Positions 1-4,435 of a stretch of DNA of 4,435 bases are shown here, piece by piece; positions within the stretch are counted from its first letter, which is position 1, and every line of letters begins with the position of its first letter. The notes under the pieces are model-generated. The model worked only from the letters and a program-made list of their open reading frames with translations. It ran no database searches and was not told the DNA's origin. The position numbers were made by a program, and so were the translations under genes. Source of the DNA: a virus. Its lineage: Duplodnaviria; Heunggongvirae; Uroviricota; Caudoviricetes. Where the stretch lies: positions 1 through 4,435 of IMG/VR virus record IMGVR_UViG_2548876863_000003. One strand, 5' to 3'.

Positions 1-20
1 CAAAAACCCGTTATCCGGTG
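1..20 (-). terminator. Possible weak intrinsic terminator downstream of the repressor gene (minus-strand RNA ...CACCGGAUAACGGGUUUUUG)
   Basis: On the minus strand a short GC stem (CCGG/CGGG around a GAUAA loop) is followed by a U5 run. The stem is only 3-4 bp and the element lies at the window edge. No ORF continues leftward on the minus strand: all three frames hit stops at 11-13, 40-42 and 72-74. Confidence 0.2.
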
Positions 21-103
21 AAACGCAGCACCGCTCCGCTTAAGTGAACGGCATTGGACGCTAAGGTCGGGTTATTGTTGTGTGTTTTAGAGTGGTGAGG
101 CTG

Positions 104-757
104 TTAACTAAATGTCTCTTCAGGCCACTGGCTGGCGATAACTTTCCCTACTACGGAACAGCTATCATTGCATGGAATCATTGGATATTGCGGGTTTAGT
201 GGTTGTAGGAACACCTGACCGCTATCCCTGATCAGTTTCTTGAAGGTAAACTCGTCACCACCAAGTCTGGCTATGCAGAAATCACCTGGCTCAACAGCCT
301 GCTCAGGGTCAACGAGAATTAACATCCCGTCAGGAAAGCTTGGCTTGGATCCTGTTGGCGCGGTCATGGAATTACCTTCAACTTCAAGCCAAAACGCACA
401 ATCACTGGCTTTTTTGGTTGTGCTGACCCATCTCTCCGCATCACCTTTGGTAAAGGTTCTAAGCTCAGGCGAGAACATACCGGCCTGAACATGAGAAAAA
501 ACAGGGTACTCATATTGTTTTTTAACGGGGGCAGATGAGTATTCGCCAACAGGTGAAAATGTACCGTCGTGGTTGAATGAGACGTTATCAATACCAAGGT
601 ATTTAAACACCACACCAATCTCGTCAAGAGATGGATGACGAGATCCGCGCAACCAGTGACCAATTCCACCCTGCGTCATACCAAGCTCTTCGGCTAACTT
701 CTCTTGAGTTATGCCGAGCTCTTTCATTCTGGATCTAGCCAGTTCATACCATTTCAT
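104..757 (-). CDS. cI: CI-type prophage repressor: N-terminal XRE-family helix-turn-helix domain plus C-terminal S24 (LexA/CI) self-cleaving peptidase domain
   Basis: The ORF track gives 104..805, but that ORF begins with TTG. I place the start at ATG 757 ([18 protein letters not shown]...) because AAGGG lies 7 nt upstream; ATG 763 and ATG 799 are alternatives. The C-terminal domain carries the S24 hallmarks: a QAG Ala-Gly self-cleavage site, a GNSM serine motif and a GKVIASQW lysine motif. From [12 protein letters not shown] to the end it is near-identical to the phage lambda CI C-terminal domain as recalled from memory (only about 3 substitutions). The N-terminal HTH domain is unrelated to lambda's. 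The stop is TAA at 104-106. Confidence 0.9.
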
Positions 758-874
758 TTTCATACCCTTATTATTACGCTCTGTACTAAAATCATCCATG
801 CACAAGATGTATTTTTTGTTTGCATTCTAAAAGTACATATCGTATTATTGCGTTATGGTTACTATGGAGGGCAT
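758..874. promoter_or_regulatory. Divergent immunity control region (OR-like operators with PR-like and PRM-like promoters) between the repressor and cro
   Basis: Position between divergently transcribed repressor and cro genes, AT-rich. Candidate rightward promoter: -35 TTGCAT (820-825), 17-bp spacer, -10 TATTAT (843-848), then GGAGG (866-870) and cro ATG at 875. Candidate leftward -10 is TAGAAT on the minus strand (829-824). Individual operator sites could not be resolved by eye; there are short inverted AGTACA/TGTACT elements at 782-787 and 832-837 and TATTATT(A/G)CG repeats at 768-779 and 843-852. Confidence 0.5.
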
Positions 875-1090
875 ATGAGCAACCTACGAAAATATCGAGA
901 GTCACTGAATATCTCTCAAACAACACTTGCTAAGGCAGTTGGATGCACACAGGGAGCTATCGGACATTGGGAATCTGGTCGTCGCTTCCCAGACCTTAAA
1001 ACATGCCGTGCTCTTGTTGCGTGCCTAAACAAGTTAGGCGCAAAAGTCAGTCTTGATGACGTGTTCCCGCCGGAACACAAAGCCGCTTAA
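875..1090 (+). CDS. cro: Cro-like small HTH repressor (71 aa, XRE family)
   Basis: ATG at 875 with GGAGG 4 nt upstream; 71 codons; stop TAA 1088-1090. The HTH is ISQTTLAKAVGCTQGAIGHW, and its recognition helix (TQGAIGHW) closely matches that of the divergent repressor (TQGGIGHW), as expected for a repressor/Cro pair sharing operators. The protein ends in KAA. It is the 3' part of tracked ORF 704..1090, whose 5' extension overlaps the repressor start and is not credible. Confidence 0.85.
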   Translation: MSNLRKYRESLNISQTTLAKAVGCTQGAIGHWESGRRFPDLKTCRALVACLNKLGAKVSLDDVFPPEHKAA

Positions 1091-1100
1091 TAAGCGGATC

Positions 1101-1146
1101 CGCTCTTTGTAACAACGGACATTCGTCCTACGTCGCTGAAAAGCGA
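1101..1146 (+). promoter_or_regulatory. nutR-like antitermination site: boxA-like element followed by two short hairpins (boxB candidates)
   Basis: CGCTCTTTGTAACAA (1101-1115) resembles the boxA consensus (CGCTCTTA in lambda, TGCTCTTTAACAA in rrn). Hairpin 1 is GGAC-ATTC-GTCC (1117-1128). Hairpin 2 is TCGCT-GAAA-AGCGA (1133-1146), a 5-bp stem with a GNRA-type loop reminiscent of lambda boxB (GCCCU-GAAAA-AGGGC). The position between cro and cII matches lambda nutR. Confidence 0.45.
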
Positions 1147-1221
1147 GTTCCAAGATATCTGACCAACTAAGGCCATATGCGTTTCCACGCATACCTTTCA
1201 ACTAACTATTCACTACTGGAA

Positions 1222-1254
1222 ATCTTAAGAAATGGAACAAACAAGTTACAGCAA
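1222..1254 (-). promoter_or_regulatory. PRE-like CII-activated leftward promoter embedded in the 5' end of cII
   Basis: The minus strand reads TTGC-TGTAAC-TTGT (1254-1241), a TTGC-N6-TTGY direct repeat like the lambda CII box (TTGC-N6-TTGC). It is followed by 13 nt and then TAAGAT-TTCC (1227-1222 onward), which mirrors the lambda PRE layout as recalled (TTGC-N6-TTGC, 13 nt, AAGTAT-TTCC). The location in codons 4-8 of cII is the same as in lambda. Confidence 0.45.
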
Positions 1255-1528
1255 ACTATCACAGCGCGACGTTGATCGCGCAGAAACAGATTTACTCATC
1301 AACCTGTCAACGCTTACCCAGCGCGGTCTGGCAAAGATGATTGGCTGTCATGAATCGAAGATAAGCAGAACGGACTGGAGATTTATTGCTTCGGTCCTGT
1401 GTGCTTTCGGAATGGCATCAGACATCAGTCCGATTAGCAGGGCTTTTAAGTATGCGCTTGATGGACTCACCAATAAAAAACGCCCGGCGGCAACCGAGCG
1501 TTCTGAACAAATCCAGATGGATTTTTAA
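1232..1528 (+). CDS. cII: CII-like transcriptional activator (98 aa)
   Basis: ATG 1232; stop TAA 1526-1528. The C-terminus LTNKKRPAATERSEQIQMDF is essentially identical to the lambda CII C-terminus (ILTNKKRPAATERSEQIQMEF, from memory). The N-terminal 78 residues are diverged but of the same length and pattern (KISRTDW here versus QISRWKRDW in lambda). Confidence 0.9.
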   Translation: MEQTSYSKLSQRDVDRAETDLLINLSTLTQRGLAKMIGCHESKISRTDWRFIASVLCAFGMASDISPISRAFKYALDGLTNKKRPAATERSEQIQMDF

Positions 1529-1539
1529 CTGCTTTCTAT
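1474..1539 (-). ncRNA. oop: oop-like antisense RNA (about 66 nt) overlapping the cII 3' end, ending at a GC-hairpin plus U6 intrinsic terminator
   Basis: Plus-strand 1472-1524 (CAATAAAAAACGCCCGGCGGCAACCGAGCGTTCTGAACAAATCCAGATGGA) matches, as I recall it, the lambda sequence that encodes the 3' two-thirds of oop RNA. On the minus strand this gives ...CGCUCGGUUGCCGCCGGGCGUUUUUUAUU, a GC-rich hairpin plus U6 with the 3' end near 1474-1480. The predicted 5' end at about 1539 follows from the promoter at 1547-1555. Confidence 0.55.
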
Positions 1540-1546
1540 GGAGTTA

Positions 1547-1555
1547 ATTATGGCA
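1547..1555 (-). promoter_or_regulatory. pO-like extended -10 promoter (TGcCATAAT) for the oop-like RNA, overlapping the HNH gene start codon
   Basis: The minus strand reads TGCCATAAT (1555-1547), i.e. a TGn extension plus CATAAT hexamer. In lambda (from memory) the pO -10 is also CATAAT and also overlaps the start codon of the downstream rightward gene (O, ...TCATTATGACA...). Here the same hexamer overlaps the ATTATG of the HNH gene. Confidence 0.5.
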
Positions 1556-2350
1556 AAAAAACCTACACCAGACCAGGTAAAAAAGATTCGTTCCGGCATT
1601 ACCAAGAAAATACGGTTTGAGGTTTTCAAGCGCGATGGCTTCAAATGCCAGTACTGTGGGAGTTCTGCGCCAGACGTCATCCTTCATGTCGACCATATCA
1701 ACCCAGTTAGCAAGGGTGGCGATAACGACATGATGAACCTTATTACTTCTTGCGATAGTTGTAATGGCGGGAAAAGCGACAAACTGCTCAGCGATAACTC
1801 AATAATGGAAAAGCAAAGGCAGCAACTCCAGGAACTTAATACCAAGCGAGAGCAACTGGAGATGATGATCAAGTGGCGAGATGGTCTTAAGAGCCTGAAA
1901 GACGATGTTGTTGATATTGTCGCTACCAAAATTGACGACTGCATTGCGCCATTTACTGTTAATGACAATGGGCGAAAATCTATCAAGAGATGGCTTCGAA
2001 TATATAAGCTTGAAGAAATCCTCGATGCGATTGAGATTGCTGCAGACAAAAAACTCACCCAAGAAATAACCCATGAGCTTACTGGTGAATTCTTTGAGTA
2101 CATCCCTCGCATAGCAGCGACAAAAAGAAAACCGCCAAAAGAACAAAGGATTCTATACATCAGAGGAATCCTTAAAAACCGCATATATATCAATCAAAAC
2201 CATGTAATGAGTTATCTCAAGGCATGGCTTTCATACGACTTAGATCTCGATGAACTTACTGAGTTTGCGAAAACAGTACCTAACTGGACAACGTTCAAGG
2301 AGTGGGTATCTGAACGCATTCGTGAAGCTCAGGAAGAACTCCCGTACTAA
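1550..2350 (+). CDS. HNH-family endonuclease (about 266 aa) with an N-terminal HNH domain, a coiled-coil-like segment and a roughly 150-aa C-terminal domain of unknown function
   Basis: ATG 1550 with GGAG (1540-1543) 6 nt upstream; the in-frame ATG at 1538 lacks an RBS. The HNH motif is complete: CQYCG...LHVDHINPVSKGGDNDMMNLITSCDSCNGGKSDK (two Cys pairs, H-x-D-H, conserved N). A Q/E/L-rich heptad-like stretch follows (QRQQLQELNTKREQLEMMIKW). Stop TAA 2348-2350. The gene sits between cII and the replication initiator, in a co-directional tightly packed operon. Confidence 0.8.
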   Translation: MAKKPTPDQVKKIRSGITKKIRFEVFKRDGFKCQYCGSSAPDVILHVDHINPVSKGGDNDMMNLITSCDSCNGGKSDKLLSDNSIMEKQRQQLQELNTKREQLEMMIKWRDGLKSLKDDVVDIVATKIDDCIAPFTVNDNGRKSIKRWLRIYKLEEILDAIEIAADKKLTQEITHELTGEFFEYIPRIAATKRKPPKEQRILYIRGILKNRIYINQNHVMSYLKAWLSYDLDLDELTEFAKTVPNWTTFKEWVSERIREAQEELPY

Positions 2351-2361
2351 AGGTGGACAAA

Positions 2362-3249
2362 ATGGCACGTTCAAGAAATATCAAACCAGGCTTTTTCACC
2401 AATGATGAATTAGCTGAGTGTTCTCCATATGCCCGTCTCCTTTTTGCCGGGTTATGGACTATTGCTGACAAAGAAGGGCGGTTGGATGATCGCCCAAAGA
2501 AAATTAAAGCAATGGTACTGCCTTTCGATGATGTGGACTGCAATGATCTGCTTCAGCAACTTCACAGTCACAAATTCATCAACCGATATCAGGTAAATGG
2601 CGGCTCATATATCCAAATCAATAACTGGAAAAAGCACCAGAACCCTCACTGCAAAGAAGCTGCCAGTGAGATACCAGAACCAGTAGAGAACAATAACAGC
2701 ACCATGCAAGTACAGTGCAATGACGATAAAGGGGAAGAGAAGGAGGATGCAGAATCACTTCAAGTCATTGAAAACAATGAAGCACCAGAAAAGCACCATG
2801 CAAGTACAGTGCAAGAACAAGTTGAGAACAGTTTAAATCCTGCTGATTCCCTTAACCTGATTCCTGATTCCCTTAACCTGATTCCTGATTCCCTTTCTAA
2901 CACCCAAGCCGCTGACGCGACTTGTGAAGGGGGTGGGGCTGATGTCCATAAAATTTCAAGTCGCTATGCATTCGAAGGAAATATCGTTCGGTTAAACCAC
3001 AAGGATTACGAAGCATGGAAGCGCCTGTATCCGAACATTGACCTGAATTACGAGCTGGAAAGGCTGGATATCGAATTTAGCCATGAGAAGCCAAAGAACT
3101 GGTTTATCACTGCCAGCCAGAAACTCAGCTACCAGAACAAGCAGGCGTTATCCAGACCGGTACGCAAGGTTGCTAATGGACTTAAGGCTGAAAACTTTGC
3201 CACCAAGGATTACGGACAAACTGAAATGCCTTCATGGGCGCAGGAGTGA
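2362..3249 (+). CDS. Putative replication initiator (functional analogue of lambda O): conserved N-terminal domain, acidic low-complexity linker encoded by repeat DNA, C-terminal domain
   Basis: ATG 2362 with AGGTGG (2351-2356) 5 nt upstream; the tracked ORF starts at GTG 2353. Stop TGA 3247-3249. It lies immediately upstream of, and is translationally coupled to, the DnaC-like loader. The central region (about aa 95-200) is E/N/Q/D-rich low complexity and coincides with the DNA repeats at 2698-2901. The family assignment is not resolved from sequence alone; the protein is not lambda-O-like in sequence. Confidence 0.65.
   Translation: MARSRNIKPGFFTNDELAECSPYARLLFAGLWTIADKEGRLDDRPKKIKAMVLPFDDVDCNDLLQQLHSHKFINRYQVNGGSYIQINNWKKHQNPHCKEAASEIPEPVENNNSTMQVQCNDDKGEEKEDAESLQVIENNEAPEKHHASTVQEQVENSLNPADSLNLIPDSLNLIPDSLSNTQAADATCEGGGADVHKISSRYAFEGNIVRLNHKDYEAWKRLYPNIDLNYELERLDIEFSHEKPKNWFITASQKLSYQNKQALSRPVRKVANGLKAENFATKDYGQTEMPSWAQE
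2698..2720. repeat. Copy 1 of a 23-bp exact direct repeat AGCACCATGCAAGTACAGTGCAA
   Basis: Identical 23-mer at 2698-2720 and 2792-2814, offset by 94 bp (not a multiple of 3), so the two copies are translated in different frames (STMQVQC versus KHHASTVQ). The conservation is therefore at the DNA level. Confidence 0.8.
2792..2814. repeat. Copy 2 of the 23-bp exact direct repeat AGCACCATGCAAGTACAGTGCAA
   Basis: See copy 1; exact match read directly from the sequence. Confidence 0.8.
2843..2901. repeat. Tandem 21-bp repeats (CTGATTCCCTTAACCTGATTC x2 plus a partial third copy), an iteron-like array
   Basis: Units at 2843-2863 and 2864-2884 are identical; the third (2885-2901) diverges after CTGATTCCCTT. 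The core CTGATTC occurs five times (2843, 2857, 2864, 2878, 2885) with alternating 14 and 7 bp spacing. The array encodes DSLNLIP-DSLNLIP-DSLSN in the initiator linker. Confidence 0.8.
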
Positions 3250-3251
3250 AC

Positions 3252-4097
3252 ATGACGCTGGATGAAAAGATCTCCCAACTGGAGAAAAAACTTGCAGAAT
3301 TGAGTTCTCCGCCAATTGCTATCGAGCATACAGCTGTAGAAATTGGCTCTGGCATCTGTGAAAAACATGGTGAGTTTGAGCAGCGTAACCGTTACTCGAC
3401 TGGGCCAATTAAGTTTGCCTCAAGACCTAGCGAATGCCCGGAATGCATGAGAGATGAGCTTATTCGGCTACAGGCAGAGAAGATTAAAATCGACGAGGAA
3501 TCACGTAAGCGCAATGTCGAGTTTCTGTTGAATAATCTTGATATTCCTGAACGATTCAAGGGTTGCACACTGCAGAACTACGAGCCAGTCAACGACGATG
3601 CAAAGAGAGTGCTCAGGGTGTGTCAGGCATACGCCAGCAAATGGCCTGAGAGGTTACAGAAAGGCGGTGGGCTGGTTATGTGTGGAAAGCCTGGTACTGG
3701 AAAGAATCATCTTGCACTGGCTATCGCCCGGCACGCAATTACGGAACATCAAAGCTCAGCTATTTTCACAACGGCGCTGAAAATTGCCAGAGAATATAAA
3801 TCAACATGGTCGAAAAACTCCACCCGCACAGAGGATGAAGTGATCCGACAGTTCACTAAACCTGACCTGCTAATTATCGATGAGGTTGGTGTGCAGTTTG
3901 GAAGCGAGGCGGAAAAGATGATCATGTTCGAAATCATCAACACCCGCTACGAGCGCATGAAGCCAACAATCCTGATTAGCAACCAGAGCAAAGATGAACT
4001 GTCTGCATTCATTGGTGAGCGTGTTATTGACAGGATGAATGATGGCGGCGGATGCACCCTTGCGTTTACATGGGATAGTTACAGGAGCAGATCGTGA
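3252..4097 (+). CDS. DnaC/IstB-family AAA+ ATPase, putative replicative helicase loader
   Basis: ATG 3252 with AGGAG (3242-3246) 5 nt upstream; the tracked ATG 3234 lies inside the upstream gene. Walker A is GKPGTGKNHLALAI and Walker B is LLIIDEVG; the C-terminal region (ERVIDRM...SYR) is DnaC-like. The N-terminal region has a C-x2-H...C-x2-C cluster (CEKH...CPEC). Stop TGA 4095-4097. Confidence 0.9.
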   Translation: MTLDEKISQLEKKLAELSSPPIAIEHTAVEIGSGICEKHGEFEQRNRYSTGPIKFASRPSECPECMRDELIRLQAEKIKIDEESRKRNVEFLLNNLDIPERFKGCTLQNYEPVNDDAKRVLRVCQAYASKWPERLQKGGGLVMCGKPGTGKNHLALAIARHAITEHQSSAIFTTALKIAREYKSTWSKNSTRTEDEVIRQFTKPDLLIIDEVGVQFGSEAEKMIMFEIINTRYERMKPTILISNQSKDELSAFIGERVIDRMNDGGGCTLAFTWDSYRSRS

Positions 4098-4384
4098 CTG
4101 GAAAAGAAATCATCCTGGAATATCTGAAAACTCATGAACAATTCTCCCCACATGAATTAGCACTGATTACCGGAATACCAAATAACAGAATCGCTCAAGC
4201 AGCAAGGCATATGGTGAAACAAGGGCATTTGAGTGTTGTTGAGCGTAAGTGGAAGACGGTTATTTATGCAAAACGCAAAGTGAAGAAGGAGCCAATTAAA
4301 AGAAATCCAGATGGTACGGGGTGGGGATGTGCAAATCCAATGACGGCGTTTATTAATAGGGCGCTTATGGAGGTAAGGCAATGA
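4094..4384 (+). CDS. ren: Ren-like protein (96 aa)
   Basis: GTG 4094 overlaps the DnaC-like stop (GTGA), with AGGAG (4083-4087) 6 nt upstream. The N-terminus MTGKEIILEYLKTHEQF resembles lambda Ren (MTGKEAIIHYLGTHNSF, from memory); length (96 aa) and position directly after the helicase-loader gene match lambda ren. Stop TGA 4382-4384. Confidence 0.6.
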   Translation: MTGKEIILEYLKTHEQFSPHELALITGIPNNRIAQAARHMVKQGHLSVVERKWKTVIYAKRKVKKEPIKRNPDGTGWGCANPMTAFINRALMEVRQ

Positions 4385-4435
4385 ATAAAAAACAATTAGC
4401 CATTCTCGAAAAGGCATGGGATGCACAAATATCAT
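4381..4435 (+). CDS. 5' end of a downstream gene of unknown function (MNKKQLAILEKAWDAQIS...), truncated by the window edge
   Basis: ATG 4381 overlaps the ren stop (ATGA) and has GGAGG (4369-4373) 7 nt upstream. The frame is open to the window end. Only 18 codons are visible, and they do not resemble lambda NinB as I recall it. Confidence 0.5.
   Translation, partial: MNKKQLAILEKAWDAQIS

Follow-up and report, generated by a model that had tools for sequence, protein, structure and literature searches.

Is the repressor gene of this prophage a genuine mosaic, with a lambda-type C-terminal domain joined to a DNA-binding domain of another type, and, if it is, where does the junction lie, how might it have arisen, and which immunity does the protein belong to? 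The initial annotation of positions 104-757 had proposed such a fusion. We examined the question in the whole stretch of DNA that carries the gene (4,435 nucleotides; the window), which covers the early control and replication genes of a lambdoid prophage of E. coli. The evidence makes it very probable that 104-757 is a functional-looking cI of VT2-Sakai-type immunity, and it shows the gene to be a mosaic. Its C-terminal domain is lambda's (94% at the nucleotide level) and its DNA-binding domain, together with the operators and Cro, is of another type, so that the proposed chimera stands.

The cI gene and its two domains

The features of the gene and its divergent paralogue are as follows.

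104..757, minus strand: cI repressor gene (open reading frame; Pfam HTH_3 and Peptidase_S24; relatives labelled repressor cI or LexA family protein)
107..514, minus strand: lambda-type C-terminal module (aa 82-217), with cleavage-site region, S24 autoprotease and dimerisation/cooperativity domain (lambda identity; PDB matches)
239..241, minus strand: Lys173 codon, general base, equivalent to lambda Lys192 (alignment; invariant)
368..370, minus strand: Ser130 codon, nucleophile, equivalent to lambda Ser149 (alignment; invariant)
479..484, minus strand: Ala92-Gly93 codons, scissile bond, equivalent to lambda Ala111-Gly112 (alignment; invariant columns)
515..757, minus strand: N-terminal DNA-binding domain and proximal linker (aa 1-81), VT2-Sakai type (identity to Stx-phage CI; no lambda nucleotide similarity)
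653..676, minus strand: CI recognition helix TQGGIGHW (aa 28-35; translation, HTH_3 match, Cro alignment)
875..1090, plus strand: cro, 71 aa, HTH_3, recognition helix TQGAIGHW (aa 25-32, positions 947-970; open reading frame, Pfam, CI paralogue)

The reading frame closes with a stop codon at 104-106 and offers three candidate ATG codons on the minus strand, at 757, 763 and 799, which give products of 217, 219 and 231 amino acids, respectively. RefSeq and many other database entries use the 231-residue form that begins at 799 (cluster representative P0001, which stands for 1,686 sequences). The additional segment overlaps candidate operators OR3 and OR2 and is missing from divergent CI homologues (P0008, P0015 and P0036), which begin at the short position (MKWYEL). 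The call at 799 is therefore probably an over-extended start, and we infer that translation more likely begins at 757 or 763.

Pfam profiles recognised both expected domains. HTH_3 matched residues 9-56 (E = 8e-11; score 42.2 bits, cut-off 23), and Peptidase_S24 (PF00717) matched residues 85-207 (E = 9e-29; score 100 bits, cut-off 23.3) over the full length of the profile (1-116 of 116). The Ala-Gly cleavage site and the Ser and Lys motifs, which the initial annotation had recognised, are indeed in place: the counterparts of A92-G93, S130 and K173 in lambda CI are A111-G112, S149 and K192 (mature numbering), and the four residues are invariant among 14 diverse CI homologues. The combination of helix-turn-helix, Peptidase_S24 domain, Ala-Gly bond and Ser/Lys pair identifies the product as a predicted autocleaving repressor of the LexA/CI type.

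The C-terminal domain had been described as almost identical to that of lambda CI, and the comparison bears this out. BLASTP against lambda CI (NC_001416) found 133 of 136 residues identical from YEYPVF to the C-terminus; the only differences (window CI/lambda CI) are C120/S140, D198/E218 and S217/G237. At the nucleotide level, blastn aligned window positions 110-514 to lambda cI at 93.6% over 405 nt without a gap, and beyond this interval the first 1,100 bases of the window gave no significant lambda match. Within coding codons, 24 of the nucleotide changes are synonymous and 3 codons differ non-synonymously, a pattern that points to a domain under strong purifying selection and yet young at silent sites. 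The best PDB matches to the protein were by far those to lambda repressor (3bdn, E = 2e-96), with the lambda C-terminal domain structures 8gmu, 2ho0 and 1f39 also matched and LexA structures reached at E of about 1e-6 only. The same 136 residues are 98% identical in the CIs of lambda, HK97 and SfI, including the region covered by 1f39, 2ho0 and 3bdn, and the nearest C-terminal domains of other phages stand at 79-88%. The domain is thus far closer to lambda than to other S24 repressors, the comparison on which the chimera proposal depended, and its sequence places it in a lambda cI C-terminal allele pool shared with HK97.

The N-terminal domain is a different matter. Neither blastn nor a comparison in 30-nt bins detected nucleotide similarity between this region and lambda, and the two domains share only about 25% of their amino acids overall in the BLASTP alignment (23% of the lambda N-terminal residues are matched when the cluster representative is used). 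The view that the domain is unrelated to lambda's nevertheless goes too far. The lambda N-terminal domain structure 1lli gave a weak match (E = 5e-4), and in the helix-turn-helix about 12 of 27 residues are identical (GM.Q.G.G....G), among them Gln, the first residue of the recognition helix. Judged by these alignments, the domain is a diverged homologue of lambda's within the HTH_3 fold family. Its close relatives are the CIs of Stx phages, at 96-100% amino acid identity; the next, after a wide gap, are those of Salmonella phages at 54%. Identity reaches 96.3% over 81 residues with Stx1-converting phage, 1717, YYZ-2008 and the PA series, and the coding DNA differs from VT2-Sakai-type relatives at 11-13 sites per 243 nt.

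A recognition helix common to CI and Cro had also been noted, and it is confirmed (TQGGIGHW versus TQGAIGHW). The similarity extends to 40% identity over 47 amino acids (E = 9e-12), which marks Cro as a paralogue of the CI N-terminal domain. Such an arrangement is familiar from 434 and P22, in each of which the N-terminal domain of the repressor forms a paralogous HTH_3 pair with Cro, the two having nearly the same recognition helix and binding the same operators. The P22 C2 and 434 repressors themselves show marginal similarity to the window CI (PDB, E = 0.01-1), and neither has a C-terminal domain of lambda type. Lambda Cro gave no alignment with the Cro of the window at E <= 100. With an N-terminal domain, operators and a Cro that are not of lambda type, the module would fall outside the lambda immunity group.

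The first codon of the CI recognition helix is CAG or CAA (Gln) in Stx1-converting phage and in the window. In the VT2-Sakai record AP000363 an in-frame TAG takes its place at about 2068-2070 (MT*GGIGHW), and the cI of that record is annotated only as a truncated gene of 510 bp.

Operators and the surrounding region

The following elements lie around cI and cro.

1..56, plus strand: right end of an IS4-family element (1,429-bp element; transposase 3' end at 1-47; absent from the uninterrupted relative L008, otherwise 99.9% identical)
57..68, unstranded: 12-bp target-site duplication GACGCTAAGGTC (in the cI terminator hairpin of uninterrupted relatives)
772..788, unstranded: candidate OR3, TATTACGCTCTGTACTA (homologous to a putative operator of AP005153; zero-mismatch motif match)
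798..814, unstranded: candidate OR2, ATGCACAAGATGTATTT, the weakest match (AP005153 annotation; motif)
819-848: PR-like promoter TTTGCA-18-TATTAT (promoter-like site; overlaps OR1)
831..847, unstranded: candidate OR1, AAGTACATATCGTATTA (AP005153 annotation; motif; overlaps the PR-like -10 element)
1232-1528, divergent from cI: CII-family gene (Pfam)

The putative operators annotated in AP005153 have near-identical counterparts within window positions 772-847. A motif with the consensus ANTACRNNNTGTAYT matches all three candidate OR sites and also three candidate OL sites between N and cI in L008. Spacing is similar in the two clusters, with 26 and 33 bp in OR and 25 and 34 bp in OL. The motif is enriched in L008, with 30 matches against 11.5 expected (a count reached in 0 of 200 shuffles), and weakly so in the window alone, with 9 matches against 3.4 expected (reached in 6 of 200 shuffles). 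A scan of the OR region for palindromes (17-mers with at least 6 of 8 symmetric pairs) returned no site, and the operator calls consequently rest on the AP005153 annotation, the clustering of the motif and the matching OL and OR spacing. The candidates are 17 bp long and only partly symmetric, about A-K-TAC-N5-GTA-Y-T. They are unlike the six annotated lambda operators, being of the type TAKTAC-N5-GTAMTA whereas those of lambda are of the type TATCACCGC, although the outer half-sites are alike (TATCAC in lambda; TATTAC or TAGTAC in the window). Note also that OR2 and OR1 are spaced by 33 bp, against 24 bp in lambda, so that pairwise cooperativity in the style of lambda is not guaranteed.

Besides the CII-family gene, the genes for an HNH-domain protein, a 295-aa protein, a DnaC/IstB-like ATPase and a small MarR-like protein run divergently from cI. 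No Pfam family matched the 295-aa protein (open reading frame 2362-3249), whose gene lies between those of the HNH-domain protein and the ATPase. Within this reading frame, at 2843-2895, the 21-bp unit CTGATTCCCTTAACCTGATTC is repeated directly and without mismatch, 2.5 copies being present (score 106). In lambda, the ori iterons lie inside gene O. The placement of the repeat recalls them and makes it a candidate, by analogy, for what may be the replication origin of a non-lambda replication module. At the 3' end of cII, positions 1466-1524 are 98% identical over 59 nt to lambda and to vB_EcoP-683R2, and the remaining cII DNA is not lambda-like. We take this segment to correspond to the lambda region that encodes the antisense OOP RNA; a search of the whole window against Rfam at gathering thresholds matched no family, there or elsewhere.

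The 3' side of cI differs from that of lambda in lacking rexAB and from that of uninterrupted relatives in carrying the IS4-family element. In L008 a strong intrinsic terminator (-12.4 kcal/mol, z = -4.1) lies just 3' of cI, its loop and stem falling at the insertion site. The insertion, 35 bp past the cI stop codon, splits this hairpin, which eliminates the cI terminator, and displaces OL by about 1.4 kb, so that OL and OR are about 2.26 kb apart instead of about 0.82 kb (as measured in the matching genome). A match at 100% over the entire window was found in one genome only, that of E. coli OkiPb01684 (isolated from bovine faeces in Japan), save for an added IS3-family element there; from position 57 onward the window is also 99.9% identical to the Stx1a prophage of strain 2013C-3250. 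OkiPb01684 (L009) harbours two IS3-family copies, at 7599-8812 and 9953-11166, one of which breaks the gene of the DnaC-like ATPase. Both are missing from the window, which therefore derives from, or represents, a close relative that lacks them.

These insertions bear on whether the gene is a decaying remnant, the cI of a defective prophage that controls no viable phage and whose chimeric structure has no current function. The presence in OkiPb01684 of an IS4-family element beside cI and of IS3-family elements in the replication region would agree with decay, as would the in-frame stop in the recognition helix of AP000363. In the window, however, the cI reading frame is intact and every catalytic residue is kept, and cro, cII and three reading frames of the replication module are uninterrupted. 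Identical or nearly identical cI genes are moreover found in the plaque-forming isolates vB_EcoP-683R2, Dewey, Louie and phi458. Even defective prophages, besides, normally retain a working repressor. We consider decay an improbable account of the locus and favour that of a functional-looking repressor.

The junction and its origin

The initial annotation had placed a recombination junction in the interdomain linker, and the nucleotide breakpoint against lambda falls there. Identity drops from 100% to random at 514/515, a codon boundary between Q81 and Y82. In 30-nt bins it is 81-100% on the 3' side of the junction, the first 30 nt being at 100%, and 10-40% on the 5' side. The breakpoint lies ten codons ahead of the Ala-Gly bond and directly before YEYPVF. 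The other end of the segment shared with lambda is the cI stop codon, and the 3' flanks of cI in lambda, HK97, Stx1-converting phage and the window proved mutually unrelated.

The comparison with HK97 delimits the variable interval. Homology to this phage extends over 104-514 (94%) and resumes at 1100, continuing to 1512 (91%). The interval 515-1099, which covers the N-terminal domain, OR and cro, is the only one between these flanks that is not homologous to HK97. It therefore constitutes a specificity cassette, with its right end at 1099/1100, set between conserved flanks. To judge from these alignments, the pattern is the one expected of homologous recombination that swaps immunity regions, in which crossovers in the flanks (C-terminal coding sequence on the left, nutR-cII on the right) would replace the specificity cassette. 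HK97 was itself considered as a lambda-heteroimmune phage with a chimeric cI, and this was rejected, its CI being of lambda type throughout.

The C-terminal alleles carry a further signal. Measured from the window, this coding segment differs at 24 nucleotides in HK97, 29 in lambda and 36 in a Sakai-type allele, and it is this last that shares the N-terminal domain type of the window. Variable sites among the alleles form patchwork patterns, and the alleles are not partitioned by immunity type. Such mixed and patchwork alleles point to repeated exchange within the domain and argue against a single ancient fusion. An assembly artefact behind the shared segment was rejected, as complete genomes by the hundred contain the module.

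Could the same structure have arisen by vertical descent without recombination, the C-terminal domain being conserved by selection while the N-terminal domain diverged rapidly towards a new specificity? The N-terminal domains of the window and lambda CIs are distant homologues, and the excess of synonymous changes (24, against 3 non-synonymous codons) speaks for purifying selection on the C-terminal domain; both would suit such a history. Synonymous sites of the C-terminal domain are however also 94% conserved, the N-terminal DNA is at random level, and the switch between the two takes place within one codon. Furthermore, proteins with N-terminal domains of the same class at 79-86% identity (from Citrobacter and others) carry C-terminal domains at only 79-85%, not 98%. 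The complete difference of the cI 3' flanks between phages, and the failure of C-terminal alleles to sort by N-terminal type, are equally at odds with it. Descent without recombination is thus highly improbable, and an exchange of the specificity cassette remains the preferred origin.

A large protein collection showed that C-terminal domains of the lambda family (79-88%) are joined to at least three classes of N-terminal domain: lambda-like, Sakai-like and VT1-Sakai/mEpX1-like. The Sakai-like class includes a subclass at about 50% in Salmonella, Enterobacter and Kluyvera. A donor lineage for the C-terminal domain was sought among 120 homologues, and none was singled out, nor was a direction of transfer between lambda and Sakai types, the closest outgroup C-terminal domains standing at 79-88% whatever the N-terminal class. 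The CI of Lambdavirus PDP110P1 (P0111, OZ035751.1 38085-38726) shares with the window a lambda-identical distal C-terminal segment but differs from it in having an N-terminal and proximal C-terminal domain of VT1-Sakai/mEpX1 type. Its identity to lambda starts about 40 residues further in than that of the window CI, which places its junction inside the protease domain and not in the linker.

Comparable chimeras have been described. The repressor of 933W has an N-terminal domain close to that of HK022 and a C-terminal domain equal to that of H-19B, an example of mosaicism down to single domains, and its C-terminal domain was reported to be non-cooperative (PMC3202840). In the epsilon34 repressor, the C-terminal domain is about 80% identical to those of lambda and HK97 and the N-terminal domain about 50% identical to those of L, VT2-Sa and Nil2 (PMC2629481). 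Both show shuffling at the linker as in the window CI, with different partners. As summarised in a 2023 paper (PMC10742460), Fattah et al. (2000) found high C-terminal and low N-terminal homology between the CIs of VT2-Sa and lambda, and the CIs of Eru2/Eru3 Stx phages ('Clade I') were reported to be the nearest to lambda CI, with 61% of residues identical overall (PMC8951638). Beyond these four sources (PMC10742460, PMC2629481, PMC3202840 and PMC8951638), little further explicit account of the chimera was found in the literature.

A widespread immunity module and its predicted behaviour

The chimera had been taken to signal a new immunity specificity, and this part of the proposal fails. The cI-operator-cro module is already known as the VT2-Sakai-type immunity (the 'Clade I' of Stx-phage CIs), described around 2000. 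Over 60 phage records contain the same cI-OR-cro block at 92.9-99.1% nucleotide identity, among them VT2-Sakai, Stx1-converting phage, Stx2 II, Nil2, 2851, 1717, YYZ-2008, the PA series and 2B8, and the non-Stx carriers vB_EcoP-683R2, 720R6, Dewey, Louie and phi458. A search of 5,426 complete E. coli genomes recovered cassette 515-1090 in 776, or about 14%. With VT2-Sakai-type relatives, one continuous alignment at 92.9% covers window positions 104-1098 and spans OR and cro. VT2-Sakai (Sp5), Stx1-converting phage, Stx2 II, Nil2, 2851 and 1717 share the CI architecture, the operators, cro and the lambda-type C-terminal domain with the window, their cI-cro DNA being 92.9-93.7% and their N-terminal domain 96% identical to it. 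The window allele has its own subgroup, 98-100% identical, made up of 683R2, 720R6, Dewey, Louie, phi458 and E. coli 2013C-3250. In contrast to the Stx 'Clade I' phages, the window joins this module to a different replication module, that of the HNH protein, the protein without known family and the DnaC-like ATPase.

The biochemistry of lambda CI is established, including dimerisation and cooperativity through the C-terminal domain and self-cleavage stimulated by RecA. The mechanism proposed here is drawn from the 98% identity of the C-terminal domain to that of lambda. Dimers of CI would bind the three 17-bp OR and three OL operators through the N-terminal helix-turn-helix, with dimerisation and cooperative contacts predicted to come from the lambda-type C-terminal domain. 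Upon DNA damage, activated RecA would stimulate self-cleavage at Ala92-Gly93 by the Ser130/Lys173 dyad. Cleavage would part the two domains, operator binding would be lost, and the prophage would be induced. Cro, with its near-identical recognition helix, would compete with CI for the same operators.

How separate this immunity is from that of lambda deserves attention. Fattah et al. (2000), again as summarised in PMC10742460, reported cross-immunity between lambda and VT2-Sa, and complete heteroimmunity is consequently not to be assumed. EMSA measurements put the binding of lambda CI at 3.7-6.4 µM for VT2-Sa operators and at 0.2-3 µM for its own (PMC10742460). The C-terminal domains are 97-100% identical among CIs of lambda type, of Sakai type and, in at least one case, of VT1-Sakai type. 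Many E. coli strains carry several lambdoid prophages, and we raise as a tentative and rather unlikely possibility that in such strains the repressors assemble into mixed dimers, tetramers or octamers through the domain they share. If they did, the stability and SOS induction thresholds of formally heteroimmune prophages, Stx phages among them, would become coupled, which could also explain the cross-immunity reported for lambda and VT2-Sa. On this view the common domain would be both an interface for cross-talk, maintained by selection, and a convenient place to recombine.

Taking this one step further, one might hold that cross-talk is the main selected role of the protein, mixed oligomers with lambda-type CI in polylysogens and not a separate immunity being what it is maintained for. 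The C-terminal identity of 97-98% across two immunity types, the cross-immunity attributed to Fattah et al. in PMC10742460 and the micromolar binding of lambda CI to VT2-Sa operators seen by EMSA in that source would all favour such a role. The window, however, has a full operator set, a Cro and a PR-like promoter of its own, which suffice for an autonomous switch, and the mixed dimers are deduced from identity only. We give this interpretation very little credence, and an autonomous repressor of VT2-Sakai type remains the one we adopt.

Overall, the window illustrates domain-level mosaicism in textbook form, with N-terminal domain, OR and cro as one cassette, and it represents no new kind of system. 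The present analysis adds modestly to the literature the exact junction at 514/515, the mixing of C-terminal alleles, and PDP110P1 as a third chimera. Its biological weight lies in the distribution of the module: a CI of VT2-Sakai type controls the induction, and hence the release of toxin, of many Stx1 and Stx2 prophages.

What the first reader, a model, noticed from the sequence alone, without database searches (positions are those of the whole stretch)
1083..1193. Densely structured cro-cII leader: overlapping palindromes at the cro stop, a boxA-like element, and three hairpins
Two perfect palindromes overlap the cro stop: CCGCTTAATAAGCGG (1083-1097) and AGCGGATCCGCT (1093-1104). They share AAGCGG, so the corresponding RNA hairpins are mutually exclusive. 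The second runs into a boxA-like CGCTCTTTGTAACAA (1101-1115). Then come hairpins at 1117-1128 and 1133-1146 (boxB candidates) and a third at 1176-1193 (TATGCG-TTTCCA-CGCATA). The spacing from boxA to the GNRA-loop hairpin is longer than in lambda nutR, and the extra hairpins suggest a different antitermination or termination mechanism.
Basis: partly seen in the sequence, partly recalled or inferred. Interest (0 to 1): 0.45.

Follow-up and report, generated by a model that had tools for sequence, protein, structure and literature searches.

The report
Prophage nutR antitermination site, H-19B type
The structured stretch between the cro-like and cII genes is the ordinary rightward N-utilisation (nutR) site and Rho terminator region of a Shiga-toxin-phage-type lambdoid prophage, a close variant of the nutR already studied in phage H-19B.

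Summary

Positions 1101-1146 form a lambdoid nutR site. It has boxA (CGCTCTTT), a spacer hairpin (GGAC-ATTC-GTCC), a UACG linker and boxB (TCGCT-GAAA-AGCGA).

The spacer hairpin and the boxB stem are identical to the published H-19B nutR. Only the boxB loop differs: GAAA here, GACAA in H-19B.

Across hundreds of phage contigs the spacer hairpin covaries strongly. The boxB loop type also tracks the N protein's arginine-rich motif without exception.

Prophages whose sequence is identical to window 1061-1235 carry a 90-residue VT2-Sakai-type N gene left of cI. That gene is preceded by a matching nutL.

The third hairpin (1176-1193) is the counterpart of the lambda tR1-region hairpin. It follows a C-rich, G-poor stretch that resembles a Rho utilisation (rut) site.

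The two overlapping palindromes at the cro stop occur in only one cro allele lineage and show no compensatory change. I see no evidence that they function.

The "different mechanism" idea reduces to the known H-19B-type nut architecture. This is a known kind of element and of low interest.

The parts
875..1090 (+). cro-like gene (HTH_3 family); stop TAA at 1088-1090, followed by a second TAA at 1091-1093
   Evidence: ORF list; Pfam HTH_3 E 4e-12; annotated as cro or repressor in VT2-Sakai and the Stx1 phage
1062..1079 (+).
   Evidence: -10.1 kcal/mol, z -3.57. Variants keep pairing only through G-U. Function unknown.
1083..1097 (+). Inverted repeat CCGCTT-AAT-AAGCGG with the cro stop codon in its loop; specific to one cro allele lineage
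   Evidence: -7.5 kcal/mol. Present only in this cro allele lineage. Left-arm synonymous variants are uncompensated.
1093..1104 (+). 12-nt palindrome AGCGGATCCGCT overlapping the first 4 nt of boxA; as RNA it gives a weak 4-bp hairpin
   Evidence: -4.0 kcal/mol, z -1.86. The centre varies (AT, AG, GT), and CCACT variants break it without compensation.
1101..1115 (+). boxA: core CGCTCTTT at 1101-1108, plus GTAACAA
   Evidence: Same position in the nutL of related prophages (GGCTCTTTAAACAA). Covered by the covariance-model match. Lambda reference CGCTCTTA.
1117..1128 (+). nut spacer hairpin GGAC-ATTC-GTCC
   Evidence: Identical to the H-19B nutR spacer (oligo RS663). 4 of its 5 pairs show compensatory changes over 33 distinct sites; whole-structure covariation score (both helices) 0.408 against 0.101 in shuffles.
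1129..1132 (+). Invariant linker TACG between the spacer hairpin and boxB
   Evidence: Invariant in alignments A1 and A2, but it was part of the search pattern
1133..1146 (+). boxB: 5-bp stem TCGCT/AGCGA with a GAAA tetraloop; predicted binding site of the N arginine-rich motif
   Evidence: Same stem as H-19B boxB, loop GAAA instead of GACAA. nutL copy TGGCT-GAAA-AGCCA in the same prophages. Loop type tracks the N motif in about 165 loci with no exception.
1102..1149 (+). Full match to a covariance model built from 24 other nut sites of this subfamily
   Evidence: 56.6 bits, E about 1e-13, the only strong hit in the window. L003, L004 and VT2-Sakai each give one nutL and one nutR hit. Lambda-type loci give none.
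1147..1175 (+). Unstructured stretch after boxB that becomes C-rich and G-poor downstream; rutB-like Rho loading region (inferred)
   Evidence: GC skew is weakly negative at 1140-1179 (-0.06) and falls to -0.26 to -0.54 over 1150-1229. Homologous to the H-19B sequence immediately after boxB (oligo RS665). Same layout as lambda rutB.
1176..1193 (+). tR1-region hairpin TATGCGT-TTCC-ACGCATA
   Evidence: -7.1 kcal/mol, z -6.65. A hairpin lies at the equivalent place in all 15 leaders folded, lambda type included, with different stem sequences.
1232..1528 (+). cII gene, the first gene whose expression depends on read-through of the leader
   Evidence: Pfam Phage_CII E 8e-35

Best explanation
Positions 1101-1146 are the nutR site of a lambdoid prophage with VT2-Sakai/Stx-phage-type immunity. 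Positions 1147-1231 are the associated Rho-dependent tR1 region ahead of cII.

Proposed mechanism:

1. In the pR transcript, boxB (1133-1146, GAAA tetraloop) is bound by the arginine-rich N terminus of the phage N protein. This is a 90-residue Sakai-type N encoded left of cI, outside the window.
2. NusA joins through N and the spacer. boxA (1101-1108) can recruit NusB and S10.
3. The RNA-tethered complex makes RNA polymerase resistant to Rho at tR1 and at later terminators.
4. Without N, Rho loads on the C-rich, G-poor RNA flanking boxB. It releases the transcript around the pause-prone hairpin at 1176-1193, which limits cII and replication gene expression.
5. The spacer hairpin (1117-1128) is the 'dyad symmetry' typical of H-19B-type nut sites. 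Its likely role is to keep the long spacer folded locally, so that boxA (CGCU) does not pair with the 3' arm of boxB (AGCG).

The palindromes at the cro stop (1083-1104) are a lineage-specific by-product of the cro end and boxA junction, with no demonstrated role.

Shown here: anatomy, homology to H-19B nutR, covariation, the paired nutL, the cognate N gene, and the coupling of N motif to boxB loop.

Inferred: binding, host-factor use, Rho dependence and the termination points.
For: - **Gene context.** cI, cro, cII and replication genes are in lambdoid order.
- **H-19B nutR.** Published oligos give the spacer as ...GGACATTCGTCCTACG and boxB as TACGTCGCTGACAAAGCGA. The window has the identical spacer hairpin and boxB stem, and homologous downstream sequence. 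In H-19B this region was shown to hold two hairpins, N/NusA footprints on spacer and boxB, and an overlapping Rho site with tR1 (PMC3526286).
- **Identical prophages.** L003 and L004 are identical to window 1061-1235. Both carry an N gene (Pfam N_peptide, E 8e-32) preceded by a nutL: GGCTCTTTAAACAA-GTCGA ACAC TCGAC-TACG-TGGCT GAAA AGCCA.
- **Covariance model.** A model built from 24 other sites scores the window site at 56.6 bits. It finds exactly one nutL and one nutR in L003, L004 and VT2-Sakai, and nothing in lambda-type loci.
- **Covariation.** 4 of 5 spacer-helix pairs show compensatory changes. The whole-structure score (both helices) is 0.408 against 0.101 in shuffles (0 of 500 as high) and at most 0.083 in slid controls.
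- **N motif and boxB loop.** H-19B/933W/HK97-type N (GNSRSRRRERLKAK) always goes with a GACAA loop. Sakai-type and related N (G[ST]xAxRRR[AE]xR) always go with GAAA or GCAA. There were no exceptions.
- **Leader layout.** The order stop, boxA, boxB, unstructured C>G stretch, hairpin, cII matches lambda, where rutA, nutR and rutB are annotated.
- **Alternative fold.** A fold pairing boxA with the boxB 3' arm is nearly isoenergetic with the two-hairpin fold: -11.9 against -11.7 kcal/mol.
Against: - No experiment exists on this exact sequence or on the Sakai-type N with a GAAA boxB.
- The N gene and nutL are outside the window. They are inferred from prophages that are identical over 1061-1235.
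- In the exact-match genome L003, an IS4 element separates cI from pL-N and an IS3 disrupts the helicase-loader gene. That particular prophage may be decaying.
- As I recall Neely and Friedman 2000, boxA and NusB/S10 are dispensable for H-19B N. The paper could not be read here. Many family members have degenerate boxA, so the role given to boxA is uncertain.
- boxB stem complementarity and the TACGT linker were part of the retrieval pattern or filter, so their conservation is partly by construction.
- The loci come from IMG/VR and are dominated by enterobacterial prophages, so many are not independent.
Confidence: 0.88

Rival explanations
1. Translation-coupled switch. The mutually exclusive hairpins 1083-1097 and 1093-1104 sense ribosomes terminating at the cro stop. 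They either expose or sequester the first bases of boxA, which tunes NusB/S10 loading or antitermination efficiency.
For: The two hairpins share AGCGG, and the second covers the CGCT of boxA. Hairpin 1 is reasonably stable at -7.5 kcal/mol. The stop codon lies in its loop, 10 nt before boxA. From my own knowledge, translation close to lambda boxA is known to interfere with N action (Olson, Tomich and Friedman 1984).
Against: The structure is found only in one cro allele lineage. All other cro/nutR junctions (for example GCATAAGTAACACCGCT) lack it. Left-arm synonymous changes (GCTGCG, GCTGCT) and CCACT variants are uncompensated. Hairpin 2 is weak (z -1.86). The same palindrome is joined to both boxB classes, which fits passive carriage with the cro module.
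Confidence: 0.07
2. Factor-independent attenuator or put-like RNA. The hairpins themselves terminate or antiterminate transcription without an N protein, as in HK022 put or in leader attenuators.
For: Dense hairpins lie in a leader. There is a weak Rfam Trp_leader hit on the minus strand at 1075-1171 (18.1 bits, E 4.1).
Against: The Rfam hit is far below the gathering score of 41 and is on the wrong strand. No plus-strand hairpin in 1083-1200 is followed by a U tract. An N gene and a matching nutL are present in the prophages that are identical over 1061-1235. The boxB loop type tracks the N motif.
Confidence: 0.02
3. Minus-strand function. The inverted repeats act in the leftward pRE (establishment) transcript. 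One candidate is the terminator-like hairpin 1097..1083 followed by CTTTGTGTT, which could limit antisense transcription into cro and cI.
For: The simple scan flags 1097..1083 on the minus strand as terminator-like. A pRE-type cII box, TTGC-N6-TTGT, lies at the reverse complement of 1241-1254, at the same offset from the cII ATG as in lambda. The region is therefore probably transcribed leftward.
Against: Terminating pRE transcripts before cI would defeat their purpose. The T tract is interrupted by G residues. The hairpin is lineage-specific and shows no covariation.
Confidence: 0.03

Closest known systems
nutR/tR1 of Stx1 phage H-19B (also HK97 and 933W)
   Same: The order is the same: boxA, long spacer with a hairpin, UACG, boxB, then a C-rich stretch and a hairpin before cII. 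The spacer hairpin GGACATTCGTCC and the boxB stem TCGCT/AGCGA are identical, and the downstream sequence is near-identical. The N proteins are homologous, with shared C-terminal halves (41% identity). The covariance model also scores HK97 nutR at 51.5 bits.
   Different: The boxB loop is GAAA (4 nt) instead of GACAA (5 nt). N is 90 residues with motif GTAASRRRARRA, not 127 residues with GNSRSRRRERLKAK. boxA here is a better match to consensus (CGCTCTTT against CGCTATTT). The nutL of the Sakai type keeps the TACGT linker, while H-19B-type nutL has boxB GCGCT-GACAA-AGCGC without it.
Lambda nutR-tR1
   Same: Position after cro. Order boxA, boxB (5-bp stem, GNRA-type loop), rut-like flanks, hairpin about 38 nt before the cII ATG, and a pRE cII box at +10..+23 of cII.
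   Different: The lambda spacer is 9 nt and unstructured. Its boxB has a GAAAA pentaloop and stem GCCCU/AGGGC. The lambda-type site is not detected by the subfamily covariance model. Lambda N is unrelated in its RNA-binding motif.
P22 nut sites
   Same: From my own knowledge, the P22 nutL boxB is GCGCUGACAAAGCGC, the same as H-19B-type nutL. It is an ARM-peptide/GNRA-like hairpin recognition system.
   Different: From my own knowledge, P22 has a pentaloop with an extruded base and no spacer hairpin of this type. It was not examined here.
E. coli rrn boxA antitermination site
   Same: From my own knowledge, the rrn boxA is UGCUCUUUAACAA. The core GCUCUUU is present, followed by AACAA: the window has CGCUCUUU-GU-AACAA and nutL has GGCUCUUUAAACAA.
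   Different: The rrn system has no N protein and no boxB dependence. Here a 2-nt insertion separates the core from AACAA.

Membership tests
Lambdoid N-utilisation (nut) site | Lies in the early rightward transcript, just after cro and before cII | tested here: met
   cro stop at 1088-1090, site at 1101-1146, cII ATG at 1232
Lambdoid N-utilisation (nut) site | boxA element matching CGCTCTT(T/A) | tested here: met
   CGCTCTTT at 1101-1108; lambda reference CGCTCTTA. The heptamer alone is not statistically rare.
Lambdoid N-utilisation (nut) site | boxB hairpin with a GNRA-type loop, downstream of boxA | tested here: met
   TCGCT-GAAA-AGCGA, -6.5 kcal/mol. The second stem pair varies CG, GC and AU among sites, though complementarity was a selection filter.
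Lambdoid N-utilisation (nut) site | A second, leftward copy (nutL) with the same boxB type between pL and N in the same phage | tested here: met
   Not in the window. Present in L003 and L004 (identical to window 1061-1235) and in VT2-Sakai.
Lambdoid N-utilisation (nut) site | Cognate N protein with an N-terminal arginine-rich motif | tested here: met
   WP_000088201.1, 90 residues, Pfam N_peptide E 8e-32. It lies outside the window.
Lambdoid N-utilisation (nut) site | N-dependent read-through of downstream terminators | not testable with these tools
   Shown experimentally only for the H-19B homologue (PMC3526286)
H-19B-type nut site | Dyad symmetry (hairpin) in the boxA-boxB spacer | tested here: met
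   GGAC-ATTC-GTCC, identical to H-19B; supported by covariation
H-19B-type nut site | boxB loop GACAA | tested here: not met
   The loop is GAAA
H-19B-type nut site | H-19B/933W/HK97-type N (127 residues, motif RSRRRER) | tested here: not met
   The associated N is the 90-residue Sakai type, 41% identical
H-19B-type nut site | Reduced host-factor requirement (independent of NusB/S10 and boxA) | not testable with these tools
   This claim comes from my memory of Neely and Friedman 2000. Only the title was available, through reference lists.
Rho-dependent terminator tR1 | C-rich, G-poor unstructured rut RNA flanking boxB | tested here: inconclusive
   GC skew is negative through 1090-1230, reaching -0.54. 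The layout matches the annotated lambda rutA and rutB. Composition alone does not prove Rho loading.
HK022 put-type RNA antiterminator | Two-stem RNA acting without an N protein; phage lacks N | tested here: not met
   An N gene is present in the prophages identical over 1061-1235. No Rfam family matched at threshold.

The most novel reading that the evidence does not exclude
The Sakai-type N and its boxB with a true 4-nt GNRA tetraloop (GAAA, rarely GCAA) form a separate N-specificity class. This class lacks the extruded loop base of the lambda and P22 pentaloops. From my own knowledge, that extra base in lambda contributes to NusA-dependent complex assembly. This class might therefore recognise boxB differently, or have a different NusA or host-factor requirement, than both lambda and H-19B. 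A natural one-nucleotide loop difference, together with the N motif change, would then be the specificity switch between co-resident Stx prophages.
Probability: 0.3. Interest if true: 0.35.

Novelty: new member of a known kind. Interest (0 to 1): 0.18.

Why it matters
The practical value is for annotation. nutL and nutR are not annotated in VT2-Sakai or in the Stx1 phage records. The covariance model built here finds both sites cleanly.

The strict coupling between boxB loop (GAAA or GACAA) and N arginine-rich motif suggests at least two non-cross-reacting N systems among Shiga-toxin prophages that often share a host. That bears on whether one induced prophage can trans-activate another's early genes. 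It is an incremental point within a well-understood system, not a new mechanism.

Tried and rejected
- **Rfam.** A search of the whole window at E up to 10 gave only chance-level hits: Trp_leader on the minus strand at E 4.1, STnc310 over the oop-like terminator, and 7SK. No family matched at threshold.
- **The repeat finder.** With a minimum length of 8 it reported no inverted repeats, because all arms are 7 nt or shorter. I replaced it with my own hairpin count.
- **Best overall phage matches.** Dewey and Louie (98.9% identity) turned out to be unusable for this region. They carry lambda-type N, nutL and nutR, with the recombination joint immediately after the cro stop.
- **Intrinsic terminator or attenuator reading.** Rejected, because no plus-strand hairpin in the region has a U tract.
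- **put-like reading.** Rejected, because N is present.
- **Neely and Friedman 2000** (PMID 11123680) is not held. Its findings are cited from memory and from its title only.
- **Literature searches** for a description of VT2-Sakai nut sites or of a natural GAAA-tetraloop boxB found nothing relevant.
- **Alignment limits.** MAFFT put four long-loop spacer hairpins (L042, L017, L111, L024) out of register in A1. They lower the paired percentage, although each forms its own hairpin.

Full report
**What the window is.** The 4435 bases are the immunity and replication region of a lambdoid prophage.
- Genes, in order: a LexA-like cI repressor (104-760, minus strand), a small HTH cro-like gene (875-1090), cII (1232-1528, Pfam Phage_CII), an HNH endonuclease, a replication initiator and a DnaC-like loader.
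- The whole window matches an E. coli bovine isolate chromosome at 100% identity (L003) and strain 2013C-3250 at 99.9% (L004).
- Positions 1061-1235 are identical in both. They differ at 5 positions from VT2-Sakai and from the Morioka Stx1 phage.

**Check of the observation.** Every element is at the stated coordinates.
- Corrections:
  - 1083-1097 is a 6-bp inverted repeat around AAT, not a perfect palindrome.
  - The two cro-stop elements share AGCGG, not AAGCGG.
  - The third hairpin is best drawn as 7 bp with a TTCC loop.
- The cluster is not chance. There are six overlapping stem placements of at least 5 bp in 1076-1200, belonging to three hairpins, against 0.61 in shuffles (P about 0.0015). 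The fold z-score for 1050-1235 is -2.86.
- The 1093-1104 hairpin is weak on its own (-4.0 kcal/mol, z -1.86).

**Identification as nutR.** The supplement of Muteeb et al. [quoted passage not shown]
- Reverse-complemented, they read:
  - boxA region: ...CACCGCTATTTTCAC
  - spacer: CACAATGGACATTCGTCCTACG
  - boxB: TACGTCGCTGACAAAGCGAGTCCC
  - downstream: GTCCCAATATATCTGACCAACTAAGG
- The window reads AACAACGGACATTCGTCCTACGTCGCTGAAAAGCGAGTTCCAAGATATCTGACCAACTAAGG.
- The spacer hairpin and the boxB stem are therefore identical, and the downstream sequence is homologous. The only structural difference is the boxB loop: GAAA here, GACAA in H-19B.
- That paper states that H-19B nutR contains two hairpins (spacer and boxB). 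N with NusA/NusG protects the spacer and boxB from nucleases, and Rho alone protects the spacer. A Rho-dependent tR1 overlaps the site.
- The spacer dyad of H-19B nut sites and a reduced need for host factors are the subject of Neely and Friedman 2000. I could see only its title, through reference lists. The details I give of it are from memory.

**The N gene and nutL.** In L003 and L004 an N gene lies left of cI. It is WP_000088201.1, 90 residues, MSRKTEFKGTAASRRRARRANLQ..., Pfam N_peptide E 8e-32.
- It is preceded by GGCTCTTTAAACAA-C-GTCGA ACAC TCGAC-TACG-TGGCT GAAA AGCCA.
- The Stx1 phage has the same arrangement with spacer loop CTC.
- nutL therefore repeats the architecture with a different spacer stem and a G-C to C-G swap in the boxB stem.
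- This N is the VT2-Sakai type. It is 41% identical to the 127-residue H-19B/933W type.

**Comparative evidence.** Two IMG/VR pattern scans, TACGTNGCTGAAAAGCNA and the GACAA equivalent, returned 240 loci.
- Many GAAA loci have two divergent sites 1.3-3.5 kb apart, as expected for nutL and nutR.
- Spacer hairpin stems seen immediately 5' of TACGT:
  - GGAC/GTCC
  - GTCGA/TCGAC
  - GGCC/GGCC
  - GGTGA/TCACC
  - GATTC/GAATC
  - GATTGC/GCAATC
  - GGGC/GCCC
  - GGCA/TGCC
- On an alignment of 33 distinct sites, 4 of 5 spacer-helix pairs show compensatory changes. The whole-structure covariation score is 0.408, against 0.101 in shuffles (0 of 500 reach it) and at most 0.083 when partners are slid.
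- The boxB pair at stem position 2 occurs as CG, GC and AU. Complementarity there was a selection filter, so that result is partly by construction. Non-complementary pattern hits lacked any boxA or spacer context.
- A covariance model was built from 24 sites that do not have the window's spacer hairpin sequence; the closest (L034) differs from it by one loop base. Its results:
  - Window 1102-1149 scores 56.6 bits (E about 1e-13), with no other strong hit in the window.
  - It finds exactly one nutL and one nutR in L003, L004, the Stx1 phage and VT2-Sakai.
  - It finds nutR of HK97 (51.5 bits).
  - It finds nothing in lambda or in the lambda-type phage Dewey.

**N motif against boxB loop.** I extracted N ORFs from all loci.
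- The H-19B/933W/HK97-type motif (GNSRSRRRERLKAK) is always paired with GACAA boxBs. This covers about 90 loci, with nutL GCGCT-GACAA-AGCGC and nutR TCGCT-GACAA-AGCGA.
- Sakai-type and related motifs (G[ST]xAxRRR[AE]xR) are always paired with GAAA or, rarely, GCAA tetraloops. This covers about 75 loci.
- There were no exceptions. N type was not a retrieval criterion, so this supports cognate specificity classes.
- Many loci are close relatives, so the number of independent events is much smaller than the locus count.

**The third hairpin and tR1.** I folded fifteen distinct boxB-to-cII leaders, including the lambda-type one.
- All show the same plan: about 20-28 unstructured, A/C-rich, G-poor bases after boxB, then a GC-rich hairpin 35-45 nt before the cII ATG, with different stem sequences.
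- In lambda the annotated order is rutA, nutR, rutB, then the GTATGCA...TGCATAC hairpin.
- The window has negative GC skew from 1090 to 1230, reaching -0.54.
- The hairpin at 1176-1193 is thus the counterpart of the lambda tR1-region hairpin.
- Its role as a pause or termination-zone element is inferred from my knowledge of lambda tR1. It was not tested here.

**The palindromes at the cro stop.** They occur only with this cro allele. About 13 of 72 distinct upstream sequences have them, all of one lineage. Other cro/nutR junctions read GCATAAGTAACACCGCT and the like, and have no such structure.
- Variants in the coding left arm (GCTGCGTAA, GCTGCTTAA) are synonymous and uncompensated. CCACT variants break the second palindrome, and its centre varies.
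- The same palindrome is found fused to both boxB classes, which indicates recombination within boxA.
- The right arm largely derives from the TAAGC that follows the stop codon in most alleles. The repeated CCGCT is simply the cro end (GCC GCT) plus the start of boxA.
- I therefore treat these as lineage-specific and probably incidental.
- A translation-coupled effect on boxA cannot be excluded. I give it about 7%.

**Alternative folds.** For 1098-1150 the minimum-energy fold pairs boxA CGCU with the boxB 3' arm AGCG (-11.9 kcal/mol). The centroid is the two-hairpin fold (-11.7 kcal/mol). This is consistent with the idea that the spacer hairpin guards against misfolding. It is a prediction only.

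**Verdict.**
- The features that seemed unusual (long spacer, extra hairpins) define the already characterised H-19B-type nut/tR1 architecture.
- This copy is the VT2-Sakai-type member, with a GAAA tetraloop boxB and its own N.
- nut sites are not annotated in the VT2-Sakai or Stx1 phage records. I found no paper describing this variant.
- It is a new member of a known kind, and interest is low.

Noticed in passing
window 1-56: These bases are the 3' end of an IS4-family element. In the exact-match genome L003 it sits between the cI stop and OL/pL-N. Strain 2013C-3250 (L004) and the phages Dewey and Louie lack it, and their similarity to the window starts at position 57. L003 also has an IS3 inside the helicase-loader gene that the window lacks.
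   Followed up: partly
window 1477-1504 (minus strand): A strong intrinsic-terminator-like hairpin, AGAACGCTCGGTTGCCGCCGGGCGTTTTTTATT, lies antisense to the cII 3' end. From my knowledge of lambda, it looks like the oop RNA terminator. It also gave a weak Rfam STnc310 hit.
   Followed up: no
window 1241-1254 (minus strand): TTGC-TGTAAC-TTGT is a cII-binding pRE -35-type repeat. It lies at +10..+23 of the cII ORF, exactly the offset of TTGC-N6-TTGC in lambda. The nutR/tR1 region is therefore probably also transcribed leftward during establishment of lysogeny.
   Followed up: no
window 1062-1079: A perfect 7-bp hairpin, GTGTTCC-CGCC-GGAACAC (-10.1 kcal/mol), lies inside the last codons of cro. 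Natural variants keep pairing only through G-U wobbles at synonymous sites.
   Followed up: partly
window 1083-1097 (minus strand): On the minus strand the cro-stop repeat is followed by CTTTGTGTT. The simple scan flags it as terminator-like, and it would face pRE transcripts.
   Followed up: no
window 2678-2884: The replication initiator gene contains two exact tandem copies of the 21-nt unit CTGATTCCCTTAACCTGATTC (2843-2884). It also has a 22-nt direct repeat, GCACCATGCAAGTACAGTGCAA (2699-2720 and 2793-2814). These are probably origin iterons embedded in the O-like gene.
   Followed up: partly
window 1550-2350: An HNH endonuclease ORF lies between cII and the replication genes, where lambda has nothing.
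   Followed up: no
L001 (phage Dewey) 5700-5900 and 7030-7100: Dewey and Louie share this cI, cro and replication module at 98.9% identity but carry lambda-type N, nutL and nutR. The recombination joint falls immediately after the cro stop codon, a clean example of module exchange at nut.
   Followed up: yes
L051 around 1440-1570: One IMG/VR contig has three different boxB-like hairpins in a row: GCGCT-GAAAA-AGCGC, TCGCT-GAAA-AGCGA and GGCT-GAAAA-AGCC. Two of them are preceded by boxA-like GCTCTTT motifs. This may be a compound or multi-specificity nut region.
   Followed up: no
L005-L124, alignment A1 columns 12-17: The ACAA(C/T)G motif just 5' of the spacer hairpin is at least 90% conserved, even in sites whose boxA core is degenerate (for example CACCACTTCC or AACACCC). 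This hints that it, rather than the boxA core, is the constrained part of the spacer in this subfamily.
   Followed up: no

Follow-up and report, generated by a model that had tools for sequence, protein, structure and literature searches.

The window, by which we mean the whole 4,435-nt stretch analyzed here, is a lambdoid immunity and replication region. Its cI-like, cro-like and cII-family genes are followed by an HNH-domain gene and then by genes for an O-like replication initiator, a DnaC/IstB-like loader and a small MarR/Ren-like protein, and a putative oop/pO/tO unit lies on the minus strand across the junction of cII and the HNH gene (Table 1). Positions 1400–1620 are 100% identical to the Stx1a-converting phage Stx1_121427 (LC645425), whose record is unannotated at the matching stretch. 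Among 5426 complete E. coli genomes, the oop segment is present in 1442 and the oop–HNH junction in 18. The start of the HNH gene was placed at 1550 because the upstream in-frame ATG at 1538 is not kept in orthologues, which have ACG, GCG or CAG at that position.

Table 1. Genes and regulatory features of the window, with positions, strand and the basis of each assignment.
Feature	Position	Strand	Basis or remark
cI-like repressor gene	~104–760	minus	HTH and Peptidase_S24
cro-like gene	875–1090		
cII-family gene, oop antisense target	1232–1528	plus	Pfam Phage_CII, E 7.8e-35
tO intrinsic terminator	1472–1504	minus	terminator scan; identity with lambda tO
Predicted oop-like antisense RNA, ~66 nt	1474–1539	minus	ends by homology and lambda spacing
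HNH Shine-Dalgarno GGAG	1540–1543	plus	sits in the pO −10 to +1 interval
pO extended −10, TGcCATAAT	1547–1555	minus	read from sequence; homologous to lambda TGtCATAAT
HNH-domain gene, 266 aa	1550–2350	plus	Pfam HNH, E 1e-13; PHROG 16986
Weak −35-like hexamer TGGTCT	1570–1575	minus	3/6 match, 17-nt spacer, HNH codons 7–9
O-like replication initiator gene	2362–3249		
DnaC/IstB-like loader gene	3252–4097		
Small MarR/Ren-like gene	4094–4384		

Several further elements were recorded in the neighboring genes. A minus-strand TTGC-N6-TTGT motif (1241–1254), 9 nt inside cII, corresponds in offset to the 'putative lambda cII binding site' annotated in HK629 (L002, 1342–1355) and is likely a cII-dependent pRE-type promoter element. 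The terminator scan also returned a plus-strand hairpin of 9 pairs with a T-rich tail within the cII coding region (1372–1397), which may be a chance match; such hairpins are no commoner than in shuffles. Within the O-like gene there are 2.5 perfect tandem copies of a 21-nt repeat (CTGATTCCCTTAACCTGATTC, 2843–2895) and, in the 2678–2825 region, a 43-nt direct repeat (2678–2720 and 2772–2814, 81% identical); these repeats are probably origin iterons.

The 3′ end of cII closely follows lambda. Positions 1466–1521 are identical to lambda 38591–38646 at 56/56 nucleotides, the whole tO hairpin included, which bears out the sequence-only reading of a terminator-proximal part identical to that of lambda despite a different downstream gene. 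Where oop and cII overlap (1474–1528), the window agrees with lambda at 52 of 55 positions. The 3′ end of the predicted RNA was set by homology to lambda 38599 and its 5′ end by the lambda −10 to +1 spacing. From the cII stop to the next ATG there are 21 nt here versus 32 nt in lambda, which shortens the predicted RNA from 77 nt to about 66 nt. This RNA would be complementary to the final 52 nt of cII together with the stop codon, an overlap of 55 nt that equals that of lambda oop, and through its remaining part (1529–1539) to the cII–HNH spacer.

On the minus strand, the tO hairpin (1504–1477, 28 nt) consists of a 12-bp stem and a 4-nt loop; its U-run is U6 at 1480–1475, lying partly in the 3′ arm of the stem, and is followed by A1474, U1473 and U1472. 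The scan of lambda returns the identical 28-nt hairpin as tO. Among 8 lambda-tO-type variants, one stem position occurs as GC, UA, CG or AU and is paired in all of them, and these compensatory changes argue for selection at the RNA level. The predicted RNA folds into the terminator hairpin and a small hairpin (dG −22.3, z −3.2). The latter, the 5′ hairpin AAAUCC/GGAUUU, was rejected as a feature, as it is unsupported by the consensus fold of the same variants. An Rfam search of the window gave no oop match; this null carries no information, because Rfam holds no oop model and lambda's own oop, used as a control, is likewise unrecognised.

The promoter offsets of the unit also correspond to those of lambda. 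In lambda, the oop 5′ end is at 38,675 and the pO −10 lies 8–13 nt rightward, as ATTATG at 38,683–38,688 (PMC5869508), over the O start codon (38686), with the O Shine-Dalgarno AGGAG at 38676–38680. The corresponding offsets in the window are 1547–1552 for the −10, 1554–1555 for the TG, A1539 for the +1, 1540 for the beginning of the Shine-Dalgarno and 1550 for the ATG. The extended −10 reads ATTATGGCA on the plus strand and TGCCATAAT on the minus strand, with the hexamer at 1552–1547 and the TG at 1555–1554, and it overlaps the HNH start codon (1550–1552) and codon 2. In both phages, the +1 precedes the ATG by 11 nt and abuts the Shine-Dalgarno. The sequence-only reading had put this −10 over the HNH ATG and a transcript start near 1539; the former is confirmed in the sequence and is conserved across loci, and the latter matches the prediction from lambda's experimentally defined spacing. 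It had also taken the RNA 5′ end to be complementary to the HNH Shine-Dalgarno, which is not the case: with the +1 at 1539, the RNA lacks the complement of GGAG 1540–1543 and stops one base short of it, as lambda oop likewise does at the O Shine-Dalgarno, so that the HNH Shine-Dalgarno is covered only by promoter DNA between the −10 and the +1. Exact homology to lambda and comparative conservation support an oop homologue with its promoter on the downstream start codon, but not the idea that this arrangement is something extra relative to lambda, where O has the same geometry.

These offsets bear directly on whether the oop-like RNA also represses HNH translation by pairing with the ribosome-binding region, an extra role that would be new to this phage and that we consider improbable. 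The RNA–mRNA duplex would extend to 1539, which is one base away from the Shine-Dalgarno and 11 nt away from the AUG and presumably lies within the region contacted by the 30S subunit, and the spacer is just 21 nt compared with 32 in lambda; yet an RNA starting at 1539 has no complement of GGAG, the identical 11-nt geometry occurs with gene O in lambda, and the layout is common to seven types of downstream gene (see below). Moreover, lambda oop RNA is reported not to alter O–P mRNA stability, and several-fold more oop had little effect on the copy number of lambda plasmids, which replicate from ori-lambda; inactivation of pO, in turn, raises both a pR-driven reporter beyond pO and O protein, which was ascribed to promoter interference (PMC3985674). 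The two effects on HNH envisaged by the sequence-only reading, antisense pairing and promoter occlusion, had thus already been considered for lambda O, where interference is supported and antisense action is not.

In its −35, the putative promoter is closer to that of P22 than to that of lambda. Lambda TGtCATAAT has been validated by mutation (PMC5869508, PMC3349717, PMC3985674), and oop expression is lost when the −10 hexamer is changed from A to T at 38,683 or from ATTAT to CGCGC (PMC5869508, PMC3349717). In the window, TGGTCT is the candidate −35 of pO, and it is preceded on the minus strand by a T-run (A6 on the plus strand, 1579–1584). It is one base away from P22 pO, TGGTCA-17-TGgCATAAT, whereas the lambda −35 is TTGAGT. 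A consensus promoter scan of the window returned no promoter at pO, because the −35 matches at only three of the six positions; the same scan detects lambda pO (TTGAGT-17-CATAAT with an upstream TG) and P22 pO. The window pO was consequently judged by comparative conservation. In lambda, 45 nt of upstream sequence with the −10 and −35 are insufficient, and 94 nt reaching into O are required for effective oop expression (PMC5869508); this activating region, 45–94 nt upstream, has no counterpart here, its place being taken by unrelated HNH coding DNA.

Considered by themselves, the poor −35, the negative scan and the missing O-gene sequence would suit a relic, in which the oop/tO sequence is kept only as the code for the CII C-terminus and as a recombination linker, while pO is too weak to yield a meaningful amount of RNA; the region is moreover known as a boundary of mosaicism, where a 33-bp linker of high homology is described (PMC3349717). 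We regard such a relic as very unlikely in view of the conservation of the promoter and terminator across loci. An invariant 22-mer of tO retrieved 120 IMG/VR loci; of these and the other loci compared, 105 had enough downstream sequence. In all 105 sampled loci, the minus strand reads CATAAT or TATAAT across the beginning of the gene that follows cII, and this gene is one of seven: lambda O, an orf48-like gene, a gp53-like gene, a 90-aa ORF, a 47-aa ORF, HNH or a 233-aa ORF. A TGn (TGT, TGC or TGG) stands directly upstream in every CATAAT class and is absent from both TATAAT classes. This coupling of TG with CATAAT, and of its lack with TATAAT, fits selection on promoter strength, which points away from a relic.

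The HNH-linked loci extend this pattern. TGcCATAAT is kept in 16/16 HNH orthologues (85–100% amino acid identity), whose oop bodies and neighboring synonymous sites vary. All 16 lie directly after the end of a cII-type gene with a minus-strand terminator and retain GGAGT(T/A)AATTATGGCAAA. The oop bodies in the roughly 110 nt upstream of each HNH start (L127–L142) are of at least four types, including lambda tO, a TGTGCAAG-loop variant, a P22-like GGCCTC...GAGGCC form and others; nevertheless, each predicted RNA begins with a purine at the +1, eight bases past the −10, and ends in a GC hairpin with a U-run, a retention across unrelated bodies that a relic would not lead one to expect. The near-identical P22 promoter is expressed, and the compensatory changes in the terminator stem likewise speak against a relic. 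The join between the constant GGAGT(T/A)AATTATGGCAAA and the varied bodies looks like a recombination junction.

Given its occurrence in 105/105 loci and 16/16 HNH orthologues, the position of the putative −10 over the downstream start codon is, by these comparisons, beyond chance, and conservation of ATTATG could partly reflect a translation-initiation context or a role as a recombination linker. The context TTTTnnCC-TGGTnn-17-TGnCATAAT is common to the orf48, gp53 and HNH classes. A design of the junction specific to HNH was rejected, since the same overlap of −10 and ATG was found with seven downstream genes; as far as can be read from the sequences, placement of the predicted promoter on the following start codon is ancestral and general at the lambdoid cII–oop–replication junction. 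A more distant HNH homologue, 55% identical and carried by a different phage (L143), has a minus-strand terminator-like hairpin (AACCACCGCCCAACGGTGGTTTTTT) about 60–100 nt upstream, and the unit preceding it may be an analogous antisense unit.

Taken together, we assign a probability of roughly 80% to the reading that the window carries a canonical lambdoid tO–oop–pO unit in a short-leader variant; the oop/pO/tO unit here is real and very probably functional.

Between oop and the replication initiator gene lies a variable 'orf' slot, which the HNH gene fills here. The idea that HNH and the replication module are constant partners was rejected, as only 10 of the 80 relatives of the O-like gene (L187–L266) have HNH; in the others, the slot is taken by several different ORFs, which end at the initiator start or overlap it. 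The first 10–15 HNH codons (MAKKPTPDQVKKIR, 1550–1595) and those of the unrelated gp53-like and orf48-like ORFs have ATGnCAAAA...ACCAGGnnAAA in common, in matching positions, and the HNH stretch contains the pO −35 and the minus-strand T-run. Over the first 48 nt, HNH is 57–60% identical to the gp53 and orf48 ORFs, falling to about 40–45% further in. Shuffle tests of this similarity gave 22/2000 and 86/2000, and homology of the first codons was accordingly treated as suggestive only. The PHROG profile of this HNH family begins at residue 11. These observations suggest that the putative promoter module extends 35–45 nt into whichever ORF follows.

Beyond the different downstream gene and −35, the unit departs from lambda in its leader. 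The part of the predicted RNA beyond cII is 11 nt here versus 22 nt in lambda; lambda's long 5′ stem cannot form in the window RNA, where the 5′ arm of that stem is missing, and the small hairpin that might substitute for it is not conserved. The lambda LexA-like box CTGGATCTATCAACAG (L001, 863–878), reported as a LexA site within lambda oop-pO (PMC5869508), is without counterpart in window positions 1529–1546. Across loci, the corresponding CTG-N10-CAG pattern was found in 79/79 with a long spacer (32 nt) versus 0/46 with a short one (17–22 nt). Similarly, of the conserved 33-bp linker ACTGGATCaATCcACAGGAGTaATTATGaCAAA of the lambdoid junction (PMC3349717), the window has only the right half (GGAGTtAATTATGgCAAA). 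The missing linker half, LexA-like box and 5′ stem mark a subtype and do not exclude membership among oop units. Should stability or RNase III processing depend on the 5′ stem in lambda oop, those properties could differ here.

Besides lambda, two groups of known oop loci come close to this variant. The oop of P22, antisense to c1 and upstream of orf48, and the related OOP of BTP1 share its position and orientation, and there the transcript has been observed experimentally, by RNA-seq for P22 (PMC13397905) and in the prophage BTP1 transcriptome for the OOP homologue (PMC7067206). P22 also has a small or variable ORF between oop and the replication initiator, and its promoter is the near-identical one described above; however, its RNA body and terminator are unrelated to lambda tO, the downstream gene is orf48 (48 aa), and it retains a long leader (GATTGATCCAG) with the LexA-like motif region. 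The published P22 oop coordinates fit AF217253, and the NC_002371 numbering points to another region. Min27/phi24B-type Stx2 oop loci, on the other hand, share the short leader: their spacer is 22 nt (21 here), they have no LexA-like box, the leader is of a similar TTTTAAC... type, and tO is identical or a loop variant. They differ in having a consensus TATAAT, shifted by 2 nt and without the TG, and downstream ORFs of 47 or 90 aa. A literature search returned no transcripts and no measurements of expression, either for this phage or for any oop unit with a short leader, and, as regards mapped oop ends in Stx phages, nothing beyond statements that similar sequences exist.

From the homology, the terminator, the conserved −10 and TG and the geometry, we infer transcription in this phage, the ends of the RNA and its effects on cII and HNH in the following form. 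RNA polymerase would start leftward at about A1539 from the extended −10 TGcCATAAT (1555–1547), assisted by a weak P22-like −35, and would stop at the tO hairpin with a 3′ end near 1474, giving an RNA of about 66 nt. By homology with lambda, this RNA would pair with the final 55 nt of cII in the rightward pR transcript, and pairing would lead to RNase III-dependent decay, less CII and a shift in favor of lytic growth; RNase III-dependent cII decay is described for lambda oop in an account that cites Krinke and Wulff. The putative pO is oriented toward pR and overlies the point where translation of the next gene begins; its activity would therefore also be expected to lower pR transcription into HNH and the replication genes, through promoter interference as for lambda O. 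The parallel with lambda pO–pR interference (Olszewski et al. 2014, PMC3985674) lies in a leftward promoter on the 5′ end of the first post-cII gene, facing pR, and lower read-through into that gene is expected here too. The lambda effect was shown only for O and ori-lambda, whereas here the ori-like iterons at 2843–2895 are one gene further downstream, and any effect of pO on replication may differ accordingly from lambda.

A broader proposal is that short-leader oop, as in this phage, the HNH-linked loci and the Min27/phi24B-type loci, has lost the LexA box and 5′ stem of lambda and would hence be SOS-independent and perhaps differently processed in these Shiga-toxin phages, and that the pO module (about −45 to +1) is a portable junction that dictates the first 10–15 codons of the next gene, HNH among them. 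We put this forward tentatively and consider it rather unlikely as a whole.

It is probable that the Stx1a-converting phage and its relatives carry an oop gene that genome records leave unannotated. Beyond annotation, this finding matters little, with the LexA-box split as one modestly useful lead. The clean division into long-leader units with a LexA-like box and short-leader units lacking it could bear on how Stx phages tune CII in SOS induction, and, if the broader proposal is true, a short-leader oop would change how CII is shut off during Stx-phage induction.

Follow-up and report, generated by a model that had tools for sequence, protein, structure and literature searches.

A shared cII-end/oop joint between the immunity and replication modules in a lambdoid Escherichia coli phage fragment

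The window, by which we mean the whole stretch of DNA analysed here (4435 bp, a complete IMG/VR fragment), is early-region DNA of a lambdoid E. coli phage. A gene for a LexA-like CI repressor occupies positions 104-757 on the minus strand, followed by a gene for a Cro-like HTH protein (875-1090) and by cII (1232-1528, plus strand). The 98-amino-acid product of cII belongs to the Pfam family Phage_CII (PF05269, E = 7.8e-35), with a score of 119.4 bits against a gathering cut-off of 21.3 and residues 1-92 covered. The right-hand part of the window is the replication module, whose first gene, with its ATG at 1550 (1550-2350, plus strand), encodes an HNH endonuclease (Pfam HNH, PF01844, E = 1e-13) and fills the slot of O in lambda. 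It is followed by an initiator gene with no Pfam match (about 2362 to 3249) and by a gene for a DnaC/IstB-like loader that ends at 4097, after which a small ORF follows. The nearest records are those of phages Dewey and Louie (98.9% identity over 57-4384, the cII N-terminus excepted), together with the Stx1a phage Stx1_121427 (99.6% from 1100 onward), the cII product of which is 100% identical to that of the window. The HNH gene itself is 98.8% identical to that of phage Dewey. A plus-strand terminator-like hairpin was also observed inside cII at 1372-1397 (GGACTGGAG..CTTCGGTCC, then a T-rich tail); it may be due to chance, and the scan returned three terminator-like sites in 1000-1800 where 0.9 were expected.

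Aligned with lambda (NC_001416) by MAFFT, the window is identical to lambda 38591-38646 at 56 of 56 positions in 1466-1521, a block that belongs to neither strand in particular and forms the joint of the cII/immunity side and the replication side. Extended to the end of cII (1466-1528), the match is 60/63, the mismatches at 1522, 1525 and 1527 changing E to D, leaving F silent and converting the stop TGA to TAA. Identity to lambda is 42.7% over the preceding part of cII (1232-1465) and 38.4% over 1529-1700, and a perfect run of 56 bases would arise by chance with p <1e-18, given a background identity of about 45%. The sequence-only reading of this DNA had claimed elevated lambda identity at 1472-1524, and the alignment bears this out: its limits were right within a few bases, the exact run being off from them on each side. 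It had likewise recognised that the N-terminal two-thirds of cII is only distantly related to lambda. The sequence after the cII stop, which it took to be unrelated, is only partly so and includes a small conserved island at 1540-1557. Finally, the block is lambda-identical to the letter but is not lambda's own: it is a tail that at least five cII allele families have in common.

The protein mirrors this division. CII shares 43% of its amino acids with lambda CII overall, about 28% in the N-terminal part, and 19 of the last 20 residues. Its 78 N-terminal codons represent the Stx-phage allele (933W / VT2-Sakai / 2851), and the last 20 codons are a pan-lambdoid tail.

On the plus strand, the block encodes this CII C-terminal tail, LTNKKRPAATERSEQIQM(DF). 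In lambda, the C-terminal 16 amino acids of CII constitute the FtsH tag, CII1-81 is still active, and the tail is both required for fast degradation by FtsH and sufficient for it (PMC5869508). Because the C-terminal tag is dispensable (PMC5869508), the block begins, on its left, almost precisely where the functional core gives way to a dispensable tag. The block has a third overlapping role that the sequence-only reading had missed, namely encoding the CII FtsH degradation tag (PMC5869508). It could be argued from this role, and from the 19 matching residues, that only the amino acid sequence of the tail is kept and that the nucleotide identity is a by-product. We consider protein constraint alone very unlikely, because it does not predict that some 18 third-codon positions in 1466-1521 should all be identical to lambda when nucleotide identity in the rest of cII is 43%.

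The minus strand of the block corresponds to the 3' two-thirds of the oop RNA together with the terminator tO. A terminator scan and covariation place a tO-type intrinsic terminator of an oop-like antisense RNA at 1477-1504 (minus strand), in which a core stem (1500-1494 paired with 1487-1481) is followed by a U-run (1480-1475) and by a predicted 3' end at about 1474; folding programs add a weak G-U pair (1493-1488) to the stem. Scanning both sequences showed that the hairpin and U-run (1504-1475) are the same as in lambda tO. In its position antisense to the end of cII, and in having its intrinsic terminator within the cII tail, the element agrees with lambda-type oop RNA. An Rfam scan of the window gave no match, and lambda's own oop likewise had no significant match, indicating that Rfam holds no oop family.

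Diverged cII genes were gathered by protein search and their tails were then read individually. The tails of 2851, tX, POCJ13, phiEt88, 24B, Hafnia phage Meifeng and Atlantibacter L138 differ in sequence and mostly in amino acids, yet all seven of these diverged types keep a GC-rich minus-sense hairpin followed by a U-run. Owing to G-U pairs that exist only in the minus sense, the minus strand gives the more stable of the two folds in all variants. When nine distinct variants were aligned, pairing was found in 94.4% of cells, against 35-49% with the partners slid; four of eight pairs showed double-sided (compensatory) changes, and none of 500 shuffles reached the observed covariation score. 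Meifeng, whose longer hairpin was misaligned by MAFFT, was left out of the formal pair count and folded separately.

As an observation apart, the Atlantibacter subterraneus prophage L138 (about 1734-1790) has a 933W-type cII with a different, shorter tail (..LTNEKPQPSGNSIRA*). This tail still holds an 11-bp minus-strand hairpin, then UUUUUC, so that the antisense terminator is kept while the protein tail is replaced.

Given that the hairpin and U-run are maintained through compensatory changes in diverged tails, selection on RNA structure in the block is supported, as the sequence-only reading had proposed in invoking constraint from oop and its terminator. The same changes count further against protein constraint alone, since the diverged tails alter most residues while preserving the antisense hairpin. 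In the protein alignment, moreover, no tail residues are invariant other than K82, K83, P85, Q93 and I94, and the codons of K82, K83 and P85 are those that form the U-run and the first stem bases of the minus-strand terminator. The invariant K-K-x-P of CII tails may be dictated by the antisense terminator (U-run and stem) and not by protein needs; if so, an RNA element writes part of a protein degradation tag.

Structural selection has a limit as an explanation. Working hairpin and loop variants exist, so it cannot account for letter-perfect identity. This identity extends over loop bases and about 18 third-codon positions between flanks at about 45%, and recent shared ancestry, that is, exchange, is therefore needed.

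We examined the neighbourhoods of the block in other phages. More than 120 IMG/VR contigs contain an exact 46-mer of the block, and the 26-nt tO core was found with five upstream cII clusters and eight downstream gene clusters, the latter including lambda O, P22-orf48-like and HK97-gp53-like small ORFs, two 24B-type genes and the HNH gene of the window. Among 189 loci, 23 of 40 possible flank combinations were seen. Compared with the window, the left breakpoint falls at 1466 in 60 of 131 distinct contexts, and the right one at 1521 in 107 and at 1529 in 17 of the 131. It should be noted that many loci came from the exact-block search, which inflates apparent invariance; a block-independent sample, chosen by N-terminal cII motifs, gave the same picture. 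In that sample a patchwork is visible within the 63 nt, where 1466-1474, the terminator, 1505-1521 and the last two codons assort separately. Near-identity between diverged flanks in many combinations is what characterises a lambdoid module boundary (linker), and this is what is found here.

The perfect identity of the 56 nt does imply a recent shared ancestor, and one might accordingly see in the block a single inherited lambda-derived fragment of plain recent common descent, with no special junction or RNA role. This is the least probable of the readings considered, and we regard it as extremely unlikely: a single transfer leaves the recurring boundaries (60 and 107 of 131 contexts) unexplained, as well as the 23 flank combinations and the structural covariation in diverged versions. 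Repeated exchange at the joint is what these patterns suggest to us. The crossover-point role that the sequence-only reading had offered as its other alternative is supported by the variety of modules found on either side of the same block and by the concentration of breakpoints at 1466 and 1521/1529.

A search of genome contigs with a four-sequence cII alignment gave six loci. RNA runs, available as unstranded contigs, yielded additional joints of this kind but no ends of transcripts. In one independent contig (X26, derived from an RNA-seq run of the same organism, 13 kb, depth 355), a lambda-type cII is joined exactly at 1466 to the HNH flank of the window type, which lends further weight to a crossover point; this contig carries Dewey-type SNPs at 1522, 1532 and 1539. 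In a metagenomic contig (X25), a 24B-type terminator-loop variant is joined to the window-type flank at 1493. These two contigs are further natural recombinants at and inside the block. The window has a comparable composition. Its positions 875-1465 are 97-100% identical to phage 2851 (VT2-Sakai-type cI, cro, nutR and cII N-terminus), and from 1522 onward it is Dewey-type (98.8%). Judged from these matches, the window is a recombinant in which a VT2-Sakai/2851-type cI-cro-cII(N) segment, the shared tail and a rare Dewey-type HNH-led replication module are put together. Because Dewey shares cro and the replication module with the window, and not the cII N-terminus, the cII N-terminal segment (about 1100-1465) appears to be a cassette of its own, with nutR as its left limit and the tail block as its right limit.

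Of 5426 complete E. coli genomes, 1440 (27%) contain the 63-nt block; a genome carries as many as four copies, the E. coli copies number 1654 in all, and partners for recombination are accordingly abundant. The block followed by the HNH flank was found in only 18 of the 5426. We also noted that 49 block places in complete E. coli genomes lie on plasmids (phage-plasmids or excised prophages), and that strains 0H24, 0H25 and 0H26 have the HNH-type junction on an extra record of 30-39 kb as well as on the chromosome. Contigs of 3.5-3.7 kb with an E. coli-type cII (85-89% amino acid identity) were seen in Segatella copri and Oxalobacter sp. MAGs, where they most likely represent binning contamination by Enterobacteriaceae prophage DNA.

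The rarity of the HNH module (18/5426 genomes), together with its presence behind at least three cII alleles, could also point to homing. The nuclease (1550-2350) would cut HNH-less phages near the cII/oop junction and repair would co-convert the flank, making the right breakpoint at 1521/1522 a homing scar and not a general crossover point. The HNH gene does adjoin the junction, and comparison with Dewey and contig X26 shows a cluster of three SNPs (1522, 1532 and 1539). We nevertheless hold homing to be highly improbable, since the breakpoints 1466 and 1521/1529 are also used by seven other right-hand types that have no HNH gene, and since the HNH gene travels with the whole replication module at 98.8-99.6% identity; neither a target site nor cleavage is known. 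Homing may still have helped this one module to spread. Crossover by general recombination at the joint is the reading that we retain.

To the right of the block, the window departs from lambda. A predicted oop-like RNA of about 66 nt lies at 1474-1539 on the minus strand, its start being placed by analogy with the lambda spacing from the -10. Its 3' 55 nt (1474-1528) run antisense to the end of cII, and the oop RNA of lambda likewise overlaps cII over 55 nt (PMC3349717); its 5' 11 nt are unlike lambda. The 77-nt oop with a long 5' stem-loop (GAUAGAUCCAG paired with CUGGAUUUGUU) is not found here, as the 5' arm GAUAGAUCCAG is missing. In place of lambda's long oop stem there is a 6-bp local hairpin, AAAUCC/GGAUUU, and the predicted RNA folds into the terminator plus this compact hairpin (MFE -22.3 kcal/mol, z = -3.0). 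The compact hairpin is created by the three substitutions at the cII end, and a similar arrangement exists in epsilon34. A compensatory pairing of the window-specific SNP at 1532 with a lambda-type segment at 1506 was considered and rejected, as it overlaps the inner hairpin and lies outside the MFE fold.

A candidate pO extended -10, TGcCATAAT, was read from the sequence at 1547-1555 (minus strand), and its hexamer (1552-1547) overlaps the ATG of the HNH gene, as the lambda -10 does over O. The candidate -35, TGGTCT (1575-1570), is weak, with a 3/6 match to consensus, and the candidate promoter as a whole falls under the threshold of a consensus scan that recovers lambda pO (TTGAGT-17-CATAAT, upstream TG). 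A real promoter is still favoured, because (C/T)ATAAT recurs at the same place in seven of eight junction types although the SD-to-ATG spacer is otherwise free to vary. We infer that oop would be transcribed in the window from the CATAAT at 1552-1547.

This region lies within the second, small conserved island (1540-1557, plus strand), which comprises the SD GGAG, a spacer, the ATG (1550) and CAAA, and which is a unique match in the window. Its sequence, GGAGTTAATTATGGCAAA, keeps the Shine-Dalgarno/ATTATG/CAAA motif common to lambdoid phages and corresponds to the 3' half of a 33-bp oop/pO homology already published for lambdoid phages (motif from PMC3349717). The full 33-bp consensus has no match in the window with up to 3 mismatches; only its 3' 18 bp are present. 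With both the 5' half of this homology and the 5' arm of stem I missing, oop function may be altered here. Moreover, the OOP-dependent RNase III cut of lambda lies 12 nt past the cII stop (PMC5869508), a position that falls at the very end of the predicted duplex in the window, so the mechanism may differ in detail. The window, Dewey and epsilon34 junctions may define a short oop class that lacks the canonical long 5' stem and the region of the lambda RNase III site and has a compact hairpin instead. The twofold proposal that the window, Dewey and epsilon34 form a distinct class with a short oop (about 66 nt) and, in addition, that K-K-x-P is set by the antisense terminator is one that we put forward only tentatively and consider rather unlikely to hold in full.

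Taken together, 1466-1521 is a known common cII-end/oop joint of lambdoid phages, real but ordinary, and it is very probably explained by a slow-changing cII-tail/oop/tO island that serves for crossover between immunity and replication modules. RNA constraint and crossover, which the sequence-only reading had posed as alternatives, are both supported and complement each other. What was observed directly is how identity runs along the sequence, that breakpoints recur, that the flanks occur in many combinations and that the terminator shows structural covariation; the recombination pathway is our proposal. On the plus strand, the block encodes the dispensable, disordered CII C-terminal tail, which in lambda is an FtsH proteolysis signal; on the minus strand, it would provide the body of the oop antisense RNA and its intrinsic terminator, an RNA that pairs with the cII mRNA 3' end and in lambda leads to RNase III-dependent decay. 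Such overlapping constraints would slow change and leave a near-identity island between phages otherwise about 45% identical, and this island sits just where the immunity/cII module meets the replication module. Homologous recombination, by host RecA or by a phage Red/Rad52-type system, could then use it as a crossover with co-resident or co-infecting lambdoid phages as partners. Crossovers of this kind would shuffle cII alleles against replication modules and homogenise the island to letter-perfect identity. The window would be one such recombinant, its right module being the Dewey-type HNH, initiator and DnaC-like loader.

The block is a textbook-grade example of how the modularity of temperate phage genomes persists, with no new principle. 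One short segment is under three overlapping constraints, from a protein degradation tag, from an antisense RNA and from a terminator. The identity island allows lysogeny-control alleles and replication modules to be reassorted by recombination, also in Shiga-toxin prophages. It marks the point at which reassortment of immunity versus replication types is to be expected in E. coli prophages. For annotators, a caution is that lambda identity at the block tells nothing about the adjoining genes.

The junction is already described in the literature, and the sequence of the window is already present in GenBank phages. Hayes et al. 2012 compared 23 lambdoid phages by alignment of the region, found a 33-bp oop/pO stretch to be highly conserved and described a lambda/P22 hybrid that crosses over inside pO (PMC3349717). 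In its passage on this stretch, the same paper identifies it with "sequence 5" of Clark et al. 2001 (HK620), and the cII/oop overlap and its regulatory role date, as cited there, from Krinke and Wulff (PMC3349717). Martinsohn et al. 2008, where they cite Clark 2001, refer to modules being exchanged where short conserved sequences flank them, by homologous recombination (PMC2327257). A 2022 paper on lambdoid co-transfer (PMC9836094) makes no mention of cII or breakpoints. OOP-like RNAs have been recognised in Stx phages and in the Salmonella prophage BTP1. Relative to this body of work, the only mildly new point is the shortened oop variant predicted at HNH-type and epsilon34-type junctions.

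Two annotations met in the comparison deserve mention. The cII of Dewey (locus 1594-1947) is annotated with a 20-codon N-terminal extension, MVYAFICIHSINCYLRKYLH, as is also the case in the mEp332 annotation, and the start codon of the Dewey gene was probably called too early. In phage mEp332 (locus 407-832), the annotated "cII" is a 141-aa frameshifted product, of lambda type as far as about residue 61 of lambda CII, after which it runs out of frame through oop into O; it is probably a frameshift mutant or a sequencing error.

Compared with the cII 3' end/oop/tO region of lambda (38599-38675), the window has the same tail and terminator (56/56), with the same hairpin and U-run, the same 55-nt antisense overlap with cII (window 1474-1528) and, as candidate -10, the same CATAAT with upstream TG over the next start codon. 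It differs from lambda at three of the last seven bases of cII, in the replacement of the oop 5' 22 nt, including the stem I 5' arm and the RNase III cut region, in a -35 that is not TTGAGT, in the length of the predicted oop (about 66 nt versus 77 nt) and in having an HNH nuclease gene, and not O, downstream. The lambdoid oop/pO boundary sequence (ACTGGATCaATCcACAGGAGTaATTATGaCAAA; PMC3349717 Fig. S1) has the same position and the same role of linker between immunity and replication; its 3' half, GGAGTnAATTATGnCAAA, is present at window 1540-1557, whereas its 5' half, ACTGGATCaATCcACA, is missing, so that the homology consists of the cII tail and a separate 18-bp island. The Stx phages 24B and 2851 have a cII N-terminal allele 97% identical to that of the window, but their tails are variants (a 3-nt loop insertion and a TCCCCGG stem) and their replication genes are of the O type, the 2851 tail matching the window block at 44 of 63 positions. 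Dewey and Louie, in turn, have the right-hand module and the cI-cro region in common with the window, while the phage-21-like cII N-terminus of Dewey is only 40.6% identical to that of the window.

Follow-up and report, generated by a model that had tools for sequence, protein, structure and literature searches.

The stretch of DNA analysed here (the window, 4,435 nt) carries a gene for an HNH nuclease with a distinct C-terminal domain (HNH-CTD), placed between cII and a replication initiator gene, and we refer to this place as the slot. The features used below are the following.

1232–1528, + strand: cII gene (Pfam Phage_CII, E = 7.8e-35), left flank of the slot; its stop codon is the left mosaic joint.
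1477–1504, − strand: oop-like intrinsic terminator stem within the 3' end of cII (terminator scan: 12-pair stem, then a T run).
1540–1552, + strand: ribosome-binding site GGAG (1540–1543) and start codon ATG (1550–1552) of the HNH gene, read from the sequence.
1550–2350, + strand: HNH-CTD gene, phrog_16986 (ORF list; 266 aa plus stop).
1598–1795, + strand: HNH (His-Me finger) nuclease domain, about aa 17–82.
1796–1942, + strand: single long helix, aa 83–131 (AlphaFold2 model, pLDDT about 84–89; invariant columns).
1943–2347, + strand: seven-helix C-terminal domain, aa 132–266.
2351–3249, + strand: replication initiator, 295 aa (ribosome-binding site AGGTGG 2351–2356, ATG 2362; phrog_17247, E = 5.5e-191); its codons 2–4 contain the right mosaic joint.
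2843–2895, + strand: 11-nt core CTGATTCCCTT, present three times without mismatch, 21 nt apart, in the initiator gene (repeat families D2 and D3).
3234–4097, + strand: DnaC-like helicase loader, last of the three module genes, with a 16-nt overlap with the initiator gene.

The original prediction had placed a 266-aa reading frame between cII and the replication initiator, co-oriented and packed with them, and the spacing around 1550–2350 agrees with it. The ATG at 1550 lies 21 nt past the cII stop codon (1526–1528), and the TAA stop codon (2348–2350) is followed at once by the AGGTGG and the ATG of the initiator; because of these start, stop and ribosome-binding site spacings we regard the gene as tightly packed with its neighbours. 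A start at the in-frame ATG at 1538 would lengthen the protein to 270 aa; this ATG, however, has no comparable ribosome-binding site, and the database copies have 266 aa. E. coli and the phages Dewey and Louie have identical 266-aa proteins, labelled 'HNH endonuclease', and the protein matches phrog_16986 with E = 1e-151. The gene is placed in the cI-repressed rightward operon. No sigma-70-like promoter of its own was found in a scan of positions 1100–2500, and an Rfam search of the window found no structured RNAs. The sequence ATTATG at 1547–1552, also present at the start of lambda O, reads as the −10-like hexamer CATAAT on the minus strand, for which a promoter function, not detected by the promoter scan, is putative.

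The gene had also been described as AT-richer than its neighbours, and as a sign of foreign origin this did not hold. Its GC content is 42.6% compared with 44.9% for the whole window, but 68 of 364 sliding 801-nt windows have a GC content as low or lower, and its GC3 (45.3%) matches that of the initiator (45.6%). The deficit falls at codon position 2 and reflects amino-acid composition. Compositional foreignness was rejected on these GC and GC3 figures.

As had been proposed, the protein is an HNH nuclease; it is predicted to be catalytically intact and is of the His-Me finger, Cas9/IscB type. Pfam HNH (PF01844) matches aa 33–77 with E = 1e-13 and 51.6 bits (cut-off 21.4), PF14279 matches with 46.5 bits (cut-off 27.5), and the beta-beta-alpha metal fold of His-Me finger nucleases is present. 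The zinc ligands C33, C36, C68 and C71 and the catalytic residues D48-H49, N63 and N72 do not vary across 41 homologs, so that the loss of catalytic residues on alignment, which would have spoken against the prediction, is not seen; the catalytic motif is also intact in 83 of 83 family loci. Matches to defence systems in PADLOC are weak and confined to the HNH domain (PtuB best with E = 9e-8, also ZorE and Cas9), and the defence partner genes PtuA, Zor or Cas are absent from the window. Downstream of the nuclease domain, the long helix contains the invariant residues R100, Q102, M105 and W109 (motif REQLEMMxxWR), and the C-terminal domain contains Y203, I207, R211 and W246 (motif YxRGIxRNR). 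The claim that the C-terminal domain is uncharacterised stands, as Pfam gave no match in the ~185 aa outside the HNH domain and a fold search of the C-terminal domain matched no known fold convincingly. By Pfam and fold matching of this domain there is no NUMOD, IENR1, AP2, zinc finger or HTH module, and a possible likeness to DnaD (DnaB_2 PF07261, YxxxIxxxW motif) does not stand out above the helical-bundle background. Slot genes taken as candidate copies of the domain lacking HNH (HK639 gp53, Hafnia phage yong1 gp27 and Bordetella phage gp58) were rejected, with hhalign probabilities below 1%.

At its left edge the slot has a sharply defined mosaic joint. Among 5426 E. coli genomes, 1932 match the window's cII portion, and these matches end at query positions 422–430, corresponding to window positions 1521–1529. 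Identity to lambda (segment 38329–38769 was used in the cII alignment) is 100% over the last ~55 nt of cII only, a stretch in which the oop-like terminator falls, and ends at 1521. The expectation that lambda-like identity stops at the cII stop codon is therefore confirmed, and so is the joint at the position of the lambda cII–O junction. The other part of that claim, in which lambda O was pushed downstream by the nuclease gene, fails, since what lies downstream is neither O nor P: the initiator is of a different family (phrog_17247/1408), and a DnaC-like loader stands in place of P.

The initiator also matches several PHROGs annotated as 'replication initiation protein', and phrog_17247, phrog_16167 and phrog_1408, which it matches, are not O-like. 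The loader matches Pfam IstB_IS21 (E = 1.8e-18), Bac_DnaA and phrog_50 'DnaC-like helicase loader' (E = 3.5e-86). With an initiator that is not an O homolog and a DnaC/IstB-like loader, this is not a module of the lambda O/P type. The CTGATTCCCTT repeats encode DSLNLIP repeats, and Pseudomonas homologs have PDSLIPDSLIPE at the equivalent place. By analogy with lambda, whose ori lies inside O, the repeats are probably origin iterons. The HNH gene is the first gene of a portable, non-lambda replication module made up of the HNH gene, the initiator with these internal repeats and the DnaC-like loader. It travels with this module, since in locus L013 cI, cro and cII differ from those of the window and the HNH, initiator and DnaC-like genes are the same, and since, of 5426 E. 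coli genomes, 18 contain the HNH gene and 18 the full-length initiator. In all 18 carriers the HNH copies are at least 99% identical; one extra copy, on a plasmid contig, is truncated at its end and 97% identical. Near-identical copies occur in STEC prophages and in the Stx1a phage LC645425.

The junction was compared in 80 viral contigs with an initiator 73–99% identical to that of the window. Upstream of the initiator, the HNH-CTD gene was found in 10 of these, a T5orf172/MUG113 protein (GIY-YIG clan) in 61, and an unrelated protein of 134–143 aa in 9, so that the slot protein comes from a nuclease superfamily in 71 of the 80 and the slot is empty in none. All three occupants are found at ~90% initiator identity. 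Presence and absence with exact boundaries could thus be seen across related phages, the joints lying at the cII stop codon and, in the cassette alignment, between the initiator ATG and codon 4. However, the alleles expected to show simple absence have the slot filled by the T5orf172 protein or the 134–143 aa protein. Cassette type goes together with the sequence of the first 12 initiator nt, which are ATGGCACGTTCA without exception in the 8 distinct HNH-linked alleles. Between the Pseudomonas phages LC3I3 and P27, DNA identity is 97.8% through the HNH gene and ~22 nt of the initiator; it then breaks inside the initiator and resumes at the iteron region. A candidate C-terminal domain common to the HNH-CTD and T5orf172 cassette proteins was rejected (hhalign probability 0.4%).

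In HK639 and nine IMG/VR relatives the slot protein is small and has no nuclease signature, phages F10, Fyn8, HK639 and yong1 have other genes in the slot, and a distant relative, Ralstonia phage RSK1, has no cassette upstream of its initiator of the same family. Judged from these sequences, the HNH gene is facultative and dispensable for this initiator family.

We also looked at the family as a whole, for which one search gave 1586 proteins at E ≤ 1e-5 and a search with the tail region gave 807 cluster representatives. An ORF of at least 200 aa lies directly downstream of the family gene in all 83 usable loci, with an overlap of most often 8, 4 or 1 nt, and 81 of the 83 downstream proteins are tied by sequence or PHROG to replication initiators, DnaD-like proteins or replisome organisers of several families. 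These families were labelled by PHROG and Pfam; single-linkage clustering was unusable for counting them because shared domains merged 77 of the 83. On the upstream side the neighbours vary, with 51 clusters among 77 loci, and HNH-CTD proteins that are ~55% identical adjoin initiators without detectable similarity to each other. In these 83 loci phrog_16986 always lies directly upstream of a replication initiator, belonging to one of several unrelated families. It had been recognised at the outset that the gene might turn out to belong to the conserved core of replication genes and to have a known function; the strict linkage to initiators in 83 of 83 loci goes in that direction, but the gene has no known function and is dispensable for the initiator family of the window.

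The dN/dS of the HNH gene is ~0.05 in both domains (range 0.03–0.07), compared with 0.12–0.18 for the initiator. The gene is therefore under strong purifying selection, stronger than that on the initiator. Pseudomonas phage P27 and a Bordetella phage have initiators with an internally fused HNH domain, and such proteins hint that nuclease and initiator may be functionally linked. Fusions of HNH-CTD itself to an initiator were considered, as some 20 of the 150 best tail-region hits reach 400–600 aa, and were rejected because neither Pfam nor PHROG initiator models match the added parts; short 'tail-only' hits from the same search proved to be N-terminally truncated fragments. The family is restricted to phages. 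True plasmids with the gene beside Rep genes were sought in a plasmid collection, which gave only six non-mobilizable E. coli or Salmonella records of 6–39 kb, and these are probably phage DNA. Literature searches found no description of the phrog_16986 family or of an initiator-linked HNH nuclease.

Following these comparisons, we favour, with a probability of about 0.42, the reading that the HNH gene is a free-standing homing-endonuclease-like nuclease cassette at the left edge of the portable replication module. A homing-type boundary nuclease is the most likely explanation because close relatives hold other, unrelated genes in the slot. This was one of three options originally offered and it is the best supported of them, although the empty alleles that should accompany it are missing from the 80 close relatives. 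The HNH gene would be transcribed early from pR and translated just before the initiator. If the cell also contained a related phage or prophage whose cassette differed, the nuclease might nick or cut the DNA of this rival in or beside the replication region, and recombinational repair from the HNH-bearing genome would then copy the cassette together with a short or long flanking stretch. Such copying could hold the gene at the boundary between regulation and replication, with mosaic joints arising on both sides, and the neighbouring initiator or cII could be swapped, the nuclease staying put. The cleavage target, the gene conversion and any benefit to the phage are parts of this model that we infer.

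Several observations were counted for the homing reading: the alternative cassettes in the slot, the exact joints at the cII stop and the initiator codons, the LC3I3/P27 break beside the gene, the mosaic boundary in L013, nuclease families typical of phage homing genes, the facultative presence, and a catalytic set that is invariant and intact in 83 of 83 loci with a dN/dS of 0.03–0.07. Presence is sporadic (10 of 80 close relatives) with precise boundaries, as for homing genes, but there are no cassette-less target alleles (0 of 80) and no modular DNA-binding domain. Classical homing expects empty, cassette-less alleles, and their absence from the 80 close relatives was counted against the reading. 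The C-terminal domain is also unlike one that tracks a changing DNA target, since it is conserved beside unrelated initiators and none of the usual homing DNA-binding modules is present. Selfish endonuclease genes often decay; here selection is stronger on the HNH gene than on the essential initiator and the E. coli copies are at least 99% identical, which was likewise counted against homing, together with the lack of a promoter-like site of its own, the translational packing with the initiator, and the initiators that have an HNH domain fused internally.

As the main rival reading, the nuclease is perhaps an optional replication accessory that acts on the phage's own DNA alongside the initiator, which we consider possible but doubtful. 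It might nick at or near the unwound origin, for example, or process early replication intermediates, and a 3' end or break could promote the passage from theta to rolling-circle or recombination-dependent replication. Sister phages would then have, in the T5orf172 protein, a non-orthologous replacement doing the same job. The constant initiator-type neighbour downstream, mostly overlapping, next to such varied upstream neighbours is consistent with this, as are the attachment of similar HNH-CTD proteins to dissimilar initiators, a dN/dS below that of the initiator in both domains, a slot that is never empty and mostly holds a nuclease-superfamily protein, the internal HNH domains of the P27 and Bordetella phage initiators, and the restriction to phages. 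However, the same initiator family works without HNH-CTD in RSK1, HK639 and the nine IMG/VR relatives, and the HNH-CTD and T5orf172 proteins have no similarity outside their nuclease domains. Nor did the longer family members include any fusion to an initiator, what resemblance to DnaD the C-terminal domain has does not rise above the helical-bundle background, and literature searches found no replication system pairing an HNH nuclease with an O-type or DnaD-type initiator.

A further proposal, unlikely in our view, is that HNH-CTD and its T5orf172 counterpart form an unrecognised class of initiator-coupled replication nucleases, which would be translated together with the origin-binding protein and would nick phage DNA at or near the origin, so that theta replication gives way to the rolling-circle or recombination-dependent mode. 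We know of no resolved mechanism for this switch in temperate phages. The strict synteny, the stronger-than-initiator selection and the initiators with internal HNH domains would all follow from such a class.

It is improbable that the nuclease is a weapon used in lytic growth against satellites or against co-infecting or resident phages, to the benefit of the phage and not of the gene alone. There is a precedent in Odn, a homing-endonuclease-derived phage nuclease that cleaves the origin of a rival (PMC10448857), but the window protein has no initiator-type DNA-binding domain for origin targeting and no candidate target element was identified. The early expression with the replication genes would suit a weapon, and the strong purifying selection fits a benefit to the phage. 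The T5orf172 slot protein matches the candidate defence models PDC-S57 (E = 3.7e-24) and PD-Lambda-1 via its nuclease domain, although for the window protein the PADLOC matches are the weak, HNH-only ones and the window holds no PtuA partner. A defence nuclease expressed by the prophage, another of the original options, is also unlikely: the operon is cI-repressed, the defence matches are limited to HNH, and expression from a repressed prophage is improbable because no promoter-like site was found in 1100–2500. Finally, it is very improbable that the protein, its nuclease activity being vestigial, serves the early operon as a DNA-binding or regulatory factor, since, even if IcmJ/DotN is among the structural and sequence matches and some HNH-fold proteins are non-catalytic, the catalytic and zinc residues are conserved throughout the homologs and loci compared and dN/dS is as low in the nuclease domain as in the rest of the protein.

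If the homing reading is true, the locus would be a temperate-phage example of nuclease cassettes that mark, and probably create, the joint between immunity and replication genes, and would offer a mechanistic handle on the mosaicism of lambdoid and Stx phages. If the replication reading is true, a large uncharacterised family would represent a new accessory step in phage replication. On either reading phrog_16986, annotated as 'unknown function', gains a testable context rule, always directly upstream of an initiator, and phages Dewey, Louie, JBD44 and LC3I3 are cultivable carriers for experiments.

Compared with the lambda cII-oop-O-P region, the order from regulator to replication genes is the same, the 3' part of cII that contains the oop terminator has the identical sequence and ATTATG stands at the start of the next gene, but other replication genes are found in place of O and P, and the module begins with an additional nuclease gene. 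Terminase-associated HNH proteins of the HK97 gp74 type are likewise small phage nucleases and fixed neighbours of the genes of a core machine. Their genes lie beside terminase and portal at the genome end and encode about 100–130 aa, whereas HNH-CTD is encoded in the early replication operon and has three parts with a distinct C-terminal domain; identity with this group was rejected, given a gene between cII and the initiator and a protein of 266 aa that is not single-domain. The Cas9/IscB-type HNH proteins and the small nickases (Gme HNH 4h9d, GVE2 HNH 5h0o, EcoKMcrA 6ghc) differ in that the window protein has no RuvC domain, guide RNA partner or modification reader, and its other 185 aa are unrelated to them.

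ICP1 Odn, a fusion of a T5orf172 nuclease with an initiator-type DNA-binding domain (RepA_N) (PMC10448857), is similar in associating a homing-type nuclease with initiator functions. Its closest parallel, however, is with the internal-HNH initiators of Pseudomonas phage P27 and the Bordetella phage and not with the window protein, which has no such domain and whose nuclease and initiator are separate adjacent genes. HNH and T5orf172 are both families of phage homing endonuclease genes found beside essential genes at boundaries of genetic exchange (PMC10448857). The free-standing genes of this kind (T4 mob and seg, the ICP1 homing endonuclease genes; PMC10448857) share with HNH-CTD the nuclease family, the essential neighbour, the exchange boundary, the sporadic presence in close relatives with exact boundaries, and a slot shared with another nuclease family. 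They differ from it in that no empty target alleles were seen here among 80 relatives, in the conserved helical domain that HNH-CTD has in place of a NUMOD, IENR or zinc-finger module, and in its very strong purifying selection and translational packing. The surveyed T5orf172 and IPA-HNH families are found in varied neighbourhoods (PMC10448857), whereas the context of HNH-CTD is constant across phyla, beside an initiator in every usable locus.

The window is a lambdoid prophage segment spanning immunity to replication, and it carries the following genes.

Genes of the window
104-760, minus strand: cI-like repressor (HTH and S24 peptidase)
875-1090: cro-like HTH gene
1232-1528: cII (Pfam Phage_CII, E = 8e-35)
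1550-2350: ORF of 266 aa, HNH nuclease with a C-terminal tail (HNH-CTD)
2362-3249: replication initiator (phrog_17247, 16167 and 1408 matches)
3234-4097: DnaC/IstB-like helicase loader
4094-4384: small MarR/Ren-like gene

Phages Dewey and Louie carry near-identical DNA (98.9% identity), and the Stx1a-converting phage Stx1_121427 is 99.6% identical over 1100-4435. The HNH-CTD ATG at 1550 lies 21 nt beyond the cII stop and is preceded by GGAG (1540-1543), and beyond its TAA (2348-2350) come AGGTGG and, at 2362, the ATG of the initiator. Downstream, the initiator and DnaC-like genes overlap by 16 nt (3234-3249), and the DnaC-like and MarR/Ren-like genes by 4 nt (GTGA, 4094-4097). The N-terminal stretch of the DnaC-like protein contains Cys and His residues (CEKHGEF...CPEC) and, judging from its sequence, may bind zinc.

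A Pfam HNH match, exceeding the curated cut-off, was found at aa 33-77 (E = 1e-13), and the Pfam search gave no match in the other ~185 aa, in agreement with the original prediction of an HNH nuclease with an uncharacterised tail. The alignment of 41 homologs (45-86% identity) shows no variation at the zinc ligands C33, C36, C68 and C71 or at the catalytic positions D48-H49, N63 and N72, and the catalytic motif is kept in 83/83 family loci. An AlphaFold2 model built from this alignment (mean pLDDT 86.6) has three parts: the HNH domain (~aa 17-82), a long helix (83-131) and a seven-helix bundle (139-263). The motif Y203xxxI207xxxR211 is reminiscent, as a motif pattern, of the DnaD YxxxIxxxW, a tentative link. 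Against four enterobacterial homologs, dN/dS was 0.03-0.07 in both protein halves, and higher, 0.12-0.18, in the adjacent initiator.

Matches to the cII portion of the window occur in 1932 of the 5426 complete E. coli genomes and end at 1521-1529, and identity to lambda is perfect across the last ~55 nt of cII (the oop region), ending at 1521; lambda-like identity does stop at the end of cII, as had been proposed. The impression that the HNH-CTD gene is AT-richer, as a sign of foreign origin, was not upheld: its GC content (42.6% versus 44.9% for the window) is not an outlier, GC3 is the same in this gene and in the initiator, and the shortfall comes from codon position 2. On the minus strand at 1477-1552, an oop-like terminator lies inside the cII 3' end, within the ~55 nt that are 100% identical to lambda, and CATAAT overlaps the HNH-CTD start codon, the lambda O start having the same ATTATG. 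Because of these likenesses, an oop-type antisense RNA of ~70 nt may, by analogy, have been kept despite the different downstream gene; the promoter scan detected neither a -35 element nor a promoter.

The initiator, with its three PHROG matches, is not an O homolog, and the loader is DnaC-like, not P-like. Contig L013 shares the HNH, initiator and DnaC-like genes with the window and differs from it in cI, cro and cII. Of the 5426 E. coli genomes, 18 contain the HNH gene, each with at least 99% identity, and 18 likewise contain the full-length initiator; the sole lower-identity copy of the HNH gene is end-truncated (97%) and lies on a 6-kb plasmid contig belonging to one of the HNH-bearing strains. 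On these sequence comparisons we place the left mosaic joint between cII and HNH, which makes HNH the leading gene of the replication module. The joint proposed at the end of cII therefore stands, but the idea of a gene inserted at the lambda cII-O junction does not, since the downstream genes are not lambda O and P. In E. coli 0H24, 0H26 and 0H25 the HNH gene occurs both on the chromosome and on circular "plasmid" records of 30-39 kb (NZ_CP081778.1, NZ_CP081786.1 and NZ_CP081694.1, respectively), which may be excised or replicating prophage copies. The initiator gene itself contains three exact copies of an 11-nt core, CTGATTCCCTT, 21 nt apart (2843-2895) and encoding DSLNLIP repeats, and a 43-nt direct repeat at 2678 and 2772 (span 2678-2814, 81% identical); Pseudomonas homologs have PDSLIPDSLIPE at the corresponding place. 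By analogy with lambda O, these are probably replication origin iterons embedded in the initiator linker.

We compared 80 viral contigs whose initiators are 73-99% identical to that of the window. The gene abutting the initiator start was HNH-CTD in 10, a T5orf172/MUG113 protein (GIY-YIG clan, 190-296 aa, Pfam E ~1e-15) in 61, and an unrelated 134-143 aa protein (HK639 gp53, phrog_30464) in 9; the slot was empty in none, and all three occupants were found at ~90% initiator identity. The flanks are alignable from the initiator ATG on, and the cassettes are unrelated, their proteins having no similarity beyond nuclease-superfamily membership. The proposed comparison of this junction across related phages gave exact boundaries for presence and absence of the gene, with other genes in its place where it is absent. 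All eight distinct HNH-linked alleles begin the initiator with the same 12 nt, ATGGCACGTTCA, however far the remainder has diverged, and therefore the right joint lies in initiator codons 2-4. Between the Pseudomonas phages LC3I3 and P27, whose HNH-CTD proteins are 99.6% identical, DNA identity extends ~22 nt past the initiator start, is lost there, and returns at the iteron region; the two are ~97% identical over cII, HNH-CTD, the initiator C-terminal half and the helicase, with only the initiator N-terminal region exchanged.

The T5orf172/MUG113 protein, the commonest occupant in sister phages (L097:2264-2998 and 60 other loci among contigs L090-L169), has a ~110-aa tail with a C-terminal motif, GIYGPxxPxxF, conserved in most copies; the stop codon of its gene overlaps the ATG of the initiator, and its nuclease domain matches the candidate defence models PDC-S57 and PD-Lambda-1. 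The HK639 gene (L007:2597-3001) encodes 134 aa. More distant phages that share the initiator family differ here: RSK1 has nothing in front of the initiator, F10 has a 64-aa ORF, Fyn8 an "antirepressor" and yong1 a clamp- or RusA-like gene; the last, Hafnia phage yong1 gp27 (L008:2456-2992, 178 aa), matches phrog_3007, annotated RusA-like, and a sliding-clamp-like PHROG.

A protein search returned 1586 HNH-CTD relatives (E <= 1e-5) in Enterobacterales, Pseudomonas, Tolumonas and one Desulfobulbaceae genome, named, where at all, only "HNH endonuclease" or "hypothetical protein"; PHROG family 16986 is annotated "unknown function". About 20 of the top 150 tail-region relatives (P0125, P0137, P0202, P0220, P0266 and others) are 400-600 aa long, being built of HNH, the tail region and an additional extension of 150-340 aa that no Pfam or PHROG model matched. 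In six annotated phages (E. coli Dewey, Pseudomonas LC3I3 and P27, Oenococcus Krappator27, Komagataeibacter phiKX1, Vibrio 219E41) HNH-CTD is directly upstream of, and often overlaps, the gene for a 264-360 aa protein annotated or recognisable as a replication initiator, DnaD-like or winged-helix protein. An IMG/VR sample (the best 80 of at least 526 confirmed loci, covering the family half closest to the query) extended this: an ORF of 200 aa or more lies directly downstream in 83/83 loci with enough sequence, most commonly overlapping by 8, 4 or 1 nt or after a gap of 2-10 nt. The initiator family of the window accounts for 37 of the 62 distinct downstream proteins in the first selection; the remainder match O-like, DnaD-like, primosomal or replisome-organiser PHROGs or Pfam HTH_36, DnaB_2, DnaT or DUF1376, only two (L072 and L076) being unlabelled. 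Across 77 loci the genes upstream form 51 clusters, and HNH-CTD proteins ~55% identical adjoin initiators without detectable mutual similarity.

We favour, at a probability of roughly 0.4, a homing-type boundary nuclease, because the distribution is facultative with exact joints on both sides, HNH-CTD alternates in its slot with another nuclease family known for homing and is adjoined by recombination breaks, and T5orf172 and HNH endonuclease genes in phages lie beside essential genes and at genetic-exchange boundaries (PMC10448857). A gene mobile only through homologous repair would remain at the boundary of regulation and replication while either flank is swapped, and the conserved order of these modules would therefore give it a constant neighbour.

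An optional replication accessory is the competing explanation and somewhat less probable. The 83/83 synteny with unrelated initiator families, the translational packing with the initiator, the stronger purifying selection on HNH-CTD, a slot never empty in the close lineage, and the HNH domain built into the initiator of P27 and into that of a Bordetella phage all speak for it; however, some relatives do without any nuclease, and no HNH-CTD/initiator fusions were found among the longer family members. Action against competitors during lytic growth is possible. The prophage defence role originally offered is unlikely, the gene lying in the repressed pR operon without a promoter-like site in the promoter scan and the defence-model matches being restricted to the HNH domain.

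Databases already carry the HNH annotation, and a nuclease gene placed where phage modules meet is a known kind of arrangement. In the literature searched, the distinctive tail of this family, its strict position before replication initiators across phyla, and the polymorphism of three alternative cassettes at the junction of cII and the initiator in enterobacterial lambdoid and Stx phages appear to be undescribed. The initiators with a built-in HNH domain are those of P27 (L003:4431-5513), which also has the upstream HNH-CTD gene, and of Bordetella phage IFTN4 (L009:3001-3831). In P27 this domain (phrog_5718), 38% identical to the HNH domain of the window, follows the N-terminal DNA-binding domain and precedes the C-terminal half, an architecture like that of an origin-directed nuclease.

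Follow-up and report, generated by a model that had tools for sequence, protein, structure and literature searches.

In the linker-coding DNA of its initiator-like gene, this phage carries two adjoining direct-repeat arrays, one of five AAGNAC units phased at 11 bp and one of tandem 7-bp CTGATTC units. Judging from homologous genes, both arrays are under selection at the nucleotide level, whatever the reading frame, and not at the level of the encoded peptide. The CTGATTC repeats probably represent the 3' half of a longer cis-acting element, about 250 bp in size (approximately 2686-2924), and a replication origin is the most likely function of this element. An earlier note on this DNA had proposed the CTGATTC array as a candidate origin; it makes up only half of a two-array element. 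In our best reading, the element would be an intragenic origin that is lambda-like yet not homologous to that of lambda. Coordinates refer to the window, i.e., the whole stretch of 4435 bp that was analyzed.

The initiator-like gene and its genomic context

The genes follow one another as in a lambdoid early-right operon (cI-like, cro-like, cII, HNH, initiator ORF, DnaC-like loader). The relevant genes and protein domains are the following.

1550-2350, + strand: gene for an HNH-endonuclease-domain protein (Pfam HNH, 1e-13), directly upstream of the initiator-like gene
2362-3249, + strand: initiator-like gene, 295 aa, with its ATG at 2362 after an AGGTGG Shine-Dalgarno sequence (phrog_17247, E=5e-191)
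2362-2661, + strand: N-terminal winged-helix domain, aa 1-100, conserved and confidently modeled
2965-3249, + strand: C-terminal domain, aa ~202-295, a variable module that depends on the clade
3252-4097, + strand: gene for a DnaC-like AAA+ helicase loader, the start of which overlaps the stop codon of the initiator

The N-terminus of the initiator-like protein matches five PHROGs annotated as 'replication initiation protein', related PHROGs being detected at 1e-49 to 2e-10. All homologues begin with MAR(S/A)RNIKP, and the signature of the N-terminal domain (MAR(S/A)RNIKPxFF … LFxGLWxxAD … KHQNPH) is present, with R3, R5, K8, N14, R25, F28, G30, W32, D36, G39, Y76, H92, Q93, P95, H96, and E99 as invariant residues. 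Structural neighbors of the winged-helix model include replication-initiator domains; residues 60-69, at the usual position of the 'recognition' helix of a winged helix, are neither basic nor conserved. The full protein matches no Pfam family at E<=0.01 and no NCBIfam model, nor does it match family models for DnaD/phage replisome organizers or DnaT (primosomal protein I), and searches by sequence found no relatives with a solved structure. The protein is not homologous to lambda O; none of 20 N-terminal domains matches Pfam Phage_rep_O, even at E<=10. The earlier naming of this gene as an initiator agrees with its lambdoid position, its PHROG annotation, and its predicted winged-helix fold.

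In the full-length model, residues 90-201 lack secondary structure, although with a pLDDT of 47 this model is too low in confidence to be read beyond domain boundaries. For the C-terminal domain, a low-confidence AlphaFold2 model places a β-hairpin and helices at residues 202-264, and phrog_17247 is the sole family matched; a contact with the helicase loader is presumed for this domain. The loader itself is DnaC-like and not a homologue of lambda P, matching Pfam IstB_IS21 (1.7e-18), phrog_50 'DnaC-like helicase loader' (7e-86), and, under the curated cutoff, NCBIfam DnaC (2.6e-45). One PHROG, phrog_5718, matches the HNH ORF at 1550-2350 and the initiator N-terminus alike, and some homologues carry a fused HNH domain, located after the winged-helix domain and before the repeats. 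HNH was considered as a universal partner and discarded, since only 10 of 80 loci have it, either as a fusion or next to the gene.

Two adjoining arrays of direct repeats

Four features are distinguished in the DNA encoding the linker.

2686-2729, + strand: distal partial cluster of 11-bp-phased units (GAGAAC 2686, CAGCAC 2697, AAGTAC 2708)
2780-2834, + strand: proximal array of five 11-bp-phased AAGNAC/RAGNAC units, adjoining the CTGATTC array on its upstream side
2843-2895, + strand: CTGATTC array with five cores in a 7-bp register, its units being in order CTGATTC, CCTTAAC, CTGATTC, CTGATTC, CCTTAAC, CTGATTC, CTGATTC, and CCTT
2905-2924, + strand: imperfect palindrome CAAGCCGC-TGAC-GCGACTTG, just 3' of the 7-mer array

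Tandem Repeats Finder reports a period of 21 and 2.5 copies with 100% matches (score 106) for 2843-2895, and a repeat search returns two perfect 21-nt copies (2843-2863 and 2864-2884). CTGATTC starts at 2843, 2857, 2864, 2878, and 2885 on the + strand, i.e., at spacings of 14/7/14/7, and nowhere else in the window. Five cores alternating at 14 and 7 bp within 2.5 copies of a 21-bp repeat, as described earlier, are thus confirmed. The extent given at that time (2843-2901) begins correctly and ends too far downstream, as the perfect repeat stops at 2895 and the last core at 2891. The array corresponds to nucleotides 482-534 of the 888-nt ORF and encodes the peptide ADSLNLIPDSLNLIPDSL; its location in the middle of the initiator ORF, in DNA coding for a linker, had also been recognized before and holds; it falls within the residues that the low-confidence model leaves without structure.

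The reading of successive cores alternates between xCT-GAT-TCC (x-D-S) and CTG-ATT-C (L-I-P). By its sequence, the array is basically a 7-bp tandem repeat of which each third unit is changed, here to CCTTAAC. This unit is replaced because in that reading frame CTGATTC would contain a TGA stop codon, and the replacement gives rise to the 14/7 spacing and to a period of 21 bp, or two helical turns. Among homologous genes the 7-bp register holds for 158 of 177 cores, and the core occupies 101 of 110 units in frame 1, 57 of 88 in frame 0, and 0 of 77 in frame 2.

The proximal 11-bp array, which the earlier note did not contain, consists of AAGCAC (2780), AAGCAC (2791), AAGTAC (2802), AAGAAC (2813), and GAGAAC (2824), read in frames 1, 0, 2, 1, and 0, respectively. 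A pattern of three RAGNAC units matches three times in 2780-2834 and never in 200 shuffles. In the 60 dereplicated homologous genes, RAGNAC spacings are 11 (55 cases), 22 (29), 33 (23), and 44 (9), with hardly any other value; the units sit one per helical turn. Codon bias follows the 11-bp DNA motif, Gln being encoded by CAA in 100% (32% in the background) and Lys by AAG in 91% (50%). Within the distal cluster, positions 2698-2720 are an exact 23-nt copy of AGCACCATGCAAGTACAGTGCAA from the proximal array, and as the copies lie 94 bp apart they are in different reading frames.

The palindrome is the most stable duplex stretch of the array region, and its conservation is confined to the Enterobacterales clade. 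With few variants, compensatory changes had seemed to be present. Distinct variants numbered 48 in all; 87% of cells pair, but in a count on 20 distinct sequences no pair is changed on both sides, and for this reason the idea was dropped and no structure is claimed.

Conservation of the arrays among homologous genes

Homologous genes were gathered by protein similarity and protein patterns alone, which yielded 80 loci (60 after dereplication) from Proteobacteria, Bacillota, Acidobacteriota, Planctomycetota, and others, with GC contents of 37-72%. Clustered CTGATTC occurs in the middle of the ORF in about 68 of the 80 loci and in 53 of the 60 dereplicated ones, at a median relative position of 0.51. 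Spacings of 7 (48 cases), 14 (45), and 21 (19) prevail. The homologous ORFs (53 kb) contain 178 forward and 7 reverse copies, whereas in their flanks (304 kb) the counts, 17 forward and 31 reverse, are at the level expected by chance. Conservation of the repeats in homologues, a check called for earlier, was thus found, with variable copy number: near-identical proteins of Salmonella prophages range from 288 to 323 aa and their repeat copies differ by 21-bp (7-aa) steps. The repeat is not confined to this phage; the same DNA is common to initiator genes across phyla. Such counts overstate the number of independent observations because the sequences are phylogenetically related. Units of one repeat array can also homogenize through slippage or gene conversion.

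Slippage readily yields short tandem repeats, and a chance or neutral duplication without function might be considered. This explanation has practically no probability left and is already refuted: dinucleotide-preserving shuffles contain on average 0.9 CTGATTC and five copies are reached in none of 200, an exact 22-mer of the array recurs in at least 120 viral contigs, and the core is retained in the middle of most dereplicated homologues.

An explanation at the peptide level deserves more attention. As a low-complexity segment or a short linear motif, the linker (…DSLNLIPDS…) might bind a host or phage protein or simply space the domains, the identity of the DNA being a by-product of recent slippage. 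In line with this, all 124 exact 22-mers found share one reading frame, the region is disordered in the model, and copy number shifts by whole 7-aa units. We nevertheless consider it highly improbable, as the codons are nearly invariant across phyla and the whole range of GC contents. In 51 LIPDS motifs, CTG is used in 96%, ATT in 100%, CCT in 98%, GAT in 100%, and TCC in 94%, whereas in the N-terminal domain these codons encode the same residues in 28, 32, 26, 54, and 9%, respectively, and elsewhere in these genes all codons are employed and synonymous sites are near saturation. Furthermore, two reading frames are used by the conserved 7-mer and three by the conserved 11-mer, and the core is missing precisely from the frame in which it would give a stop codon. 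Comparison with homologues from Bacillota, Acidobacteriota, and Planctomycetota reveals 57-69% identity in the N-terminal coding DNA and a codon identity of 0.29-0.47 at identical residues, whereas the linkers have exact strings of 16-50 nt in common. For the arrays of Shimazuella and Desulfotomaculum, 35-43 nt are identical. Within the initiator gene, the conserved string is read in two or three different frames.

Homologues without CTGATTC have different tandem repeats in the corresponding position. Distant homologues from actinophage and Klebsiella phage encode other peptides and keep the layout of the DNA, in which a 7-8-bp array comes after an 11-bp one, with different sequences (TCGCGAG with GGAACAGG, and AGTAC with GGATCAG). 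Clades in which the N-terminal arm reads RTIK, RSIK, or RLIS instead of RNIK possess other 7-8-mers. Among 147 representatives the ratio of motif present to absent is 114:19 for RNIK proteins and 1:4 for non-N6 proteins, in small numbers and with kinship ignored.

In all of the homologues compared, the arrays are tied to the same N-terminal winged-helix domain, and it is the C-terminal domain and the partner gene that vary. C-termini following the same repeats differ in phages of Vibrio, Pseudomonas, and Acinetobacter, and the downstream gene is DnaC-like, lambda-P-like, or DnaB-like. As one N-terminal domain with its repeat is joined to at least three unrelated C-terminal domains, the DNA at this boundary might be kept as homology for recombinational shuffling of domains among phages. 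This seems very unlikely to us. Evolvability is a weak force to maintain identity over 20-50 nt across phyla at saturated synonymous sites, and neither the strict direct orientation and the 7- and 11-bp phasing nor the new sequences of distant clades in the old architecture would be explained by it; shuffling is more simply understood as a result of a conserved origin.

The N-terminal-domain family comprises 31,910 representatives (50%-identity clusters), and the 7018 homologous clusters found are nearly all named 'hypothetical protein'.

The arrays as a putative origin of replication

In the proposed pathway, the initiator would be produced from the early rightward transcript, and its winged-helix domains might bind the arrays in cis and oligomerize along them. 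The C-terminal domain could then recruit host DnaB and the DnaC-like loader, the product of the next gene, and the DNA would open at or beside the arrays, by analogy with the lambda pathway of O-some, P, and DnaB.

Near the arrays, no AT-rich DNA unwinding element (DUE), DnaA boxes, IHF sites, GATC clusters, or sigma-70 promoters were found. GC around the arrays is 0.39-0.52, and the ten 40-bp segments with the lowest duplex stability in the window are all located outside 2600-3000. An RNA element is not indicated either, as the window gave no match to Rfam at E<=1. In the literature searched we found no published description of these repeat sequences and, for phrog_17247 and its relatives, annotation with no published origin, iterons, or binding; papers on the Stx 'Eru' replication types are silent on iterons, HNH, and DnaC where this module is concerned. 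Mycobacteriophage RepA (PMC7157519) was considered as a precedent and set aside, as no repeats were found for that RepA. Two candidates for natural mini-replicons were likewise rejected: the E. coli 'plasmid' record NZ_CP081787.1 (6.2 kb) represents a linear piece that extends from HNH to Q/tRNAs, and in the copy on a 51-kb Enterobacter plasmid the initiator gene is split.

The missing AT-rich unwinding element would also suit a protein-binding site other than an origin, for example an autoregulatory operator of the initiator, a target or anchor of the HNH protein in homing or nicking, or the site of another phage factor. An HNH gene is adjacent here and, as mentioned, HNH is fused or adjacent in some other loci. 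However, 70 of the 80 loci keep the arrays without a detectable HNH domain, and HNH-carrying alleles retain them, unlike typical homing targets. The arrays are found only in the initiator gene of each locus, and helically phased direct repeats in an initiator gene, 5' of a loader or helicase gene, are the classical layout of an origin (PMC7466680). We therefore regard a site of this other kind as unlikely.

A more specific proposal, which we put forward with considerable doubt, is that the two arrays would constitute a self-contained device for origin opening that does not need AT-rich DNA. The winged-helix initiator would sit on one face of the DNA helix at the duplex sites phased by 11 bp and would then capture one strand of the 7-nt array, with one protomer per 7 nt, in a manner likened to DnaA boxes and DnaA-trios. 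If the protein itself reads both arrays and no host-specific origin factors are involved, the module might function in nearly every bacterium, and such host independence would explain why a string of 20-50 nt is kept from Enterobacteria to Bacillota, Acidobacteriota, and Planctomycetota. Iterons normally diverge fast and define incompatibility types, which makes conservation of an iteron-like sequence across phyla unusual.

Should the intragenic origin that we favor be correct, origin and initiator would be defined for a very large replication module (about 32,000 clusters at 50% identity), for the N-terminal domain of which no Pfam or NCBIfam model exists and nearly all members are annotated as 'hypothetical protein'. 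Temperate phages from many phyla carry the module, among them Stx1-converting phages of E. coli. The element would be a clear case of a cis-acting DNA code laid over coding sequence, and one that the avoidance of stop codons makes readable from sequence alone. Origins might then be predicted in thousands of prophages, and the module might serve as a scaffold for broad-host-range replicons.

Comparison with known origins

The origin of lambda lies in the middle of gene O, and in Stx phages two extra iterons add 13 aa to the initiator (PMC7466680). As in these phages, the arrays described here are placed in the middle of the initiator gene, between regions for a putative N-terminal origin-binding and a presumed C-terminal loader-binding domain; the loader gene follows directly 3' in an early rightward operon after cro and cII, and extra repeats lengthen the protein, here by 7 aa per 21-bp unit. 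In contrast, there is no sequence homology with lambda O, and the loader is DnaC-like here and P in lambda. Instead of four to six iterons of about 19 bp, 7-bp cores and 11-bp-phased hexamers are encountered, the units of which have no internal dyad symmetry; no AT-rich tract adjoins the arrays, and the repeat sequence is kept across phyla and is not type-specific. The parallel with lambda drawn in the earlier note is partly supported: position, context, linker, and selection on the DNA speak for it, whereas lambda O homology, 19-bp iterons, and an AT-rich tract are missing.

With the iteron origins of theta plasmids (RepA/RepE/π; staphylococcal RepA_N, PDB 4pta), the element would have in common a predicted winged-helix initiator, and with iteron-type origins generally it shares helically phased tandem direct repeats, i.e., the five 11-bp units and the 21-bp period of core pairs. 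It differs in that its initiator belongs to no Pfam family, its units are much shorter than iterons of 17-22 bp and are located inside coding sequence, and DnaA boxes and AT-rich 13-mers are lacking.

At the double-strand origin of plasmid pMV158, the targets of the initiator RepB are 11-bp direct repeats, three in tandem, and 7-bp direct repeats, present as a pair (PMC1851628). The pairing of 11-bp and 7-bp direct repeats in this origin is similar to the one described here, which would be a likeness of architecture only: RepB is an HUH rolling-circle nickase with two loci 84 bp apart around a nick hairpin, and neither an HUH domain nor a nick hairpin is evident in our case.

Further counterparts are relatives in PHROGs (phrog_17247, 16167, 12556, 1408, 2149, 5810, and 270), unnamed families of 'replication initiation protein' with members such as Mx8 gp19, JBD44 gp2, mycobacteriophage Redi gp61, and Propionibacterium phage PFR1 orf48. 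Although distant members carry other repeat sequences, they resemble the present gene in their N-terminal domain, in gene position, and in the intragenic layout of 11-bp and 7-8-bp repeats.

Gene content and the initiator gene

Family searches over the ORF list identify the window as part of a lambdoid prophage, namely its immunity and early-right region:

104-805, minus strand, cI-like repressor with HTH and S24 peptidase domains
875-1090, cro-like HTH protein
1232-1528, cII
1550-2350, plus strand, gene with an HNH-endonuclease domain, between cII and the initiator ORF
2362-3249, initiator ORF of 295 aa
3252-4097, DnaC/IstB-like AAA+ protein
4094-4384, Ren/MarR-like ORF

The initiator ORF is 98% identical to genes for a 'replication initiation protein' of Escherichia phages Dewey and Louie and is matched at 100% identity by a stretch of Stx1a-converting phage Stx1_121427. 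Family-library searches returned no Pfam or NCBIfam family for it; the match to phrog_17247 spans the entire ORF, and several PHROGs with the annotation 'replication initiation protein' are matched by the N-terminal ~100-180 residues. The N-terminal domain, a winged helix encoded by 2362-2661, is found almost always at the N-terminus of proteins of 230-370 aa, and its profile retrieves 31,910 representatives of 50%-identity clusters at E<=1e-3 (7,224 at 1e-30), a family that likewise lacks a Pfam or NCBIfam model. Members are named 'hypothetical protein' almost throughout; some are labelled 'primosomal protein I', a label that no model backs. The 'recognition' helix is neither basic nor conserved, and therefore the conserved N-terminal arm and the KHQNPH segment would be better candidates for DNA contact. 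The full-length model is poor (pLDDT 47) and is consistent with residues 90-201, all repeats included, being unstructured and with a small C-terminal domain at 202-264.

A repeat conserved as DNA

An earlier note had claimed 2.5 copies of a 21-bp repeat with five CTGATTC cores in the middle of this ORF, at 2843-2901. Tandem Repeats Finder confirms the array and its start (2843-2895, period 21, 2.5 copies, 100% matches), the proposed end being a few bases too generous. The cores lie at 2843, 2857, 2864, 2878, and 2885 and at no other site of the window on either strand, whereas shuffled windows hold 0.9 matches on average and none of 200 reaches five. The array occupies 54-60% of the ORF and encodes ADSLNLIPDSLNLIPDSL.

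In blastn searches of the initiator gene against phage genomes, genes of Vibrio, Acinetobacter, and Pseudomonas phages match over ~60 repeat bases only, with 98-100% identity. These matches are situated mid-gene in genes of 267-296 aa at the initiator position, which in the Pseudomonas and Acinetobacter phages are preceded by cro-like genes; the genes have a MARARNIKP… N-terminal domain in common and differ in their C-termini. The exact 22-mer CTGATTCCCTTAACCTGATTCC occurs in at least 120 IMG/VR contigs and, among the matches listed, always in one frame and mid-ORF (260-365 aa), on contigs of 35-64% GC. As this sample was chosen by the DNA itself, a separate, unbiased one of 80 loci on one-genome-per-species contigs was located solely by two N-terminal-domain peptide patterns and dereplicated at 85% nucleotide identity to 60. 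About 68 of the 80 loci possess 2-5 clustered CTGATTC cores mid-ORF, and 53 of the 60 dereplicated ones have clustered cores there. The carriers, isolates as well as MAGs, include Bacillota (Shimazuella, Laceyella, Desulfotomaculum, Lachnospiraceae, Dethiobacter), Acidobacteriota, Actinomycetota, Planctomycetota, Omnitrophota, and β- and γ-proteobacteria. In 53 kb of homologous ORFs the core is present 178 times in forward and 7 times in reverse orientation, as compared with 17 and 31 times, the chance level, in 304 kb of flanking DNA. Neutral duplication is excluded by the shuffled windows, the contigs carrying the 22-mer, and the proportion of homologues with cores.

Codon usage indicates what is conserved. 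In the dereplicated set, LIPDS (n=51) is encoded by CTG (96%), ATT (100%), CCT (98%), GAT (100%), and TCC (94%), whereas for the same amino acids within the conserved N-terminal domain encoded by these genes, the five codons have frequencies of 28, 32, 26, 54, and 9%. The N-terminal coding DNA of the window is 57-69% identical to that of cross-phylum homologues, with a common codon at only 29-47% of identical residues; despite this divergence the linkers have exact common strings of 16-50 nt. What is conserved in the repeat is its DNA rather than its peptide. Repeat number changes in 21-bp steps among near-identical Salmonella prophage proteins (288, 295, 302, 309, 316, and 323 aa), and viral contigs listed have 2 to 9 cores, as expected of a tolerant tandem array.

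Reading frame and the 14/7 spacing

The 14- and 7-bp spacings that alternate in the window, and whose conservation the earlier note proposed to look for in homologues, are also the commonest there: 7 (48 cases), 14 (45), 21 (19), 15 (6), and 8 (3) in the dereplicated set, with 158 of 177 cores in 7-bp register with the first core of their own array. CTGATTC occupies 101 of 110 units in frame 1, 57 of 88 in frame 0, and none of 77 in frame 2, where it would read nnC-TGA-TTC and stop translation. Frame-2 units are instead CCTTAAC (32), CGGATTC (9), in which one T-to-G change abolishes the stop, or CTTTAAC (8). The array is therefore a 7-bp tandem repeat whose core is kept out of each third unit by the reading frame that overlaps it, and this results in the 21-bp period (two helical turns). 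In homologues whose cores are stop-free in all frames (GGAACAG, GGATCAG), the 7-mers run uninterrupted; we take this to show directly that the DNA motif comes first and that the peptide adapts to it. A role of the repeats as peptide only is contradicted by the codon and frame data.

All CTGATTC cores and the variants CGGATTC and CTGAATC contain GANTC, a CcrM/HinfI-type methylation site, and GATC is present in GGATCAG, the core of the Klebsiella phage. Two methyltransferases are encoded by Vibrio phage 24E30.2 (L001, 4329-5580) immediately 3' of its replication genes. The arrays might conceivably be controlled by methylation.

A second, 11-bp-phased array

Upstream of the 7-mers lie further repeats, the proximal units directly before them:

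2686-2729, distal partial cluster of 11-bp-phased units
2780, AAGCAC, frame 1, first of five 11-bp-phased proximal units
2791, AAGCAC, frame 0
2802, AAGTAC, frame 2
2813, AAGAAC, frame 1
2824, GAGAAC, frame 0

An exact 23-nt duplicate, AGCACCATGCAAGTACAGTGCAA, is present in the distal cluster (2698-2720) and, 94 bp apart, in the proximal array (2792-2814); the copies are read in different frames (STMQVQC versus HHASTVQ), and on the minus strand each can fold into a weak hairpin with a T-run behind it. In the unbiased set, the consensus anchored on the first CTGATTC is AGCACCaGa.AAGCAC.GTgC.AG.AC.GtgCAAGcACCaGA..AGcACaG, and RAGNAC spacings are 11 (55), 22 (29), 33 (23), and 44 (9), with almost no others. 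Codon choice in this array follows the DNA motif: Gln is CAA in 100% (32% background), Lys AAG in 91% (50%), His CAC in 81% (47%), and Ser AGY in 100% (35%). The invariant K-H-Q-N codons at the end of the winged-helix domain (2632-2642), AAGCACCAGAA, are identical to the first proximal unit (2780-2790), which may be coincidence or a hint of the array's evolutionary source.

Just 3' of the 7-mers, at 2905-2924, the imperfect palindrome CAAGCCGC-TGAC-GCGACTTG is kept in homologues of the Enterobacterales type, its outer CAAG/CTTG being invariant; among these, no compensatory change was detected. Its position recalls that of the palindrome to the right of ori-lambda.

Homologues with other repeats and other partners

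The earlier note would have counted homologues that lack the repeats without losing function against an origin. Some without CTGATTC do exist and carry other tandem repeats at the same place (first four entries), and more distant phage homologues keep the two-array layout (last four):

Betaproteobacterial MAG, (ATGGGTT ATGGGTT GCCTCTA) x 2.5
Actinomycetota, GGGTCTTGTCTT x 3
Calditrichota MAG, GATACA runs
Another MAG, AAGATCn repeats
Mycobacteriophage Redi, TCGCGAGACCC x 4 at 11-bp spacing, then GGAACAGG x 4
Propionibacterium phage PFR1, TCGCGAG x 3 at 11-bp spacing, then GGAACAGA x 4
Streptomyces phage Austintatious, GGAACAG x 6
Klebsiella phage ST512-KPC3phi13.3, AGTAC x 4 at 11-bp spacing, then GGATCAG x 3

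The distant clades have RIR(S/T)IKPEFW as N-terminal arm instead of R(S/A)RNIKPGFF and also differ in the KHQNPH motif; these differences hint at a co-variation of repeat sequence with both segments, in small numbers counted without phylogenetic correction. GGATCAG and GGAACAG (distant homologues L208, L206, and L207) are similar to GAATCAG, the window core read on the opposite strand; the similarity could reflect an inverted orientation of a related motif or chance.

The downstream gene is DnaC-like in the window, phage Mx8, and 18 of 80 loci, lambda-P-like in a Klebsiella phage, and DnaB-like in phage JBD44. Since this gene varies, N-terminal domain and arrays together form the conserved unit, and what can be exchanged is the C-terminal domain along with its partner. 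If the repeats served as homology at the junction of N- and C-terminal modules, the shuffling of C-termini would be explained, but phasing, orientation, and retained architecture would not.

In some homologues (loci L150, L198, L051, and L061) the initiator itself contains a fused HNH domain, which separates the winged-helix domain from the repeats; phrog_5718 matches both the HNH and the initiator ORF of the window, and in JBD44 an HNH gene (56-802) directly precedes the initiator homologue. Only 10 of the 80 unbiased loci have HNH, so the domain is accessory; it may serve in nicking or homing at the arrays. Mx8 gp19 (1471-2652), a homologue of 394 aa, has GGAGAT x 3 repeats and, after the winged-helix domain, an extra insert of ~90 aa (VYFVRAESGGPVKIGTA…GEWF) that by eye looks like a GIY-YIG/T5orf172-type domain.

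A candidate origin and its precedents

On comparative grounds, the two-array region can be regarded as established as a functional cis-acting DNA element. We infer that this element is a replication origin, because it belongs to a lambdoid replication module, where it lies inside the initiator gene, consists of direct repeats in helical phase, is strictly linked to the winged-helix domain, and has a precedent in ori-lambda in the middle of gene O (PMC7466680). A binding site of another kind, such as an operator or HNH target, seems less likely, as an HNH domain is missing from most loci and origins classically have this arrangement.

In E. coli 0H24/0H25/0H26 (NZ_CP081778.1; NZ_CP081786.1, 39,448 bp; NZ_CP081694.1, 29,741 bp; NZ_CP081787.1, 6,197 bp), the same replication region is found in the chromosome and on separate 'plasmid' records; the latter probably represent phage DNA that has been excised or replicates, or else fragments of assemblies. 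In NZ_CP081787.1 the initiator ORF is annotated with 388 aa and extends the N-terminus of the window's protein by 93 aa.

That an origin can lie within the gene of its initiator has long been known. In open-access text, beside which an older description in a subscription journal is possible, neither the repeat, its reverse complement, the encoded peptide, nor the N-terminal motifs were found, and papers on Stx replication types and on mycobacteriophage RepA describe no origin for this module. The family, the two-array anatomy, the stop-codon-avoidance rule, and the cross-phylum identity of the repeat appear to be new.

The lambda-like arrangement proposed in the earlier note holds for the position in the middle of the initiator gene and for the lengthening of the protein by additional repeats (288-323 aa in the Salmonella prophages), as extra iterons lengthen the protein in lambda (PMC7466680). 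It does not extend to the initiator, for which family searches found no homology to lambda O, nor to the repeat units, which are very short here, and no AT-rich tract, DnaA box, or IHF site was found by the arrays. Together with the non-basic, unconserved 'recognition' helix, these points speak against an origin or at least mark a difference from lambda. Paired 11- and 7-bp direct repeats (three and two, respectively) are also known from the pMV158 origin (PMC1851628); pMV158 uses an HUH nickase, so that the likeness is one of architecture only.

Follow-up and report, generated by a model that had tools for sequence, protein, structure and literature searches.

Origins inside initiator genes and phased arrays of short repeats

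Among the closest described systems are the origin of phage λ, which lies within gene O, and the O-iteron origins of lambdoid Stx phages (PMC7466680). The stretch of DNA analysed here (4,435 nucleotides of an IMG/VR Caudoviricetes record, hereafter the window) resembles them in that its predicted origin lies inside the initiator gene, in the part that links an N-terminal domain for DNA binding to a C-terminal one for partner binding. The resemblance extends to the tandem iterons, of which the window has five (CTGATTCC) where three or more are expected, to the place of the gene after cII and before the helicase loader in a lambdoid immunity/replication region, and to the strand-asymmetric flank of the iterons (PMC5043065). 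There are, however, clear differences. The initiator of the window is not a homologue of λ O and matches neither Phage_rep_O nor any other Pfam family, and its iterons are 8-bp direct repeats on a 7/14-bp grid, whereas those of λ are 19-bp dyad-symmetric sites. Unlike λ, the window has no AT-rich region next to the iterons, its loader is DnaC/IstB-like instead of λ P, and it carries a second class of repeats, phased 11-mers, that λ lacks.

Arrays of closely spaced sites are known from the oriC of E. coli, where low-affinity DnaA sites are 9-mers set 2 bp apart in phased arrays (PMC6727663; PMC5043065), and the arrays R5M-τ2-I1-I2 and C1-I3-C2-C3 guide cooperative filling (PMC6727663). The window likewise has four to five weakly conserved sites at 11 bp from centre to centre, on one helical face and beside strong sites; five such units adjoin the iterons at exactly 11-bp spacing, in a register that is fixed across lineages. 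In contrast to oriC, the 11-mers are neither degenerate DnaA boxes nor degenerate iterons, they lie within coding sequence, and they include two units that are palindromes of 9 bp. The 13-mer duplex unwinding elements (DUEs) of oriC and RK2 oriV are also similar, being short tandem direct repeats beside initiator-binding sites with an asymmetry between strands, but the corresponding region of the window is neither AT-rich nor thermodynamically unstable.

A further comparison is with parC of plasmid R1, a partition site in which a spacer separates two sets of direct repeats, each with about five units of 11 bp. ParR, a small dimeric protein, binds the repeats cooperatively to form a curved nucleoprotein structure. 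The window shares with this general description two 11-bp repeat blocks separated by a spacer. It differs in being a predicted origin and not a partition site, and neither a ParR-like gene nor one for another small DNA-binding protein co-occurs with arrays of the window type.

The initiator gene and its repeats

The features of the locus, all on the + strand, are as follows.

2362-3249, +: predicted replication initiator gene of 295 aa with a λ O-like arrangement (open reading frame, gene order, PHROGs)
2362-2652, +: conserved N-terminal domain, aa 1-97 (MARSRNIKPGFF...KHQNPH), presumed iteron-binding module (family-wide conservation)
2676-2719, +: distal array of four 11-mers (d1-d4), AGAACCAGTAG AGAACAATAAC AGCACCATGCA AGTACAGTGCA, with AGNAC at 2676, 2687, 2698 and 2709
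2698-2720, +: first 23-mer (copy 1), made up of d3, d4 and a final A and translated as STMQVQC(N)
2761-2780, +: conserved inter-array spacer block CAAGTCATTGAAAACAATGA, in which ATTGAAAA holds 2.0 bits in the 213-bp linker class, third codon positions included
2781-2835, +: proximal array of five 11-mers (u1-u5), AGCACCAGAAA AGCACCATGCA AGTACAGTGCA AGAACAAGTTG AGAACAGTTTA, with AGNAC at 2781, 2792, 2803, 2814 and 2825
2792-2814, +: second 23-mer (copy 2), made up of u2, u3 and a final A and translated as (K)HHASTVQ
2836-2895, +: iteron block, five CTGATTCC starting at 2843, 2857, 2864, 2878 and 2885
3252-4097, +: gene for a helicase loader of the DnaC/IstB type that partners the initiator (Pfam IstB_IS21, 1.7e-18; NCBIfam DnaC, 2.6e-45, a match below the family cut-off)

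The gene order is cI-cro-cII-(HNH)-initiator-DnaC-like loader, and the initiator consists of the conserved N-terminal domain, a linker bearing the origin and a variable C-terminal domain. PHROGs families annotated as replication initiation proteins match it at 1e-49 to 1e-10; profile searches against Pfam, NCBIfam and PDB gave no match, and the AlphaFold2 model, with a mean pLDDT of 39.6, is of no use. Homologues number 7018, and nearly all of the 120 that were listed are called hypothetical protein, with one primosomal protein I. Among E. coli genomes, 18 have a full-length gene. The N-terminal domain is the sole part common to all members, from phages of Vibrio, Acinetobacter and Pseudomonas to prophages of Firmicutes.

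The iterons form a 21-bp super-repeat present 2.5 times (2843-2892) and encode DSLNLIPDSLNLIPDSL. The block is invariant in the relatives examined, its 60 bp being fully identical in Vibrio phages, and a 30-bp core is found exactly in 39 genome contigs from several phyla, while the number of iterons ranges from 1 to 6 among Salmonella alleles. A literature search for the iteron sequence returned no paper.

A sequence-only reading of the window had singled out an exact 23-bp direct repeat, AGCACCATGCAAGTACAGTGCAA, as pointing to a DNA-level element, such as extra binding sites at the origin core, or to a recent duplication. Its two + strand copies are indeed there, both inside one open reading frame (2353/2362-3249) and in differing codon phases; no further copy was found at up to three mismatches, and a two-copy 23-mer arose in 0 of 200 dinucleotide-preserving shuffles. 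Identity stops exactly at the bounds of the 23-mer, with C or A before it and T or G after it. Copy 1 begins at codon position 1 (AGC ACC ATG CAA GTA CAG TGC) and copy 2 at codon position 2 (A|AG CAC CAT GCA AGT ACA GTG CAA), so that with an offset of 94 bp the copies stand in different frames, and the same DNA yields different peptides. The earlier argument that selection on protein cannot explain the identity is thus borne out. The claim of a DNA-level element also holds, except that the true unit is the 11-mer, of which the 23-mer is two in tandem (AGCACCATGCA|AGTACAGTGCA|A) inside the two arrays of 11-bp period. The copies had been thought to flank the 21-bp iteron array, and both in fact lie upstream of it (2843-2895); together with it they do belong to one origin-like block, which extends over about 220 bp (2676-2895). 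The proximal array directly adjoins the iterons, and the distal one is weaker and lies about 100 bp further upstream.

The 11-bp period is well above expectation. The autocorrelation at lag 11 over 2632-2835 is 0.456, against 0.281±0.029 in codon shuffles (z=6, 0 of 20000), none of 20000 codon shuffles produced AGNAY chains of five and four at exact 11-bp spacing, and nine chained AGNAY sites have P=5e-5 under synonymous recoding. Of the 24 AGNAC sites that the window has on its + strand, 11 fall in 2633-2825. Across the family the units share the consensus A-GCAC-N-GTGC-A, with AGNAY as the invariant core, and the size of the unit can be seen directly in relatives L082, with three AGCACCATGCA in perfect tandem, and L087, with three AGCACGGTGCA. 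Unit u4 has the form AGAATCAG in some relatives and is the only unit to resemble an inverted iteron. Throughout the 40-kb genome of Dewey the motif occurs at the origin and nowhere else, which excludes the operator of a phage regulator that is used elsewhere in the genome. The minus strand of the spacer block also has a one-mismatch IHF-like site (2761-2773), a pattern that occurs at chance frequency across the window.

Constraint on the DNA and history in relatives

Information content in the arrays tracks the position within the 11-mer, with 1.82 bits at position 2 and 1.95 bits at position 4 (one run applied a motif filter to distant loci, and the unfiltered run covers the 213-bp class only). 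It is even over codon positions 1, 2 and 3 (1.38, 1.39 and 1.30 bits), and core positions that land on third codon positions still hold 1.63 bits. At third codon positions the arrays have a diversity of 0.08-0.30, compared with 0.51 in the spacer and 0.486 in the N-terminal domain, the latter being the usual coding pattern. Unit d4 (2709), the best conserved of the distal units, illustrates this well: among 18 non-redundant sequences of the 213-bp class its positions 1, 2, 4 and 5, which fall on codon positions 3, 1, 3 and 1, never vary, whereas position 3, on codon position 2, does. Codons such as G[A/C/T]A change in their second position and keep the third. The same AGCAC is read in three ways in the linker peptide, as A-P, K-H and S-T. 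Given that conservation follows the 11-mer and not the codon, and that the core occurs in all three frames, the constraint acts on DNA, and on these comparisons the linker peptide is the translation of DNA-constrained arrays in three frames. Horizontal spread of the origin segment could account for part of the low diversity, an account disfavoured by the high variability of the non-core positions.

The converse proposal is that selection acts on the linker peptide AP-E-K-H-x-A-S-T-V-Q, for example for docking of a host replication protein, with the DNA periodicity being incidental. The peptide H-x-[AT]-S-T-V-Q is conserved as well, recurring in distant lineages as HHASTVQ (L093), HGASTVQ (L100), HSTSTVQ (L096/L119) and YRTSTVQ (L089), with synonymous differences inside the motif (GTG/GTA, ACA/ACG/ACT, GCA/GCC), and some protein-level selection on copy 2 is therefore possible. 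As an explanation of the arrays it is nevertheless very unlikely, as copy 1 gives STMQVQC, a different peptide, from the same sequence as copy 2, units u4 and u5 hold AGNAY while their residues change (E/A/V, Q/P, N/H), and the perfect tandem copies of L082 make three different peptides from one unit. The independence of conservation from codon position and the rarity of a nine-site chain when the peptide of the window is recoded synonymously speak against it too.

The proximal array has the same register and length in all 61 unique array-bearing sequences, which come from Enterobacterales, Betaproteobacteria, Firmicutes and one Thermomicrobiales MAG. Not one of them has an indel between u1 and the iterons, despite linkers of 132-363 bp. 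Copy 2 has a homologue in all sequences of the enterobacterial 141-, 147-, 213-, 225- and 354-bp linker classes, and among enterobacterial classes it is missing only from the one with an HNH insert (L076/L077). The distal copy is missing from the 141-bp class (10 unique sequences), in which the linker is 72 bp shorter and the distal array is absent. This class is found in viral contigs of 36-50 kb and in genomes of Photorhabdus, Xenorhabdus and Morganella. Its existence means that the distal copy can be dispensed with, and the distal array, judged from its distribution, is old but dispensable.

A recent duplication, which had been offered as the alternative to a functional element, does not fit these relatives. 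Both 23-mer positions are filled down to about 66% protein identity, at the same coordinates throughout the 213-bp class up to 28% divergence of the N-terminal domain; identity stops at 23 bp, and the single-copy forms constitute a distant class. What is recent is the perfection of the match. In relatives copy 1 reads [A/G]GCACCG[G/A]ACAAGAACAGTGCAA across N-domain divergences of 0.09-0.28; they carry GGACAAGAAC in copy 1, and ATGCAAGTAC is limited to the window, L009 and Dewey. Within the clade of the window (<1% divergence) copy 1 has undergone four changes in 8 bp, each of them toward copy 2, with unchanged flanks. Clustered substitutions in one direction and in one clade, all matching copy 2, point to short-patch gene conversion, and the alignments indicate that the four non-core positions of the distal copy were overwritten by proximal sequence, through conversion or a template switch of 8-23 bp, with copy 2 as the probable donor. 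The 23/23 identity, on the evidence of these alignments, is secondary and arose recently, in an ancestor of this prophage clade.

A rival reading is that all of the repeats are a neutral by-product, formed by gene conversion, slippage and duplications of 33 or 72 bp that keep the frame, in a disordered, permissive linker. The linker does vary in length and tolerates an inserted HNH domain, the adjacent iterons gain and lose copies freely, a conversion event is demonstrable, the 141-bp class does without the distal array, and arrays have been lost in several lineages. Neutral drift would not, however, hold a core invariant across phyla, third codon positions included, while non-core positions fall to 0.3-0.9 bits at up to 28% N-domain divergence, nor would it bar every indel between u1 and the iterons or fix the number of 11-mers even where iterons range from 1 to 6. 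We regard a wholly neutral origin as distinctly unlikely.

In L121, L105, L124 and the Vibrio/Acinetobacter clade the arrays are gone or other repeats stand in their place, which, together with the missing distal array of the 141-bp class, suggests that their function is dispensable or can be substituted. No association was found between the arrays and the type of C-terminal domain, the host phylum or any neighbouring gene. In a clustering of open reading frames within about ±3.5 kb of the iterons at 39 loci, the initiator was the only gene to co-occur with them.

Possible roles of the arrays

The interpretation we favour, with a probability of roughly 0.55, is that the 11-mer arrays are accessory, helically phased origin elements under constraint at the DNA level, and that the 23/23 identity of the 23-mers stems from recent conversion. 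The constraint has been argued above; from the origin context, namely gene order, PHROG annotation and the invariance of the iterons, we infer the function as an accessory origin element. Along one face of the helix the arrays would enlarge the nucleoprotein complex of initiator and origin or determine its shape. By analogy with DnaA at the 11-bp-spaced low-affinity sites of oriC this might proceed through cooperative, low-affinity protein binding, or else the arrays might direct wrapping of the DNA by their sequence. Speaking against an accessory element, the arrays resemble neither the iterons nor the DnaA box. Degenerate inverted iterons were considered and rejected, the consensus AGCACNGTGCA being unlike CTGATTCC or its complement.

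Tandem direct repeats immediately next to predicted initiator sites also bring to mind an unwinding element, which would open beside the iterons and have one strand bound by initiator or loader. The arrays occupy the place where the array-less Vibrio and Acinetobacter relatives are AT-rich, and no other AT-rich segment lies next to the iterons. The + strand is 62-78% purine over the arrays and flips to 25-28% in the iterons, and the unwinding region of λ is likewise strand-asymmetric (PMC5043065). Duplex stability over 2660-2839 is nevertheless average: the values per step are -1.28 to -1.39 kcal/mol, the window as a whole has a mean of -1.36, and the GC content is 38-47%. An AT-rich DUE beside the iterons was rejected on this nearest-neighbour evidence. 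The 12 segments of 40 bp with the lowest stability in the window all lie outside the linker/iteron block, the nearest being 2373-2412 in the coding sequence of the N-terminal domain, and u2 and u3 are GC-containing palindromes (GCAC-N-GTGC) better suited to recognition as duplex. Unwinding is thus an unlikely role for the arrays.

The accessory-element reading can be taken further, and only tentatively so. The 11-mers may represent a second recognition element, not described before, for this large family of phage initiators (more than 7000 homologues without a Pfam family, in prophages from Proteobacteria to Firmicutes), with phased palindromic units in fixed register with invariant iterons assembling the origin complex; we think this possible, though we would not bet on it. 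If true, the linker peptide would be a mere three-frame read-out of origin DNA, and the architecture of the origin would dictate part of the sequence of its own initiator.

The locus provides a concrete anatomy for a type of origin that is common in enterobacterial prophages, including that of an Stx1a-converting phage, and that also occurs in phages of other phyla, with its gene annotated so far merely as hypothetical protein. It is also a natural example of selection on DNA overriding coding, with one 5-mer kept in three frames, and a reminder that recent conversion can produce a striking exact repeat on top of a periodicity that is older, weaker and functionally more meaningful. Should the arrays prove to organise the initiation complex, interfering with them could be a way to block the induction-dependent replication of Stx prophages.

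Finally, the 23-mers themselves might act through a hairpin or minus-strand terminator, an antisense CII-dependent promoter, or a DnaA or IHF site, the last two in keeping with the earlier suggestion of host-factor binding. The internal dyads reported from the sequence (GCAC...GTGC and TGCA) are present, and a scan for terminator-like elements picked out each copy on the minus strand, where GCACTGT-ACTTGC-ATGGTGC precedes a T-rich tail. That scan used only a loose consensus, and the terminators are not conserved in HK639 or OW1E2. Single-strand folding of the 23-mers is no stabler than that of shuffles (z -0.45 to -1.3), and the stem shows no compensatory changes, its inner pairs being mismatched in most lineages, which excludes a hairpin or cruciform at the dyads; an Rfam search found no family at E<=1. 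No σ70-like promoter was found in 2300-3300, no DnaA box (TTWTNCACA, at most one mismatch) within 2600-2900, and neither DnaA nor IHF sites overlap the 23-mers. We therefore consider this whole set of proposals extremely improbable. The phage encodes a λ-type CII, and the minus strand of the 23-mers has TTGC-N7-TTGC, but the CII consensus requires N6, with the two TTGC straddling a -35 region, and HK639 and yong1 have TAGC in place of the second TTGC. The only good CII box in the scan is the expected pRE-like site at 1241-1254.

Gene order around the initiator

The window is the immunity and replication region of a lambdoid prophage.

Genes of the window
cI, 104-772, minus strand
cro, 875-1090
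cII, 1232-1528
HNH nuclease gene, 1550-2350
295-aa ORF (initiator), 2362-3249
DnaC/IstB-like loader gene, 3252-4097
small MarR-like gene, 4094-4384

With the replication-initiator gene as query (2353-3249), 100% identity was found in the Stx1a-converting phage Stx1_121427 and two E. coli chromosomes, and 98% in phages Dewey and Louie. The 295-aa ORF holds the position of λ O ahead of the DnaC-like loader and matches PHROGs families annotated 'replication initiation protein'; no relatives were found in Pfam, NCBIfam or PDB, and an AlphaFold2 model was too poor for use (pLDDT 39.6). An origin with iterons inside the initiator gene follows the λ paradigm, but the initiator belongs to a new, uncharacterised family that is non-homologous to λ O. 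Two features are common to all family members, namely the conserved N-terminal domain of the initiator (N-domain) and the CTGATTCC iterons.

The nuclease gene directly upstream of the initiator differs, being HNH in the window (1550-2350) and Dewey and GIY-YIG in the E. coli OW1E2 prophage; in locus L003 the upstream nuclease region spans 1810-2502, and in two homologous loci (L076 and L077) an HNH domain sits within the initiator linker, the segment between the KHQNP motif and the iterons. The origin region thus resembles a homing-endonuclease hot spot. Also, the 3'-terminal 60 bp of the initiator gene (3190-3249) share 93-98% identity with many otherwise unrelated E. coli prophage genes, named 'replication protein' or 'O-like', in N7, mEpX1 and dozens of genomes; together with the start of 3252-4097, this stretch looks like a recombination junction that couples one and the same DnaC-like loader to various initiators. 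At the cII start, TTGCTGTAACTTGT (TTGC-N6-TTGT) lies at 1241-1254 on the minus strand, opposite to cII; in λ, the CII-activated pRE promoter has this position.

The 23-mer and the 11-bp arrays

The sequence-only reading had described an exact 23-bp repeat placed in two reading frames, and both points hold: AGCACCATGCAAGTACAGTGCAA occurs at 2698-2720 (copy 1) and 2792-2814 (copy 2), with no other copy even at three mismatches and two copies in 0 of 200 shuffles, and is read from codon position 1 in copy 1 (STMQVQC) and from position 2 in copy 2 (KHHASTVQ). The copies do not flank the origin core, as had been proposed, since the 21-bp array (2843-2895) is downstream of both. From the 11-bp layout of the sequence it follows that the 23-mer is two tandem 11-mers plus one base, within two arrays of AGNAC-initiated 11-mers.

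Arrays of 11-mers, in 11-bp steps
distal array, from 2676: AGAACCAGTAG AGAACAATAAC AGCACCATGCA AGTACAGTGCA
proximal array, from 2781: AGCACCAGAAA AGCACCATGCA AGTACAGTGCA AGAACAAGTTG AGAACAGTTTA

The proximal array runs into AATCCTGCTGA TTCC..., the start of the iterons. This 11-bp periodicity is well above chance. On the plus strand, 11 of the 24 AGNAC sites of the whole window lie in 2633-2825; lag-11 autocorrelation reaches 0.456, codon shuffles giving 0.281±0.029 (z=6), and chains of five and of four sites spaced by exactly 11 bp arose in 0 of 20000 such shuffles. Under random synonymous recoding of the same peptide, a chain of five had P=0.005 and nine chained sites P=5e-5. Within the 40-kb Dewey genome the 11-mer motif occurs at the origin and nowhere else.

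Structure or promoter signals, as another explanation of the repeats, tested negative: no Rfam family, σ70 promoter, DnaA box, IHF site or CII box was found at the 23-mers. Hairpins at the 23-mers were likewise unsupported.

Several smaller features accompany the arrays. Plus-strand purine content (2620-2900) is 62-78% over arrays and spacer and 25-28% in the iterons, with a sharp switch at the array/iteron junction. Between the arrays, the block CAAGTCATTGAAAA (2761-2780) is invariant in the class with a 213-bp linker, third codon positions included, and a one-mismatch IHF-like site (TTTCAATGACTTG) lies on its minus strand. Two small minus-strand ORFs, 2618-2758 (46 aa) and 2760-2903 (47 aa), both translate the 23-mer as CTVLAWC and are probably spurious; an antisense ORF family, present in 15 loci, seems to be a product of DNA conservation, not of coding.

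Constraint and descent of the arrays

The initiator genes of Dewey, HK639, the OW1E2 prophage and Hafnia phage yong1 were aligned (74-98% DNA identity); a protein-guided scan of viral contigs yielded 80 loci, and an exact-match scan of genomes with the 30-bp iteron core 39 more. Conservation of both copies is borne out in part: they occupy homologous, gap-free positions in all four aligned relatives, mutually diverged there, but the 141-bp linker class keeps the proximal one only. The linker sorts into length classes.

Linker length classes
213 bp: 42 unique sequences, the window among them
225 bp: 8 unique sequences
141 bp: 10 unique sequences, iteron-proximal copy only
147 bp and 354 bp: single cases
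363 bp: HNH domain within the linker
132-153 bp: Vibrio, Acinetobacter and Pseudomonas phages, without 11-mers

Every array-bearing sequence has five 11-mers in the same register relative to the iterons, with zero indels, and this register is also kept in MAGs of Betaproteobacteria (L100), Syntrophomonadaceae (L096) and Thermomicrobiales (L093), in Methyloversatilis (L127) and in Desulfotomaculum (L119). The arrays show no link to C-terminal domain type, host phylum or any neighbouring gene. That the repeat unit is 11 bp is shown by other relatives, in which single units recur as perfect tandem copies (AGCACCATGCA three times in L082, AGCACGGTGCA three times in L087, runs of AGTACAGTACA in L084). 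The best-conserved units are 9-bp palindromes with flanking A (A-GCAC-N-GTGC-A).

Since 11 bp is not a whole number of codons, successive units read AGNAC in three frames (xxA-GNA-C, xAG-NAC, AGN-AC). Information content tracks 11-mer position (1.82 bits at position 2, 1.95 at position 4) and is alike across codon positions 1, 2 and 3 (1.38, 1.39 and 1.30), with 1.63 bits for core positions falling on third codon positions; the unfiltered 213-bp class gave the same picture. Nucleotide diversity at third positions drops from 0.49 in the N-domain and 0.51 in the spacer (2721-2768) to 0.08-0.30 in the arrays, and is about 0 over the initial 40 bp of the iteron block; in several units the second codon base varies (residues E/A/V, Q/P, N/H) with the third base fixed. 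Such a pattern bears the signature of selection on DNA, and the DNA-level element anticipated by the sequence-only reading is upheld, the constraint following 11-mer position equally across codon positions. Selection on a peptide motif is contradicted by this frame independence, and it cannot account for copy 1, since copy 1 encodes a different peptide from copy 2. The linker motif AP-EKH-x-ASTVQ is itself the three-frame translation of three successive 11-mers, and extra protein-level selection may act on it. That the arrays are a neutral by-product of slippage or conversion is likewise contradicted, position-specific constraint and zero indels speaking against it.

In the 213-bp class copy 1 is near-invariant, [A/G]GCACCG[G/A]ACAAGAACAGTGCAA, over 9-28% N-domain divergence, and copy 2 is more variable. 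Copy 1 reads ATGCAAGTAC only in the window, L009 and Dewey (mutual N-domain divergence <1%), where it carries four substitutions within 8 bp, all towards copy 2, the flanks being unaltered; two further changes are present in L008. This indicates a short-patch conversion or a template switch with copy 2 as source and copy 1 as recipient, and within the 11-mers its changes are confined to non-core positions. The two arrays resemble each other at lags of 72, 83, 94, 105 and 138 bp, each leaving a remainder of 6 on division by 11, the best lag varying by lineage; in L029, L034 and L064 the distal copy lies 72 bp from the proximal one, in the same frame, and the 141-bp class is shorter by exactly 72 bp. 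Given these lags, the same-frame lineages and the shorter class, the distal array is an old duplicate, re-pairable with the proximal array in several registers. The recent duplication entertained earlier is not borne out: the paralogy is old, the recent event is conversion of copy 1, and the exact 23-bp identity reflects that conversion only.

Proposed accessory role of the arrays, and the iterons

Our analysis establishes 11-bp arrays, codon-independent constraint at the DNA level, a fixed iteron register, old paralogy and recent conversion. We infer that the arrays are accessory origin elements, which would lengthen or shape the complex of initiator and iterons along one face of the helix, through weak cooperative binding or directed wrapping. 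As a working analogy, oriC comes closest, with its pair of low-affinity DnaA arrays that are likewise 11-bp-spaced (PMC6727663; PMC5043065). The arrays might instead be repeats of an unwinding element bound as single-stranded DNA, a rival that position and strand asymmetry fit but duplex stability does not, the array region not being thermodynamically unstable. No description of this origin arrangement was found in the searchable literature; this second repeat class, 11-bp phased and read in all three frames, is new, as are 8-bp iterons kept to the nucleotide across phyla.

Other phased repeats replace the arrays in several lineages, e.g. AAATCGGAAGC, spaced by 22 bp, in L105, L121 and L006; these loci and L111, L102 and L126, all without AGNAC arrays, carry other repeats at the same place and phase upstream of the iterons, and TTCCGGAA/TAACCGGAAC palindromes directly before the iterons are found among array-less lineages.

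The 30-bp iteron core GCTGATTCCCTTAACCTGATTCCTGATTCC (2842-2871) is nucleotide-exact in 39 genome contigs (L089-L127), from Enterobacterales, Acinetobacter, Betaproteobacteria, Lysobacter, a Flavobacteriales MAG and a Thermomicrobiales MAG, and also from Firmicutes (Desulfotomaculum, Peptococcaceae, Syntrophomonadaceae); among phage matches H8-H29, 60 bp of the iteron region are 100% identical in Vibrio phages. Such strict cross-phylum conservation is unusual for iterons. Near-identical Salmonella alleles (P0015, P0010, P0002, P0001 and P0003, of 288, 302, 309, 316 and 323 aa) differ solely in the number of DSLNLIP units, from 1 to 6, and the 21-bp iteron therefore expands and contracts; the 11-mer unit count is constant in these same alleles.
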